Shown: positions 1 to 64,000 of the stretch, piece after piece
How positions within the stretch are numbered: position 1 is the stretch's first letter
Layout of the letters: every line of letters begins with the position of its first letter
Virus record (IMG/VR): IMGVR_UViG_3300046524_000141
Location: 3,988 to 67,987 of that record
Strand: one strand, 5' to 3'
Origin: a virus
DNA: 64,000 nucleotides
Made by a program: the position numbers and the translations under genes
The notes under the pieces: model-generated
Databases searched by the model: none
What the model was told of the DNA's origin: nothing
The model's input: the letters and a program-made list of their open reading frames with translations, nothing else

Positions 1-1
1 C

Positions 2-547
2 GAAGCAAAGCTGCGCGAGATCGCCGAGAAAGTCGGTAAGGCCAACACGGTCAATGTCGGCTTTCTGGAGGGGGCAACCTATCCCGATGGGACGCCGGTC
101 GCGCTGATCGCCGCCACGAACGAATATGGCGGGACGGTCACTGTGCCGGAGCATGACGTCACCATCAATCGGAATCTCAAGAAGAACGGGGAGTTTGCCA
201 ATGACGGTAAGTTCGTCAAGGCGGACAAAGCCAATTTCTCGACCACGCACCACGTCGACGAATACACCGTCACCATCCCAGCGCGCCCCTTCTTCCGCAG
301 CATGATCCAGAAGAATAAGGGTGACTGGCCAGCCGACCTCGGCAAGATCATCAAGGCGGCGAACTACGATTCGACTGTCGCGCTCGGCCGACTCGGCAAG
401 CATGTAGCCGAGCAGTTGCAGGAGTCGATTCGCGATTTCAGCGAGCCGGGCAATGCGAAGTCGACCATCGCAAAGAAGGGCTTCGATAAACCCTTGGTCG
501 ACTCAGATCACATGTTGAACAGCGTTGACTCGGAAGTCCAGGAATGA
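2..547 (+). CDS. Neck/tail-completion morphogenesis protein, 5'-partial
   Basis: Frame is open from base 2 (EAKLREIAEKVG...VGFLEGATYPDGTPVALIAATNEYG). IPARPFFR and KGFDKPLVDS motifs are typical of phage morphogenesis proteins; lies before the tail genes. Confidence 0.75.
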   Translation, partial: EAKLREIAEKVGKANTVNVGFLEGATYPDGTPVALIAATNEYGGTVTVPEHDVTINRNLKKNGEFANDGKFVKADKANFSTTHHVDEYTVTIPARPFFRSMIQKNKGDWPADLGKIIKAANYDSTVALGRLGKHVAEQLQESIRDFSEPGNAKSTIAKKGFDKPLVDSDHMLNSVDSEVQE

Positions 548-927
548 ACCTCAACAACATCGTCGGCAGCTACGTGGCTGCCGTGAATCCGTGGGTGATC
601 GCATCGATTCAGCCGTCGCAAGGATACGGGACAAACGACGACGGCAAGCGCGTGCCCGCATACGGAGGGGCGCTTGACATCCCGGTCCAGATGCAGCCAC
701 TTCAGTACAACGACCTGATTCAGGTCAGCGGCCTGAACCTCCAGGGTGAGCGCAAGGCGATGTATGCCAACGGCGAATGGGATGCCGTCGTGCGCTCCAC
801 TCAGGAGGGCGGCGATCTGGTGACATTGCCGGACGGTTCCGTGTGGCTGCTGGTGTTCCAGTTCGAAGACTGGAATGCAACAGCCGGATGGACAAAATTT
901 TGTGTCACGCGACAGAACGGCAGCTAA
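544..927 (+). CDS. Head-closure/head-tail connector protein
   Basis: 127 aa, ATGA-coupled to the upstream gene, in the neck module. Confidence 0.6.
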   Translation: MNLNNIVGSYVAAVNPWVIASIQPSQGYGTNDDGKRVPAYGGALDIPVQMQPLQYNDLIQVSGLNLQGERKAMYANGEWDAVVRSTQEGGDLVTLPDGSVWLLVFQFEDWNATAGWTKFCVTRQNGS

Positions 928-930
928 GCG

Positions 931-1656
931 ATGGCTATCTCCCTAAGCCTCACAGAAAGCCAGACGATTAAGGCGCTCCGCTCATTCCTGTTGTCCGTCC
1001 TGCCGGCTGGCATTGAGGTCGTTCGCGCCCAGGACAACCGCGTGCCGGAGCCGGTTGGCCCCGACTTCGTCATGATGACGCCGACGTTACGTGGCCGCCT
1101 TGAAACGAACGTCGACACCTATGCGGATGTGGCCTTCACCGGGTCCATCGCCGCAAACATATTGACAGTGACCGAGATAAGCGTCGGCGCTATAGCGGTT
1201 GGCGCACAGTTGTTAGGCAATAACATCGCTGCCAATACCGTGGTGACGGCACTTGGTACGGGAACCGGAGGCGTCGGAACATACACCGTTACGCCTTCCC
1301 AATCCGTCTCAAGCCAGATCATGGCTGCTGGCACGCAAATGCTGTTGCAGCCAACCCAGGTCACCGTGCAGCTTGACGTGCACGGGCCGGCTAGCGCTGA
1401 CAATACGCAGATCATCACTACGCTGTTTCGAGACGGCTACGCGACCAGCGCGTTTGCCTTGTCCGGCTTCGACGTAACGCCGCTGTACGCCAACGATCCA
1501 CATCAGATGCCGTTCACGAACGGTGAGCAGCAAGTGGAAGATCGGTGGGTTGTCGACGTCGTTATGCAGGCCAATCCGGTCCTGACTGTCCCGCAGCAGT
1601 TCGCATCCAGCATCGAAGCCAGCGTGACCAGCGTTCAAGCGCAGTACCCCGCCTAA
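931..1656 (+). CDS. Tail terminator/neck protein with an inserted Gly/Thr-rich beta domain
   Basis: Directly precedes the sheath gene; QDNRVPEP and VQLDVHG motifs. Confidence 0.65.
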   Translation: MAISLSLTESQTIKALRSFLLSVLPAGIEVVRAQDNRVPEPVGPDFVMMTPTLRGRLETNVDTYADVAFTGSIAANILTVTEISVGAIAVGAQLLGNNIAANTVVTALGTGTGGVGTYTVTPSQSVSSQIMAAGTQMLLQPTQVTVQLDVHGPASADNTQIITTLFRDGYATSAFALSGFDVTPLYANDPHQMPFTNGEQQVEDRWVVDVVMQANPVLTVPQQFASSIEASVTSVQAQYPA

Positions 1657-1681
1657 CAACCCGCCTCACCCAATTCTTTCG

Positions 1682-1710
1682 AGCCCGCCATTGAGCGGGC
1701 TTTTTCTTTT
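1682..1710 (+). terminator. Rho-independent terminator
   Basis: AGCCCGC-loop-GCGGGCT followed by a T tract. Confidence 0.75.
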
Positions 1711-1719
1711 GGAGCCCTC

Positions 1720-3228
1720 ATGGCGAGCATTCCCGCAAGTGCCATTGTCTCGGTCGTCCCGTCAGTCATTTCGGCCGGCGGGAGTGCACTCGAACTGATC
1801 GGTCTTTGTTTGACCGAAAACACCCGCGTTCCGACCGGCCAAGTCCTTTCGTTCCCCTCGGCGGCGGCCGTATCGTCCTATTTCGGTCCGGCTTCTGTTC
1901 AAGCCGCGCAGGCCGCGATCTATTTCGCTGGCTTCACGGGCTCGAACGTTCTGCCGGCTGCGATGCTATTCGCGCAATACAACCTGGCAGCCGTTCCAGG
2001 CTACCTCCGTGGCGGCAACATCTCGGGCTTGACGCTGACCCAGCTTCAGGCCCTGACCGGCACACTCACGATCAACTTTGCCGGTGTGCCGGAAACGTCG
2101 TCCACGATCAGCCTGTCGGCGGCAACAAGCTTTTCTAGCGCGGCCACGATCATTCAGGCTGGATTCACGTCGCCTCCGTTCGCCGTCACGTATGACAGCG
2201 TTTCTGGTGCGTTCGTGTTCACCAGCACCGCGACGGGCGCGACTGAAACTATCCAGTACGCCACGGGCACGCTCGCCGCTGGCCTCATGCTGACGCAGCA
2301 GACCGGCGCGATCCTGTCGCAAGGCGCCGCTATTGCTGCCGCTCCTGCTGCCTACATGGCCGGCATCGTGGCGCAGACGACGAACTGGGCGACGTTCTTC
2401 TCGGACTTCGATCCGGATGGCGGCTCGGGCAACACGCTGAAGTACGAATTTGCACAATGGGCCGGCTCGACGAACGATCAGTTCGCGTACTTCGTCGAAG
2501 ACACCGATATCACGCCGACTGAATCGACGGACGCAGCTTCGTCACTGGGTCAGAAGATCATCGCGGCAAGCCTCTCCGGCACGACGCCGATTTACGTGCC
2601 GAGCATTCCGTACGGTCTTGCCGCGTTCGCATCGGGTGCCGTCGCGTCGATCGACTTCACCGAAACGAATGGCGATTCCACTCTCGCGTTCAAGTCGCAA
2701 TCCGGTCTGTTGCCTAGCGTGACGAACCAGACGGTGTCGGCGAATCTTCAGGCTAATGGCTACAACTGGTACGGGGCCTATGCAACGGCCAACCAGGCTT
2801 TCACGTTCTTCTATCCCGGCTCGATCTCGGGCCCGTTCAAGTGGGTCGACGCGTACGTAGGGCAGATTTGGCTCAATAGTCAATTCCAGCTCGCCTTGAT
2901 GGAGTTGTTGACCAACGTCAAGTCGATTCCGTACAACCCCGCCGGCTATGCGCTTGTCAGCGCAGCGATGCAAGACCCGATTAATGCAGCGCTGAACTTC
3001 GGTTTGATTGATCAGAACGTCGCGTTGTCTGCGGCTCAGATCGCCGAAGTGAATAACGCCGCTGGAACTGCCATCGCAAGCACGCTGCAAAGCCAGGGTT
3101 GGTATCTGCAAATTCAAACCGCTTCTGCGCAGACGCGCGGCAACCGCACATCGCCGCCGATTACGTTCTGGTACGTCCAGGGCGGATCGATTCAATCCAT
3201 CAACGTTAGCAGCGTCGAAGTGCAGTGA
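1720..3228 (+). CDS. Tail sheath protein (DUF3383-type)
   Basis: 502 aa; [15 protein letters not shown]-terminus and FWY..GGSIQSI C-terminus; precedes the tube gene. Confidence 0.85.
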
Positions 3229-3250
3229 GTATTTGAGTTAGAATGTAATT

Positions 3251-3331
3251 GTGCGGGATAGGAGGCATCCGACAAGCCAGTTCCCTAGCTGGTTTCCCGC
3301 ACCACTCACTAGGGTTTGCTTAGGGGCAAAC
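3251..3331 (+). promoter_or_regulatory. Structured 5' leader (three-way junction, possible pseudoknot, RBS-occluding hairpin) of the HNH gene
   Basis: GTGCGGGA/TCCCGCAC outer stem; loop CCCTAG complementary to CTAGGG at 3309-3314; GTTTGC/GCAAAC hairpin over the RBS. Confidence 0.55.
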
Positions 3332-3332
3332 G

Positions 3333-3998
3333 ATGGATCTGAAAACCTGCACCAAGTGCGGCGCCGAGAAATCGCATGATCAATTCACCGTCAGAAAAGC
3401 CAGCAAGGACGGTCTTCACCCAAGTTGCAAGGATTGCCGCGCAGCATACCGCGCTCGCAATTCAGAAAAGATTCGTGAATATAACTCTGCGTACTATGCG
3501 AGCGACATTGATGGCCAGCGCGCTCGCGCCAAGGTATGGCGCGATGCAAACGTAGAGCGCGCCCGCGAGAACTATCGTAAGTTTTACCTAAAGAATCGCG
3601 ATATCCGGCTGCAATATTCAAAGAATTGGGAGCGTAGCAACAAGGAATCTCGCCTTGAATACCATCGCAAGTATTACTGGTCCAATACGGACAAAGTGGC
3701 GTTCAAGAACTTTAGGTATAGAAGAGAGAACCCCGAGAAGGTCGCCGCACTCTGGATGCGTCGATACGCATCTAAACTTAGGGCGACGCCACGCTGGGCA
3801 GATTTTGATGCAATTGAGGCGATATACAAAGAAGCCGCCAGGATCAGCAAAGAGACTGGCATTGAACATCACGTCGACCATATCGTGCCCCTCCAGTCCC
3901 GGTTGGTGTGCGGACTGCACTGGGCGGCAAATCTTCGTGTGATTCCGGGTTCAGAGAACCAAAGCAAGGGCAACCGGCACTGGCCGGATATGCCATAA
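3333..3998 (+). CDS. Free-standing HNH homing endonuclease
   Basis: N-terminal CxxC...CxxC; C-terminal HVDHIVPL...CGLH..NL...EN..KGN HNH motif. Confidence 0.9.
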   Translation: MDLKTCTKCGAEKSHDQFTVRKASKDGLHPSCKDCRAAYRARNSEKIREYNSAYYASDIDGQRARAKVWRDANVERARENYRKFYLKNRDIRLQYSKNWERSNKESRLEYHRKYYWSNTDKVAFKNFRYRRENPEKVAALWMRRYASKLRATPRWADFDAIEAIYKEAARISKETGIEHHVDHIVPLQSRLVCGLHWAANLRVIPGSENQSKGNRHWPDMP

Positions 3999-4019
3999 GC
4001 AACAGTAGCCGAATTCAAC

Positions 4020-4045
4020 AAAGCCTCCCTTGCGGAGGCTTTTTC
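4020..4045 (+). terminator. Rho-independent terminator
   Basis: AAGCCTCC-loop-GGAGGCTT plus T tract. Confidence 0.75.
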
Positions 4046-4061
4046 ATTTCTGGAGCCTAAA

Positions 4062-4493
4062 ATGGCAGACATAACCTCCGCGAACAGTGTCCTTATGCTT
4101 GGGGTCACCGGACTATTCACAGTACCTCAGCAATTGGCCGGATTCTCGGCTGACGACATGTACGATATTGCCGCCGTCGACACCAAGGAAGTCGTCATGG
4201 GCGCCGATGGCAATCTGTCTGCTGGCTGGATTCCACAGGTCAAGGTGATGTCTGTCACGCTCCAGGCGGATAGCCCGAGCAATACCTTCTTCGATTCGTG
4301 GTATGCAGCGGAGGAAGCTGCGCAGACACCGTTCTTTGCGTTTGGCGTAATCAATCAGCCATCGGTCAGTAGGGTGTACACGCTCACGACCGGGGTTCTG
4401 AAGAATTACACTCCGCTCGCTGCAGCCAAGAAAACCCTGCAACCGCGGAAGTTTGAAGTGCACTGGAAACTCACGATCGGAGTGCCGACGTAA
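4062..4493 (+). CDS. Tail tube protein
   Basis: 143 aa after the sheath; DITSAN and TLQADSPS motifs. Confidence 0.8.
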   Translation: MADITSANSVLMLGVTGLFTVPQQLAGFSADDMYDIAAVDTKEVVMGADGNLSAGWIPQVKVMSVTLQADSPSNTFFDSWYAAEEAAQTPFFAFGVINQPSVSRVYTLTTGVLKNYTPLAAAKKTLQPRKFEVHWKLTIGVPT

Positions 4494-4915
4494 TGGCCCG
4501 CAAATCTCACACGATCGTCATTGAGGCCGAAGGCCGCGACAAGGGCAAGATGTTTACGATCGCCGAAATGCCCCCCTCGCAAGCCGAAAAGTGGGCATTC
4601 CGCGCCCTGCTCGCACTGGCGAAATCGGGCGTTGAGGTGCCGGATGACATCGCGAGCGCCGGCCTGGCTGGCGTTGCTGCCATGGGCATCAAGGCATTCT
4701 CGGGCCTCAGCTTTGAGGATGCGGAGCCGCTGCTCGACGAGATGTTCGCCATGGTCTCGTTCGTTCCCGATCCGGCGCGTCCCGCCATCAAGCGCGGCCA
4801 TGGTGGCGTTGGACCGTTGATAGAGGACGACATCGAGGAAATCTCGACGCGTCTGCGTCTGCGCAAAGAGCTGTTCTTCCTGCATACAAATTTTTTTACA
4901 GCCGTCGTCGGCTGA
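4493..4915 (+). CDS. Tail assembly chaperone (gpG-like)
   Basis: GRDKGK.F.I.EM motif; lies between tube and tape measure; ends in a slippery T7 run. Confidence 0.8.
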   Translation: MARKSHTIVIEAEGRDKGKMFTIAEMPPSQAEKWAFRALLALAKSGVEVPDDIASAGLAGVAAMGIKAFSGLSFEDAEPLLDEMFAMVSFVPDPARPAIKRGHGGVGPLIEDDIEEISTRLRLRKELFFLHTNFFTAVVG

Positions 4916-5121
4916 AACTAAGCCACTTCGCTGACGACGGACGCGCCTACGCAGAATATGTGAACGTCCCGCGCACGATAGGTGCCGTCATATCGGCGCG
5001 TCTTGCAACGATGGCTGAAATCGAAACGGTTCTGGGCATGGAGGATATCTACGACCTCCTGGAAATTATCACCGTTGACGCCTACAACAAACAGATTGCG
5101 CAAAAGAGCGAGGAACCATGA
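4891..5121 (+). CDS. -1 frameshift extension of the tail chaperone (gpGT-like)
   Basis: T TTT TTT at 4891-4897. The -1 frame is open (FYSRRRLK...EDIYDLLEIITVDAYNKQ...EEP*) and its TGA overlaps the tape-measure ATG. Confidence 0.75.
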   Translation, partial: FFYSRRRLKLSHFADDGRAYAEYVNVPRTIGAVISARLATMAEIETVLGMEDIYDLLEIITVDAYNKQIAQKSEEP

Positions 5122-7103
5122 GCACCGTAATTGACGCGCTGGTTGTCTCGCTTGGCCTTGACGCCTCTGGTTTTCAAAAAGGCCAGAAGGACGCCTCGGC
5201 GGCGATGAAGAAGACGAGCGACGATGCCGACACAACCGCCAAGAATATGGAGGCCCGCGGCAAACAAGCCGGCGAGTTCTTCGGTCAGATCAAGAATCAG
5301 GTCGTCGGCCTGCTCGCGGTCTTCACGGCCGGCAAGGGGCTGTCGTCGTTCGTCTCCGATGTCGTAGCCAGTGACGCCGCCGTGGGCCGCATGGCGAAGA
5401 ACATCGGCATGTCGACCGAAACCCTGTCTGCATGGCAGGGCGTAGCGGAACGTGCGGGTGGTTCGTCTGCCGGTATCACGGGCTCGCTGAAGGCGATGGC
5501 GCAGCAGATGGCGCAGATATCGATCACCGGCACGCCGGGTGCGCAGGTTCTGCAAAGTTTGGCTATGTCCGGCATCAACGTGGCGAAGTATTTCGACAAG
5601 GCCACGACATCGAGCGAACGTCTGTTGATGGCGTCGGACGCGTTCAAGGGCATGGATGCATCCCGCGCTCAGGCACTTGGCGCCGGCATGGGCTTTGACG
5701 AAGGCACCGTGAACGTGCTAATGCAAGGTCGTCAGGCTGTACAGGCGTTGCTGGCAGAGCAGGAAAAGATCGGCGTCACGAACGAGGCTGATGCGAAGTC
5801 TGCGCAACAGTTGCAGGCAGCCTGGCGCGCCATGGGCCAAGCATCAACCGACCTCGGCCGCAAGATTCTCACGTCGCTGTCGCCGTACATTCAGCAGTTA
5901 GCGGCTGCGCTGCTTAAGCTCTCGGAATGGGCGGCGACGCACCGGCCCATGGTCGAAGCCATGTTCATCGGCCTGGCTGCCACCGCAGCGGCGTTTGCCG
6001 TTGCACTAGCGGCGCCTATAGCTGGTATCGCAGCATTGGCTGCGGGTATCGGCGTTGCCGTTGCCGCTGTTGCCGTGCTTTACGACGACTGGAAAACCTG
6101 GATCGACGGCGGTCAGTCTGCATTCGGCGGGTTCTGGCAGTTCTTTGCGGACAAGTGGAATGCGATCTCGGGCGTTGTGACGCCGGTCTTCGCATCGCTC
6201 AAGGCAGTCTTCACCGACTGGGTATCTGGCGTCGAGGATCTGCTCAAGCTGGTCGTGTCGCTCTTTACCGGCAACGGTGACGACATCCGCAAGGCATGGT
6301 CCGCCCTTATCGGCGATCTCGGCCAGTACTTCACCGACTGGGTTGGTCTAATCAAGAATCTTGGGCCGGCCATTCTGGCTGCGTTCAAAACAGCATTCTC
6401 GGTTGCTTTCGACTGGGTCAAGGGTCGGGCCAAGGCCGTCTGGAATGCGATCACGGGCAAGCATGATGCAGAACCCGCCGCTGCTCCGCCAACGGACGGT
6501 GCGCCGGCCAGTCCGTCCAAGCCGTCTGGTGGCACATCGGTTCTCGCCGAAGCCATGCAAGCGGCCAAGTCTTCTGAATCGAAGTACGGCATCCCGGCTG
6601 CGGTGACGATGGCTCAGTTCGCGATCGAGAGCGGCAACGGCGCACACATGCCAGCAGGTAGCAACAATCCGTTCGGCATCAAGGCCAGGGCCGGTCAGCC
6701 CTATGTTGAGGCTCAGACCAACGAGTTTATCAACGGCAAGATGGAGCGCGTCACGCAGCGGTTCGCCAAGTTCGATTCGCTGGCCGATGCTTTCGATTCG
6801 CACGCCAAACTCCTGGCGACGGGCAGCGCTTATGCATCCGCCAGAACGCATGAGAATGATCCCCAAGCTTTTGCAAACGCACTGACGGGAAAATATGCGA
6901 CTGACCCGCAATACGGGGCGAAGCTCAACGCGATCATGGCGCGCAACAATGCCGGCGGCGGAAATACCAGCACCAGTGACGTGAAGATTGCGCAGATCAA
7001 CGTGCAGACACAGGCGACCGATGCGAAGGGTATCGCCAAGGACATCGGGCCGGCGGTGAAACAGTACGCCTTTACCGCGCAGGCAAACACAGGGCTTAGC
7101 TGA
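5118..7103 (+). CDS. Tape measure protein with C-terminal GH73 glucosaminidase (FlgJ-like) domain
   Basis: Ala-rich helical 661 aa with a hydrophobic segment; C-terminal AQFAIES, NPFGIKA and YATDP motifs. Confidence 0.85.
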   Translation: MSTVIDALVVSLGLDASGFQKGQKDASAAMKKTSDDADTTAKNMEARGKQAGEFFGQIKNQVVGLLAVFTAGKGLSSFVSDVVASDAAVGRMAKNIGMSTETLSAWQGVAERAGGSSAGITGSLKAMAQQMAQISITGTPGAQVLQSLAMSGINVAKYFDKATTSSERLLMASDAFKGMDASRAQALGAGMGFDEGTVNVLMQGRQAVQALLAEQEKIGVTNEADAKSAQQLQAAWRAMGQASTDLGRKILTSLSPYIQQLAAALLKLSEWAATHRPMVEAMFIGLAATAAAFAVALAAPIAGIAALAAGIGVAVAAVAVLYDDWKTWIDGGQSAFGGFWQFFADKWNAISGVVTPVFASLKAVFTDWVSGVEDLLKLVVSLFTGNGDDIRKAWSALIGDLGQYFTDWVGLIKNLGPAILAAFKTAFSVAFDWVKGRAKAVWNAITGKHDAEPAAAPPTDGAPASPSKPSGGTSVLAEAMQAAKSSESKYGIPAAVTMAQFAIESGNGAHMPAGSNNPFGIKARAGQPYVEAQTNEFINGKMERVTQRFAKFDSLADAFDSHAKLLATGSAYASARTHENDPQAFANALTGKYATDPQYGAKLNAIMARNNAGGGNTSTSDVKIAQINVQTQATDAKGIAKDIGPAVKQYAFTAQANTGLS

Positions 7104-7708
7104 TGGCAAACGGAATCCCGGCGCTGCTCGGCAAAGTCGCCAACGTCACGAACACGGTCTCGCTGGTCGTCGCCGATGCGCAGCTCATCCTCGGTCTGTT
7201 TGCGGGCCCGAAGTGGGGCATCGGGATCAACGGCGTGTTTCAGGTATTTCCTGATTCCGTCGTTGACCTCGAGTTCAAGCGCGACTGGCAGATATCGAAC
7301 GCCCCCCAGGAGCAAGGGGCATTTCAGAGCTACAACAAGGTCGCCACGCCCTACGATGCGCATATCAGGATGACCAAGGGCGGGACGGAGGCGGCCCGCG
7401 CGCAGTTTCTCGATACGATTGATGCGCTGGCCGCTTCGACGGTGCTGGTCGATGTCGTCACGCCGACCAAAATATATCGGAACGCGAACATCACGCACTA
7501 CGACTATCGGCGCACGTCAACCAATGGCGTCGGGCTGCTGACGGTGGATATAGCGCTTCAGGAAATCCGCATCGCTCCCTCGCCGGCTTTCACCAATACT
7601 GCGGCGCCTGGCGGGGCCGATCCTCAGCAGGGCGGTTCCGTGCAGACGCGGCCCCCAACAGGAGGCATGTCAACGCTGTTCGGCCCCAACACCGTGAATT
7701 TCCAGTGA
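7103..7708 (+). CDS. Baseplate/tail tube initiator (Dit-like) protein
   Basis: P.EQGAFQSYNKV..P motif; follows the tape measure gene. Confidence 0.7.
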   Translation: MANGIPALLGKVANVTNTVSLVVADAQLILGLFAGPKWGIGINGVFQVFPDSVVDLEFKRDWQISNAPQEQGAFQSYNKVATPYDAHIRMTKGGTEAARAQFLDTIDALAASTVLVDVVTPTKIYRNANITHYDYRRTSTNGVGLLTVDIALQEIRIAPSPAFTNTAAPGGADPQQGGSVQTRPPTGGMSTLFGPNTVNFQ

Positions 7709-7710
7709 GG

Positions 7711-8046
7711 CTACTGGATAGGCTGGTACTGCGGAGCGGGATTGATGCACTGGTCAGAAACCGCTTGTTGGAGAACCTGTGGCGGTAGTCCAGCAAACCT
7801 CTCGTCGAAATACACCACGTTGATCATCCGCTTGATTTGTTGATCCGTAAGCGTATTGAAAATGCTTCGCTTCTGGTTGACAAACTTCATGAATTCTTGC
7901 GGAGACTGTTGTGAGTCTCTGTATGAGGCGGCCATATTGACGAGCATGGCTTGTTGATTGCAGTTGTTGATTTTCTGTGGACTAACGTCCTGCGCCTGAC
8001 ACAAAACCGGGAAGACAAGAGCCGCAACAACAATAGCTTTTTTCAT
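7711..8046 (-). CDS. Secreted hypothetical protein (antisense moron)
   Basis: Sec signal MKKAIVVAALVFPVLCQA; opposite strand within the tail operon; AT-richer. Confidence 0.7.
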   Translation of the reverse strand: MKKAIVVAALVFPVLCQAQDVSPQKINNCNQQAMLVNMAASYRDSQQSPQEFMKFVNQKRSIFNTLTDQQIKRMINVVYFDERFAGLPPQVLQQAVSDQCINPAPQYQPIQ

Positions 8047-8136
8047 TCTCTTTCTCGTTGTCTACTTGCCACGGCCGCAGCAAGCGAATCAAAAGGATAG
8101 CACTCGGTGAATCCAGCCGTGAGTGCGTGAAAATTT

Positions 8137-8469
8137 ATGCAGATCATCCCAATCGCGGACACGTTTTCGCAAACGATCTCAGTGCAGCTTGCGGGCCAGA
8201 ATTGCACAATTAATTTGTACCAGAAGTCGACGGGATTCTACTGCGACCTATCCGTCAACGGCTCACTGCTGATCGGCGGCGTCATCTGCCAGAACCTGAA
8301 TCGCATTGTGCGCAGCCTGTACCTCGGCTTCGTGGGTGACCTGTGCTTTGTCGACACGCAGGGCACCTTCACGCTGCCTAGCACCGGCTTGGACCCGTCC
8401 AGCCCAGGGCTCGGAACGCGCTACGTATTCTGCTACCTGGAAGCGTCGGACCTCGCCGGAGTCGGCTGA
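8137..8469 (+). CDS. Baseplate/virion structural protein
   Basis: 110 aa; YLGFVGDL.F.DTQG...GLG.RY motif; precedes the hub gene. Confidence 0.7.
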   Translation: MQIIPIADTFSQTISVQLAGQNCTINLYQKSTGFYCDLSVNGSLLIGGVICQNLNRIVRSLYLGFVGDLCFVDTQGTFTLPSTGLDPSSPGLGTRYVFCYLEASDLAGVG

Positions 8470-9365
8470 TGAGCTTCGTTAAGCGCACAATCAATCTGAC
8501 GTTCAGGCTCGGGCGTGACACGAACGGTGTCCAGTACAACTTCACCGAGGGAAATTTCGACCAGGTGAGCGTCACGGGCCTGCGCATTCAGGCCACCATC
8601 GCGAGTGCCGGGGCGCCTTCGATGGGTGAGGCATCCGTGATTGTGCATGGACTCACGCCGTCGCTGATGAACCAGCTATCGTCCGTGAGCCGTCTCAACG
8701 GCGGACAGGTGACGACACGGTTCTACCAGATGATCATCGAGGCGGGCGACGCCATCGCCGGCATGAGCACGATCTTCCAGGGGCAGGTTTCCCTGGCGAC
8801 AGTAGATATGAGCGGGGCGCCGGACTCGACCTTGCACATCACGGCGCATGCGGGTCTGTTCGAGGCGGTCAAAACCACGGCGGCGCTGAGCTTCCCTGGC
8901 GTGGCCGACGTTGCGAATATCATGCAGAACCTCGCTGTGCAGAACAACTACTCGTTCGAGAACAATGGTGTCACAGCCAAGCTCTCGACGCCCTACTTTC
9001 ACGGATCGCCCAAGCAGCAGATGGAAGCGTGCGCCAACGCCGCGAACATCAACTGGACGCTCGATAACGGTACGTGCGCAATCTGGCCGAAGGGCGGCAG
9101 CCGCGGCGGTTCAATCCCGCTCATCTCTCCGGGTACAGGCATGATCGGATACCCGTCGAATGCCGGTTTGGGCGGCAGCATCGCAGTCAAGACGCTGTTC
9201 AATCCGCAATTGAGGATAGGCGGAAACTGCCAGGTGCAAAGCAGTCTTCCTTTCGCCAATGGCACATTCGTGATGTTCGGCATCGCGCACGATCTCGAAA
9301 GCGAGACGCCGAACGGCCTGTGGGAAACGTCATTTTCGGGGTCTCCGTTCAATGCTCAGCAATAA
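8469..9365 (+). CDS. Baseplate hub protein
   Basis: 298 aa; PLISP.TGMIGYP and TLFNP motifs; synteny. Confidence 0.75.
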   Translation: MSFVKRTINLTFRLGRDTNGVQYNFTEGNFDQVSVTGLRIQATIASAGAPSMGEASVIVHGLTPSLMNQLSSVSRLNGGQVTTRFYQMIIEAGDAIAGMSTIFQGQVSLATVDMSGAPDSTLHITAHAGLFEAVKTTAALSFPGVADVANIMQNLAVQNNYSFENNGVTAKLSTPYFHGSPKQQMEACANAANINWTLDNGTCAIWPKGGSRGGSIPLISPGTGMIGYPSNAGLGGSIAVKTLFNPQLRIGGNCQVQSSLPFANGTFVMFGIAHDLESETPNGLWETSFSGSPFNAQQ

Positions 9366-10113
9366 CGGCTACAACGGGCAGCAGACCCCAAACTCGGCCG
9401 GCTCAGACTTCAATGCCCAGACGTTCATGGTCTGGTCGATTCTGGCCCGCGTTCGGACCATGCAACTTGTGAAGGTGATGGGCGTCACGAACAACGGCGG
9501 CATCTCGCCAGTCGGCTTCGTCGATATCCTCCCACTCGTCAATCAGACGGATGGCGCAGGCAACGCGGAGTCGCACGGGACGATTTATCACTGCCCCTAC
9601 TTCCGGCTTCAGGGTGGCGCGAACGCGGTCATCATTGATCCGCAGGTGGGCGACATCGGCTGGGCCGGATTCGCAGACCGCGATATCTCGAGCGTGATCG
9701 CGAGCAAGGGACCGGCCAATCCCGGCAGCAAGCGGATGTTTGATATGGCGGATGCATGCTATTTCGGTGGAATGCTGAATGGGACGCCGAGCCAATACAT
9801 TGCGTTCTCGAGCTCTGGCGTTGCCGTGGTGTCACCGACGCAGATCAGTCTGATAGCGCCTCTCATCGTAGCCAGTGCATCGACATCTTTTACCGTGAAC
9901 TCGCCGCAATCGAACTTCAGCGGCGCCGTGATTATTCAGGGGCTGTTGTCGTGGCTGGCTGGTATGACCGGCAGCGTCACAAGCGGCGTTGCATCGCTCA
10001 TCACGGGTGCAGTGCAATTCGTTGGGTCGATCACCTCGAACGGCAAGGCGATTGACAGCACGCACACCCACCATGAGAACGGCGCAGGCAGCAACACTAA
10101 CCCCCCGAATTGA
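9352..10113 (+). CDS. Baseplate spike (gpV/Gp138-like)
   Basis: N-terminal IDPQVGDIG...DRDIS, beta-repeat C-terminus and HTHH metal tip. Confidence 0.85.
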   Translation: MLSNNGYNGQQTPNSAGSDFNAQTFMVWSILARVRTMQLVKVMGVTNNGGISPVGFVDILPLVNQTDGAGNAESHGTIYHCPYFRLQGGANAVIIDPQVGDIGWAGFADRDISSVIASKGPANPGSKRMFDMADACYFGGMLNGTPSQYIAFSSSGVAVVSPTQISLIAPLIVASASTSFTVNSPQSNFSGAVIIQGLLSWLAGMTGSVTSGVASLITGAVQFVGSITSNGKAIDSTHTHHENGAGSNTNPPN

Positions 10114-10469
10114 ATATGGCCACCACTTTATATCTCGACCCGGCCACATGGGACTTGACCGTAGACGCATCGGGTTCAATCGCCGTCGCCGCCGATCCCT
10201 ATGCGCTAGCGCAAAACGCCGCGACAGCATGCCGGACGTTCCTCGGCGAGGTTTGGTACAACCAAGCAACTGGCGTCCCATATTGGCAAGACATCCTCGG
10301 CCACTTCCCCGCCCTATCCATCGTAAAGGCTGATCTTGTTGCTGCCGCAGAGACGGTTGCGGGGGTTGCGAGTGCACAAGCATTCATCACGGGCGTCGTG
10401 AATCGTCAACTACAGGGCCAAATCCAGGTAACGGACACTGCCGGCAACGTCTCGGCGGCCAGCTTCTAA
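10110..10469 (+). CDS. Baseplate wedge/sheath initiator (gp25/W-like)
   Basis: WDL..D...FLGEVWY...GVPY motif; lies between spike and J. Confidence 0.7.
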   Translation: MNMATTLYLDPATWDLTVDASGSIAVAADPYALAQNAATACRTFLGEVWYNQATGVPYWQDILGHFPALSIVKADLVAAAETVAGVASAQAFITGVVNRQLQGQIQVTDTAGNVSAASF

Positions 10470-10527
10470 CTCGGCCACATTGAAATAACCAAGCCCGCCG
10501 CGCGCGGGCTTTTTTGCGTCCTCTCCC

Positions 10528-11754
10528 ATGTCAACAAATGTGCCGAGCCCAGTCCTTGGGCCGAATGGCTTCACCGCGCCAGCAGAATCGGCCATTCTTG
10601 CCGGCGTTCAGGAGGATCAACAAGCCGCGTTTGGTAGCGGGTTGGTCATCACGAACGCAGATGGCACGCCGAACCTGACGACGCCCCAAGGTCAACTGGC
10701 CACGTCGCAGACGGCAATCATCGGCGACAAGAATGACCAATTCCTGGCGCTTTCCAATGGTGTCGATCCCGCATTTGCTTCTGGGCGGATGCAAGACGCC
10801 ATCGGCCGAATCTATTTCATCGAGCGCAATCCCGCCGAGCCTACTTCAGTTGTTGCGACCTGCACAGGCCTAACTGGAACCCCCATACCGGTCGGCGCCC
10901 GCGCGCAAGACGTTAGCGGCAATATCTATCTCTGCACCGAAGCCGGGACGATTCCGGCATCCGGAAACATCGATCTGACGTTCGCCTGTACGGTAACAGG
11001 CCCGATCGCATGCCCTGCCGGCCAACTCAACGCCATCTTTCAGGCCATCCCTGGATGGGATTCGGTTCTGAACGCCAACCCAGGCGTCATCGGATCAGAC
11101 GTCGAATCTCGCGCGGACTTCGAAAACCGGCGCTCGCAATCCGTTGCGCTTAATTCGAAAGGATCGGTCCCGTCCGTCCGCGGTGCCGTGCTCAACGTGA
11201 CGAATGTGCTGGATGCATATGTCACCGACAATCCAACCAACGCACCGGCAACGATCGGCGGCGTTGTGGTTGGTCCGAATACGTTGTACGTCTGTGCGGC
11301 TGGCGGGGCATCGCAGGACATCGGAAACGCTATCTGGACGAAGAAAAGCCCTGGTTGCAACACGCAGGGCAATACCCCAGTCACGGTCGACGATACGGAC
11401 GGCTACACCCCGCCCTTTCCACAGTTCACGATCAGTTACGACACGGCGGCAAGTCTTCCGATCCTGTTCCTAGTGCAGATTGCCAATGACGCCACTCTGC
11501 CGGCGAACATCACGCAACTGGTACAGCAGGCGATCGCCAATGCCTTTTCAGGTGCTGACGGCGGGCAACGCGCTCGCATCGGTCGTCGCATTCTCGCGAG
11601 CCGGTTCTATATCGGCGTGGAAAACATCGATCCGAACGTCGAGCTTCTGTCTATCCAGATCGGTACGACCACGGCGAACGCGAACTTCGTGAACGTGAAC
11701 ATCAATCAGATCCCGACGCTTGATCCGAGCAACATCACGGTCGAACTGGTCTAG
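10528..11754 (+). CDS. Baseplate J/gp47 family protein
   Basis: TPQGQLA, DP..ASGR.QDAIG and G.DVES.ADFE.RR motifs. Confidence 0.85.
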   Translation: MSTNVPSPVLGPNGFTAPAESAILAGVQEDQQAAFGSGLVITNADGTPNLTTPQGQLATSQTAIIGDKNDQFLALSNGVDPAFASGRMQDAIGRIYFIERNPAEPTSVVATCTGLTGTPIPVGARAQDVSGNIYLCTEAGTIPASGNIDLTFACTVTGPIACPAGQLNAIFQAIPGWDSVLNANPGVIGSDVESRADFENRRSQSVALNSKGSVPSVRGAVLNVTNVLDAYVTDNPTNAPATIGGVVVGPNTLYVCAAGGASQDIGNAIWTKKSPGCNTQGNTPVTVDDTDGYTPPFPQFTISYDTAASLPILFLVQIANDATLPANITQLVQQAIANAFSGADGGQRARIGRRILASRFYIGVENIDPNVELLSIQIGTTTANANFVNVNINQIPTLDPSNITVELV

Positions 11755-11768
11755 TCCCGAGGCGCGAT

Positions 11769-12500
11769 ATGCAGAATGTTGATCGCACCATCCTGAGCCA
11801 ATTCGCGAACAGCACAACGATACTTTCGCTGATAGAGAGTTTCAACGATGCGGTAGATCCTAGCGCGGATATCGACGCCTTTTATAACCTGGTTTGGAAT
11901 GTCGATACAGCGGTCGGATATGGTCTTGACGTCTGGGGGCGGATTGTCGGACTCGAGAATGGCCGGCTGCTGAAGATCCCCGCGGGAGAAATCAATCTCG
12001 GATTTGATGAGGCCGGGATAGCAAGCGCGACCGCGTTCGGGTCAGGCGTGTTCTCTACCGGCTCCATAGTCACGCAGAACTTCTATCTGGCTGATGACGC
12101 GTTTCGCGCGCTCATCATGGTGAAGGCGCTTGCCAATATCACCGATTGCTCGATCCCGAGTTACAACAAGCTTCTCAATCTGCTGTTCGCCGGTCGTGGC
12201 CGTTGCTACGTCAATGACCTCGGCAACATGCAGATGCGGTTCACGTTCGAATTCTTCCTCCAGCCATTCGAACTCGCCATTCTCACGCAGTCCGGGGCGC
12301 TACCCCGTCCTACGGGCGTGCAGGCGTTCGTAATGTCGGTCAGCCTGCCGTTCACCTTCGGGTTTGCGGAGGCGGGCACTCCGTCTGCAGCTCCATTCGG
12401 CCAGGGGGTGTTCTATTCCGGCGTCAATTTCATCACTTCGCCCGTGAACCCTGGAGCGCTGGACCAGACGTTTGTCCTCGATCAGTCGACGCTGTCCTGA
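11769..12500 (+). CDS. Baseplate wedge protein (DUF2612-type)
   Basis: SQFANS, TAVGYGLDVWGRIVG and LPRPTGV motifs. Confidence 0.8.
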   Translation: MQNVDRTILSQFANSTTILSLIESFNDAVDPSADIDAFYNLVWNVDTAVGYGLDVWGRIVGLENGRLLKIPAGEINLGFDEAGIASATAFGSGVFSTGSIVTQNFYLADDAFRALIMVKALANITDCSIPSYNKLLNLLFAGRGRCYVNDLGNMQMRFTFEFFLQPFELAILTQSGALPRPTGVQAFVMSVSLPFTFGFAEAGTPSAAPFGQGVFYSGVNFITSPVNPGALDQTFVLDQSTLS

Positions 12501-12568
12501 CGCCGCATCTCTTCTTTGATTATCCATAGCCCGCAATCGCGGGCTTTTCTTTTTGGGTCCGCGCCAAC

Positions 12569-13714
12569 ATGCAGGCTAGTCAAACCCCCACGCTTGTCCC
12601 GCTCGCCTTTGCTGCCAACGGCACGAAGAACGCGATCCCCGAGTCGTCGCAGATCGGCATTACGCCCGGTGCGGCGAGTTTGAACGATGGCTTCCCGCCG
12701 CTGACGTTCACGCCGATTGCGGCTGGCGGTGTGCCGCCTGCGGGTGCCGATTTCAACGGTGTTCTCAATCTGATCACGCAGACGATCCGATGGAAGCATG
12801 CGGGCGGTCAGTTCGGCTACAACTCCACGTTTGCCAGCGATGCGAACGTCGGGGGATATCCGCGCGGCGCGCTTCTGCTTCGTGCAGACCAGAGCGGCAT
12901 GTGGTTGAACCAGACGGACAGCAACACGACGAACCCGGATACCGGTGGCGCCGGCTGGTCCGCAGCATTCGTGAGCGGTACAGTCGGGCAATCGCGCAAT
13001 CTGTCCATGAACGTGGCGACGGCTGCCGCGACGGCGACGCTGACCGCGGATGAAATCGTGGTCGGTACTGCCTTGGGCGGCCACAAATACGTGCTCGGCT
13101 CGTTCAGCAAGACCATCAACCTCGCCACCAACGGCGCGGGCGGAATGGACACTGGTACGGCGCCTGTATCGGGTTATGTCGCGCTGTACGCCATCTACAA
13201 CCCGACGACGCAGACATCCGCCCTGCTGGCGACGAATGCGACGAGCACCATTGCGCCTAACGTGTACGGCGGCGCAAATATGCCGAGTGGTTATACGGCT
13301 TCGGCACTGGTGAGTGTGTGGCCGACGAATGGAATCAACCAGTTCAATGTCGGAATGCAAGTTGATCGAAAGATATACACAGGCATCTTTACCGCCTTAA
13401 ACTCCAGTACTACGCAATCATCCGTGACAGCACTGTCTATTTCTTCAACTGTGCCAAAGAATGCACGTTCATGTTTTGGCAATATGCTAGCGCAAGTGAA
13501 TGCCGCATCTACTGCGGCACTTAGCATTTATGGAAATAGTTCGAGTGTAGGTGTTAGACAGTGCTTTCTTAACACTACATCAAGTGCTGGCGGCGGCAGT
13601 CAAACACCATTCTCGGACCTGGCAATTGGTACGGCACAAACGATTTATTACAGCAGCACCAACAGTGCCGGTGCGCCGAATTTTCAAATCCTGATTATCG
13701 GCTACGAAATATGA
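12569..13714 (+). CDS. Tail fibre protein
   Basis: GFPPLT...GGVPP.G.DFNG.L and GGYP.GA N-terminal baseplate anchor; divergent C-terminus. Confidence 0.85.
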   Translation: MQASQTPTLVPLAFAANGTKNAIPESSQIGITPGAASLNDGFPPLTFTPIAAGGVPPAGADFNGVLNLITQTIRWKHAGGQFGYNSTFASDANVGGYPRGALLLRADQSGMWLNQTDSNTTNPDTGGAGWSAAFVSGTVGQSRNLSMNVATAAATATLTADEIVVGTALGGHKYVLGSFSKTINLATNGAGGMDTGTAPVSGYVALYAIYNPTTQTSALLATNATSTIAPNVYGGANMPSGYTASALVSVWPTNGINQFNVGMQVDRKIYTGIFTALNSSTTQSSVTALSISSTVPKNARSCFGNMLAQVNAASTAALSIYGNSSSVGVRQCFLNTTSSAGGGSQTPFSDLAIGTAQTIYYSSTNSAGAPNFQILIIGYEI

Positions 13715-13896
13715 TTAATGTTCAATTCGCAGATAGTACGAATACCTCGATCATCTCGTACTTAGGCTGCCCACAAGACCCGAAGGTGTGGTCGAACCTC
13801 GGTACGGTAGCGACGAATGACGATAGGTGGAAGTCGTATTACGACGCGCAATCCACCTTCATCCAGCAGTATCTTCCGTCGCCGTCCGGCGCATAG
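13711..13896 (+). CDS. Small tail-fibre-associated protein
   Basis: 61 aa, ATGA-coupled to the fibre gene. Confidence 0.6.
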   Translation: MINVQFADSTNTSIISYLGCPQDPKVWSNLGTVATNDDRWKSYYDAQSTFIQQYLPSPSGA

Positions 13897-13927
13897 CGGG
13901 CGTTTGATTGCGAGTGAGCCTGTATTT

Positions 13928-14791
13928 TCAGGCTCTTTTCATCCAGAATGCCCCGCCGTGCGATTCGATTCCTGCCAATAGTGGGTTCTTCAAAATCCCA
14001 TCGAGCGGACCAAGTAGAGTTGAGGAAACATGCGTAATATAGGCATTTGGCAACAGAATCTCATCGCCCGCCGCCCCTCCCATAAGATATGCGGCGAGCA
14101 AGTATTGTTCGTTGTAAAAGCGATCTTTCCAGTTATCGGGATAGTCCCACGGTAAGAATATATCGTGAAGTCCATATATCATCCCGCTCGGAAAGCAAGG
14201 GAGGATCTCCGTGAAGAAAACTGTTACGTCTGAATTAGGGAAGGAGCGATGGCTGTTGTCTACAAATAAGACGTCCTCGCCAGTCAAAGATTCGAAAAAA
14301 TCGGCAGGAACGTCTTCACACGCAGACCTGATAATGCGGTCACAGATGCTGTCGATATTAGCTCTCGGGAACGGGTCAATCGAAACAATAGAGGTTCTAA
14401 GTTGATGATCGTGGATTGCCTGACGAGCAAACATCGTCGAATTGCCAGATCCAATTTCGACGTATAGACGTGGATTATTTATTGCCAATAGGCCGTATAG
14501 GCTAATCGCATCTACCGCAGGGAACCAACCGTTCAACCACTGCGGCGATAGGATGTTAGGAGTATCGTTCCGAACTGGTATCTTTTCAAAGTCGGACGAG
14601 AATTTCGCGAATTGCGTCAACAGATCGGTGTATCTCTCTTTGCCTTCGTTTATGAGGGCGAATGCCTTAGACTTCTGCGCATTCAAAGTCCTATGCCGAG
14701 GATGGTATGGATATTCCAGCTTGATAAGACGGTTTTCTCTTTCCAGTCTCTCTAATTCAGAAACATGCGTTGATTCTACCGGCATATCCAT
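13928..14791 (-). CDS. Class I SAM-dependent methyltransferase (Methyltransf_24-like) moron
   Basis: VEIGSGNST, SIDP, LFVDNSH and HDIFLP..YP...YNEQY motifs; low GC; antisense. Confidence 0.85.
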   Translation of the reverse strand: MDMPVESTHVSELERLERENRLIKLEYPYHPRHRTLNAQKSKAFALINEGKERYTDLLTQFAKFSSDFEKIPVRNDTPNILSPQWLNGWFPAVDAISLYGLLAINNPRLYVEIGSGNSTMFARQAIHDHQLRTSIVSIDPFPRANIDSICDRIIRSACEDVPADFFESLTGEDVLFVDNSHRSFPNSDVTVFFTEILPCFPSGMIYGLHDIFLPWDYPDNWKDRFYNEQYLLAAYLMGGAAGDEILLPNAYITHVSSTLLGPLDGILKNPLLAGIESHGGAFWMKRA

Positions 14792-14889
14792 CCCCTTTCC
14801 ATTTGTGGATCCGCGTTTGCGAGTTGCGCATCATACCCGAAATTCCGTATCGCTATCACAACCTCCACCCGTCCTTCATGGGGGAGCAG

Positions 14890-15990
14890 TCAAGATTGTC
14901 CCCCGATGATTGACTTGACCAGCGGCGCGACGATGGGGGCCTCCAATTGAGCCTTGATAGCGTATAGCGCATCGCCCGGATGTACGCAATCGGTGAGCAT
15001 GGCTTGCCAGCCCGGCAGCGCGAGAATCGCTTGATATTCGCCGACGATCGGCACGTCCTCCGAAGATGCTACAGCCTGAAGTGCTACTACGTAAGACGGC
15101 ATTAGCGGCTCCCTCACCAGTTCGCAGGACGGGTTTGGTTCGTAGATAATGACCTGCTTGCCGGCCGACTTGGCGATCTGCACAAGCTGCGTCATGTATA
15201 GCGCATATTCGGACGGAGACTCTGGCACTATGCCGTCCTGCAACACTACTGAATGATACGCATCGTTCAAGGCGAAATTCAGCGTAACGATCTGCGCTTT
15301 CGACTGAGCCATCTGATTGACCCAAGTCGGATGCACTCCGTCTATGCCATTCAACAGTTGCGACGCCTCGGTGCCGCTAACACCCTGATTACTGATTGTG
15401 ACGGTTGATCCGAACTGGCCTTGCAGGAGTTTTTGGAGCTCGACCGGTTCATTGTTCGCTGTGACCTGGCCGACCCCGTTGACCGCCTCCGTGCCTAGTG
15501 TCGTCGAGTCTCCGTACTCTTCGATCAGGACAGTTTTCGGAGTGGGCGTTGGTGCCGATGCGGCAATTGGAGCGGATGCGGATGGGGGCGCCACATTGCT
15601 TGATTGCGCTGGGCTGCTACCGCCACCTCCGCCCCCACCGCAAGCCGCGAGACATATGCTCAGTCCGACGATTGCTGCTGCTCTCCAGCCGGCACCAGAT
15701 CGATGTGCGCGCCGTGCCGGCGCATCCTTTCGAGAATGCGCTCGATCGTTACCTGGTCCAATTCGAGCTGCGCCATCATGGTGAAAAGCATTTGTGCGCT
15801 CATTGGCCGCGGATTGTTCGGATTGGTGTACTTGCGCCAGTGCTGATCGCCGGCAAGCCACGCCAGATCCGCCATTTGCTTTCCTGTCCAGCCGAGTTCC
15901 GCCTTCAGGTCCGCAAGGTCTTTGGTGCTTGGGTGAGAATACTTGATGGGCATAACTGGGCACTCGCCGCGCACGGAATGTGAGCTTCAT
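14890..15990 (-). CDS. SGNH/GDSL hydrolase with internal lipoprotein-like signal; true start uncertain
   Basis: YGDST (block I), NQGVSG (II), ALND (III), DCVHP (V); LAAC lipobox near aa 115; AAGGA RBS before the 15990 ATG. Confidence 0.8.
   Translation of the reverse strand: MKLTFRARRVPSYAHQVFSPKHQRPCGPEGGTRLDRKANGGSGVACRRSALAQVHQSEQSAANERTNAFHHDGAARIGPGNDRAHSRKDAPARRAHRSGAGWRAAAIVGLSICLAACGGGGGGGSSPAQSSNVAPPSASAPIAASAPTPTPKTVLIEEYGDSTTLGTEAVNGVGQVTANNEPVELQKLLQGQFGSTVTISNQGVSGTEASQLLNGIDGVHPTWVNQMAQSKAQIVTLNFALNDAYHSVVLQDGIVPESPSEYALYMTQLVQIAKSAGKQVIIYEPNPSCELVREPLMPSYVVALQAVASSEDVPIVGEYQAILALPGWQAMLTDCVHPGDALYAIKAQLEAPIVAPLVKSIIGGQS
15660..15953 (-). CDS. XRE-like HTH regulator nested in another frame of the SGNH ORF
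   Basis: DLADLKAELGWTGKQMADLAWLAGDQHWRKYT helix-turn-helix pattern. Confidence 0.7.
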   Translation of the reverse strand: MPIKYSHPSTKDLADLKAELGWTGKQMADLAWLAGDQHWRKYTNPNNPRPMSAQMLFTMMAQLELDQVTIERILERMRRHGAHIDLVPAGEQQQSSD

Positions 15991-16044
15991 GATTTCGTCC
16001 TTTCGGGATAAGCGGGACTCGCGATTGCGTTTCCCTATGACGTT

Positions 16045-16073
16045 AAATTAGCTCCTTCGGGGCTAGTCGTCAA
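16045..16073 (-). promoter_or_regulatory. Sigma70 promoter with an operator-like inverted repeat in the spacer
   Basis: Minus strand TTGACG-17nt-TAATTT; TAGC-N9-GCTA inverted repeat at 16049-16065. Confidence 0.65.
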
Positions 16074-16133
16074 GCGATAAATCACATAAAACCCAAAGCC
16101 GCCTCCGGACGGTTTTTTTACGCCCCCTCGAAA

Positions 16134-18566
16134 ATGACCGTCAATTCGAATTTCACTCCCGGCCAGGTTCTGACCGCGTCCCAACTGAACTCGTCGTTTG
16201 GATCGGCCGCCAGTCAGACCGACATGGCGCAGATTCAGAACGGCACCGCGCCGGATGCAGGCACACTGACGGGCTCAGAAACACTGGCAGCGAGTCGTGG
16301 CGCGGGGCTGCTGCAGACGACGCCGACGAAGATTGCTCAATTCGTCACCGACACCTACTCGGTGGACTGGCTCAATACGACGGGATCAGTTCCTGCATCG
16401 ATCTACAACTTCTTTTCGCAGATCGCAACGGCGTCCAATTTCAATATCGTCGGTGACGGTTCAGACGAAACTGCGAAGTGTGTAAATGCGATCACATACA
16501 GCGCGACGCACGGCATCAGGCTCGACTGGCAAGGCAAGACGATTGGATTCACGAACATCAACGCGCTCGTTGGCGGCGGTGTCATCAACTGGACTGGCGT
16601 ACCGAAATTCACCCAGCTTGCGGCCCGTGACAACACGACGCCGGGCTTCCAGGTCGGCGGCGCTCCCCTTGCGACTGTGGCGCTCGCCTCGACGGCACTG
16701 GCGGGCAGCTACCAGATCACGCTGAGCGACGCCTCGGCCGCGCAGCCTGGATACACGATTCGTCTGCTGACGAACAAACTGGCGTTTGGGGATCACCGCT
16801 TCGATCCGAATAACGCAATCGGGCAGCTTGTGAAAATCAAAGCTGTATCGGGCAATGTTGTGACGTTGTTCGATCCGCTGGTATTCGACCTGCCTGTCGG
16901 CATGATCACGACGGGTACCGCGCAGGCCGGCACGACCACGAACATCACCCTGTCCGCGAGCGACGCGTCCACCGCAAGCCAGTTGAACAACTACCTGCTG
17001 ACCATCACAGCCAGCACCGGAGCGGGACAGTCACGCTACATCAACACGTACAACGCAACCACGAAGGTTGCGGACATCGGCACGACCTACACGAGCTTTC
17101 CGCAGGCGCCCTGGACAACCGCGCCAGACGCCACGTCGCAGTACTCGGTTGCGGCGACCTGCAGTGCGCAGATCATTCAACCTGGCTACGTCAAGAGCCT
17201 CGGCGATATGACCGTAACCGGCTTTGCGACGTCAGGTCTGTTCGTCTATGGTGTGCAGTTGCAGTATTGCGATCGGCCGCTTATCGATGGTGTCGCCATC
17301 TCGAACTTCTCCCGCATGGCGCTTTACACGCGCTTCAACTATTTTCCGAAGGTTGTCAACTCGCACTTCGATGGCGCGAACGAGGCAACGAGCGGCGGCG
17401 GCGGATTGGGATACGGCCACAGTTCCCTTGGTGACTATGGCTGTATGGTCGAGAACTGTTCGGCGACTGGATGCCGCACGGGTTTCGACAGCATCAACGG
17501 ATCGATGTTCGTGTCACATCGCGGTTGCAAGGTCGTAGGTGGCGGACTGGCCTATGATGGCAATCCGTTCTGGCCAGCGCCATCGGGTTATCCAAATAGC
17601 GGCATTTCGAACCATACCGGCACGTTCGGCGTATCGGATATCGGTAACGAAATGATCGATGTGTGGGATAACAAGAACCGGGCCTATTGGCATGTCGCGC
17701 ACAACAATGTGATTCGCGGCCAGGTCAATTATCCGTTTTACATTTTCTACACGACGGGTGGCGACTATCGTGGGAACACCTACGAAGATGGCATGACGGC
17801 CGTGCCCAGCAGCGGCATGAATGCAAACGTGAACGGAACCGAAACTCCAGTAACGAATGCGTCGATTGTCAATCGCGCAATCTCGATGTTCTACATCCAG
17901 CAGGCTGGGCTCGTGCCGTATGCGACTGTGACAATCGACGGAAACAGGGCGAAGTCAAGCACCCTTACGGGCGTCTACTTGGGCATCCCGGATTCGGCCG
18001 GCACGCTTGGGCTTTACGTCACGAACAATGACATCGATGTTGTCGCCAATAGCGCCAATAGCTGTTCGGTAATCAACGGCGACACGGGAACTATCGGGCT
18101 GCGCGATCTCAAGATCGCAAACAACGAGTTGCGTGCGGGCGGTTCGGCGCTTGGAAATGTCAAGGTCAGCAGTATGACCAAGTACCCGATCATCTCGCAA
18201 ATATCGACGTCAACGCCGTTTGTGGTGCAGATCGGCGTGAGCAAGTATCTGTGCATTTTGCCGAACAACACGGCTGCCGATGTCGTATTTCCGAGAGACC
18301 AGAGCACATTCTCTCTGACCGTGTTCGAAAAGGATGCGGCTGTGACGAATTACTTCAGCGGCATCGTCACGCGAGGAAATACGACGCCAGTCCTGTTGTC
18401 GGGAAGTTCTGGGGCGGCGCTCAGTGTCGCAGCGCTAACCGGATCGACGGGCACGTCTGGAAACATCACTATCTCGAACCGCAGCACGGATGGCCGGTTC
18501 ATCCTTGAGAACCGATCTGGTTCAACCGGTCGGTTCATCGTGTCGGTTGAAGGCATCATGAACTAG
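16134..18566 (+). CDS. Tailspike/depolymerase (right-handed beta-helix)
   Basis: FTPGQVLTA.QLN anchor, GDGSDET motif and Asn/Gly-rich beta-helix repeats; 810 aa. Confidence 0.75.
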   Translation: MTVNSNFTPGQVLTASQLNSSFGSAASQTDMAQIQNGTAPDAGTLTGSETLAASRGAGLLQTTPTKIAQFVTDTYSVDWLNTTGSVPASIYNFFSQIATASNFNIVGDGSDETAKCVNAITYSATHGIRLDWQGKTIGFTNINALVGGGVINWTGVPKFTQLAARDNTTPGFQVGGAPLATVALASTALAGSYQITLSDASAAQPGYTIRLLTNKLAFGDHRFDPNNAIGQLVKIKAVSGNVVTLFDPLVFDLPVGMITTGTAQAGTTTNITLSASDASTASQLNNYLLTITASTGAGQSRYINTYNATTKVADIGTTYTSFPQAPWTTAPDATSQYSVAATCSAQIIQPGYVKSLGDMTVTGFATSGLFVYGVQLQYCDRPLIDGVAISNFSRMALYTRFNYFPKVVNSHFDGANEATSGGGGLGYGHSSLGDYGCMVENCSATGCRTGFDSINGSMFVSHRGCKVVGGGLAYDGNPFWPAPSGYPNSGISNHTGTFGVSDIGNEMIDVWDNKNRAYWHVAHNNVIRGQVNYPFYIFYTTGGDYRGNTYEDGMTAVPSSGMNANVNGTETPVTNASIVNRAISMFYIQQAGLVPYATVTIDGNRAKSSTLTGVYLGIPDSAGTLGLYVTNNDIDVVANSANSCSVINGDTGTIGLRDLKIANNELRAGGSALGNVKVSSMTKYPIISQISTSTPFVVQIGVSKYLCILPNNTAADVVFPRDQSTFSLTVFEKDAAVTNYFSGIVTRGNTTPVLLSGSSGAALSVAALTGSTGTSGNITISNRSTDGRFILENRSGSTGRFIVSVEGIMN

Positions 18567-18578
18567 GAGTCGCTGTTG

Positions 18579-18794
18579 TCAAACGGCGATTTCATATGTC
18601 ATGTGGATCGCTTGCGCAACCTGGAGATGGCGGATCACCTCGTCTTCAAGCTCCGTGACATTTGCCTCTAGTTCAGAGGATGTCATGGAGCGGATTTGCG
18701 CAAGGTTGCGGGCGGCAAGCGTAATTGATTCTGGCTGCATTCCGTGGTCTCGGCATACTCGTTCAATCGTCTGCTTTCTTTGATCTTGGTTCAT
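18579..18794 (-). CDS. Hypothetical protein
   Basis: 71 aa ORF filling the intergenic space, with a TATAAT upstream on the minus strand. Confidence 0.45.
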   Translation of the reverse strand: MNQDQRKQTIERVCRDHGMQPESITLAARNLAQIRSMTSSELEANVTELEDEVIRHLQVAQAIHMTYEIAV

Positions 18795-18926
18795 GTTTTT
18801 CGAAAATCGTTTCAGTGTGGGGGGGGATTATATCCACCTACGCGAGTTACGCCAGATGGGTCATTCTGCTTGATGCGGTCAGAATTACCGAAATTACAGT
18901 GCTCTGCTTAGCGCCCTTGGATTTCG

Positions 18927-18955
18927 TTGAAACTAGATGCACCAGACGATATGAT
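18927..18955 (+). promoter_or_regulatory. Sigma70 promoter of the DUF1796-like moron
   Basis: TTGAAA-17nt-TATGAT. Confidence 0.65.
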
Positions 18956-19015
18956 TCTTGCCGCGAATCGGACGGTGACCGTCCATCGGATCTATACACA
19001 TAGCGGCGGGGAAGC

Positions 19016-19714
19016 ATGAACAACGAAAAAGGGGCAACGGCCTGGTTGTCGCTGGGCGAAAACTGTTTGCCAGACGATATTCTTAAACGACACGGCCTCA
19101 AGTCCTACAGCTCGCCGTATTCCTCGGCTCGGTGCAATATCGACTATGCACTAGCGATGGAGGCAGACGACTACGAGACCTTGATTGACCCCACGACGCT
19201 GGTGCGCGGGGAGGTCTCTGGTGCCGGAGTGGTGCGATCTGCGAAATTTGTAGAGTGCGATCCGATCTACCGCGACCTGCACATGAATGGATTCGAATTC
19301 ACGCATGCTGATGTCATTTCGTCACCTGAAGCGCGAAGCAGTTACGAGCGAAAGGTGGGCCGAATGCTGGAATTGCGAGGCAAAGGCGATGTGGTATTCC
19401 TCTATCACCATCGTTACTCGAGTGCATCGAACCTGCCATTGCTTCGGGAGAAACTGAAGCGGTTTGCCGATCTGTATAGCAGCGATACCGCGCAATGCAC
19501 GATTGCATTGTTCTACCAGATGAAGATTCCCGCTCGGGCCGAGCGACGGCTCGAATCGAGTCACCAGGCCGGTCTGCCGGAATTCGTGTTCCACACCGAG
19601 CACGAATGGGCAGGAAGAGACCAGGACATCTTTTGGGCGCGCAACGATGATGACCTGATCGCGACAATGCTGAATGAAATCGCAGAGCAACTGGAGTCCT
19701 CGGTAACCCAGTGA
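19016..19714 (+). CDS. DUF1796-like putative papain-like cysteine peptidase (moron)
   Basis: SLGENC...LK..GLK..SSPY, F.H.D and Y.RK..R motifs. Confidence 0.7.
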   Translation: MNNEKGATAWLSLGENCLPDDILKRHGLKSYSSPYSSARCNIDYALAMEADDYETLIDPTTLVRGEVSGAGVVRSAKFVECDPIYRDLHMNGFEFTHADVISSPEARSSYERKVGRMLELRGKGDVVFLYHHRYSSASNLPLLREKLKRFADLYSSDTAQCTIALFYQMKIPARAERRLESSHQAGLPEFVFHTEHEWAGRDQDIFWARNDDDLIATMLNEIAEQLESSVTQ

Positions 19715-19736
19715 GGGGGCTGACTAAATATAAATA

Positions 19737-19793
19737 GAACCGGCCACGAGCCGGTTTTTTACGACCACAAGCCACCTTCGGGTGGCTTTTTTC
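19737..19793 (+). terminator. Tandem Rho-independent terminators
   Basis: AACCGGC/GCCGGTT+T tract, then AAGCCACC-TTCG-GGTGGCTT+T tract. Confidence 0.75.
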
Positions 19794-19855
19794 ATTTCTA
19801 GACCACATAAGCCGCCCACTGAGGCGGCATTTTTCATTTTCTCCTCGGGGTATCA

Positions 19856-20128
19856 ATGGACAACACGGTCCTTTACGTTGGCGGCGCAGTGGCGACCGGC
19901 ATTTGTACTGTCGCATGGTGGGCAGTTCGAGCGATGCATGCGCGCATCAGTGAGAACGAAAAGGATCTTGCGGCATTCAAGCTGCATTGCGCGGAAAGCT
20001 TCGTGACGTCGAGCGCGCTGGAGAAGGCTATCGATCGGCTCAGTGATTCGATCAATGCCGTTTTCGCCAAGCTCGAACAGATGGATACCAAGTTTGATAG
20101 GCGGCTGGACAGCAAGGCCGACAAGTAA
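19856..20128 (+). CDS. Holin-like protein (1 TM plus coiled coil)
   Basis: N-terminal TM segment; immediately upstream of the endolysin. Confidence 0.55.
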   Translation: MDNTVLYVGGAVATGICTVAWWAVRAMHARISENEKDLAAFKLHCAESFVTSSALEKAIDRLSDSINAVFAKLEQMDTKFDRRLDSKADK

Positions 20129-20165
20129 CAGCCCGCTTGGCGGGCTTTTTTATTGGGAGTGAAGC

Positions 20166-20615
20166 ATGACCCCCGACGACTTCATCAAGGCCGTATCGCC
20201 GGCCGCCAAAGCCTCTGCCAAGGTCACGAAAATCCCGGCCTCATTCACCACGGCCCAAGGCGCGCTTGAGTCAGCATGGGGTGCGCATGCACCCGGCATG
20301 AACCTGTTCGGAATTAAGGCCGATTCATCGTGGAAAGGTCCGGTCACGACGCAGATCACACATGAAGTGGTCAACGGCCAGACGATCACGATCCCCGCCA
20401 AGTTTCGCGCATACACCGACTGGCTCGGCTCGATCACCGATCACGCGCAGTTCCTGTTGACGAACCCGCGCTATCAGCCGGCATTCGCCTACACGACGGG
20501 CGCGCTATTCGCGCAAGCCGTAGCGGCAGCGGGGTATGCGACCGATCCGCTCTATTCGCAAAAGATCGTCTCGATCATCAGGGCGCATGGCCTGATCTCG
20601 CTCGACATGGCCTGA
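20166..20615 (+). CDS. Endolysin, GH73 glucosaminidase family
   Basis: AQGALES.WG, NLFGIKA and GYATDP.Y motifs. Confidence 0.9.
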   Translation: MTPDDFIKAVSPAAKASAKVTKIPASFTTAQGALESAWGAHAPGMNLFGIKADSSWKGPVTTQITHEVVNGQTITIPAKFRAYTDWLGSITDHAQFLLTNPRYQPAFAYTTGALFAQAVAAAGYATDPLYSQKIVSIIRAHGLISLDMA

Positions 20616-20693
20616 ATATTCGTCTCCCAGATATCTGCCATTTACGCGTCTCACGCATAAGCCGCCTAGCGGCTTTTTTTACGCCTATCGAAA

Positions 20694-21200
20694 ATGACCG
20701 TACAGCAAACGCATGAACTCAAAGACACGATTTCGGCCGATTACTTCGTGCCAGGCCATGACGAGCGAACCACCACCGCTCTATTCACGCGCACCAAGAA
20801 GCTTCTGATTGAGCGCGAGGGCGGCCGGTGCTTTGTCACCAACATGACCGCCGAAGAACTCGGTGCGCCTCTGCAGGCCCATCACCATCCTGTCGAACGA
20901 TGCTTTGCCACTGCGTGGGACTGGCCGCGCTTCGCCGAGGATTGCAAGAAAGGCATGTGGGGACCGCACGCGCAAGCCTTCGATTGGGACTCGTTCCTAT
21001 CTGCCAAGCCGTTTGATCCATACCGTTTTGTCGACGACATGACCGTCAACGGCATGTTGCTCGGCATGGGTCCGCACATCGGTAAAGACCAGGGTCTGCA
21101 CAGGTTGCCGCTACCCGTCTGGCTGTTCACGAAGTACGCCGTAGAGGGGTATGTGTTCTCCCCCACGGAAACCATCCATCACGACCCGGAGCATCTATGA
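20694..21200 (+). CDS. Hypothetical protein, possibly a degenerate HNH-like fold
   Basis: PGH..R, RCFV...LQAHH and GLH..P.P.W pattern; inside the lysis cassette. Confidence 0.55.
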   Translation: MTVQQTHELKDTISADYFVPGHDERTTTALFTRTKKLLIEREGGRCFVTNMTAEELGAPLQAHHHPVERCFATAWDWPRFAEDCKKGMWGPHAQAFDWDSFLSAKPFDPYRFVDDMTVNGMLLGMGPHIGKDQGLHRLPLPVWLFTKYAVEGYVFSPTETIHHDPEHL

Positions 21201-21403
21201 ACCAAACCTCCAGCATTCAGACTGGTGCGATCACGCTGACGGCCGCATCGCTGGTGCCAATCATTGATTGGGCCGCGACCGCGCTGCACATTTCGATTCC
21301 CATGGATGCGCAATTGCAGATCGCAGCGATGCTCATCACTGGCGGTCATGCGCTGTACAACTATCTGCGATCGCGATCGACACCCGCTGCGCCGGCGCAA
21401 TGA
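21197..21403 (+). CDS. Small two-TM holin-like protein
   Basis: 68 aa with two hydrophobic segments; ATGA-coupled. Confidence 0.55.
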   Translation: MNQTSSIQTGAITLTAASLVPIIDWAATALHISIPMDAQLQIAAMLITGGHALYNYLRSRSTPAAPAQ

Positions 21404-21597
21404 TCCGCCTCGCGCTGTGCCTGCTGCTCGGCGGCTGCGCAGCTCACGTGGAAGTATTGCCGACATTCGATTCAAAGACTTACGCCGTTGGCTGTTGCGT
21501 CGTGATGGCGCAAATTCCGCCCTCAACCGATCTCTCGGTCACGGTCCAGAAGACCGAATCACTGCAAGTCAAGCTCGGCGCCAAGTGGCGCTTCTGA
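21400..21597 (+). CDS. Small lipoprotein-like protein
   Basis: MIRLALCLLLGGC lipobox; ATGA overlap; ends VKLGAKWRF. Confidence 0.55.
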   Translation: MIRLALCLLLGGCAAHVEVLPTFDSKTYAVGCCVVMAQIPPSTDLSVTVQKTESLQVKLGAKWRF

Positions 21598-21621
21598 TTC
21601 ATCCCTGAAGGAAATCCCGAA

Positions 21622-22101
21622 ATGAAAAAGCTCATGCTGCTCGCAGCAGGCCTCGTTGCGTCTGCTCTCTTCGCTGGTTGCACTAACGCACCGGCTCTGC
21701 CCAGTCTGCAACAGCAATTTGTCCAGATGTGCCCCGTGGTCAATGCTGACCTGGCCGTTCTGGCGGCATCGCCGTCGCTGACCGTCGCGCAACAAACCAC
21801 GCTGAAGACTCAGATCATTCCTGCCAACGAACTCATCTGCTCGTCTGGCGCCGCATTGAATGTGACGAATCTGAAGGCTTTCCATGACAGCCTGCTTCCG
21901 GTTGCTATCGGCATTGTGCAAGCGACGCCGGCAATTCCGAGCCAGCCGCTGGTGCTGCTCGCACTCCAGCTCTTCGGCCCGGTCGTTCAGGGTCTGGTCG
22001 ATCAAGCCATTACGACCGCTGCGCCTGCTGCTTCAGTACCTGCCGCGGCATCGGCACCGGTTGCCGCCTCCACCCCGCTCGCCGGGGCTGCGTTGCAATG
22101 A
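21622..22101 (+). CDS. Lipoprotein, candidate unimolecular spanin-like protein
   Basis: FAGC lipobox, hydrophobic segment near the C-terminus, Ala/Pro tail. Confidence 0.6.
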   Translation: MKKLMLLAAGLVASALFAGCTNAPALPSLQQQFVQMCPVVNADLAVLAASPSLTVAQQTTLKTQIIPANELICSSGAALNVTNLKAFHDSLLPVAIGIVQATPAIPSQPLVLLALQLFGPVVQGLVDQAITTAAPAASVPAAASAPVAASTPLAGAALQ

Positions 22102-22679
22102 ACGCGCACGATTACGCCCTGCTAGCCGCAGAAGCGTATAGCGCGGCCCCGGACATCGGAAAGGCAGATAGCGCATCACGGGCGATCGTGCGCACAACTG
22201 CAGCCGGGTTGTGCATTGCCTTTCCGGGCACGGATAACGCGGATTGCTTTGAGGCGGACTTCGATATTGAGCCGATCGACGTGCCGGGCATCGGCAAGTT
22301 TCATCGGGGCTTCTACCAAGCGTGGCAGGCCATCTCCGTCCAAGTGCTTGCCGCTATCAAAGGGCAGCCGGTGACGCTGGTCGGACATTCGCTGGGAAGC
22401 TCGATAGCGATAGCAGCCGCCGCAGAGATGACCGCATCAGGCAATCCGCCCGTCGCCGTCTATGGCTTTGAACCAGCGCGTGTCAGCCCGGATCTTGGCG
22501 TCCGCACTCTGCTCGCTAAGGTGCCGGTCCATCTATACAAAAATGGATTGGACCTGGTGCCCGACGTTCCGCCCGGCTGGCATCATGCCGCGCTGCTAAC
22601 GCATATCGGGAAGCCGGCGCTGCCACTTCCTAACGTAGTCGATCACCAAATAGCCAGAGTCATTCAGGCCTTGGCTTAA
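22098..22679 (+). CDS. Lipase class 3 (alpha/beta hydrolase)
   Basis: AFPGT, HRGF, GHSLG nucleophile elbow, DLVP.VP and C-terminal DH. Confidence 0.9.
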   Translation: MNAHDYALLAAEAYSAAPDIGKADSASRAIVRTTAAGLCIAFPGTDNADCFEADFDIEPIDVPGIGKFHRGFYQAWQAISVQVLAAIKGQPVTLVGHSLGSSIAIAAAAEMTASGNPPVAVYGFEPARVSPDLGVRTLLAKVPVHLYKNGLDLVPDVPPGWHHAALLTHIGKPALPLPNVVDHQIARVIQALA

Positions 22680-22690
22680 CAGTTCAACGG

Positions 22691-22719
22691 TTGTAAACCG
22701 CCATAACAGGCGTTAGACT
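22691..22719 (+). promoter_or_regulatory. Sigma70 promoter for the tRNA-like RNA
   Basis: TTGTAA-17nt-TAGACT; predicted +1 at G22726, the first base of the RNA stem. Confidence 0.65.
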
Positions 22720-22725
22720 GTCTGT

Positions 22726-22819
22726 GGGGTGAATGTCTGGGCGACGGCTCAGGCAGGCTTGGTATGCGACGTCATAGGACTAGCGTCGCTCGCCGGTTCA
22801 AATCCGGCCACTCCTTCCA
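22726..22819 (+). ncRNA. tRNA-like structured RNA without a canonical anticodon arm
   Basis: GGGGTG/CACTCC acceptor-like stem, 9-bp hairpin, 6-bp hairpin, perfect T arm GCCGG-TTCAAAT-CCGGC, 3' TTCCA; cUUCGg hairpin at 22831-22854 downstream. Confidence 0.7.
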
Positions 22820-22863
22820 TCCGCTGTATCCCGTCCGGGCTTCGGTCCGGGCGGCACCCTTCT

Positions 22864-23217
22864 TTAGCTCGCAGTCTGCGGCACGTCTACCCTATTCCCA
22901 ATCGCAGCAGCCGCCCTTACGATCGCGCGTCGCGTGGCGGCGCAGTAATCGTCTAACACAGCCTCGCAGAGTGTCGTTCGCTCGTTGAATTCCTCATCGG
23001 TCCACGGATAGTCAGCTTCCACCACCGCGAACTGCTGGCGAACGCTAATGTCGAGCTTCACCGCCAACCGCAACGCATCGCCATCATCGGTGAGCGGGTT
23101 CCAGATCATCGGCCCATCTCGTCCAACGCCAAGCACTAGTCCGTCAGGGCTGTTCGTGCTCCAGTGATCAATTCCCGCCGCCCTTGCCGCACTCTCCAGC
23201 AATTCCCTGTCGCTCAT
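22864..23217 (-). CDS. Hypothetical phage protein
   Basis: WNPLTDDGDALRLAVKL...ATRRAIVRAAA, a common phage motif. Confidence 0.7.
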   Translation of the reverse strand: MSDRELLESAARAAGIDHWSTNSPDGLVLGVGRDGPMIWNPLTDDGDALRLAVKLDISVRQQFAVVEADYPWTDEEFNERTTLCEAVLDDYCAATRRAIVRAAAAIGNRVDVPQTAS

Positions 23218-23219
23218 TC

Positions 23220-23432
23220 TCACTCCCTCGATCGTTTGTCAATTGTGCCATCGGGCTCGTCATCCGCACCGATGCATCGTATCCACGCGGAGCAGCCCCT
23301 TTCCGGATTCGCTCGCACCTGCCGGCGATTGCCGTCCAGACATAGCGCATGCAAGCCGCCCGCGACGTCGCCGCCCCAATGCTCGCAATTTTGGCAAGGT
23401 CGGTCGGCGACTGGTTCGTTGAAAAGGCCCAC
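23220..23432 (-). CDS. Small Cys-rich protein, probably SOS-regulated
   Basis: CxxCxHW...C...C pattern; LexA-type box just upstream. Confidence 0.6.
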   Translation of the reverse strand: MGLFNEPVADRPCQNCEHWGGDVAGGLHALCLDGNRRQVRANPERGCSAWIRCIGADDEPDGTIDKRSRE

Positions 23433-23440
23433 GGCGATAG

Positions 23441-23456
23441 CTGTATGGATGCGCAG
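23441..23456. promoter_or_regulatory. LexA (SOS)-type box
   Basis: CTGTATGGATGCGCAG (CTG-N10-CAG), overlapping a minus-strand -10 CATACT. Confidence 0.65.
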
Positions 23457-23564
23457 TATGGTACGAGGATGCCAATGCGGCTAAACAGGTTTCAGGCAGA
23501 AAAACCCACACTACTCTAAAAATTCCCGGATTTTTTTAGGTGAGGTAAATCCGGCAAACCCTTG

Positions 23565-23631
23565 TGGCGGAAGGCAGCCGGAGTCGAACCGACCTGAGAG
23601 CGTCTGACGCCCTCAACTGGGTTTGAAGCCC
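23565..23631 (-). mobile_element. attP core: 3' part of tRNA-Sec (selC)
   Basis: Minus strand GGGCTTCAAACCCAG (UCA anticodon), long variable arm, GGTTCGACTCC, ending CTTCCGCCA; 5' half absent; next to the integrase. Confidence 0.9.
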
Positions 23632-23638
23632 TAACACA

Positions 23639-23721
23639 CTGATAGTATACACAGGCTTTGGGCTTGCCATCAACGAAAACACGGCGCTTTGCGGGCTTGT
23701 CAATGCTGTATATGCTGACAG
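23639..23721. promoter_or_regulatory. Two LexA-type boxes within the attP arm
   Basis: CTGATAGTATACACAG (23639-23654) and CTGTATATGCTGACAG (23706-23721). Confidence 0.55.
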
Positions 23722-23756
23722 TGGTTTGTAGTGCATGGGCAGAAAAACACACACCG

Positions 23757-24749
23757 CTATTTTCCCTTTCCGATCTTGCTGACGGCATCTGCCAATCGCT
23801 CGGTAACCAGGTGCGCATACCGCTTGGTTGAGGTCGGCGTCTTGTGCCCCAGCACGCCACCTACAGTGTACAGATCGATGCCCGCATTGATCATTTCTGA
23901 TGCAGCGCTGTGCCGTAGATCGTGGAATCTGAGATCGGGGAATCCCGCTTTGGCTCGCGCCTTGTTCCACTCGTCTTTGATCTTGCTTGGCCTGATCGTG
24001 AATCGGACGCGGCGCGCGATGACGGCAATTCTTGGGTGAATCGGCACAACGCGCGGACGACCGTTTTTGGTCGTACTGAGCGAGTATCCATCTCGCGTCA
24101 CGGTAGCACGCAAAATCTCGCTCAGGCGCATGCCAGAGTAGAAGGCTACACGGATCGCCGCCCTAGTCTCTTTGTGCGCGCAAACCTTCGCGATCTTCAG
24201 CATCTCGCGGCGCCCCTTGTAGATGTGACGCTCGTTGCTAAATTTTGGGATGACCATCTTGCCCGTCTCGTCGTGGGCAATTTTCCCCTTCTTGTGCGCG
24301 TATTTGATAGCGGCCCGGATATAGCCTAAGGTGTTGCTGATGGTCTTGTCGCCTGTCGGCTTTTTGGGATTGCCATTGCGATCGATTCGTGCGCGCATGT
24401 AACCCGCGAATTTCACAGACCAATCGTATAGCTCCAGCGCGTCCTGATCCTCATATTCGGATGCATACTTCTCCATGACCTGAGACCGGATGGTGAAGTC
24501 CTTCCAGCTAGTCCCTTCATCCTGGAAGTGAAGTCGCACGCATTCCCCGATGGTAACGACCGGCTTCTTGATGCCCGTCTCTACCGCGTAGACTTCAGCG
24601 TCCCACTGGCGGCCAAGCTTGTCCGCGTCTGCCGCAGAAAATCCCGCAGGGATGACTTTGGTTTTTCTGACACGCTTGCCTTCGATGACGCGCTCGAACG
24701 TCCAGCGGTAGCGCCTGCGCCCATTTTTGGTGATGGTTTCGATTGGCAT
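23757..24749 (-). CDS. int: Tyrosine integrase
   Basis: SGMRLSE, TKNG, HDLRH and LGH...TKRY catalytic residues. Confidence 0.95.
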   Translation of the reverse strand: MPIETITKNGRRRYRWTFERVIEGKRVRKTKVIPAGFSAADADKLGRQWDAEVYAVETGIKKPVVTIGECVRLHFQDEGTSWKDFTIRSQVMEKYASEYEDQDALELYDWSVKFAGYMRARIDRNGNPKKPTGDKTISNTLGYIRAAIKYAHKKGKIAHDETGKMVIPKFSNERHIYKGRREMLKIAKVCAHKETRAAIRVAFYSGMRLSEILRATVTRDGYSLSTTKNGRPRVVPIHPRIAVIARRVRFTIRPSKIKDEWNKARAKAGFPDLRFHDLRHSAASEMINAGIDLYTVGGVLGHKTPTSTKRYAHLVTERLADAVSKIGKGK

Positions 24750-24922
24750 GATGCGAGAAATCGATAGAGTGAATCCAGATCATAGACGTATGTTTTATGA
24801 CCGAGTCTGAATCGCTGGATTATTGAGCAGGCCCGGTCAATCCGGCTGATGTTTGCGTATGGCACGCCGAGGATAGCGGCGGCCTCTTTCGCGCTCACGC
24901 GCTTTCCTTCGGCTATGCTCAT
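24581..24922 (-). CDS. Excisionase-like HTH protein
   Basis: SAKEAAAILGV MerR/Xis-type helix; overlaps the int 5' end. Confidence 0.65.
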   Translation of the reverse strand: MSIAEGKRVSAKEAAAILGVPYANISRIDRACSIIQRFRLGHKTYVYDLDSLYRFLASCQSKPSPKMGAGATAGRSSASSKASVSEKPKSSLRDFLRQTRTSLAASGTLKSTR

Positions 24923-25401
24923 GTCATCCCTTCAGCATTCGACAAGGGGAACTCATCGGGCTTCCCGACAATGTTGTAAGCCGGGCTGAATCTTTCGATC
25001 ATCTCCGATTCCAGGCCTTTCAACGTGTCTGGAGATGACTCGATAAGGGTGATGCTGTCGAACTTCTTGTCGGACTGCATATGCTGGGCGACGCGCGCCA
25101 TGATGCTTCGCGACATGCCCACATAAACCACCGTTCCCATGCTCCAAAGGAAGTAGACACCGCAAAGATCGCGCGGCAATCGTTCCATGCGTATAATCTC
25201 TACAACATCAGGGAATGGATTGATCGGCGTCTTGCCAGACATCGCCTCCTGGTAGGCCGAGCGCAAGACAACAGGGGAGCCGTCCGGCCTGACTTTGTAC
25301 GGGACGTCGTTAGCAATCAACCATCGGACCTTTGCCCACTGTGTCCTGCACCCAGATAGCCCCGTCAATTCCCATTCGGTCAGAAACATCGAATCACTCA
25401 T
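24919..25401 (-). CDS. DUF4224-like domain fused to a GIY-YIG nuclease domain
   Basis: FLT..EL..LSG...WL....PY..RPDGSPVV N-terminus; GVYFL...VYVGMS...R...H...E...I....P.YN C-terminus. Confidence 0.7.
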   Translation of the reverse strand: MSDSMFLTEWELTGLSGCRTQWAKVRWLIANDVPYKVRPDGSPVVLRSAYQEAMSGKTPINPFPDVVEIIRMERLPRDLCGVYFLWSMGTVVYVGMSRSIMARVAQHMQSDKKFDSITLIESSPDTLKGLESEMIERFSPAYNIVGKPDEFPLSNAEGMT

Positions 25402-25464
25402 CCCCTACCTCCAGATTCCATTCCCGGACCGTGACGGCCCGGATTTTCTCGAAAGCTGCTTCCA

Positions 25465-26649
25465 CTACGCCCCTTTGACGCATAAACACTGCTTAAGGAC
25501 ATGCACGACTTCGACCAGATCGCGCTGATTCTCCATCACGACGTCGATGTCCTTGTACGAGCCCGGTATCTCGTCCAGCACCGCATCATCCTTGCGGCAC
25601 TCGACGCCTTGGGTCTGCTGCTCCAGATCCGCAACCGTGAAAGTGCGGCGAGCCTGCGCGCGGCTCATCTTGCGGCCGGCGCCATGCGAGCATGAGCAAT
25701 AGGATTGCAGATTGCCCTTGCCGCGGACGATGTAGCTGCGCTGCCCCATCGAGCCGGGAATGATGCCAAGATCACCCTCGCGCGCACGGATCGCGCCCTT
25801 CCGCGTCACCCACAGGTTGCGGCCGAAGTGGTTCTCCCGCTCGACATAGTTGTGATGGCAGTTGACCGCTTCGTGCGTGATCGTGAATTCGATCGGGATA
25901 TGACGGCGCAGCGCGGCGATGACCGCTTCCATCATCACCCGGCGATTCTCAAGCGCATAGTCCTGAGCCCAGTTGACCGCTTCGACGTAATCGTTGAAGT
26001 CGTCCGTGTCTTCCGGGAAATAGGCCAGATCGCCATCAGGCAGGCTAATGAAATACTGCTCCATGCGCTTCTTGGCCTTCTCGATGAAGTATCGGCCGAT
26101 CAGGTTGCCGACGCCACGCGAGCCTGAATGCAGCATCACCCAGACGTCCTGCGCTTCGTCGATGCAGAGTTCGATGAAGTGATTGCCGGAGCCGAGTGAG
26201 CCGAGTTGGCGCTCCGCCTGATTCTTGGCCAGGACAGGATGCTTATCCGACAGCGCTTGCAATCCTCGCCACATATCGGCACCCACATTGGGCGCGCGTT
26301 CGGGCCGATGCGCCCCGCCCGCTCCGAGCGGCACGTCGCGTTCGATCTGGTGGCGGATCGTGGCGAGGCTGTCTGGCAAGTCAGACGCCTTCAGCGACAG
26401 GCGCACGGCGTTCATCCCGCACCCGATGTCAACTCCGACCGCTGCCGGCACAATGGCCTTGTCCGTCGCAATGACCGTTCCGACCGTCGCGCCGATGCCA
26501 GCGTGAACATCGGGCATACAGGCGACGCCATTGCCTGCAATGAACGGCAGGCGGGCGATGTTCTTCAATTGCGTCAGGGCCGAATCCTCGACCTCATCCG
26601 TCCAGATTTTGATCGGGCGTGCACCCTCTTCGTTGATGACTTTCTTCAT
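25465..26649 (-). CDS. rtcB: RtcB RNA 3'-phosphate/5'-OH ligase
   Basis: MPDVH.G.G, VGVDIGCG, GSGNHFIE, HSGSRG, HHNY, RKGA, PGSMG, SHGAGR and YKDI motifs all intact; start MKKVINE at 26649. Confidence 0.95.
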   Translation of the reverse strand: MKKVINEEGARPIKIWTDEVEDSALTQLKNIARLPFIAGNGVACMPDVHAGIGATVGTVIATDKAIVPAAVGVDIGCGMNAVRLSLKASDLPDSLATIRHQIERDVPLGAGGAHRPERAPNVGADMWRGLQALSDKHPVLAKNQAERQLGSLGSGNHFIELCIDEAQDVWVMLHSGSRGVGNLIGRYFIEKAKKRMEQYFISLPDGDLAYFPEDTDDFNDYVEAVNWAQDYALENRRVMMEAVIAALRRHIPIEFTITHEAVNCHHNYVERENHFGRNLWVTRKGAIRAREGDLGIIPGSMGQRSYIVRGKGNLQSYCSCSHGAGRKMSRAQARRTFTVADLEQQTQGVECRKDDAVLDEIPGSYKDIDVVMENQRDLVEVVHVLKQCLCVKGA

Positions 26650-26701
26650 TTGATTTCCCAGTATTCTCGCGTTTTCCCAGTAGCCTGCTCTGCTACTCCA
26701 A

Positions 26702-26839
26702 TCATTCCAAAACCACTCCACCCACAACCGCCACCAAAGCCAGCGGCCACAACAACGCGAGGTCGAACGATGGACGCGTTGGCGACTCGATGATGGAGAA
26801 GCAGAGGCCGATGAGGAGGTATAAGGTTAAGAACGTCAT
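26702..26839 (-). CDS. Small membrane protein (45 aa)
   Basis: MTFLTLYLLIGLCFSII...LLWPLALVAVVGGVVLE*; ATGA-coupled. Confidence 0.5.
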   Translation of the reverse strand: MTFLTLYLLIGLCFSIIESPTRPSFDLALLWPLALVAVVGGVVLE

Positions 26840-27173
26840 GGGGTGGCCTCCGCTTCGATAGCCTCCAGCGCCTCAAGCGCCCAACGCAGCGCCGCACCTG
26901 TGCGCGGTCCGTATGTGCCGTTCTCGATGGCCCACTGAAGTTCTGCTTTCAGTTCGTCAAGGTCTTTCATGCCACCCCTCATGCTAAAAGTAGATTGACC
27001 CGCTTCACCCAGTCGGGGCCAAGCGCCGCGCACACGATCTCGCTCTCAACTGCCGACGATAGCAAGTTCAGGGCAACCGTCTCGCGCTTGCCTAACTGCC
27101 GATCCTCGACGCGCTTCGCGATTTTCTCGATCCTCTCCAGCGCCCAGCGGATATCGTTGCATTCACTCATCAT
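26836..27173 (-). CDS. Two small hypothetical proteins (26836-26970, 26979-27173)
   Basis: Closely packed ORFs in the early-left operon. Confidence 0.5.
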
Positions 27174-27454
27174 TGCCCCACATTGATAGCAAACACCCGC
27201 ACTGGCTCAGTCCCGAAGTGCGGATGTAGGATTGTTCGTTCGATGTAGCCGCGCCACGGCTTGATGATTCGGCGTTCCCAGTCGTCGGCCTTGGGATAGC
27301 CAAGCGTCAGGACAATGCGGCCGTAATGCCGATGCTCCAAGCGCTTGCGCCAGTAGTCATTGACAAGCCGGTATTCTTCGACTTTCTCGCCAGATCGGAT
27401 CGCATGGAAGTATTCGGCCTTCAGGGGTAGGAATAATTTCGGCAGGCTGCTCAT
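27170..27454 (-). CDS. ASCH-domain protein
   Basis: LPLK.EYF.AI.SGEK.EEYR...YW.KRL motif. Confidence 0.85.
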   Translation of the reverse strand: MSSLPKLFLPLKAEYFHAIRSGEKVEEYRLVNDYWRKRLEHRHYGRIVLTLGYPKADDWERRIIKPWRGYIERTILHPHFGTEPVRVFAINVGQ

Positions 27455-27947
27455 GCTGCTCTCCCTCTTGTCGGCTCCCGAATCACATTAATCCCATCCG
27501 GCAGCGCCACCGCTACCCGTCCCTCGAAGAAATCAGCGGCCATCTGCGCGCACTTCCAGCACACGTCATGCATCTGCTGCACGGTGGGCACATTGGCAAG
27601 AGAGATAGACCGGGCGGATTCGTTGAATGCGCGGCGACTGTCGATGTGGTTCATAGGCTGGCCCCAAACATGTCCATCGTCCGAGTGTCGCGCTCGGGTT
27701 CAGGCTCAACCGGCCCGATAAACTTGGCATGGTCGGCCCAGTCGTTCGCAAGTTCCGTTGCGTGAGCCGATGGTGCGTATGGCCATGTGATAACGATGGC
27801 ATCAATGGTTGGATAGTTCTCGCCGCGCCCTCGCTTGATTTCAGCAAAGAACGCGTTCAGCTTGTCGGCCAACACCTCAGCCTCGCGCTTACTCGGTGCT
27901 GCAATGATGTCGTCCGGACCTTGGACGTGGACGGCGTAGAGGGTCAT
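27451..27947 (-). CDS. Two hypothetical proteins (27451-27654, 27651-27947)
   Basis: ATGA-coupled ORFs. Confidence 0.55.
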
Positions 27948-28141
27948 ATCGGGTTCCTTGGTAGTTCCATCCAGTGCGTGGGCTGCTCCGGCGAGGGATC
28001 GACCTCACTCAGAAGTTCGTCGGCCCAAACCCATAGCGCCCACTGGTTACCTTGCGACCAGATCATCCGGGCTTGCTCTCCGTTGAATGCCCATATTTCG
28101 CGATCAGTCGGCGCGGTCGAAATCGGTTGCCACTCAGCCAT
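27944..28141 (-). CDS. DUF551-like protein
   Basis: WQPISTAP...PTHWMELP motif. Confidence 0.75.
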   Translation of the reverse strand: MAEWQPISTAPTDREIWAFNGEQARMIWSQGNQWALWVWADELLSEVDPSPEQPTHWMELPRNPI

Positions 28142-31100
28142 TCGCCTTCTCCTTCGCGGCGTCGCACGCCTCCAGCGCGGCGATAATCTTCGGATGCATC
28201 TCGATCGTACGGGCATCCGGGTCCAGCAACTCATTTTGCGGATCGAGCACAACCGCCATGCCGAACACGACGCGGAACAGGCTGGTGTGCCGAGTCGCAT
28301 CGAGCAACATGCCGACGACCCTCTGACACTGCTCGGCGTCGTCCCGGTCGAAAAACTCGAGTTCCTCGCTGTCGTCGTCAGACGGCATGTAGCGCTTGTC
28401 GAGTTCGTCGAGGATTCGACACACCTTGAGTGCAGCTTCGATATCCGCTTCGGATGCGCGGGCCATTTTCATGATTGATTCTCCTTTGCTGCCTGCTCGA
28501 TGGCGCGGGCGATAAGCCACATGCGCTGAGTCTCGTTTGAGAGATAAACGCCGTTTGTGGATGACAGGTCTGCTCCGAGTTTTCTGGCGGCTCTCTCGAA
28601 TGATTCGCGCAGATCATCCGTCAGTGCCTCACGCGGTGCGCACTCCGCTCTCAGTGGCGAACCCACCAAGCCTTCGCGCTTCAAGTAGTCCAGTGCCTTT
28701 TCGCTCAGATCATTGTCTGGCACGGCTTTGCGCAGTGCCCGGGCGAGTCGGGTAACAAGCGCGCTCAAATCGTCCACGCGCGGTGCGCACTCGGCTTGCG
28801 GAGCGATGTAGAGCCGATACTTGCCCTCCGGCAGATCGGCGGATTTTGACCACGCAACAAGCTTCACGTCCTTCTTGCGCACAATCATTTCGCCAACCGC
28901 CTCACCCTTCCCGCCATCGGCTTGCGCATCGCTCGATGCAGTGTCGGCGATGTTCTTCATTGCCTGAATTAGCACCTTGTTTCCCGATACGTTCTCGTCG
29001 ATCCATTGATCGCGCGATTGCGCAGCGCTCGATCCGAGAGCGGCGCGGTATGCGTTCATCAAAGCGCTTCTAGCATTGGCGCGCTCATCAAGGCCGCCAT
29101 CAAGTTGGGCGCATTGGTAGTCGTCGATCAGTTCGCCAAAGGCGGCAGTGTCAATAGGCTCACTCATGCCGCCACCCCATCAAATGCATAATCCTCGTGG
29201 TCGACCAGGTATTGCACGGCTTCGAGGTCGAGTTGCGTTGGTATGTATCCGGGTCGCGCTTTGATAAACCCGCCATTCCATCGGAAGTGGCCGGCGATCC
29301 ACGAGAGGGCGGTTTCGGTGGTCCATGTCTGGGTCATTGGGGTTCCTGTTGTTTGGCTAGGGCGGCGAGCGCATGCCGAGCCCGATTCTTCGCCCACGGC
29401 TCGAACTCGGTCGGGTCGTCCCATGCGACGGTGTCTGCGTTGGCGATGTTCTTCAACTCCTGCCGCAGCATTTCGAGCTGGGCTTTCAATCCATCGATTG
29501 ACTCAAGGATTGGCTCGGCCCCGCCAGACTCATCGGGATCGATACCAAGCGCTTCGTCTATCAGACCGAGTGCCGAGCATGCCTCCAAGAACATGCGGTT
29601 CGTGCTCGCACGCTCCTTATCTAACTCGGCGATGCGGGCGCTCGCTGCTTCGAGGGCGTCGGCGCGCACGTAGGCGATGTCCGTTCCGTGGATGTTGTCG
29701 GCGCGCCACGTCACCTCTTGCAATGCACTGAAGTCGACTTCACCCGGGTCGAAGTCGTCGCCGATCTGGAGATAGATGCGATCGGGCGCGTTGATCACTT
29801 TCATGTCGTCGGTCATTTGGTATCTCCTTCCAAAAGAGCGCGGATAGCCTTGGCAGCATCGGCGCGAGCCTTCGCGTAGCCGCGGTCAAAGTCAGTCGTT
29901 ACCGGGTATTGAGAGTGGATTACGGCGGTTATTCCGGCCTCACTGAGCGCAGCGCGGCGGGATGCCTGGTCGACGTGCAAAACGATCTCAACGCTTAGGT
30001 GATCGCCCCACATCGTTCCTTCGGGCAATAGCGAGCATGCGCGCTCAAACTCTTCGGGCGTGAATCTGAGGTCAGGCATGATCACCTCCGCTTGCTGGTT
30101 GCGCGGCGGTCAGGAGGGAAAGTGCTTCATCAACCTTCATGGGCACTTGCAACGCCGGGTCACACTTGATGGTGGGCATCGCGATATATCCGAGTTCGAT
30201 GCCATTACGGAGAAAGACGCGCACATGCTCAAGCGTTTCACGTGCGACCGTCAGTGCCCGCTCCGTCTGTGCTGCTCTAGCCCGTTCCGGAACAGTGTGG
30301 TCGCAGCCTTCGACACCTTTGCAGATTGGACACGGCAGATACGGTGACGTCTGTGCTGGCTGCGTCGCCGTGGCTTGCGCCTCGACCAGATTGGATAGTT
30401 GCTTGGTCGCGGCAATCGCTTGAACCACTGACACGGCTGCATCCTGAAGCGTGGCTTGCGGGGACGCGGCGCGAACTTGGCCCTTCCCCTGGCAAATCTC
30501 GCAAGTTACAGACCAGTCAAAGGGCCACTTCCCCCGGTAATAACCAAGACCGCAACATTGCGTGCATTTCGTTTTCGCCGCCCGCTCATCGTCCAGCACC
30601 ACGGCAGAGGGTGCGGCGACCGGGTGATAGCGCGGGCTCGCGAGCATCTTGCCAAGCCACGCCTGAACCGATTCCTCGCGGATCACTTCGTTTTCGCAGT
30701 TGTCGATCAGATAGCACGCGAAGTACTGCGCACCGTCCGATAGCGTCTGTGACACGGGCTGGGATGGTTGCGGGGCGGCGTATCCGAGCAACGCGTCTTG
30801 CATTGCCAGTCCGAACTGCGTGAACTCATACACGCTGCCACGCGTCTTTCGGATCAGGCCCGTGTCCGCGAGCGATTCCATACGGTCTTTCGGAATGTCG
30901 TAGCCTTCGCCATCCTCCAGGAGCGAGTACAGGCGCTGGAAGTCGGCCGTGTGCTGCTCCGTGACGAACGGCGGGATCACCGGCTCCCCCGATTTCGCTG
31001 GCGCGGCGGGGTGAAGATAGACGGGGATGGTGAACGTGCCCTGCGGTTTGATACGCGATCCGCCCCATTGCTTCGGATCGGTCGACAGGTGCGCGACCGG

Positions 31101-31462
31101 CTCCTGTTGCGCGGCAGGTTTGCTTGCAGATAGCAGGGCGCGGGCGAACTCTCTGTAACGGGAAGGTCCGAAGTTGAAACGATCAGCGCCAAAATATTGT
31201 GGCACCAGTGCATCTATCTGTTCGTCTGTCATCATCGCTCCGTCGACCTTGTTAGTGGGGGCGGTCATGGGTAGCCTCAGAATGGGTTGAAGTGGACGGC
31301 TGCCGCGAAGATCGCGAGTGAGCAAAGCTGCGCCGGAAGCATCCACCAGCGTCGTCCCTCAGGGAACATGCGCACGATTGCGCGCAATCCGACGAGTTCG
31401 AACACGATGTAGATGGAAAGCAGCAACCCCAGAAACCAGCCAATAGGTATCAGTGCATTCAT
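28134..31462 (-). CDS. Cluster of mosaic early-left hypothetical proteins (28134-28472, 28469-29167, 29164-29337, 29334-29816, 29813-30079, 30072-31268, 31277-31462)
   Basis: Overlapping stop/start codons and RBSs; EPVA...LY..P modules typical of lambdoid ea/ead genes. Confidence 0.65.
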
Positions 31463-31638
31463 GTCAATATCGAAAAAGAGCCGCACATACTGGCCGGCTT
31501 AATCACACGCAACTTTCGAAGGGCGCCTGGAATGTGCGCCTTCAAGAGTGTTGCTCTGGGGGCGCACCACTACGCCGCTTGTGCGGGAGATTCGCGCCCG
31601 TAGGCTTCATCCTGCTGCGGCGAGTGGTGCGTGGTCGG

Positions 31639-32073
31639 TCAGAACGGCACGTCATCCGCCATGTCTTCGAATCCGCCGCCAGCGGGAGCCGGGGCCGGCG
31701 CCGGGCGTTGCTGCTGACGAGGTGCGGGTGTCGGTGCGGGCGCGGGCTTCTTCTCGCCACCGCCAGCCAGGTCAATCGCTGTGATACGCGCGGCCAGCTT
31801 CACGCCCTCGGTGCCGTCCGCCTTCTTGAACGTCTCGATGTGCGCGTCTTCGCATGTGACGGCGACCAGCGTTCCTTTGGTCAAGTACGGAGCGAGCGCT
31901 TCCGCCCGCTTACCCCACAATGCCGCATCGACCCAGGTTGTCGGCTTCTTGCCATCCGCATCCTTGCGCCCGTAGCTGAAGGCCAGCGAGACGCTTGCGA
32001 CGGCATCGCCGCCAGTCGTATTGCGCACTTCCACATCACGGCCAACTCGGGCCAGTCCGAAAATTTGAATCAT
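31639..32073 (-). CDS. ssb: Single-stranded DNA-binding protein
   Basis: OB-fold pattern, LWGKRAE...YL.KG and DDVPF acidic tail. Confidence 0.92.
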   Translation of the reverse strand: MIQIFGLARVGRDVEVRNTTGGDAVASVSLAFSYGRKDADGKKPTTWVDAALWGKRAEALAPYLTKGTLVAVTCEDAHIETFKKADGTEGVKLAARITAIDLAGGGEKKPAPAPTPAPRQQQRPAPAPAPAGGGFEDMADDVPF

Positions 32074-32096
32074 GATTCGCTCTTGTGTAAGGTGAA

Positions 32097-32744
32097 TTAG
32101 GCGGCCATCGCCGCGATTTGCTTGTGGGTGGCGTCGACTTCAAAGAGAAACTGGCGAAGCTCGGCCTCGTACTCTTTGATCAGCGCTTCGTCGCGCTCCC
32201 AGCGGAACACGAACAACTGAAGCTTTTCCGGCATTTCGGGATCGAAACTGACGAAGTCGACGAACTCGGCGCCAGTCACAAGCATGTTGTGCAGAACCTG
32301 CTTAACGTAGGTCGGGGGAACGCGCTGTTCGGTCAGGTACTTGAAATGCGTCTTCGTCTTGGGGCACTTCGCTTCCCAGATGCCAAACTTACCGGCGTCT
32401 TCGAGAAAGCCGTCGACGGAGCAGCCGGCCATCATGTCTTCGCGATAGACGAACGGGCTTTCCTGAACCGTGATGCCCGTTGTGATCTCGTACCGCATGC
32501 GGGCGAATGGTTCGCGCTCCTGGCCGCGCTCCGTATCTGCGGTAGAGAATTCATCGCCGCACGGTTTGCACAGAAGGCGCTCAAGCGCGAGTTGGACGCG
32601 GTAGTCGGCTCGCGTAGCGGCCTCGCCGGATTTGACCTTAGCAGTCACGCAGTCAGCCTTTGAGCCGGTCGCACGGCCACTTCGATCCGCCATCCATTCC
32701 GGTGTATTTTGTGGGTGCTCTGACGTTGCGAAGATACGCTTCAT
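32097..32744 (-). CDS. Lambda-exonuclease/YqaJ family nuclease
   Basis: QNTPEW...R.G..T.S, SVDG, EAKCP and FVSFDP motifs. Confidence 0.9.
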   Translation of the reverse strand: MKRIFATSEHPQNTPEWMADRSGRATGSKADCVTAKVKSGEAATRADYRVQLALERLLCKPCGDEFSTADTERGQEREPFARMRYEITTGITVQESPFVYREDMMAGCSVDGFLEDAGKFGIWEAKCPKTKTHFKYLTEQRVPPTYVKQVLHNMLVTGAEFVDFVSFDPEMPEKLQLFVFRWERDEALIKEYEAELRQFLFEVDATHKQIAAMAA

Positions 32745-33535
32745 TGCGCGCTCCTTTCGAGTTCAGTTTTCTTCTTGTCGGCCATCGTCTTGAACTGATT
32801 CCAGCTTTTGACGTCACCGACGGTTTCAAACGCGGAACCTGCCAACGCCCGGACCTTGCGAACATCGTCGACGGTCTCGGCCGCCAGCAACTGGCTTTCC
32901 CATTTCATCCAGAGTTCGTCGGTGTTGACCTTGGTGAACGAAGCATTACCGTCCGTGTCGTCGTTCTGCTCCGAAAGTCCGGTGATCGCCTTCAGCGTGT
33001 AGCGCTCGAGATACGTCTTCGTGCTGGCGCGCGCCTGAATGGCGTTCTTTGCCCCGCCAGCATCGGGCGGCCCGCCCATCGAAACACTTTCCTCGTGACC
33101 GTTGACGTGGCGCAGATAGCATGTCACCTGCATCCAGTCCTTCTCGTCCATCGTCAGCTTCCACGACGACGAAAGACCATGCTTCGAGAGCGCTGGCGTC
33201 ACCGCGTTTACCACGTCATGCAACTCGGCGTAGCTCTTGTTCTTCAGCGGACCATCCGTTACCTTGCGGCCCCTGATGATCGTCACGGCCTCAGCCTTGA
33301 ACGCAGAGAACGCCGCATCGAATGCTCGCTTCGCCTCCTTCGCCTCCCATCGCTCCTGGAGCGCCATTAATTTTTCGAGTCGGTCTAGGTCGGCGCCACT
33401 CTCAACAGCGATACGCAACAGATCGGCAGGGGTGGCGCTGACAACTGCGCGTTGCTGCTGCACGGCGGGCGGCTTTGCTATGGCGGCCGGCGCTACGTCA
33501 ATATCAGTAATGTCGGCCATGGTTGCGATTGTCAT
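32741..33535 (-). CDS. ERF family ssDNA annealing protein
   Basis: YAEL.DV...V.P.L.KHGL, H..GH.E and STKTY.ERYTL...GL...DTDG motifs. Confidence 0.9.
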   Translation of the reverse strand: MTIATMADITDIDVAPAAIAKPPAVQQQRAVVSATPADLLRIAVESGADLDRLEKLMALQERWEAKEAKRAFDAAFSAFKAEAVTIIRGRKVTDGPLKNKSYAELHDVVNAVTPALSKHGLSSSWKLTMDEKDWMQVTCYLRHVNGHEESVSMGGPPDAGGAKNAIQARASTKTYLERYTLKAITGLSEQNDDTDGNASFTKVNTDELWMKWESQLLAAETVDDVRKVRALAGSAFETVGDVKSWNQFKTMADKKKTELERSAQ

Positions 33536-34836
33536 GCGGCTTTCTCCAAGTGATTTGCGGCGACGTTCTCGGCAGCCAATTGCTCATCGGCTGCGGTGTA
33601 GTCGAATTTCTTCATCCAGCCCATAACGTCGCCAACGGTGACGTCGTAGTGAGCGGCCAGGGTCTTCACAATCTCGACGTCGCCCGGCCCGTTCTTCTCG
33701 AACTGAACACGCTCCCGGCGCAGACGTTCAGCCTCGGCGGCTTGACGCCGTTCCTCCTGGCGTCGCGCTTCGGCCGCCAATTTGCGCAACGCATCGATGG
33801 CCGCGTTCTCTTCCAGCGCTTCGGCGTGGTCAGATTCGAACTTTGCTGCGGCTGCGGCTGCTTCCTCGCGTTCTCGCTGTTCGCGAGCCAGCTTCTCGGT
33901 TGCCTCACGCAACTCGCGCTGCTTTGCGGCCATCTCGTCTTGCTGTCGCTTGAACTCTGCACGCTCAGCGGCCTTGCGTGCCTCATGCTCGGCTTGCTGC
34001 TGGCGCATTGCTGCGGCGGCCCTTTCCTGCGCCTCCTGCCGCGCCGCTTCTTCTGCCTTGCGAATGGCGCTCAGGCGGCCTTCTTCGGCAATGCGAGCCT
34101 CGCGGTCTGCCTTCTCTTGTGCTGCCCGTGCTGCAGCGGCTTGACGTTCCTGCTCGGCCAGCTCGGCACGCTGACGCTCAAGCGCCTCACGATCCGCAGC
34201 CAGGCGCGCCTGCTCGGCTTCGTGTGCCCGCTGCGCCGAAAGCATTTCGCCCAGCTTTGCCAGCGCCGCGACCTTGGCGACTTCTGCCTCACCGCTGAAT
34301 TCCATGTAGGCTTCCAGTGTGATCGAATCCGCCTCAAGTACTTCAATCGATGCCTTGATGGTTTCCGAGTCCGCACCGACCAAAACAACCAGAACGGCTT
34401 GAAAATCAGCGATGCGTTTCCGGATTGCCGTGATGCGCGCAGACTCAGCGACTGCCTTGGCAATCTTCTCAGCGTCCTTTCGATCCTCTTCGGCCTTGAT
34501 TTCCTCATCGAACATCGTTTCCAGCGGCAGAAGGTTCGATTCGATCTCGCCCTGGCGGCTATCAAGAAGCTTTCCGATTTCGAGAATCGGCGCCTTGCGG
34601 AGTTTCCGCGCTTTCTCGCTCGCTACCCGGATATCCCGAAACACGGCTCGATGCTTGATTGCCGTAGCCATGCCCGCCGTGGTTTTGATGTCGTATGCAA
34701 CTTCGCGGACAGCGTCGACCGCATCCGCGTACTGCTTGGCGAACGGCTCAAACACGACCTCGACGTACTTCGCCGGCTCGATGGTGATCAGTTGTTGAGG
34801 CTGCTCGGCAACCGTCAGTTCTTTGGACGCAGTCAC
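33532..34836 (-). CDS. Coiled-coil recombination-module protein
   Basis: 434 aa E/A/R-rich; EKARK..KAP...GK.LD motif; upstream of ERF. Confidence 0.7.
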   Translation of the reverse strand: MTASKELTVAEQPQQLITIEPAKYVEVVFEPFAKQYADAVDAVREVAYDIKTTAGMATAIKHRAVFRDIRVASEKARKLRKAPILEIGKLLDSRQGEIESNLLPLETMFDEEIKAEEDRKDAEKIAKAVAESARITAIRKRIADFQAVLVVLVGADSETIKASIEVLEADSITLEAYMEFSGEAEVAKVAALAKLGEMLSAQRAHEAEQARLAADREALERQRAELAEQERQAAAARAAQEKADREARIAEEGRLSAIRKAEEAARQEAQERAAAAMRQQQAEHEARKAAERAEFKRQQDEMAAKQRELREATEKLAREQREREEAAAAAAKFESDHAEALEENAAIDALRKLAAEARRQEERRQAAEAERLRRERVQFEKNGPGDVEIVKTLAAHYDVTVGDVMGWMKKFDYTAADEQLAAENVAANHLEKAA

Positions 34837-37800
34837 GCGGCCTCCTTTTGTCTTGGTGCGCCCCTGTACTGAGGCTGGGTTAGATGCGACGGCGGCTCGA
34901 TCACGTTGGCGATCAGGACTTTCCAGTGTTCCGCGGTGTTCCGCACCACTGGTCCGGCGTCGTTATCGATCTGGCCGCGCTCCGGGGCTTCGCCAAGTGG
35001 ATCAACGACCGAGCACGGCACTGCAATCGTGCTGTGCCCATTGTTGTAATAACCCTGGTCAGCCATAACGCAGTCCTCGGAGTACTTACCCGACCATGAA
35101 AGCGGGTATGCATATCCGGCGTCGTCTGGCCGCCAGAACGTGATGTACTTGTCGCCGCGCTTGGTCCACTTCAGGCTGACGATGTAGAACTCTTTCATAG
35201 CTCGTCTCCGCATTCGCTGCAGCAATCCCGCATCTCGCGGTGAATTCCCTTGCTCCCTTGGAACTCGTATCGTCCGATGCCGAAGTCGCGCTGAATCACG
35301 ACAGCATCGGCACCGCAGTGATGGCAGACGATTTGAATGCGGTCGTCGTCCAGATCCATGTAGTCGGGCTCTCTCATCACGCCACCTTTGCTCTAACAAA
35401 CGAGCGGGCCACGTTTGCGGGGATATGCGCCAACCCAATCGCCATCGGCCTCAGCCCCCGCCGCGCATTCCGCTCCTTCTTCTCCGCCAGTTGCGCGTCG
35501 TTCATCGCTGCCAAATGGCGCAGTTGCGCTTCCATCTTTTCAGCTTGGGTGAGGCGCGCGGTTGTGATGACCGTTCGAAGGTCGACTCCGATAAGGTTCA
35601 TCTCAGCCTCCCGTATGTGCTTTAACCAGCGCCCAGACAATGGCAACAACAACGCCGCCAAGGCCCGCGCCAGCAGTGATTTCGTAGATGTAGCTAGACG
35701 CCACGCGTTGGGCGTTCTCGGCGGCGAGGCGGCGTAAGGCTTCGTCGGAAAGCGTCACGACGGCGTCGTCGGTCCGGAAGTAGGTCAGCATGGTTGGTTC
35801 CCGGTGGCTTTGGCCATAGCCGCTATGGCGCGATCCACAGCCTTCATTGCCGCATTTGTGTGCCAATGTGAGGGACCAGGAACCCGGCCGATCAAATCCC
35901 GCGGCGCTTCGAGTAGCGTCGGCGCGGCGGCGATCAGGCGGGCGTTCGCCTCACTAAGGCAGTGAATCTGCCCGGTCAGAATTCTTTCTCCTGATGGGCC
36001 TACGAGCCAAGGTGCGTGCTGCTCCGTGTCGTAGCCTTCTTGCCAAACCTCATCGTCATCCCACTGCCACGGTCCGCTTGTGTGCTTGATCTCGCTCATG
36101 CTTCCCTCGCTTTGAGCATTGCGTCGGCCATGCGATAGCAATGGTCCGCAAATCGGGCATATAGATCAGGATGGTCACAAACCACCAATCCATGATTCCA
36201 ATCCGCCAGCATCTTCGCCGCAAAGTAGTCGCGTAGCGTCATGCCGAATTCGGGCGCGAACTGCCCCGGCTCGCCTGCAATCGGGAATGCGTTACCACCG
36301 TCTTTGATATCGCTCATCGCAACGCCTTGAAAACTTGATCGAACGTGGCATTGACTCCGCCGAAAAGTTCGGTGTCGCAGAATTCGGAGTACTCGCGCTC
36401 CCATTCTTCGTGCGTGAGCGGGGCGGGAGATCCTTCGAAACTTGCATCCAGGTCGCGGTTGCGGAAGTCGTCGCCAATGGTTTGGTCTACAGTAAGCATG
36501 AAGTACTCCTATTTGTTATGTGGAGAACCCTGGCGGATTACAGCGTCTTAAACTGGAATTCGTCAGGGTGTCGGGCATCCCACCCGACTGGGCCTTGCTA
36601 GAGCCAGGCTGGCTTAGTGGGAATCAGTCGGTCTTCCGCTCAAACCTGTCGCACGAGGCCATCTTCTGAACGGCAAACCCGCCGAGATCGCAACGGATGT
36701 TCTTTTCTTCTGTGATCACGTAATTGCCTGACGCCCATGCCGGACGGCGATCCTTAAATTCCGACGAAAAGTGCTTGCAGTGCTGGCAACTCATCGACTG
36801 CTTGCGGTAGCCCTGCGCATCCTTGTTTTCGCTCTGCTTGCTCATCGCTCAAAATCTCCTGTCCATTCATCAAGCGGCCCCAGCAACGTCTCGCGGAACC
36901 ACAGCCATGCGGCCCCATCCTTCGCCGCCAACTCGGCCAACTGCTCGTCAATCGATGCGCGGGTCATTTCGACCCATTCGTCCAACGCTGTATTCGGTTT
37001 CATGTGAACTCCTATGTCCACCAGCCAAACCAAACCCCGATCCCGCGGAAAATTCCAACTGGGAACACGAACACGCCGACCAGCAGCAGCACGTAAAGCT
37101 GGTGGATGAGGCAGTCGACAATGTGTGTCAGCCAGCCGGCCAGAGAAATCAGGAACACGATCATGGCGACCATTCCGAACGATGCTTCACCTCGTTGCTT
37201 CTTCATGCCCGCCTCCATTCCGTTTCCCACTTCCGCGAATCCTGGCGGCGCTCGTCGGCGCCGTGGATGAAGGCCACCGCCAGAAGGGATACAGCGGACC
37301 AGGCGATGATCCCGGCCCATACGTAGTGAATGTTGATGGTCATTTCGGTTGCTCCGTGAGGCCGCGCCATTTATCCCTGCGTTCCATGCTTGCCGTGTCG
37401 CCGTCATCGCAAATTCCAACCGGTTCGCAATACTGCCAACCGGTGCCGGTCCACTTAAGACGGTGATAAGGATCGATATCGTTATCGCCGATGAAACATG
37501 GTCGGTAGACTTCGTAGATTCCGGGGCGGGCTGGGCGGATGGCGGCCATGTACCATTCGGTCTTTTTCATATCAGCACCATGTAATTGAATCAATCAGAA
37601 CGAACTGCGAATCCAGCACCCTGCCCGTCCGCGTTACCCGGTCGATCCGGTAGACGAAGCCAAGGTGCTGTAACTTCTCTATTGCTACCGTCATGAGGCG
37701 GTGTACTGCGCGTTGGGCGGGCATGGTGGCTCCTTAGAACACGCTCTCGTATTCCTGCTCGCGCGCTTCGAGATACGCTTCGTGGGTTGCTTTGCTCATC

Positions 37801-38336
37801 TGGCCCATGATCGGCGCGCTACGCAGTGCTCCATCGTTACCGTGAGTCCAATCCATGTAGCAGCGCTTGGCCCGTTCCTGCTCTTTGGCGCCGATGTGCG
37901 GTGTGTACTTGCTGCGGTACTCGACCGGCTGGACTTGAATCCGCTTGAACTCGACGTTAAGCGCCAGATTCTTGCGACCGGCCAGGATCACGGCCCGCGT
38001 GCGTTGGTTGTGTTTCTTGCTCACTTGAATCTCCTGCTCGTCAAATCGAGTGGTGACGGGTTTATGTGCGATGGGGCGTTACGCCGTCTTTTCCTTGGCG
38101 CGTTCCTCGGCAACCACTTGCAGCGTTGCAACAACGGCATCCGAGACGGTTTGGATAATCCAGTCTGAGCGATAGAACGTTATGCCGTCCTTGTAGAAGC
38201 AAGGCACGATTGGCTTCGCCACGATTCGATACTCGTCACTGGCGAGGCATTCAAAAACATCGCTTCGGTACGAACCGTCTTTGCCGGCCGCATGAGTGAC
38301 GCCAAAGAAATCACCCGCTTTCGGAAACTGTTCCAT
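34833..38336 (-). CDS. Cluster of small early-left hypothetical proteins (34833-35198, 35195-35377, 35377-35601, 35603-35791, 35785-36099, 36096-36317, 36314-36499, 36624-36845, 36842-37003, 37012-37206, 37203-37343, 37340-37570, 37734-38024, 38079-38336)
   Basis: Co-oriented and mostly translationally coupled. Includes common phage motifs KHT.GPW...ANARLIAAAP and GMTLRDYFAA. Confidence 0.65.
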
Positions 38337-38455
38337 GTTTTCTCCTTGTGCGCCGCAGCGCATAGTTGTACTAACAGGCGTATCTACGCCAACTCTCTGA
38401 TCCCGCTTATGGCTACCGACTCGCTAGAATCGGCAACTGTAAGAGAGATCGTTTT

Positions 38456-38576
38456 GGGTGCTTGAGGGATGGGGCTGGCACCGATCTCCAGCTTGTTGCT
38501 CGTGCCGAGTGGGAGCAACCCCTTGTGTCGGCTTTCAGTGCGCCTCGGTCGACGCATTCCCATCCCCTAAACATCC
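38456..38576 (-). ncRNA. Structured RNA with kissing-loop potential, same architecture as the 22726 RNA
   Basis: GGGATGGG-AA-TGCGTC(GACCGA)GGCGCA...GCTGG(AGATCGGTG)CCAGC-CCCATCCC; loops ACCGA/TCGGT are complementary; long outer stem. Confidence 0.65.
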
Positions 38577-38581
38577 AGCGT

Positions 38582-38761
38582 TGCAACTCTCATGGAATCG
38601 GGCCGGCGGTTTTCATCTGATCCGGCTTGGGGCGTGGCACTAATTCCCCGCTTGTACGGCTACGCCGCGCATACCACCTATCACCTACCGGCGCGACGCG
38701 CTTTCGGTTGCGATCCTGCGCGCCATCACCACTGGCGCATTCCGATTCCATCAAAACTGCA
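38582..38761 (-). ncRNA. Second structured RNA of the same architecture
   Basis: ATGGAATCGG-AAT-GCGCCA(GTGGTGA)TGGCGC...GCCGG(loop)CCGGC-CCGATTCCAT with an extended outer stem. Confidence 0.6.
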
Positions 38762-38984
38762 TGCAGACCGACCGTGCATCTTTGGCCGGTCTGGCGGTAT
38801 TGCTTACATGCGGTTCCAGTCTGTTTTCCCTTCCCCGCATGCCTTCCGCCTCAATCACCCGAATCCCGTTCCGGTGACCGCTGCGGGCGCTCCGCTTTTT
38901 ACTCGAGCGGTTGCTGTGTTCCGAGTCCCTTTCGGGAAATGGTTGGCTTAACTACGCCTGTGCGCACCATGGGCGCGACATACT

Positions 38985-39002
38985 CTAAATTGTTCATGAA
39001 CG
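38985..39002 (-). promoter_or_regulatory. boxA-like antitermination element
   Basis: CGTTCATGAACAATTTAG resembles boxA (GCTCTTTAACAA) and lies in the pL leader. Confidence 0.4.
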
Positions 39003-39199
39003 TTTGCCCTACCAGGCGACGCCATGCGCCTGTGTTCCTCTACTGCGGTATTCGGAGCCGCTTACGGCGGCAAGTCGGCGACTACCACGTCAGGTCGCTT
39101 CTGGCAGGTTCTGCACGATCAAACCCAAGACGTCGAAAACAACCTGCAAGTGACATAGCCCGGCAAGAGCACTCATTGAACGCGCTTGCCGTGCCAGTC

Positions 39200-39633
39200 T
39201 CATTCTTCGTAATCCCCATTCCAGCGGGCGACAGCGGTGTCGTATTCTTCGTCGCTCATGTCCGTCGCATCCTGCCAGCCACACGCGATCATCTGCGGTA
39301 CTTCGGCGGGGTGGAACCAGTTGCTCTTGAGCCTCGTTCGTTCCACCAGAACCAGAAGCCGGAAACCTTGCTCTTCCAGGGTCATGGTCGATCTCACGCA
39401 ACAACGCGAATGCCATGCGTCAAAGGATGCGAGTGCGCACCACTTCCTAGGGCGACGCGCAGACGCCGAACGTTCGGGACGTTGCGGCGCTCTTGATTCC
39501 ACTGGTCGCGGTGGATCGGCATCGGGCCAACTGCGATTCCACTGTTGACCTTGCCGCTCTTCAGTGTCCACTCGACGCGGGTTCCGGCTTTCGGCATCGC
39601 GCGGTACGCTTTACGACGTTGGCTTGAGTTCAT
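39200..39633 (-). CDS. First two pL genes, hypothetical (39394-39633, 39200-39385)
   Basis: GGAG RBS; directly downstream of pL; the first is Arg-rich. Confidence 0.55.
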
Positions 39634-39678
39634 GCTCGCTCCCGGTGGTTGGTGATGCGTGTTTGCTGCGATGTGTGA

Positions 39679-39764
39679 AGTATAGCGAATCGCTAGCTAC
39701 TTGCAACAACTATTTTTAGCGATTCGCACGGATGCGCTAGCGATATATTTATAGCGATTCACTG
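39679..39764 (-). promoter_or_regulatory. pL promoter with three operators (OL)
   Basis: Minus strand TTGCAA-16nt-TATACT; TAGCGAATCGCTA (39683), TAGCGATTCGCAC (39717), TAGCGATTCACTG (39752). Confidence 0.8.
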
Positions 39765-39783
39765 GCGAGTGTTGTATAGACGC

Positions 39784-39808
39784 AAAAAACCCCGCACGCG
39801 GCGGGGTT
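39784..39808 (-). terminator. cI terminator
   Basis: AACCCCGC/GCGGGGTT hairpin with a T tract on the minus strand. Confidence 0.75.
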
Positions 39809-39830
39809 CGTTGGGGGGGAGTGGTGGAGC

Positions 39831-40640
39831 TTAGAGGAGGTTGTCTGTCCAGACGGCCCGGCCAATGATCATGGTTCGGTCGTCAGGCGGAAGGATCTTG
39901 TCGGGAAACTGAGTCTTGTCTGGATTGTCGCTGCGGAGAATCCAGACTATCGCCCCAGCTGCAGGGTGATAGTCGTGCACCAGGCGCTTCAGGATCAGGC
40001 CGCCATCTGGTAGGCAGGCGGCGTATATTTTTCCGTCGATTGGGCTCCTCGCCGCTGTATTGATTAATACGACTCTACCGTCCTGTATGGTGGGCCGCAT
40101 GCTGCCGCCGTCAGCGTAAATGATACGCGCCGCATGCTCTGGTACACCCTGCTCTCGCAGGAAGGATTTCTTGAAGGCGAGACCACCTTTAACAACAACA
40201 TGGTCCTCGAACCGGCCGTTGCCGCAGGCCGCCGCGATGTCTAACTGGGGCACGAATGCGAACTCTTCTTCTGTGGGTTGGGGAAGATCTCCTTCGGTAA
40301 GATTACGCCCCGCATCTGGCCCGCTTTCAGAAATCAAACGTTTGCGATGCCTCTTATTCGCAAGATCGGAAGCGTTTGAATTATGGTAAGCGGACGCCGA
40401 ATTATCTGTGTGCTCAACGTCCATCCAGCCGTGGCCCTCCCCTATGGCGCGCTCAAGCTTCCGCGCCATGGTGTCGCCCATCCCCTTGGGCTTGCCTGTC
40501 TTGCTCTCCGGCGTCCTGTTCTTGATCTGGCTTAGGTAGGCGGCCGATACCCCAGCCTTCTCCGCCAGGGCCGTAATGGTGTTGTGTCGCTCTATCGCGA
40601 TCAGCAGGTTCTCGCGGCGAATCTCATCAATTGTCTTCAT
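39831..40640 (-). CDS. cI: CI-like repressor (HTH plus S24 peptidase)
   Basis: HTH LAEKAGVSAAYLSQI; ACG.G cleavage site; GGSMRPTI and LKRL catalytic motifs. Confidence 0.92.
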   Translation of the reverse strand: MKTIDEIRRENLLIAIERHNTITALAEKAGVSAAYLSQIKNRTPESKTGKPKGMGDTMARKLERAIGEGHGWMDVEHTDNSASAYHNSNASDLANKRHRKRLISESGPDAGRNLTEGDLPQPTEEEFAFVPQLDIAAACGNGRFEDHVVVKGGLAFKKSFLREQGVPEHAARIIYADGGSMRPTIQDGRVVLINTAARSPIDGKIYAACLPDGGLILKRLVHDYHPAAGAIVWILRSDNPDKTQFPDKILPPDDRTMIIGRAVWTDNLL

Positions 40641-40653
40641 GGCCGCAATTTCA

Positions 40654-40718
40654 TAGCAAAACGCTAACGAATGGAATGTGCGATTCGCTATTGCATTCAG
40701 CTAGCGAATCGCTATAAT
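40654..40718 (+). promoter_or_regulatory. OR operators and pR
   Basis: TAGCAAAACGCTA (40654), GTGCGATTCGCTA (40678), TAGCGAATCGCTA (40702); TTGCAT-16nt-TATAAT. Confidence 0.8.
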
Positions 40719-40725
40719 GACCTGC

Positions 40726-41061
40726 ATGAACCTGAAAACTTACCTCTCTCTTGAACGCGGACGCACCAGCGCATTGGCTCGAGCAATCGGAGCTCATGCC
40801 CCCGATGTTAGCCGATGGGCTGACGGGAAGCGCCCGATTCCGATCCAGTTCGGCATTCCGATCGAACAGGCGACCAAGGGAGAGGTAACCCGACTGGAGA
40901 TTTTTCCGGTCGATGTGATTGAAAAGGTTTGGCCGGAATTGCTGAAACGCAAGAGTAAGCGAGCCAGCAAGGTCGATGAAGCGGCTGCGTCCGACGACAC
41001 CCAGCCGCCCGTAGGTTCGGGACCGAAGAAGAAGGACAAGCTGGCAAGAATGAGCGCGTAA
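40726..41061 (+). CDS. cro: Cro/YdaS-like regulator, probably leaderless
   Basis: LARAIG....VSRWA.G.RPIP....IE.AT.G.VT motif; ATG 7 nt after the -10 box. Confidence 0.85.
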   Translation: MNLKTYLSLERGRTSALARAIGAHAPDVSRWADGKRPIPIQFGIPIEQATKGEVTRLEIFPVDVIEKVWPELLKRKSKRASKVDEAAASDDTQPPVGSGPKKKDKLARMSA

Positions 41062-41174
41062 CAGTTCAGGTTTCAAAGTTTTCTCATGGGGTCCATCGAC
41101 CCCATTAATTTCGCCCGGTGTCCTCTGACGTTTCAACCGGTATTTCAATGAAATATTGCTATTAGGAGCACCTG

Positions 41175-41576
41175 ATGCAACACCAACATGGCCTACCAGA
41201 CGCCTACGAGCCGGGCGCACTAGCAGGCTCGGTTGATTTGGCACCGAAGGCGCTGGCGTTTGTGCCGAAGTCCGAGATCGTTGAGTGCACGTCCTTTCGC
41301 GACGCCTGCCACCTTGCGTGGAAGTACAGGACGCGTAAGAACCTGACATTCAGTCACCTGGCGGTGGCGATCGACGGGCTATACGCGTCGCACGCGTCTG
41401 AATACTTCGCCAAGAACCCGATCAGTTCCAAAGGGAAGCAACTCCGGGATCTTCCGGCGAAGCATGTAGCAGCGGTTCAGCGTGAGTTGGGCAACTACGC
41501 AATCAGCCAATGGCTGGCGCGAATGGCCATGCTCACCCTCATGGAAGAAGTAATCACATCACAGAGGGGCCTATGA
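41175..41576 (+). CDS. CII-position regulator-like protein
   Basis: AGGAG RBS; position after cro; weak HTH-like pattern. Confidence 0.55.
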   Translation: MQHQHGLPDAYEPGALAGSVDLAPKALAFVPKSEIVECTSFRDACHLAWKYRTRKNLTFSHLAVAIDGLYASHASEYFAKNPISSKGKQLRDLPAKHVAAVQRELGNYAISQWLARMAMLTLMEEVITSQRGL

Positions 41577-41577
41577 C

Positions 41578-42029
41578 ATGACGGAAGGCGAGGCGCTTCA
41601 GATCGGCCGGAAGGCCGTAGAGGACGCCCGAAAGCGGGTGGGGGTTGATAAAAACGCGTTGGAACGGGAGTTGGAAGCAAAGGCAGGGACCGATCCGGAA
41701 TTGATGACGGCTTTCGCGTTGGCAGGCCATCTAATTCTCCGGTCACAGCAGGACCAGAAACACTGAAGCAAGCGCCGGTCGGACCGGCCGGCGCCCTAAC
41801 CCTAAATAGCAGTACTAACGCTACGGAGAACGGCATGAGCATCGTGACAAACCCCAAGCGCCTTGCACTGGTTGTAATCGACACGGCCCGCCAGCGCTAT
41901 ACGCGATACCTCGGCGCACAGAAGGATCACAGCATCGAAGGCGACTGGTTGACGGAACGCGAAGTCGAGCACTTCCGCATCAACCCGCTCGACTTCATCT
42001 GTACGCATTGCGAGCCGGAAGTTGCATGA
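41578..42029 (+). CDS. Two small hypothetical proteins (41578-41766, 41835-42029)
   Basis: RBS present; co-oriented with the pR operon. Confidence 0.5.
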
Positions 42030-42154
42030 GAGCCGTCATTTTCTTCACATCGCTGGCCTGCCTGTGTGGCTTGATTGTGTGGGGCGGCTGCGAACTGATT
42101 GCGCGGCTGCCATAGGGCATTACCTGCTGTTGACCAATAGTCAAGGAGCCTGAA

Positions 42155-42967
42155 TTGGCCAAGAATTCGATTGACGCCTACGGCGCATCCGGCAAGACGA
42201 ACCTGCTCTACTTCGATCCCGAAGTGCTGATGCTGGTCATCGACGAGGCGTCGCCCCTGTACGACCCGCGTGTGCATCTGCCGGTCGACGAAGACCTCGC
42301 GCGCAACATCGATTACCAGGGCGTGCTTGAGCCGGTCCTGATCCAGAAGAATCCCGAGACTGGCACTGTCGAAGTGGTCGTCGGCCGCCAACGAGTCAAG
42401 GCCGCGCGCCTGGCTAACGAGTGGCGCAAGGGTCGCGGTGTTGCGCCGATCCATGTTCCGGCTTATGTCTACAAGGGCGACCGTCGTAACGCGCTCGACG
42501 TGATCGTCAGCGAGAACGAAGTCCGTCAGGCGGATACGCCGTTGGGCCGCGCCGAGAAAATGCGCCGGCTGATGGCTCTCGGTCGCGGTGAGCAGGAAAT
42601 CGCTGTTGTGTTCGGCTGCAAGCCCGCTACGGTGCGCAACACCCTCGCACTGCTCGAATGCTGCGCTGACGTCCAGAAGGCTGTCGAGGGCGGAAAGATC
42701 GGCGTCACGCACGCCAAGCAACTCGCCGCACTGGCGCCCGCTGAACAACGCGCGAAGGTTGCCGAACTGGTTACCGCTGGCGCTGGCGTAGGACCGCATG
42801 AACGGGCTCGCAAGCAACGGGAAGTACTGGGCGACAACAAACCGCGCATGAAGACCTGCAAGCAGATTTTAGCTGAGATCGAAGTCGATCCGACTGGCGA
42901 GCGTGCTAAGGCGTTGCGCTGGGTGCTGGGAATCTCCAGTGATGCGTTGATTTCGGCGGCGACATGA
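42155..42967 (+). CDS. ParB/Spo0J-like protein
   Basis: GVLEPV...VVGRQRVKA, ENE.R and an HTH. Confidence 0.85.
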   Translation: MAKNSIDAYGASGKTNLLYFDPEVLMLVIDEASPLYDPRVHLPVDEDLARNIDYQGVLEPVLIQKNPETGTVEVVVGRQRVKAARLANEWRKGRGVAPIHVPAYVYKGDRRNALDVIVSENEVRQADTPLGRAEKMRRLMALGRGEQEIAVVFGCKPATVRNTLALLECCADVQKAVEGGKIGVTHAKQLAALAPAEQRAKVAELVTAGAGVGPHERARKQREVLGDNKPRMKTCKQILAEIEVDPTGERAKALRWVLGISSDALISAAT

Positions 42968-43099
42968 TCGATGCGGATGACTGCCTGCAGTCGCCACTGC
43001 CCGAGCGCGATTCGACTGGATCGCAGGACACGCTGGTGCTATGCCGTCGTGGGTATCGCTTCCCGTCGCATAGCGCTTGAGAACGACCAAGGACAGGAT

Positions 43100-43855
43100 A
43101 TGGATTGGTGTCGTCTTTACGGCGAGATGCTTGATGACCCGAAGGTAGGGACGCTGGATGACGCCCAATTTCGTACATGGGTGGAACTACTCATGGTCGC
43201 AACCAAGGCAGACGCCAACGGAAATACCAGACTCACGGTCGCGGAAACGAGCATCAATTGGGCACTTAGGCGTAACGCTACGGTAACGTTACAGGAATTG
43301 TTACAGCGAGAACTCGTAACGCTTAACGAAATCGGCGAAATCGTCATTACCGAGTGGGACAAGCGTCAGAAGAAAAGTGATTCCAGTGCAGAGCGCGTAG
43401 CAAAACACCGTGCCAATCAAAGACTTAGCGATGCTAACGATAGTGAAACGTTACAGAAACGTGATGGTAACGGCCTAGATAAGAGTAGAGAAGATAAGAG
43501 TAGAGAAGAAACCAAACCTAAAAACACACGCGCTCCGCGCTTTGATGCGCAAGCGCATCTTGAATCTCTCGGAGTTGATTCGAAAGTTGCAAGGGATTGG
43601 CTGAAGCTCAGGAAGGAAAAGCGCCTCGCTCCTACGGAAACCGCCTTTCAGGGTGTGATGGACGAAGCGAAGAAGGCAGGCATATCGATGAACGAAGCCC
43701 TGCTGACATGCTGCAAACGGGGTTGGGGTGGATTCGAGGCGAAGTGGTTGAGCGCCAAGCCTTTGAGTCTGGTTCCAGCATCGAAACAAGGCCGCCACAG
43801 CGGCTTCGATCAAATCGACTACCGGGATGGGGTGAGCGATGACGGCAGTTTTTGA
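43100..43855 (+). CDS. Replication initiator (O-like/replisome organiser)
   Basis: W.RLY..MLDDPK N-terminus, SSAERV.KHR and W.GF.A.W C-terminus; precedes the DnaC-like gene. Confidence 0.8.
   Translation: MDWCRLYGEMLDDPKVGTLDDAQFRTWVELLMVATKADANGNTRLTVAETSINWALRRNATVTLQELLQRELVTLNEIGEIVITEWDKRQKKSDSSAERVAKHRANQRLSDANDSETLQKRDGNGLDKSREDKSREETKPKNTRAPRFDAQAHLESLGVDSKVARDWLKLRKEKRLAPTETAFQGVMDEAKKAGISMNEALLTCCKRGWGGFEAKWLSAKPLSLVPASKQGRHSGFDQIDYRDGVSDDGSF
43271..43509. repeat. Putative origin iterons within the initiator gene
   Basis: Clustered GTAACG/CGTTAC copies in an AT-rich stretch, plus tandem AGATAAGAGTAGAGA x2. Confidence 0.55.
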
Positions 43856-44621
43856 GGCAACAAAACATACGAAATCCGCCATGTGCGAACAGCACGGCGC
43901 CTATGAGTCTGTCGGCACGGACATGCCGATCCTGCGCAACAAGGTCTTCTGGTCCGGCTGCCCGACATGTGCGGAGCAGCACCGCGTGACCGAAGAAAAG
44001 CGCCGGGTCGAAGAAGCGGAGACCGATCGCCAGCGACGCATGGAGCAGCGCCTGAGCATGTCCGGCATCCCGCAGCGCTTCCGTGATCGCACGTTCGAGA
44101 ACTTCGTTGCCGACACCGATCCGAAGCGGCAGGCCCTGTCGGTGGCGATTGAGTTCGCAACCGAATTCGCCAGCCATGCCGAGCGCGGCACGACGGTCAT
44201 CTTTTCCGGCAAGCCCGGCACTGGCAAAAGCCACTTGGCGCTGGCCGCTGCGATGGTTGTCATGAAGTCGAGCACGGCGCTTTACATCAACGCCTTGGAC
44301 TTGATCCGCATGGTGCGTGATACGTGGCGCCGCGATTCGGAAATGTCCGAGGTTGCCGTGCTGAATGACCTGACCTCTGTCGGGCTTCTGGTGATCGACG
44401 AGATCGGCGTCCAGTACGGCACCGATGGCGAGCAAGTGATCCTGTTCGACGTGCTGAACCGCCGCTACCGCGACCTGATGCCGACGTTCCTGCTGACGAA
44501 CCTTGGGAAGGCCGGCATGAAGGAATTTCTGGGCGAACGCAGTTTCGACCGGCTTCGTGAGGGTGGGATCTGGGTGGCGTTCGATTGGGACAGCTTTCGC
44601 GGATCGAGGAAGGCAGCATGA
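43839..44621 (+). CDS. DnaC/IstB-like helicase loader ATPase
   Basis: C..HG...CP.C, GKPGTGKSHLA Walker A, LLVIDEIG Walker B. Confidence 0.92.
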   Translation: MTAVFEATKHTKSAMCEQHGAYESVGTDMPILRNKVFWSGCPTCAEQHRVTEEKRRVEEAETDRQRRMEQRLSMSGIPQRFRDRTFENFVADTDPKRQALSVAIEFATEFASHAERGTTVIFSGKPGTGKSHLALAAAMVVMKSSTALYINALDLIRMVRDTWRRDSEMSEVAVLNDLTSVGLLVIDEIGVQYGTDGEQVILFDVLNRRYRDLMPTFLLTNLGKAGMKEFLGERSFDRLREGGIWVAFDWDSFRGSRKAA

Positions 44622-45045
44622 GTCGCCAACTGAAGCCCCGCATTGCAGATTTCCTCGCTGACCAGCCGCATGGCGCGCCAGTCTGGCAGATCGCGGAAGC
44701 GCTTGGATCGAGCAACGACACCACCGTCCAGGCGCTGCGCCGGATGGCTGAGCGTTGCGAAGCGGTGCTGGTGTGCGATTCCGCCCTGCTCCCGCATACC
44801 GTGTGGACGCTTCCTCCCGGTTCAACGCCGCAGATCTTCCGGGCCATGGAAACGCTTCAGGCAATGCAGAACGCTGCGAGGCGGGCATGACTCCCGGTGA
44901 GGTAGCCGAGGTAGTCGAGGAAATCGCCGAATGGTCACTGCAGGCACGCCGCGAGTATCTGGCCAACATGCGTAAGGCATTCGGGGAGGCAGCAGAGAGG
45001 CAACTGAAGGAAGCGCTTCAGGCGCTTTGGACTGAACGGAAGTAA
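44618..45045 (+). CDS. Two hypothetical proteins (44618-44890 HTH-like; 44887-45045)
   Basis: ATGA-coupled. Confidence 0.55.
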
Positions 45046-45057
45046 TGGGGGTGGGGA

Positions 45058-46170
45058 ATGAAACAGATAGCGAGAAGTGTGAATAGTAGTCCTCAATGGG
45101 TGGACAAATGCCATTTCGGCGATTGCCGCGACACGATGCGCGCAATGATCGCTGACGGCGTGAAGGTGCAGACGATAGTGACGTCGCCGCCCTACTGGGG
45201 TTTGCGCGACTATGGCGTCGAAGGCCAAATCGGCATGGAGCCGACGTTGCGCGAGTTCATCGCGACTCTGGTCGACGTGTTCGAACTCTGCCGCGATCTG
45301 CTCGCCGACGATGGCACGGCCTGGGTGAATATGGGCGATGCCTACGCCGGATCGTGGGGCGCGCAGGGGCGCAAGAGCGTCGACGCAGCGGAAGTCTCCG
45401 CATTGAGCGCGAATCAGGTCTCGGCGGCGCAGTCCCGCACCACCAAGACTGGATCTCTTGACCGCGTACCGGGCCTGAAGGCCAAAGACCTGATGGGCCA
45501 GCCCTGGCGCCTCGCTTTCGCCCTGCAGGACGCTGGTTGGTATCTCCGCCAGGACATTGTGTGGTCGAAGCCGAACCCCATGCCGGAATCCGTGCAAGAC
45601 CGTTGCACCAAGGCGCACGAATACATGTTTCTTCTCTCGAAGAGCGAGCGCTATTACTTCGACGCTGAAGCTATCAAAGAGCAGCGGTCGCAAGACGAAG
45701 ACTCAAGCACTTTCCGTGGCGGCTGCTACGTCGAAGGCGACACCGACAACGGATCGATGGGAAAGCGCCGCGTGCCCGGCAACAAGTCGCACAAGGGCAC
45801 GTCGACCTATGAGGCTGGCGACGAGCGCCACCGCACCAAGGCCGGATTGGTTGCGTTTGCGGAGCGCGAGCGGGCAGCCGATCAGAGTGATCTCGGCATG
45901 CGCAACAAGCGGTCCGTCTGGACCATCGCCACGCAACCCTATGCCGCCGCTCACTTTGCCACGTTTCCGGAAAGGTTGGTCGAGCCCTGCGTGCTGGCCG
46001 GATCTCGAGTCGGCGACGTCGTATTCGATCCGTTCTTTGGATCGGGCACCACCGGCCAGGTTGCATCGCGCCTCGGTCGCCGCTTTCTCGGTTGCGAGTT
46101 GAATCCCGAATACGAGGCGCTGCAGCGCGATCGTCTGCGTCAGCCCGGTCTTCAGTTGGAGGTTGCATGA
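45058..46170 (+). CDS. DNA amino-methyltransferase (N4-C/N6-A, beta class)
   Basis: TSPPY, HFATFP and DPFFGSGTT motifs. Confidence 0.92.
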   Translation: MKQIARSVNSSPQWVDKCHFGDCRDTMRAMIADGVKVQTIVTSPPYWGLRDYGVEGQIGMEPTLREFIATLVDVFELCRDLLADDGTAWVNMGDAYAGSWGAQGRKSVDAAEVSALSANQVSAAQSRTTKTGSLDRVPGLKAKDLMGQPWRLAFALQDAGWYLRQDIVWSKPNPMPESVQDRCTKAHEYMFLLSKSERYYFDAEAIKEQRSQDEDSSTFRGGCYVEGDTDNGSMGKRRVPGNKSHKGTSTYEAGDERHRTKAGLVAFAERERAADQSDLGMRNKRSVWTIATQPYAAAHFATFPERLVEPCVLAGSRVGDVVFDPFFGSGTTGQVASRLGRRFLGCELNPEYEALQRDRLRQPGLQLEVA

Positions 46171-46604
46171 ACGAAATTACTTTCACGGTGCCCGGCGTGC
46201 CAGTCGGCAAGGGCCGCCCGAAGTTCTCACGCCACGGCGCGCATGTGATGGTGCGAACACCCGAAAAGACAGCGAACTACGAGAACCTGGTCAAGTTAGC
46301 CGCAGCCGATGCAATGGCCGGTGCAGCGCCGATGAAGCGCCCTGTCGCCCTGCTGCTCACGATGAACATGCCGATCCCTGCGAGCTGGTCGAAGAAGCGC
46401 CAGGAATTGGCGATGCGCGGTCTGATCGGCGCGACTATCAAGCCGGATCTGGACAACGTCTGCAAGGCGATCGCCGACGCGATGAACGGAATTGTCTATC
46501 AAGACGACAAGTTGATCGTCTCGGCAACGATCGTGAAGCAATACGGGACTGTACCGCACGTTTCGGTACGGGTTCAGGAATATGCAGAAAGGGAGGCCGC
46601 ATGA
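46167..46604 (+). CDS. rusA: RusA Holliday junction resolvase
   Basis: P.GKGRP and KPDLDN..K...DA.NG..Y.DD motifs. Confidence 0.9.
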   Translation: MNEITFTVPGVPVGKGRPKFSRHGAHVMVRTPEKTANYENLVKLAAADAMAGAAPMKRPVALLLTMNMPIPASWSKKRQELAMRGLIGATIKPDLDNVCKAIADAMNGIVYQDDKLIVSATIVKQYGTVPHVSVRVQEYAEREAA

Positions 46605-48536
46605 GCCGCAGCCAAAAGCAACACAAACCGCACTACGACCGAAACAAGTCCCCTATTCATCGCCTGGCCGCGATTACCCGGCTGACGGTAGCAAAGATCG
46701 CCAGGGAGCCGATGACGGATGCGGAAATCGGCCGACTCGAAATCGCCGTGTTGGCAGCAATAGATTGCATCGCGAAAGGATTCGGGACCGGCGATCACTG
46801 GGATGTGATTGCCAAGGCTATCAATCAGTCGTGGATTTTCGCGACGGAAGCTGGAACCGGCGAAGAGGCAAAGCCTTATCTGCTGGTGGCACAACAAGGA
46901 ATGGAGCGCATGAAGAAGCGCTACCTTGAGACCGGAAAGATGGCATTTGATGGCCTCGCGCTGGAAGCGGTGCGACGTGCAGTCGAGATTTGGCGCGATC
47001 AACTGAAGATGAGCACGCTGGGCGAGTTGACCGCGGCGAGCGATGTGGTGCAGCGGCACTTTTACCGGAAGGAGGCTGCGTGAAAGGCTCCCCTGCAAGC
47101 GGCACCCGTAAGTCTCCCCAAGAGTGGTTGACAACTGAAAACTCGGACCTGACGCGCCTATTCCGCGAGGGCGCTCAGTTGCCGGAAATGCGCGCCGCAC
47201 TTCCGAGGCGCACGGACTCGCAGATTCGTCGACATCTGCATCACCTGAAACTTAAGCGTGATACGCCCCTGTTGGTTCGCACATCGTGGGTGTGGGACGC
47301 AATGAGGGCCGCAATTCTTAAGTACGGGCCAATGACGGCCAGCGAACTGGAAGAGAGAACCGGTAGCGCGCACGGTGCCGTTCTGCGAATGATCGAGCGT
47401 TTTCATGGCAATGGCCTGTATGTGTCGGAATGGAAGGCGACATGCCGCAAGCCGGCCGCGCTATGGGCACTAGGCAATAAACCGGATGCTGACAAGCGGC
47501 TTGTGCTGACTCGGCAGAAGACCGTAAGGAGCGCAAAGGTCAACCCCTTCGCCGCCGCTCTAGGACTTGTCGAGGCACCAAAGGGCGAGCCGGGTCGCGT
47601 GTATATCCACCTGACCGACTCGAAAGACGACGAATTTGCTGACGAGATGGAGTGTGTGGCATGACTCTATTAAATGAAATCATCATCTTCGCACTTTTCG
47701 GCCTTATCGCATTCCTCTTATTCCTGCTCGCTCGCAACGAGATGGTGTTTCGAATCAGGATGGCGTTTCTCGATGATGACGAACTCTACCCTGACGCTTA
47801 CAAGTGTTTGCCGCGCTATGGCGCGATGAGCGACAACCCAAAGCATTATCTGCGGTGGACCAAGAAGCAATGGATTGCGTATGTGCGGGAGGTTGCATGA
47901 CCACTCAAACCCTAAAAGCCATCACGCACAAGGAAGTACTCGCAGTGATGGACCGATACGACGTGCTGCTCTCCGTCGACCGATTCACGGCGATCTTGCA
48001 ATGGTGCGAGCAACGCACGCTTGAATGGGTCGCTGAAACTGAGGATGCCCAGCGTCGGGCTCTCGCCCACACTGCGCTAGATCGCATGGTGGCGAATGCG
48101 GAGGAACCGGGGCTATATGACGATGCGGAGGCCAAATGACTGCTGGCGCATGGGTCCGCTTTATCAATGGCAGATTTGTGGCTCTCACCGATTGGTATCC
48201 GCCGACTACGAAACCAGTTCGCGTCGGTATCTATGAAAGCCAAATTTTCGACGGCGGCTTCATTTATGACTGGCTTGTCCAATGGGATGGCCGCATGTGG
48301 CGCGACAAAAGCGGCTGCAGTCTCTTCGATCAAAACATTACCTGGCGCGGAATCCTGGAGAAAGTGGAATGAACAATTCAGCAGAGCTGGTAGTCAAGAT
48401 CGGAACCCTCTCGCGCAAGATCGAAGAGGCCAGCGCCAAGGGCTTTCGCGAAAACGCCAAGGCTCTCAATCTCGTTTCGGAACTCAAGGATACGGTGGAG
48501 TTGCTGGAGGAACTGGCGCATCGGGAGTTTGCATGA
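46601..48536 (+). CDS. nin-region hypothetical proteins (46601-47083, 47080-47664, 47661-47900, 47897-48139, 48136-48372, 48369-48536)
   Basis: Chain of overlapping stop/start codons with GGAGG RBSs. Confidence 0.65.
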
Positions 48537-49291
48537 GCCGAATCGTCTGTTGGTTCTCGTGCGGCGCGGCCAGTGCAGTCGCGACCAAGCTGGCGATCAC
48601 CGACGCCTGCAAGTCAGGCGCAGAAGTGATCGTCGCCTATGCAGGAATTCTGGAGGAGCACCCTGACAATCGCCGCTTTCTTGCCGACTGCGAAGCATGG
48701 TTTGGACAGAAGGTGGTCATGTTGAGCAACGAGAAGTTCGGCGCGTCGATTTACGAAGTGTTCAAGCGCGAGCGCTTTCTTGTTGGCCCACGCGGTGCGG
48801 CATGCACTCGACTGCTGAAGAAAGGCGTCCGCGAGTCGTTCGAACTCCCCGACGACCGCCAGGTGTTCGGCTACACGATGGAAGAACAGGATCGCGTGGA
48901 CCGGTTCATCGATGCGAACAACCACGTCGATCTGTGGGTGCCGCTGATCGACAGGGGTCTATCGAAAGGTGATTGCCTGGCGATCGTCAAGGGCGCAGGC
49001 ATCCAACTGCCTGCCATGTATGTGCTGGGCTATCGGAACAACAACTGCATCGGCTGCGTCAAGGGCGGAGCTGGCTACTGGAACAAGATCCGCGTCGATT
49101 TCCCGGAAACTTTCGAGCGCATGGCGAAGGTTGAGGAATACCTGGGCCGCACCGTCTGCAAGATCACCGAGGAAGGAGTGACGCGCCGCGTATCGCTTCG
49201 CGAGTTGCCGCCCCATGTTGGCGACTACGAATCCGAGCCCGACATGAGCTGCGGAATTTTCTGCCACATGGCCGAACAGGAGATTGCTTAA
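48533..49291 (+). CDS. PAPS-reductase-like (PP-loop) protein
   Basis: WFSCGAASA, EHPDN.RF, CT..LK and NNC.GCVKGG.GYW motifs. Confidence 0.75.
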   Translation: MSRIVCWFSCGAASAVATKLAITDACKSGAEVIVAYAGILEEHPDNRRFLADCEAWFGQKVVMLSNEKFGASIYEVFKRERFLVGPRGAACTRLLKKGVRESFELPDDRQVFGYTMEEQDRVDRFIDANNHVDLWVPLIDRGLSKGDCLAIVKGAGIQLPAMYVLGYRNNNCIGCVKGGAGYWNKIRVDFPETFERMAKVEEYLGRTVCKITEEGVTRRVSLRELPPHVGDYESEPDMSCGIFCHMAEQEIA

Positions 49292-50582
49292 TGAAAACTG
49301 AAATTTGCCCAACCTACTGGACCCGAATCTACATCGCTGGCGATCTGGCTACGATCAAGCAGGTTTGCCGCGAGAACTGCATGGATGTCGGTCTGTGCGT
49401 CACGGTTGACCCGACGACCTATATCTACACTGGCGGCGAAGAGTCTGGCGCTGTTATCGGCCTAATCAACTACCCGCGCTTCCCGTCGACGCCCGATGAG
49501 ATTTACAACAAGGCTCGCGAACTAGCGGAGAAGATTATGACGCGCTGCTGTCAGCACTCGTTCTCAATCATGACGCAGACTGACACGGTCTGGTTTAGCC
49601 GGAGGCCGGAATGACCTTCACAGCAAAATTCACCGGTACAGAAAGTGCGAGCGGCGTTGGAATCTTCACGATCGGCGACCTGAAATGGCAAATCCGATTT
49701 CCGGATGCCTTCGCTTTCAACGTTGCGTGCGCCGTGATTGAGGCGGCAACTCGCGAGGGAGAGCGGAAAGCGGCGCGGGAATTAGTCGCAAAGGCGCAGG
49801 AATGGGTGGGGGAGAAATGAGCGACGAAATCAAGAAACTCGAGAAAGAGCGCGACTACTGGATGCGCGTCGCCTCCTACCTGGCCTCATGCCATGCGGCC
49901 ACGCTCAGCTATGACGGCACGTTGAAAAGCTGCTCCCGCAGTCGGCGAGATCGGTTCGAAAGCATCGTGGAGATCGCCGCTGACATGATGGACGGCAAAG
50001 ACTGGAAGGCCGGTAGCAGCTACGCGCGTTCGACGCCGGAGAAGAGCCGCGAAGATTGCCTCAAGACGCTGGCTTACGTGAAGGCGGAGGCTGTATGACC
50101 GAAGAAGGCGAAATCAACATCTTCCGCGCACTCGATTTCATCAGAGATAACGCGCAGCCCTACGCCCAAGCCAAGGCCCAGCGCGTCTATCTCGAAAACT
50201 TCCGCAAGAGCAAGAAGGCATTGCTGATGCGGGCAGCGGAAATTCGCGGGCACAAGACGGCGGCCATCCAGGAGCGCGAAGCCTACGCGGATGACGGCTA
50301 TGTCGAGATTCTGGCGGCTCTGCAAGTAGCGACCGAGGAAGAGGAACGGCTCCGCTGGATGATCGTGGCAGCAGAGGCCAAGATCGAATGCTGGCGAACC
50401 ATCGAGGCGAATCGGCGCGCGGAGGCGAGGACACTATGAAATTCACCTTCCTTCTCATATGGGTCGTCTTGCAAATGCTTGTGTGGCCGATCTACTGCGG
50501 TAGCCGTATGCGCAGCGGCATGGCGTCCATCTGCTACTTCGCGACGGCGGCTGCCTTCTGGCTAGGATGGTTTGCCAAATGA
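49291..50582 (+). CDS. nin-region hypothetical proteins (49291-49614, 49611-49820, 49817-50098, 50095-50439, 50436-50582)
   Basis: Coupled ORFs; 50095-50439 is a coiled coil ending WRT.EAN.R. Confidence 0.6.
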
Positions 50583-51091
50583 CCCTAACCCGCAAAAAGC
50601 CAATGGCCCGCTCCGGGTTCAAACGCAAAGAGCCCAAGCCGTTCGCACCGCCCGACCGACAGCAATTCGAGCGCAACCAGGAGGCGCGGAAGAGGGTCGC
50701 CGCGAATAAGGAAAAGACCCGCGGCACACACGTTCTAGAACTGCAGGCCGCGTTTAACGAATGGGTGCGGCTTCGCGATGCGACCCAGCCGTGTATCTCG
50801 TGCGGCACCTATCAGGGTGAATGGCACGCTGGACACTACCGTTCGGTCGGTTCTGAGCCAGCGCTGCGCCTGGAGCCGGACAACTGCCATCGGCAATGCG
50901 CCAGATGCAACGTGTACATGAATGGCAACCTCGCCGCTTACCGCGTCACCCTCATCAAGAAGATCGGTCTTGGTCGTGTTGAATGGCTCGAAGGGCCGCA
51001 TGTCCCGCAAAAGCTCACCCTTACGGAGATTCTGGAAATGAAAGCGTTCTATCGCGCCGAGGTTCGGCGGCTTAAAAGGGAGGTCGCTTGA
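50579..51091 (+). CDS. ninG: NinG/Rap recombination endonuclease
   Basis: Q.AFN.WVR.RD...CISCG...AGHYRS.G...N.H.QC..CN motif. Confidence 0.9.
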   Translation: MTLTRKKPMARSGFKRKEPKPFAPPDRQQFERNQEARKRVAANKEKTRGTHVLELQAAFNEWVRLRDATQPCISCGTYQGEWHAGHYRSVGSEPALRLEPDNCHRQCARCNVYMNGNLAAYRVTLIKKIGLGRVEWLEGPHVPQKLTLTEILEMKAFYRAEVRRLKREVA

Positions 51092-51816
51092 ATGAGTTGG
51101 CTCTTTTCGCAGGCGCTGGTGGAGGAGTGCTCGGCGGGCATCTGCTTGGCTGGCGAACAATCTGCGCAGTTGAGCGTGATGCCAACGCAGCACAAGTTCT
51201 GGCACAAAGACAAAACGATCGAGCCTTCAGACCATTCCCGATTTGGTCTGACGTCACGAGTTTTGACGGACGCCCATGGCGAGGCATTGTTGACGTCATA
51301 TCGGGCGGCTTTCCGTGCCAGGACATCAGTGTTGCGGGCACCAAGCTGGGCCTCGAAGGAGAGCGCAGTGGACTCTGGTCGGAGTTCTTCCGCATTGTGG
51401 GCGAAGTTCGACCCGGATTCGTGTTCATTGAGAACAGCCCAGCACTCGTTACTCGAGGACTTGACCGCGTGCTCGCCGACCTTGCCTCAGTCGGGTTTGA
51501 TGCTCGCTGGTCGAATCTATCAGCGGCCCAACTTGGCGCCTGTCACGAGCGTAACCGCGCCTGGATCGTTGCCTACTCCGCTGAAATCGTGGGGCCGGCG
51601 CGGACCGGGATTATCGAACAACCTCGACAACTTGCGGGCGTCCCTTGGAGTTACACAGGAATCTCTGGCGATCGTCGAGGCCGTTGGGTGGAGGTGGCCC
51701 GCGAGTTTCGTCGAATGGATGATGGGCTGGCCTTTTCAGTGGAGCGCACTGAAGCCATTGGAAATGGACAAGTTCCGATCGTGGCAGCAACAGCATTTCA
51801 ACAACTTGCAAGATAA
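51088..51816 (+). CDS. C5-cytosine DNA methyltransferase, large (alpha) subunit
   Basis: LFAGAGG (I), GGFPCQD (IV), FIENS (VI), H.R.R (VIII), IGNGQV (X); TRD and motif IX not recognisable. Confidence 0.88.
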   Translation: MNELALFAGAGGGVLGGHLLGWRTICAVERDANAAQVLAQRQNDRAFRPFPIWSDVTSFDGRPWRGIVDVISGGFPCQDISVAGTKLGLEGERSGLWSEFFRIVGEVRPGFVFIENSPALVTRGLDRVLADLASVGFDARWSNLSAAQLGACHERNRAWIVAYSAEIVGPARTGIIEQPRQLAGVPWSYTGISGDRRGRWVEVAREFRRMDDGLAFSVERTEAIGNGQVPIVAATAFQQLAR

Positions 51817-51829
51817 GGAAGCAGCATGA
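51092..51829 (+). CDS. Overprinted +1-frame partner (beta subunit with motif IX) of the C5-methyltransferase
   Basis: 245 codons open in the +1 frame; LPTP and FVEWMMGWP motifs; stop is ATGA-coupled to the next gene. Confidence 0.75.
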   Translation: MSWLFSQALVEECSAGICLAGEQSAQLSVMPTQHKFWHKDKTIEPSDHSRFGLTSRVLTDAHGEALLTSYRAAFRARTSVLRAPSWASKESAVDSGRSSSALWAKFDPDSCSLRTAQHSLLEDLTACSPTLPQSGLMLAGRIYQRPNLAPVTSVTAPGSLPTPLKSWGRRGPGLSNNLDNLRASLGVTQESLAIVEAVGWRWPASFVEWMMGWPFQWSALKPLEMDKFRSWQQQHFNNLQDKEAA

Positions 51830-52753
51830 AAGCATTCAAGGCATTCTCAGCACTTGTTAGTCTCGGCGTCTCGCTGCCGATCTGGTACATCCTCGTCTAC
51901 AAGATGCTCGGAATGATGCATGCAACCGATGGCATGTGGATTCTGTACTGGATCTACCTGCCGGCCGGCGTCCTGGTGTCGCTCATCATGAAGATCTGCG
52001 AACTGGCGGAGAAGAAATGACAAATCTAGACGAGCTGGAGCAGTTGGCGAAGGCGGCGATCACCAGCGGCCTACCTGGTGATCGCATGATGTTTGCCCTG
52101 AAAGCAATGGACCCGGAGGGGATGCTCACCCTCATCGCCGAGGTGCGGGCGCTCCGGGAGCGTCGCAATGGCCCCGGAACGCCAGCAGCACGATTCTCGT
52201 ATCTGCTGCATGAGTTGGAGGCGCTGTTTCCTGGTGTGGTTGATCCCGTGTTAAGCGATTCGCCGGAAACGAAACTGCTAGATGCGGTGCGAGCGCTGCG
52301 GGAGGATAAGGCAAGACTGGACTATCTGGACTGTATGAATGCCCAGTTGAATAAGTTCTACGACACGACCTACCAATGGAAAGTGATCCTGAGCCCGAAC
52401 ATCGTCAGGTTGACTGCTGGCCGCCAGTGGGCCGGATACGTTGGCGATATCGATTTGAACGATGTGCAATGTGGCGAGGGAAGTTTCGATAGTTGCCGAA
52501 AGGCGATTGATGACGCGCGAGGTGCCAAATGACCTACATCGCCGCATACCTACTCGGCGTCATCAGCTTCGGCATACTCATGCTCGTTCTGCTGATTCTG
52601 CTGCATCGGCCACGGTACACGGCGCCGACGAGGCGGAGGAACCGCGACAGGTTGCCCGAAGTGCGCAACGTTCCGGCGATGCCGGTGTGTAAGGTGGCGC
52701 GTGAGGAAGGCGAGCCGATCCGCATGTATGGCGTTACGGGAGAAGAGAGATGA
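51826..52753 (+). CDS. Hypothetical proteins (51826-52020 membrane; 52017-52532 Ead/Ea22-like; 52529-52753)
   Basis: Coupled ORFs; LDELEQLAKAA...L.LIAEV pattern. Confidence 0.6.
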
Positions 52754-52943
52754 CCACTGAACAATACCGCTGCCTTATCGCGCACATGATGTTCTGGAAG
52801 TTGGGCCTAGACAAAGCAATGAAGGATATCGGCATTACATCGTCAAAAAAAGATGTCATCTACGATTTGTGGAAATGCGGATGGATCTATAGCGCCAAGT
52901 TTGACCGGATGCGGTATGTGGAATGATCGCAAAATAGGTGATT

Positions 52944-52987
52944 GACAACTGCAAACAATTGTAGTTGTCCTTAGTTTTTGGTAGAAT
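52944..52987 (+). promoter_or_regulatory. Promoter and inverted repeat upstream of the Q-like gene
   Basis: GACAACTGCAA-N4-TTGTAGTTGTC (10/11 symmetric) overlapping TTGTAG-17nt-TAGAAT. Confidence 0.5.
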
Positions 52988-53048
52988 ATCGCAACCGGTT
53001 GTGCTGTTTTTCTGTGTCTTCACTATATATCGTGCTGCGGGGTTCGAA

Positions 53049-53447
53049 ATGACGCAAGACCAGAGTGATGAAGTCGAACACTTGCTGACTGAGTGGCACC
53101 GATGGCAGGACTCGTATCAGCCTGCGCTCGGTGCTCCCCGTTGCGCGCCTACCTGCCGTGAGTATCGCTCCAACTACGGCATGACGGCACAGGAGCGCTC
53201 GGAGCAAGCAGACGCGAAAATCTGGAAGCACAACTCGGAGCAAGTCGAGCTTTGCGTCGATACCTTGGGCTGGGAACACAGGGCGTCGATACAAACCTCG
53301 CTTCGCAATAAGCGCGCGGGCTATTCGGTGTTCTCGAATCCCCGCATCTCTCCCGAAGATTCTCACCGCTTGTACCAGGAATCCAAGGAAATGCTGTATC
53401 CAAAGTTTCAGGCGCGCGGGCTGATCAAGGTTATGGAGGCAGCATGA
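53049..53447 (+). CDS. Q-like late antiterminator
   Basis: LL.EW.RW N-terminus and sigma-region-4-like C-terminus; upstream of pR'/tR'. Confidence 0.6.
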   Translation: MTQDQSDEVEHLLTEWHRWQDSYQPALGAPRCAPTCREYRSNYGMTAQERSEQADAKIWKHNSEQVELCVDTLGWEHRASIQTSLRNKRAGYSVFSNPRISPEDSHRLYQESKEMLYPKFQARGLIKVMEAA

Positions 53448-54077
53448 GGAATGAGATTCGGCCAGCCGTTTCGATCAACGGCGAGTTCATCACGCATGGC
53501 GAGGTTGAATCCTTGCGCGTCGCGGTGACGGCTTTCCACAGTGAAATGTCCGACCCGCTCGCTCTTGGCGATGATGAGCATGGAAGATTCATGACCAAGC
53601 ACTACCGCCAGCACATGGAGCGCATCCTGCGGCTAATGGGCGTCATTCAAAGGGAGTCGGTATGAGCTCCTATTCGTGTCGAGAAGATCAATTCCAAATC
53701 CTCGGCACGCCATGGTGCGTTCCGTTCGGCGCCGTCTCGGCTCATCGCCAGCAATGCAAGACCAATCACAGCCAGACGCCAGAGCGGTTGCGTGAGCGCG
53801 GCGGTCTGTCGTGGTGCGAGCTGTTCGCGGTTCTCTCGGACAAGCCATGGCAGAAGATGGACGGTTGGCAGGCGCAACAGCTTTGCATCCTGATGATTCA
53901 CGACGAGCAGGGGAAGACCTGGAAATGAATAGTCGTCAACGCAGAAAGGAGCGCCGCAAAGCGGAGCGCTTCGAAGCCTCTCCAAAGGGCAAAGCGCTGA
54001 TCAAGGCGATTGACGACCTTCAGCGCTTTTGCGAGGCCTATCGTCGGGACTTTCCAAAGATAGAGCGCCGCGCCTAA
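53444..54077 (+). CDS. Three small hypothetical proteins (53444-53665, 53662-53928, 53925-54077)
   Basis: ATGA-coupled. Confidence 0.55.
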
Positions 54078-54096
54078 AAATATTTTTCTCAAGTAC

Positions 54097-54125
54097 TTGT
54101 ATACCCGAAAAGATTCGTGTATCTT
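54097..54125 (+). promoter_or_regulatory. Late promoter pR'
   Basis: TTGTAT-17nt-TATCTT with an AT-rich UP element, followed by a terminator. Confidence 0.7.
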
Positions 54126-54163
54126 GACTTCCGTGGTGCTGAAGAAGCGCCCACAGAATCCAC

Positions 54164-54196
54164 AGCCCGCCAGGTGAAAGCCTCGCGGGCTTTTTT
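54164..54196 (+). terminator. tR'-like terminator
   Basis: AGCCCGC...GCGGGCT plus T tract. Confidence 0.7.
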
Positions 54197-54208
54197 GCGT
54201 CTATCGCC

Positions 54209-54686
54209 ATGGCCCGCTCCATCACGTTCCAATCGCGCTCGTTTGGCATCGAGCCGTCGCGCGCATTGGAAGAGAAGCAGGCCGAGGAAGCAAGGCAGCA
54301 CAAGCGCGGCATGCTCTATGCGAAACCTGGCTGGAGCGAAGCCAGAAAGCGAGCCGAAGCCCTATTTGACATCCCCGCGTCCGCCTCTCCGGGTGGACCA
54401 ATGCCCCGCCGCGATGCAACGTCGCTCTCGCCGGGAAGATCCGGCCAGAATTCGAGCACTAAATGAACGTTCAAGAGTTAATCGACAGCCTGGAGTTGGA
54501 CCTAGAGCGCATGCGCAATATCGATCCGGCGCTTAGGGCTTCGATGATCGCGCGGCTAGACCAATTGAGGGCATTGACGAAATGAATCCATGGACCGCAT
54601 TGGCCCTCTGGCTCTCGACCGTGCACGTCGGTCTCGCGCAAGGATACGCAGAATGGGCAGACTGGCTGATTGACGCAACTGAGTGA
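54209..54686 (+). CDS. Three small late ORFs (54209-54466, 54463-54585, 54582-54686)
   Basis: Chain of ATGA overlaps. Confidence 0.5.
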
Positions 54687-54753
54687 GTTGTAGCCGCAAA
54701 GCTACGCGAATCGGCCAAAGCGCTGGGTCAGTAGCCCTACTGCGACAGAACAC

Positions 54754-54826
54754 GGGTGGTAGCTCAGGGAGCAGGCCGGATTCCAAATCCGAGTCGAGCT
54801 AGGTTCGATTCCTTCGCCGCCCGCCA
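54754..54826 (+). tRNA. Atypical or degenerate tRNA-Trp(CCA)
   Basis: GGGTGGT/GCCGCCC acceptor plus G-CCA; CGGA-TTCCAAA-TCCG anticodon arm; GGTTCGATTCC. D loop is only 3 nt and the T stem is mismatched. Confidence 0.65.
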
Positions 54827-54961
54827 AGTGTGACACCCCGCTAGCTTTGCGTCATGACGCACTGGAGCGGCAGATGTGGTTGGGCCGTTCGCGTCACTGG
54901 GGCGGACACGACGCCGAAGGAATAATCGGCCGCTGGCTCTGCGTACGAGCGCTTTCACGCA

Positions 54962-55036
54962 TGGCGTAGCTCAGAAACCAGAGAGAGCGGCGGGGTAAAA
55001 CCCGCAGGTCGATGGGGATAGAGGTCCCATCCGCCA
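54962..55036 (+). ncRNA. tRNA-derived cloverleaf with non-canonical anticodon and T loops
   Basis: TGGCG-TA-GCTC(12)GAGC-G-GCGGG(GTAAAA)CCCGC-AGGTC-GATGG(11)CCATC-CGCCA. Confidence 0.6.
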
Positions 55037-55130
55037 GTCGTGAGGGTGAACCGAAAAGGCCGCGCGAGTCGATTGACTGCCACTGCGCCATGCGGGCCGA
55101 ACGCTGTAACCCTCTTTAATTGGATCTGCC

Positions 55131-55409
55131 ATGTCAGTTATGACAACAGCCGACAAGATTGCAGACCTGGAGCGCAGGGTCGAGCAGCTTGAGCGCGCCG
55201 GGCGCCGGTACGGTCCAATTGAGGCAAAGCCCGAGACTGAGCCTTTGCCCAGTTGGCCCACGTATCCGGCGATTCCGACCATTGGCGAACAGCGCTGCCC
55301 GACGTGCGGCATATCGCTGTCGCCTGTCATGGGCTACGTCTGCGGCAAAGCGAACTGCCCTACTGGCTTGGGCGGCGTCTACTGCACGACGACTAGCGGT
55401 CCAGTCTGA
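55131..55409 (+). CDS. Hypothetical protein with a Cys-rich C-terminus
   Basis: CPTCG...MGYVC...CP motif. Confidence 0.6.
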   Translation: MSVMTTADKIADLERRVEQLERAGRRYGPIEAKPETEPLPSWPTYPAIPTIGEQRCPTCGISLSPVMGYVCGKANCPTGLGGVYCTTTSGPV

Positions 55410-55483
55410 ATTCTCCTCGCTCTGCTTCCCCTGGCAGATTCGAAGCCGCCTCGCGCGGCTCTTTTTTATTTTGGGATCTCCCT

Positions 55484-56656
55484 TTGGCACGACAATTTGA
55501 CCCGCGATTGCGAGAGTTTGCCGATGCCAGGGAAGTTTCCTTTCTCGACGCAATCGAGAAGCACGGCAGCGCAGCGAAAGCCGCTCCGCACCTTGGCTTG
55601 CACAAGAGCAACATCAGTCGGGCTATTCAGTCGCTGGAAAAGCGTGCGGCAAAGATGGGGTATTCGCCCAAGCACGATATGACGCATACCGTGCCGGACG
55701 GGTTCCGTGTCAAGGGTGTGTCGACCGCCTACACTGAAGACGGCATTGCCATTCAGTGGGTAAAGACTGAGCGGGACGGAAACCGGGCTGAGGAAATCGC
55801 CCGCGAGACGATCGCCGTGCTGTCGGAATCAGTTCGCGGACTGGCTCCGCTGACGCCGGCGCCTGAGTTCTCGAATGACGACATCTTGGCGGTCTATCCT
55901 TTCGGTGATCCGCACGTCGGCCTGTACTGCTGGGCGAAAGAGACTGGCGCTGACTTCGATCTGGAGATCGGCCGCAGGTTGACGCTCGGCGCAGTAGACC
56001 GGCTCGTAGCATCCGCGCCAAAGGCATCGACGGCAATCCTGCTGCTTCTCGGCGATGTATATCATCAGAACGATCAGACCAACCAGACTCCAGCGCACAA
56101 ACACCAGCTCGACGTCGATTCGAGATTCGTCAAGGTGCTGCAAGTTGGTATTGAGACATACCGGCACGCAATCATCAGGGCGTTGGAGAAGCATGCGAAG
56201 GTGATCGTCAAGGCTGTACCGGGCAATCACGATCCACAGGCGATCTGGGCGCTTATCTTCACGCTGGCGGCCTATTTCGCGAATGAGCCGCGCGTCGAAG
56301 TGGATATTGAGCCGTCCAAGTTTTGGTTCTACCGGTTCGGAAAGGTGCTGATCGGCTCGACGCATGGCGACACGGCCAAGCATGAACAACTCGGCCCGAT
56401 CATGGCGTGCGATCGCCCCGAGGACTGGGGCGCAACCAAGTTCCGGGTCTGGTACACGGGCCACGTCCACCATTCCTCGGTGAAGGAATTCCCTGGCGTC
56501 ATCTGCGAATCATTCCGCACACTCGCGGCGCAGGATGCCTATGCGGCTGGCCATGGCTACCGAGCTGGCCGGGATATGCGGTGCATCGTCCACCACAGAG
56601 AGCACGGCGAGATCGAGCGCCATCGCGTGGACGTAGGCATGCTCGAAGCCGCCTAA
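55484..56656 (+). CDS. HTH plus calcineurin-like metallophosphoesterase
   Basis: N-terminal HTH; GDPH, LGD, GNHD, THGD and GHVH metal-binding motifs. Confidence 0.85.
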   Translation: MARQFDPRLREFADAREVSFLDAIEKHGSAAKAAPHLGLHKSNISRAIQSLEKRAAKMGYSPKHDMTHTVPDGFRVKGVSTAYTEDGIAIQWVKTERDGNRAEEIARETIAVLSESVRGLAPLTPAPEFSNDDILAVYPFGDPHVGLYCWAKETGADFDLEIGRRLTLGAVDRLVASAPKASTAILLLLGDVYHQNDQTNQTPAHKHQLDVDSRFVKVLQVGIETYRHAIIRALEKHAKVIVKAVPGNHDPQAIWALIFTLAAYFANEPRVEVDIEPSKFWFYRFGKVLIGSTHGDTAKHEQLGPIMACDRPEDWGATKFRVWYTGHVHHSSVKEFPGVICESFRTLAAQDAYAAGHGYRAGRDMRCIVHHREHGEIERHRVDVGMLEAA

Positions 56657-56791
56657 CCTACCCCTCGCCGCTTGGCGCCAGGGTATAGCCGATAGATCGG
56701 CACTAATTCTGAGTGAAAAGTCTCGCTCGCTCGCAAGCGCGAAAGTGAATTCTTCTCAATTGATTGTTTGAACTTAATCAAAGGTAATCAA

Positions 56792-57169
56792 ATGCCCCGA
56801 GGCGGTCCACGCACAGGCGCTGGACGCAAACCCGGTGCCGTTACCAAGAAGACTAGGGAGATCGCCGACAAGGCAGTCGAGCAAGGCATTACACCGCTAG
56901 AGGTGATGCTCGGAACAATGCGCGACCTCTGGAGCAAGGCGGAGTCGGGTGAGATGGGCATGAATGGCGAGAAGGTCATCACCCCTCTAGATTACCGCCT
57001 GCAGGCTGCAGAAGTGGCTCACAAGGCTGCCCCATTTGTGCACCCGAAGCTAGCCAACGTTGAGGCGCAGATAAGCGGACCCGATGGCGGTCCCATAGAG
57101 AGCAAGACGACGGTGGTTAATGCAAATGACGTCAAAGCCATCGTCGATAAGCTCGAAGGCGAGTACTAA
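56792..57169 (+). CDS. Terminase small subunit
   Basis: [27 protein letters not shown] and SGPDGGPI motifs. Confidence 0.8.
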
Positions 57170-58700
57170 CCTTCCGCTGGAACTGGCGACGATCCGGGCA
57201 AAGTGCGAGAACGATCACCTCTTCTTCAGCCGGTACTTCTTCAAGCATCGGCAAGGCATCAAGTTTCGCGTCAACTGGCACCATGTGCTGATTGCTGACG
57301 TCGTTGAGCGTGTCATTGCGGGCGAGCTAAAGAACGTTGTTATCAACGTTCCACCGGGGTCGTCGAAGACCGAGCTCGTAGCGATCAATCTGATTGCCCG
57401 TGGGCTGGCAAAGAACCCGCGTGCGCGCTTCCTGCACATCTCGTATTCGGATGACCTCGCCCTTCTGAACTCCGAAACGGCGCGCGAGATTGTCCGGTCG
57501 GATGAATACCAGGCGCTCTGGCCGCTGAAGATCGCGGACGACGCAGATTCAAAGAAGCGCTGGAACGTCGTTGTCGACGGGAAGAAGGCTGGTGGGGTCT
57601 ACGCGGTATCGCTTGGCGGTCAGATCACGGGCTTTCGTGCCGGCCACATGGCGGAAGGCTGGCAAGGCGCGATCATCATCGACGACCCTCTTAAGGTCGA
57701 AGATGCATACAGCAAGACCAATCGGGACAAGGCAAACCGCAAGATCATCTCGACGGTCAAGAGCCGCCGAGCGAATCCGGACACGCCGATTGTCCTGATC
57801 ATGCAGCGCCTCGCTGAGGAAGACCCGACTGGTTTCATCAAGGCTGGCAAGGTTCCCGGCGATTGGACGTTCATCGAGATTCCGGCGCTCATCACGGATG
57901 AGTACGTTGCGAATCTGCCTGAACATATCCGCCCGATGGTGGATAGCTCGGAGCGTGATGGAGACGGCCGGTTCAGCTACTGGCCGTACAAGGAGCCGTT
58001 GCAGGATCTGCTGGCGTCTGAGAAGGCCGATCGCTACGTGTTCAGCGGTCAATACATGCAGCGCCCCTCCCCGCTCGGCGGCGGCATTATCCAGTCGGGC
58101 AAGTTTGTCCGCTATGGCGCATTGCCTCAACTGAAGTTCCGCAAGATCTACGCGGACACCGCGCAAAAGACTGCCGAGCGCAACGATTACAGCGTTTTCG
58201 AATGCTGGGGCTACGGCAAAGACAATCGCGTCTATCTGCTTGACCTGATCCGCGGCAAGTGGGAAGCGCCGGAGTTGAAGCGTCGCGCGATCGACTTCTG
58301 GAACAAACACAAAGGCATTGGCGCGGGTGATCCAGATGCGCCGGCACTTCGACAGATGCTGGTTGAAGACAAGGCCAGTGGGACGGGCCTGATTCAGGAA
58401 ATCAAGTCAGATGGCGGCATACCCGTCCAAGGCATTGAGCGCACGAAAGACAAGCTCACCCGTGTGATGGACATCGTGAGCCAGATCGATGCTGGGAATG
58501 TGTGCGTTCCAGAAAACGCCGATTGGGTCAGCGACTTCGTCACCGAGTGCGAATCATTCACTGCCGACGACACTCACGCGCACGATGACCAGATCGACCC
58601 GATGGTGGATGCAATAACCGACATGCTGGGCGGCGTCAAACCGATGGTCGTCACTGAAGACGTTTTGAACCAATTCGCCCGCATGGGTGCCACACGATGA
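57120..58700 (+). CDS. Terminase large subunit
   Basis: PPGSSKT Walker A, IIIDDP Walker B, EDKASG and HDDQID nuclease motifs. Confidence 0.95.
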
Positions 58701-60241
58701 CGCGCAGACAGACAAAGAAGGCACAGACGGCTGCGCACAAACACGTGCCGACACCCGCTGCCAAAGTAGCGTCCGATTCAAAGCCGGCCATGCTCATATC
58801 GCATGAGGCGGTCGCCATGATGAGTCTGCCGGCCGCCAAACCTGTCGAGACATACAAGCTGCCGGAGCCGGCGCCGGGCGTGATCCCGAAGAAGGAAAAG
58901 ATGGCGCTGGACAGCCAGTTCCAGCCAGTCGGCGAGTATGCATCGGTCAATGCCATCTTCAACGAAGGCATTCAGTTCATGGGGTATCCGTACCTCGCTG
59001 AGCTGACGCAGCGCCCGGAGTATCGTCGCCCGTCTGAAATTTTTGCGAAGCAGATGACGCGGAAATGGATTGAATTGCAGGCTACGGGCGACGACGACAA
59101 GACTGACAAGATCAAGGCAATCGACGCCGAGATGAAGCGCCTGAACGTTCAGGCGAAGTTTCGTGAAGCCATCGAGCAGGACGGTCAGTTCGGCCGGTCC
59201 CACATCTATATTGATATGGGGGTCGATTTCGACGACGAGGCCGAACTCAAAACGGATCTCGCCGAGACTAAAGCCAAAGTCGGGCGTAACAGCATCAAGG
59301 CACTGAAGGTTATCGAGCCGATATGGGTGTATCCGTACATCTACAACTCGACCAACCCGCTAGACCAGTGGTTCTACAAGCCGCAAGCGTGGTTTGTGAT
59401 GAGCCGCACGATTCATGCAAGCCGCCTGCTGACGTTTGTGAGTCGCGAAGTCCCGGACATTCTCAAGCCCGCTTATCAGTTTGGCGGTCTGAGCCTGTCG
59501 CAGATGATGAAGCCGTATGTCGATAACTGGCTTCGTACCCGCCAGAGCGTATCGGACATCATCCATGCGTTCACGACGTGGGTGCTCAAGACGAACATGA
59601 GCACGATCACGCAGCCTGGCGGCGCCGAGAACTTCTATCGCCGACTGCAGATCTTTAACCTCGGCCGTGACAATCACGGCGTGATGGGGATTGACAAGGA
59701 AACGGAGGATTTTCTTAACGTTTCTGCGCCAATCGCCGGCCTGGATAAGCTGCAAGCCCAAGCGCAAGAGCAGATGGCGTCAGTCACGGGGATTCCGCTG
59801 GTTTATCTGACTGGCATTACGCCTAGCGGGCTGAACGCCTCAAGTGATGGCGAGATCCGCGTATTTGAGGACTGGTGCGGCGCGCAGCAGGAGGGCTACA
59901 CGCCCCATGTGTCGCGCGTCATCAACCTTATCCAGTTGTCGCTGTTCGGCGAGATTGATCCTGAGATCGGGTTCCGCTGGATTCCTCTGCACACCGAAAG
60001 CGAGCTTGACCTTGCCAATGTGCGCAAACTCAATGCTGACACGGACGCGGTTCTGATGGGCATCGGAGCTATCAGCCAGGACGATTCGCGTAATCGGGTT
60101 GCTTCGGAAGAGGATGGGCCTTATTCAGGTCTGGATACGAGTGATCCTCTGCCGGAAGTCCCTGAGCCCGAATCAGGGCCGGAGGCTACAGCCGAGAAGA
60201 TCGGCGGCACTCAACAGCCAGAAGATGCGGCTGAAGCCTAG
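58697..60241 (+). CDS. Portal protein (DUF1073-type)
   Basis: [17 protein letters not shown] and IPL..L.GITP.GLNAS.DGE motifs. Confidence 0.9.
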
Positions 60242-60486
60242 CCGTACCGGATGGCCCTGATCCGCCGAACCATCTCGGTTAGTTCCAGTTCCATCGCATC
60301 GAAACGCGGCTTGCCGGCGCTGTCGGTCAGGCCGTTTTTTAGCAGGAACATGTCCAGCTCTGTGTCCAGAAGATCAGACAGGTTGAACCGGGCTGAAAAC
60401 TCATCATTCTTGCCAACATAGACAGCGACGCGCTGCGACTCTTCGTGGTCATAGCCGACGTAATCGACGGCGATTCCTTCTTTCAT
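60238..60486 (-). CDS. Antisense hypothetical protein between portal and minor head genes
   Basis: GGAG RBS before MKEGIAVD; fills the gap exactly. Confidence 0.55.
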   Translation of the reverse strand: MKEGIAVDYVGYDHEESQRVAVYVGKNDEFSARFNLSDLLDTELDMFLLKNGLTDSAGKPRFDAMELELTEMVRRIRAIRYG

Positions 60487-60497
60487 ATCGGCTCCCG

Positions 60498-61346
60498 ATG
60501 GCAAAGCTCGTATCTCCGACTGGCAAGGACATTCTGCTTCGTCCGGTGAGAGCCAATGCCGGCATTGAGGCTGCATACAAAAAACAGTTGGATAGCTGGA
60601 TTGACGCGATGCACAAGTCGTTGGTCTGGTGGATCACGGCACAGTATAGAGCCAATTCGCCGACGCCCCTCGCACAGGATGCGGGACTGGAATCGTTTCG
60701 GGATGGTAGCCCGGCGAATGCCATGCGTCGTGCGATTCACCGGATGTCGCGGCGCTGGCTGAAGGCTTTCGACAAGGGGGCCGACGATCTGGCGAAGTAC
60801 TTTGTGGACAAGGCTGCCGGCGCCACCGATATACAGCTGAAAGACATTCTGAAGAAAGCTGGATTCACAGTCCAGTTCAAGACTACCGCCGAAGTCAACA
60901 ACGCCATGCAGGCCGCCATTGGCGAGAATGTGGGGCTTATAAAAAGCATCGCATCAGAGCATCTGACTCAGGTCGAAGGCCTGGTCATGCGCCATATGCA
61001 GACCGGTCGCGACCTCGGCGCCTTGACGAAGGATCTGACCGAGCGCTACGCCGTTACAAAAAAGCGGGCCGCTTTTATTGCTCGCGACCAATCCAACAAG
61101 ATGACCGCAGTCATCAACCGGACGCGCCAGAACGAGCTAGGCATCACACAGGCTCGCTGGAAGCATTCCGGTGCCGGCAAGCACCCGCGCCTCTCTCATC
61201 TGGCCGCTGGTCGCGACAACGGCGGAAAAGGCACGCTGTACGACGTTGCCAAGGGCTGTGAGATCGACGGCGAATACATCTGGCCAGGCCAGTTACCCAA
61301 TTGCCGGTGCACGTCGCAAAGCGTGATACCGGGACTCGGAGATTGA
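60498..61346 (+). CDS. Minor head morphogenesis protein (SPP1 gp7/Mu F-like)
   Basis: ENV.LIKSI, RA.FIARDQ and PGQ..NCRC motifs. Confidence 0.9.
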   Translation: MAKLVSPTGKDILLRPVRANAGIEAAYKKQLDSWIDAMHKSLVWWITAQYRANSPTPLAQDAGLESFRDGSPANAMRRAIHRMSRRWLKAFDKGADDLAKYFVDKAAGATDIQLKDILKKAGFTVQFKTTAEVNNAMQAAIGENVGLIKSIASEHLTQVEGLVMRHMQTGRDLGALTKDLTERYAVTKKRAAFIARDQSNKMTAVINRTRQNELGITQARWKHSGAGKHPRLSHLAAGRDNGGKGTLYDVAKGCEIDGEYIWPGQLPNCRCTSQSVIPGLGD

Positions 61347-61347
61347 G

Positions 61348-61641
61348 ATGGCAATCGCATCATTCGCGCCGACTGCCGCTGTAGAGATGGCGGTAACGGC
61401 GACATCGTCGCAAGTAGCGCTGCCCACGACAGGCACACCGACAATCGCTCTGCTGACGAATCTCGGCATTCAGCCCGTCTTCGTCACGCTCGGCGCCAGT
61501 TCAGCAGTGGTTGCGGTGGCTGGTGCATGTGCTGTCGTGCTGCCGGGTCGGTCACTCGCTCTGACTATCGGCACGAACACGAACATTGCTGCGGTGACGT
61601 TGACCGGCGTCGCCGGCCTGAACGTCGCAGTCGGCACCTAA
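61348..61641 (+). CDS. Small beta-rich virion-associated hypothetical protein
   Basis: 97 aa in the head module. Confidence 0.55.
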   Translation: MAIASFAPTAAVEMAVTATSSQVALPTTGTPTIALLTNLGIQPVFVTLGASSAVVAVAGACAVVLPGRSLALTIGTNTNIAAVTLTGVAGLNVAVGT

Positions 61642-61667
61642 TCCCATTCCGCATCTCTGCCTGAAAT

Positions 61668-63089
61668 ATGAACAATGACCGGCTCGCCTTCGACCGCGCC
61701 AGTGTGCGCACGACCGACCAGGATGGTCGGCTGCACGTTGCGGTCACGAATATCTCGAAGGCGATCGTCAATCCCTATCTGGGCGAAGAGATCCCGGAGG
61801 CCGAAGCGCTCGGCCTCGATCCGAAGAAGATTTACAACCTTCTGCGTGATCCCGAGGAACTCGCAAAGGCGGCTCCGACGTTCAATAGCGTTCCACTTCT
61901 GCTTATCCACAAGCCGTCGACCGCCAATGACCATCCGCGATCGGTCACGGTTGGAACGACCGGCTCAGAAGCCTCATTCGATGCACCTTACCTGCGCAAC
62001 AGCCTGACGGTATGGGATGCAGAAGGAATCGAGGCAATCGAATCAAAGCAGCAACAGGAACTGTCGTGCGGCTATCGATACACCGCCGACATGACGCCTG
62101 GCACTTACGAGGGCACTCCGTACGACGGAGTTATGCGCTCGATTTATGGAAATCACGTGGCTCTCGTAGTCGCGGGGCGCGCCGGCCCGGATGTAGTTGT
62201 AGGCGATTCACAACCCTTGGAGATTCAAAACATGAGCATCAAGAAGCCCCTTTCTCGGAAAGCTGCTTTGGCTAAGGGGGCGCTGATCGCTCTAAAGCCG
62301 AAACTCGCCGCTGACGCGAAGCTGGACCTTAACCCGATCCTGGCCGGCGTGACGGCTGCGAACTGGCTGGTGTCGAAACCGCTGATTGCATCAGCCATCA
62401 AGCCGAAGCTGGCGAAAGATGCAGACCTTGACAGCGTCATGCAGTTGCTCGACAGCCTGGACGGTGGCGATGAGGACGATCTGGACGTCGGACTTGACGA
62501 CGAGCCGGCCGAGATGCCCGCGGTCGATGCGAGCCCGGTCGACGATATCTGCTCGATGCTGAAAGGCAAGATCAGCGACGAAGACATGAGCGCCATCGAG
62601 TCCAAGTTGCGCGGCCTGAAACTGGCCGGCGACGAGGAAGACACCCCGCCCGCAGCCGCAGCAAAACCCGACGACAAGCCCGCTATGGACAATCCCCCGC
62701 CGACCCCTGGAACGAATGCCCCTGGCGGCAAGCCGGCGACCGAGAAGGACGATTCGGTCAGCAAACCCGCAATGGACGCTGCGATCAACACCGCAGTCAA
62801 GGCCGCTGAAGCCGCAACCATCAAGCGCCTCAACGACATCGCGGATGCGAAGGAAGTCGCTCACGCCTACGTCGGCAAGTTGTCCGTTGCATTCGACAGT
62901 GCCGAGAGCGTGTACCGCACCGCCCTCGAGACGCTTGGCGTGAAGGTCGACGGCATCCATCCGAGCGCTTTCCGCGCCGTGCTCGAAGCACAGCCGAAGC
63001 CGGGATTCGTTCAGCCCCGCATCGCACAGGACAGCGCCGTTCCGGTCGACTTCGCGTCGGCATTCCCCAACGCTGGCCGGCTCAACTAA
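61668..63089 (+). CDS. Prohead protease/scaffold (DUF2213-type)
   Basis: ISKA.VNPY.G.EIP, ELSCGY and NHVALV..GRAG motifs; repeated AxD (AMD/AQD) putative cleavage motifs. Confidence 0.88.
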   Translation: MNNDRLAFDRASVRTTDQDGRLHVAVTNISKAIVNPYLGEEIPEAEALGLDPKKIYNLLRDPEELAKAAPTFNSVPLLLIHKPSTANDHPRSVTVGTTGSEASFDAPYLRNSLTVWDAEGIEAIESKQQQELSCGYRYTADMTPGTYEGTPYDGVMRSIYGNHVALVVAGRAGPDVVVGDSQPLEIQNMSIKKPLSRKAALAKGALIALKPKLAADAKLDLNPILAGVTAANWLVSKPLIASAIKPKLAKDADLDSVMQLLDSLDGGDEDDLDVGLDDEPAEMPAVDASPVDDICSMLKGKISDEDMSAIESKLRGLKLAGDEEDTPPAAAAKPDDKPAMDNPPPTPGTNAPGGKPATEKDDSVSKPAMDAAINTAVKAAEAATIKRLNDIADAKEVAHAYVGKLSVAFDSAESVYRTALETLGVKVDGIHPSAFRAVLEAQPKPGFVQPRIAQDSAVPVDFASAFPNAGRLN

Positions 63090-63121
63090 GCGCGCAGCCT
63101 TTCAAAATTCAGGAGTAGAGA

Positions 63122-64000
63122 ATGGGATTTCCCACGCAAGTTAATGTGCAGGCAGCTCCGGCCGTTGCCGGCGACTGGTGCGACCGCAACCCGCGTGCAT
63201 TTGTCGATGCGGGTGCGGGTGCTTTCGTCGCAGGCGCCAGCGGTGTAGCGATTGGCCGCTTCGCCTGGGCTGACGCATCGAACCTCACGGTCAGCAACTT
63301 TGGCGCTGGTGTGCCGACTGGCTTCGTGCACCGCGAACAGCAAGCCTTGATCACGACGTACCTCGCCGACAACTCGATGATGATTCCGCCCGGTATGGGC
63401 GTGACGCTCGCGAGCTCGGCTGGCGTGTGGGTGCCGAATGCTGGCTCGACCACGTCCGCTATCGGTCAAGCCGCCTACGCGAACAACTCGACAGGTCAGG
63501 CGCAGTTCGGTTCGAACTGGACCAGTGCCAGCGTGACGGGTTCCATCGCAGCTAACGTGGTGACGGGTTCGATTGCTGGCACGACGCTGACTGTCTCGGC
63601 AGTTACCTCCGGCGTCCTGGCGGTCGGCCAGACGATCAGTGGCACGGGCGTGACCGCCGGCACCACGATCACTGCGCTCGGTACCGGCACGGGCGGCATG
63701 GGCACGTACACGGTCAGCGCATCGCAAACCGTCACGAGCACCGCGATTACCGCATCGGGCGGCGTTCTGTCAGTCACCGCGGTTACCTCCGGCGCGATCG
63801 CTCTGGGCGAAGTGCTTACCGGTGCCGGCATCACGGCCAACACCGCAGTCACCGGCTTCATCACCGGCTCGGGCGGCGTGGGCACCTATGCGGTGAGCAT
63901 CGGCCAAACCGTAGCATCGGAAGCGATCACGGTCATCACCGGCACGCAGACCAAATGGGTAGCTCTTTCGGTCGGCGCCCCTGGCGAACTGGTCAAGATG
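63122..64000 (+). CDS. Head decoration/cement protein with inserted repeat domains, 3'-partial
   Basis: AGGAG RBS; [16 protein letters not shown]...GRFAW...[12 protein letters not shown]; frame open to the window end. Confidence 0.75.

Follow-up and report, generated by a model that had tools for sequence, protein, structure and literature searches.

To understand what is encoded in an ORF-poor, densely folded stretch of a phage genome, we examined the minus strand of positions 38340-39200 in a window of 64,000 nucleotides (positions 3,988 to 67,987 of IMG/VR virus record IMGVR_UViG_3300046524_000141; coordinates below are those of the window). An earlier note, made from the sequence alone, had described this region as about 850 nt of consecutive hairpins carrying two RNAs of one architecture, at 38456-38576 and 38582-38761, and we asked first whether these structures exceed chance and then what kind of RNA they could represent.

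The minus-strand RNA of 38340-39200 has an MFE of -363.5 kcal/mol, against a mean of -319.9 for 20 dinucleotide shuffles (z -6.48, with 0 of 20 as good). Folded alone, element 38582-38761 (element 2) gives z -2.64 (2 of 200 shuffles as good) and element 38456-38576 (element 1) gives z -3.30 (0 of 200). No minus-strand ORF inside 38364-39195 exceeds 59 aa, and none of the 4 ORFs tested inside the stretch, including a 289-aa antisense ORF, matches Pfam or PHROGs; as the stretch is also mosaic in relatives, we rejected the reading as a coding region. The features of the locus, where the loci numbered with an L are those at which we compared related sequences and R1 is the covariance model described below, are the following:

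38582-38761, minus strand: element 2, a complete cassette with a widely conserved core that we call type A; 80% identical over 113 nt to Pseudomonas phage FBPa47.
38742-38761, minus strand: element 2, 5' strand of the closing stem P1, which pairs with 38582-38601; duplex folding of the arms gives 25 pairs, -30.7 kcal/mol.
38582-38601, minus strand: element 2, 3' strand of P1.
38720-38738, minus strand: element 2, hairpin P2, 6 bp with a 7-nt loop GUGGUGA.
38672-38677, minus strand: element 2, 5' strand of pseudoknot PK1 (GUGGUA), which pairs with 38634-38639 in the P5 loop.
38634-38639, minus strand: element 2, 3' strand of PK1, inside the P5 loop.
38653-38671, minus strand: element 2, hairpin P4.
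38629-38649, minus strand: element 2, hairpin P5, with the conserved AGUGCCA in its loop.
38602-38626, minus strand: element 2, hairpin P6, 5 bp with a 15-nt loop, flush with the P1 3' strand.
38456-38576, minus strand: element 1, a cassette with the same scaffold but a core found nowhere else.
38559-38576, minus strand: element 1, 5' strand of P1, which pairs with 38456-38473; duplex folding gives 21 pairs, -28.2 kcal/mol.
38456-38473, minus strand: element 1, 3' strand of P1.
38539-38556, minus strand: element 1, hairpin P2, 6 bp, loop GACCGA.
38474-38492, minus strand: element 1, hairpin P6, 5 bp, loop AGAUCGGUG, flush with P1.
38495-38532, minus strand: element 1 core, a possible pseudoknot (GCCGA/UCGGC and GUUGCUC/GAGCAAC).
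38762-39195, minus strand: an upstream run of hairpin modules, mosaic among related phages and without the cassette scaffold; pieces are shared with L005, L006, L015 and L036, and R1 finds nothing here.
38364-38455, minus strand: three downstream hairpins, ending in a conserved hairpin plus Shine-Dalgarno sequence before the next ORF; about 80% identical to L006, where a different first gene follows, with the anchor motif found in only 3 viral contigs.
39679-39706, minus strand: a promoter-like site downstream of the cI-like repressor gene (39831-40640, minus strand; identified by phrog_4, E 2e-31).

Each part of the layout described in the earlier note is present in both elements: an outer stem, AA(U) leading into a 6-bp hairpin, a variable insert, and a GC(C/U)GG-loop-CC(G/A)GC hairpin flush with the 3' strand of the outer stem. 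The ACCGA/UCGGU complementarity between the P2 and P6 loops that the note had seen in the first copy is real (5 bp, -6.7 kcal/mol); in element 2 it is weak, only 4 bp and -3.5 kcal/mol. The second pairing proposed for element 1, GCCGA/UCGGC, is also in the sequence, and together with a 7-bp GUUGCUC/GAGCAAC helix it would form a pseudoknot in the core, although this comes from reading the sequence of a core without relatives. The observation itself is therefore confirmed, with both elements lying exactly where the note had placed them.

To find out whether these elements belong to a catalogued RNA family, we scanned the whole window with Rfam 15 and obtained 0 hits at gathering score, including none to the large ornate phage-associated RNAs GOLLD, ROOL and HEARO or to sRNA-Xcc1. 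At E<=10, only three unrelated weak hits appeared in 37800-39900, none of them to these models, and permissive scans of 5 representative loci including lambda likewise gave only weak unrelated hits. Exact 26-32-nt patterns from element 2 and the 3' anchor returned only the window's near-identical relatives in viral contigs, and the same kind of pattern returned nothing in the genome collection. A blastn search of the L006 leader against named phages gave no match, and a search of E. coli complete genomes with an enterobacterial type A copy gave only a 42-nt flank hit in 1 of 5426 genomes. Hammerhead or other known self-cleaving ribozymes were rejected, since there is no Rfam match and no conserved catalytic core in the minimal forms. 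In the literature searched we found no description of this scaffold, although lists of candidate RNA motifs in the supplements of motif-discovery papers could hold it; the prophage anti-sRNAs of PMC4104026 are 51-60 nt, lie elsewhere and are a different thing.

We next built a covariance model (R1) from relatives. It finds element 2 at 123.3 bits (E 1.5e-31) and element 1 at 32.9 bits (E 6.3e-7, at 38454-38578), both over model positions 1-172. MAFFT plus RNAalifold alone recovered the core helices but misaligned P1 and P6, and so the model-based alignment was used instead, which still misplaces the 3' half of P6 in the window, L032 and L015 rows. Over 23 type A relatives (22 distinct), 95.1% of cells pair against 80.8% in shuffles (0 of 500 shuffles as high) and 28-46% in slid controls, and 34 of 62 pairs show double changes. 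Among these, 19 of 20 P1 pairs covary, all 6 P2 pairs and 3 of 5 P5 pairs show double changes, and 97.4% of P4 cells are paired. The first pair of PK1 is A-U in 13 and G-C in 9 of the 22 distinct relatives, with none broken, and is G-C in the window; the other 5 pairs never vary. Element 2 also matches the type A sequence pattern that was searched for, with the pseudoknot between RUGGUA and the P5 loop, whereas element 1 does not have this core. Over 79 scaffold matches, 90.7% of cells pair against 70.6%, and 25 of 31 pairs show double changes; these matches were fetched by an exact P2 motif, so the invariance of P2 in that set is by construction, and the nested helices were counted on alignments fitted to the model, which leans towards it. 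The kissing loops covary as well: across 19 distinct loop pairs, own partners average -5.5 kcal/mol and swapped partners -3.0, and none of 5000 permutations was as good. G-U cells outnumber A-C cells 49:12 and 89:54, which favours RNA of this strand.

The family so defined is widespread in phages. At least 120 viral contigs carry the exact P2 motif, and the layout comprises P1 (median 21 pairs, anchored at the junction in 106 of 109 elements), a 2-nt AA linker, P2, a variable core, and a 5-bp P6 flush with P1 whose loop is complementary to that of P2. The cores of 109 elements fall into 68 clusters, that of element 1 being a singleton, and different cores sit in the same slot of D3-like phages. 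Six sources carry two copies: the window, L003, L016, L042, L106 and L112. Cultivable carriers include Escherichia phages Gally and IME10, Pseudomonas phages FBPa47 and D3, and Hafnia phage Meifeng.

In enterobacterial lambdoid phages the cassette lies between nutL and the N gene, while other copies lie between Q and the holin gene. Named phage records annotate a Nut boxA site upstream and antitermination protein N downstream of the element, and 10 of 10 tested genes that start 13-15 nt after P1 match phrog_271, N-like. The lambda N leader and locus L115 share near-identical, homologous P1 arms and flanks but have different interiors. The lambda N-leader hairpin is a known RNase III target, for which Steege 1987 on N gene leader RNA processing is among the citations given in the literature, and the stretch between NutL and the N Shine-Dalgarno sequence has been called highly structured (PMC5725501, citing Wilson 2002).

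Taking these results together, we consider it somewhat more likely than not that elements 38582-38761 and 38456-38576 are two tandem copies of a modular, RNase III-type processing cassette, transcribed as part of the leftward early operon, that would release a compact RNA. What the analysis establishes is the architecture with its covariation, the large size of the family, the interchangeable cores and, in lambdoid phages, the position between nutL and N with P1 arms homologous to those of the lambda hairpin. What we infer, in the absence of cleavage or transcript data for any member (no RNA run was listed for 38340-39200), is that host RNase III cuts P1, which would separate the upstream leader from the downstream message and release the inner domain as a discrete RNA of about 90-150 nt; that the kissing P2/P6 pair acts as a folding clamp bringing the distant P1 strands together; and that in an 850-nt untranslated stretch the dense structure may also deny Rho a loading site. 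Some observations weigh against this reading. The window copies are not N leaders, as no neighbouring ORF matches N-like families, and their link to the lambda site is by shared architecture only. R1 does not match lambda's own leader, so lambda lacks the P2/P6 scaffold. Moreover, a plain RNase III site needs only a stem, and does not explain the sequence conservation of P2 and P6 in at least 120 contigs or of the type A core across Pseudomonas, Hafnia and soil-type phages.

Comparison with the closest known systems places the cassettes as follows. The lambda N-leader hairpin occupies the same place as the enterobacterial members, after the boxA/boxB region and 13-15 nt before the start codon of the N-like gene, and is also strongly structured (z -5.08); however, its interior lacks P2, P6 and the kissing pair, and the window copies come in tandem and are not next to an N-like gene. 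RNase III cuts the lambda leader at about +88 and +197. In the leader-trailer stalk of rRNA operons, with nut-like boxA/boxC and an RNase III site around 16S rRNA (a parallel described in PMC8632103), a G/U-rich 5' strand after a nut-type element likewise pairs with a distant 3' strand and encloses a structured RNA in a stalk of RNase III length, but here the enclosed RNA is 50-190 nt and not 1.5 kb, there is no ribosomal function, and many copies lie where no nut site is evident. The intergenic RNase III sites of phage T7 early and late RNAs, T7 being listed among RNase III targets in PMC5371410, are also structured elements between genes of a phage polycistronic RNA that would define mRNA ends; T7 sites are simple bipartite hairpins, whereas here a multi-helix junction with kissing loops and a variable cargo caps the stem. 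With tRNA and tRNA-like RNAs, such as the bacterial Y-RNA-like YrlA, the minimal forms share a four-way junction: closing stem, 2-nt linker, first hairpin, middle hairpin (5 bp with a 7-nt loop in L047 and L041), and a 5-bp last hairpin flush with the closing stem, with the first and last loops touching. The closing stem, however, has about 21 bp and not 7, the loop contact is a 4-6 bp kissing helix and not a D-loop/T-loop contact, the T-loop sequence is not conserved, and the Rfam tRNA and Y-RNA models give nothing.

The interpretation offered in the earlier note, a diverged three-member family of L-shaped tRNA-mimic sRNAs with swappable inserts, RNase III-like outer stems and two members expressed early, is only partly supported. 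The shared architecture, the RNase III-like outer stems of about two helical turns, the covarying kissing loops and the swappable inserts all hold. The suggested correspondence to Rfam sRNA-Xcc1 is not supported by anything tested here. Membership of the RNA at 22726 is not supported either: with filters off, the best R1 hit in 22400-23100 scores 3.5 bits and none spans the element (22715-22822), and this RNA has a canonical T arm and, as the only Rfam hit there in a permissive scan of 22500-23000, a weak tRNA-Sec-like score of 15.6 bits (E 2.8) against a gathering score of 47. The tRNA mimicry is topological only, since ARAGORN found only tRNA-Trp at 54754 in the window and no tRNA overlapping an element there or in the 15 loci scanned, and no Rfam tRNA model gave a hit at E<=10 across the two window elements. 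The name pL leader is approximate: the promoter-like site at 39706-39679 matches 9 of 12 consensus positions but is weak, as the scan found 1 site, fewer than the 2.0 expected by chance, and a small conserved ORF (39385-39200) comes before the structured stretch. Early expression is inferred from position only.

A possible but less favoured alternative is that the cassettes are chiefly genes for trans-acting stable RNAs, in which P1, P2 and P6 form a nuclease-resistant scaffold of cloverleaf topology and the variable core is the working part, a decoy, sponge or aptamer for a host or defence factor that RNase III or another nuclease merely releases. In agreement with this, the cores are hypervariable while the scaffold is constant, and they keep their own structure through compensatory changes within clusters, as in the switching PK1 pair. 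The cassette is also not tied to one gene, since it occurs with N, holin, DNA polymerase and primase downstream and with Q, small terminase, ParB-like and transposase upstream, and in L098 it heads a cluster of three tRNA genes between Q and the holin gene. The occurrence of two copies in six sources fits this view too. It remains tentative, however, without expression data, an identified target or an associated protein; the variable cores could be neutral filler between constrained helices, and the negative tRNA searches count against it.

A further extension, which is speculative and which we regard as doubtful although it would be of great interest if true, is that temperate phages of Proteobacteria carry a general RNA cassette system, in which a constant scaffold of cloverleaf topology (long stalk plus two kissing hairpins) is cut out of operon leaders by RNase III and presents one of many interchangeable structured cargo domains acting in trans on host or defence factors. 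That would make it an RNA counterpart of the protein 'moron' and anti-defence islands found at the same genome positions, and the pseudoknotted type A cargo of element 2, conserved from Pseudomonas to Hafnia phages, would be the first such cargo with a definable target.

An unlikely alternative is that the stretch is a passive shield or insulator, whose dense folding blocks Rho loading and decouples downstream translation from upstream context without any specific processing. About 850 nt without a credible ORF inside an operon do fold very strongly, and cassettes lie in leaders of operons governed by N-like and Q-like antiterminators. Nevertheless, generic structure would not need a conserved P2/P6 sequence, a covarying kissing interaction or a P1 held at about two helical turns, and many copies are single elements of 80-150 nt rather than long untranslated stretches.

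It is very unlikely that the type A core is a ligand-sensing, riboswitch-like domain controlling the gene downstream. Long runs of invariant unpaired nucleotides plus a pseudoknot are conserved across distant hosts, and in the N-leader copies tested the start codon lies 13-15 nt after P1, behind a Shine-Dalgarno sequence. However, no expression platform is visible, P1 does not overlap the Shine-Dalgarno sequence in the enterobacterial copies, the downstream genes differ, the same core sits 110 nt or more from the next gene in D3-like phages and is followed by a second cassette in the window, and there is no Rfam riboswitch match.

Equally improbable is an action at the DNA level, as palindromic mobile or recombination-boundary (MITE-like) sequences with incidental RNA folds: although the elements are bounded by inverted repeats at module boundaries of mosaic phage genomes, one matching flank is annotated as a boundary sequence in phage CUS-3, and in L042 a transposase gene lies just upstream of one copy with a second copy on the opposite strand, the terminal repeats (P1) are the most variable part and change by compensation while the inner hairpins are constant, the reverse of a transposon with conserved ends, G-U exceeds A-C, the pseudoknot and kissing loops make sense only in a single strand, and in the window and every named or gene-tested locus the element lies on the same strand as its flanking genes.

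The lambda N leader is a textbook regulatory RNA, and our results suggest that its RNase III stem is one plain member of a much larger family, in most relatives of which that stem encloses a conserved kissing-hairpin scaffold and an exchangeable structured core, at the control points of phage development after nutL/N and after Q. If the cores act in trans, this is a new class of phage RNA effectors; if they do not, it is still a well-supported new structured RNA family with a possible role in operon processing, and it would be a natural folding scaffold of possible use in RNA engineering. In at least one phage record, that of Hafnia phage Meifeng, a hypothetical CDS is annotated over the element.

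To establish whether the folded region described in the earlier note is real, we first examined its genomic setting in this temperate phage, where the minus strand carries the following features in order:

39831-40640, minus strand: a cI-like repressor gene (phrog_4, E 2e-31), facing a cro-like gene on the plus strand at 40717-41061
39728-39808: a bidirectional terminator-like hairpin after the repressor gene
39706-39679, minus strand: a promoter-like site
39385-39200, minus strand: a small ORF conserved in relatives
From there to 38364, minus strand: a stretch with no minus-strand ORF above 59 aa
38582-38761, minus strand: element 2
38456-38576, minus strand: element 1

The terminator-like hairpin gave a weak Rfam asX2 match of 18.5 bits, against a gathering score of 70, and this match was driven by the terminator. 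The RNA of 38340-39200 folds to -363.5 kcal/mol, while shuffled sequences gave -319.9 (z -6.48). ORFs inside the ORF-poor stretch were compared with Pfam and PHROGs and matched nothing; these include a 289-aa antisense ORF (38627-39496, plus strand) that spans much of the structured stretch, has a low-complexity Arg/Pro/Ser-rich translation and is probably spurious. The two elements lie exactly at the coordinates listed, and each contains the parts that the earlier note had described. The observation made in that note is confirmed. Upstream of element 2, a module at 38801-38971 (minus strand) is 69% identical to L005:2557-2727 (numbers of the type L005 denote the retrieved loci); its hairpins change by compensation and it keeps a conserved loop, ACAGACUGG. 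It may be another structured RNA family.

To find relatives of element 2, the region was compared with named phages by blastn. A single hit was obtained, a 65-nt piece of element 2 in an unannotated gap of Pseudomonas phage FBPa47, a D3-like Detrevirus. Searching with that gap found the same core in Hafnia phage Meifeng, where an annotated hypothetical CDS on the opposite strand (MIFENG_31, L010:2243-2590) overlaps the promoter region and the 5' part of the RNA element and is probably a miscall. A degenerate pattern built from the three copies then fetched 19 viral and 9 metagenome loci, which gave about 24 distinct sequences. We aligned 11 of these sequences, wrote a consensus structure and from it built a covariance model, R1, with 172 positions and 51 pairs. 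Over 29 sources, R1 finds 25 elements with the core of element 2, here called type A, at 55-197 bits, with element 2 itself at 123 bits. It also finds weaker full-length matches that share only the scaffold, among them element 1, at 32.9 bits and E 6e-7.

From 5' to 3', the architecture begins with P1, a long closing stem for which duplex folding of the arms gives a median of 21 pairs, anchored at the junction in 106 of 109 elements; the window copies, elements 2 and 1, have 25 and 21 pairs. P1 is followed by a two-nucleotide AA linker, by P2, a hairpin of 6 bp with a 6-7-nt loop, by a core, and by P6, a hairpin of 5 bp that is flush with the 3' strand of P1. The P2 and P6 loops can form a kissing interaction, for which the variants seen are GCUGA/UCAGC, UGAUGA/UCAUCA, GGUGG/UCACC, GGCG/CGCC and, in element 1, ACCGA/UCGGU. 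The type A core of element 2 adds small hairpins, runs of invariant unpaired nucleotides and a pseudoknot between RUGGUA and the loop of hairpin P5.

To test whether this structure is supported by sequence variation, we counted pairing over 23 type A matches (22 distinct rows). In these, 95.1% of cells pair, against 80.8% in shuffles (0 of 500 as high) and 28-46% when partners are slid; 34 of 62 pairs show changes on both sides, and 19 of 20 P1 pairs covary. The nested helices were counted on alignments fitted to the model, whereas the pseudoknot and the kissing helix were not part of it, and the alignment misplaces the 3' half of P6 in the window, L032 and L015 rows. The variable pair of the pseudoknot is A-U in 13 rows and G-C in 9, and is never broken; its other five pairs never vary, so they say nothing either way. 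In the kissing helix, one pair shows double changes in 5 rows and is unpaired in 3. When the loops were paired with their own or with swapped partners, over 19 distinct loop pairs, the values were -5.5 and -3.0 kcal/mol respectively, with 0 of 5000 permutations as good; however, many of these pairs share one P2 loop and are therefore not independent. On 79 scaffold matches, 90.7% of cells pair against 70.6%, and 25 of 31 pairs show double changes. In addition, G-U cells exceed A-C cells 49:12 and 89:54, as expected for RNA of this strand.

The family is large and its cores are highly variable. The exact 20-nt P2 motif occurs in at least 120 viral contigs, and in 80 loci retrieved from these R1 matches 79 places at E<=0.01, with lengths of 80-230 nt. 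Only one of them (L055) scores as a full type A element, while L069 and L073 carry a divergent type A-like core. The 109 cores fall into 68 blastn clusters, of which the type A cluster of 26 is inflated, because 24 of its members were fetched by its own pattern. Within a core cluster, stems change by compensation. The core of element 1 has no relative among the loci compared. In D3-like Pseudomonas phages, the same slot holds different interiors in FBPa47, YMC11/02/R656 and D3, with the same flanks, the same short P1 and a terminator after it. A total of 61 phage records (60 Pseudomonas, 1 Hafnia) match parts of the FBPa47 slot (L001:3900-4200; L009:1480-1760; L011:1470-1800); most share only the terminator and its downstream flank, and the piece between the flanks differs or is absent, so this looks like a hot spot for exchange in D3-like phages. 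The minimal forms of the cassette are four-way junctions of cloverleaf topology.

We next asked where the cassettes sit. In 18 of 109 elements, a start codon with a Shine-Dalgarno sequence follows P1 by 10-19 nt, and all 10 of those tested are N-like antiterminators (phrog_271). Named records annotate a Nut boxA site upstream and antitermination protein N downstream. The lambda N leader aligns with locus L115 through near-identical P1 arms and flanks, while the interiors differ; lambda's own hairpin is strongly structured (z -5.08), but R1 does not match it. Just inside P1, the lambda N-leader interior (L040:474-608, minus strand, corresponding to lambda 35373-35507) has a stretch, GAUACGAAACGAAG, that resembles the conserved type A stretch GAGAUCGAAACGUAAG, and lambda's interior may be a decayed relative of that core.

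Other cassettes lie in late leaders and elsewhere. Of 20 upstream ORFs, which were picked by size and are therefore a biased sample, 7 are Q-like antiterminators and 2 are cI-like repressors, while the rest are a transposase, a ParB-like protein, a small terminase and unknowns. Holin genes follow in 3 of the Q cases. In L098 (6487-6868), the cassette is followed 32 nt later by tRNA-Asn, tRNA-Arg and tRNA-Thr genes, all of them between a Q-like antiterminator gene and a holin gene. Six sources carry two copies: the window, L003, L016, L042, L106 and L112. In L042 the two cassettes lie on opposite strands (4586-4713, minus; 6437-6577, plus), with a transposase gene (phrog_157) just upstream of the minus-strand copy. 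In the window, the two copies lie in tandem between two small ORFs of unknown family, and not beside an N-like gene.

RNase III processes the lambda N leader (PMC5371410, citing Steege 1987), and the stretch between NutL and the N ribosome binding site is highly structured and bears on N autoregulation (PMC5725501, citing Wilson 1997 and 2002). In rRNA operons, a nut-like element delivers boxC to its distant complement, forming the RNase III site around 16S rRNA (PMC8632103). RNase III cleavage of the lambda leader is placed at about +88 and +197, and by our count +88 falls in the 5' arm of P1. The most likely reading for the family, including the two window copies, is a processing cassette. 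While the scaffold, its covariation and its positions come from the analysis itself, the three steps of this reading are inferred only: that RNase III cuts P1, that the cut separates upstream from downstream RNA, and that a compact RNA is released. The conserved P2/P6 clamp and the conserved type A core are more than a cleavage site needs and are not explained by this reading, and a trans-acting role for the released RNA therefore remains a serious rival. Protection of the long untranslated stretch from Rho is a possible added role.

Rfam 15 has no matching model, and literature searches found no description of the family, although these did not extend to supplements or to most subscription papers, so that a prior description cannot be excluded. 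Phage RNase III leader and intergenic hairpins are already known; what is new here is the covarying kissing-hairpin scaffold, its exchangeable cores and its breadth.

The interpretation given in the earlier note was partly supported. Its suggestion that the kissing-loop form may correspond to Rfam sRNA-Xcc1 is not supported by the Rfam searches. With regard to the proposed L-shaped tRNA mimicry, only the secondary-structure topology is alike. The note had also counted the RNA at 22726 (22715-22822, plus strand) as a third copy; this RNA is not a member, as R1 finds nothing there even with filters off. It has a canonical tRNA T arm, a 6-7-bp acceptor-like stem and an encoded 3' CCA at the expected place, but ARAGORN does not call it, and Rfam gives only a weak tRNA-Sec-like score of 15.6 bits. 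A tyrosine-recombinase-like ORF (23757-24749, minus strand) lies about 930 nt away. This RNA looks tRNA-derived rather than a third copy, and it may be a degenerate tRNA or a tRNA-derived attachment-site remnant.
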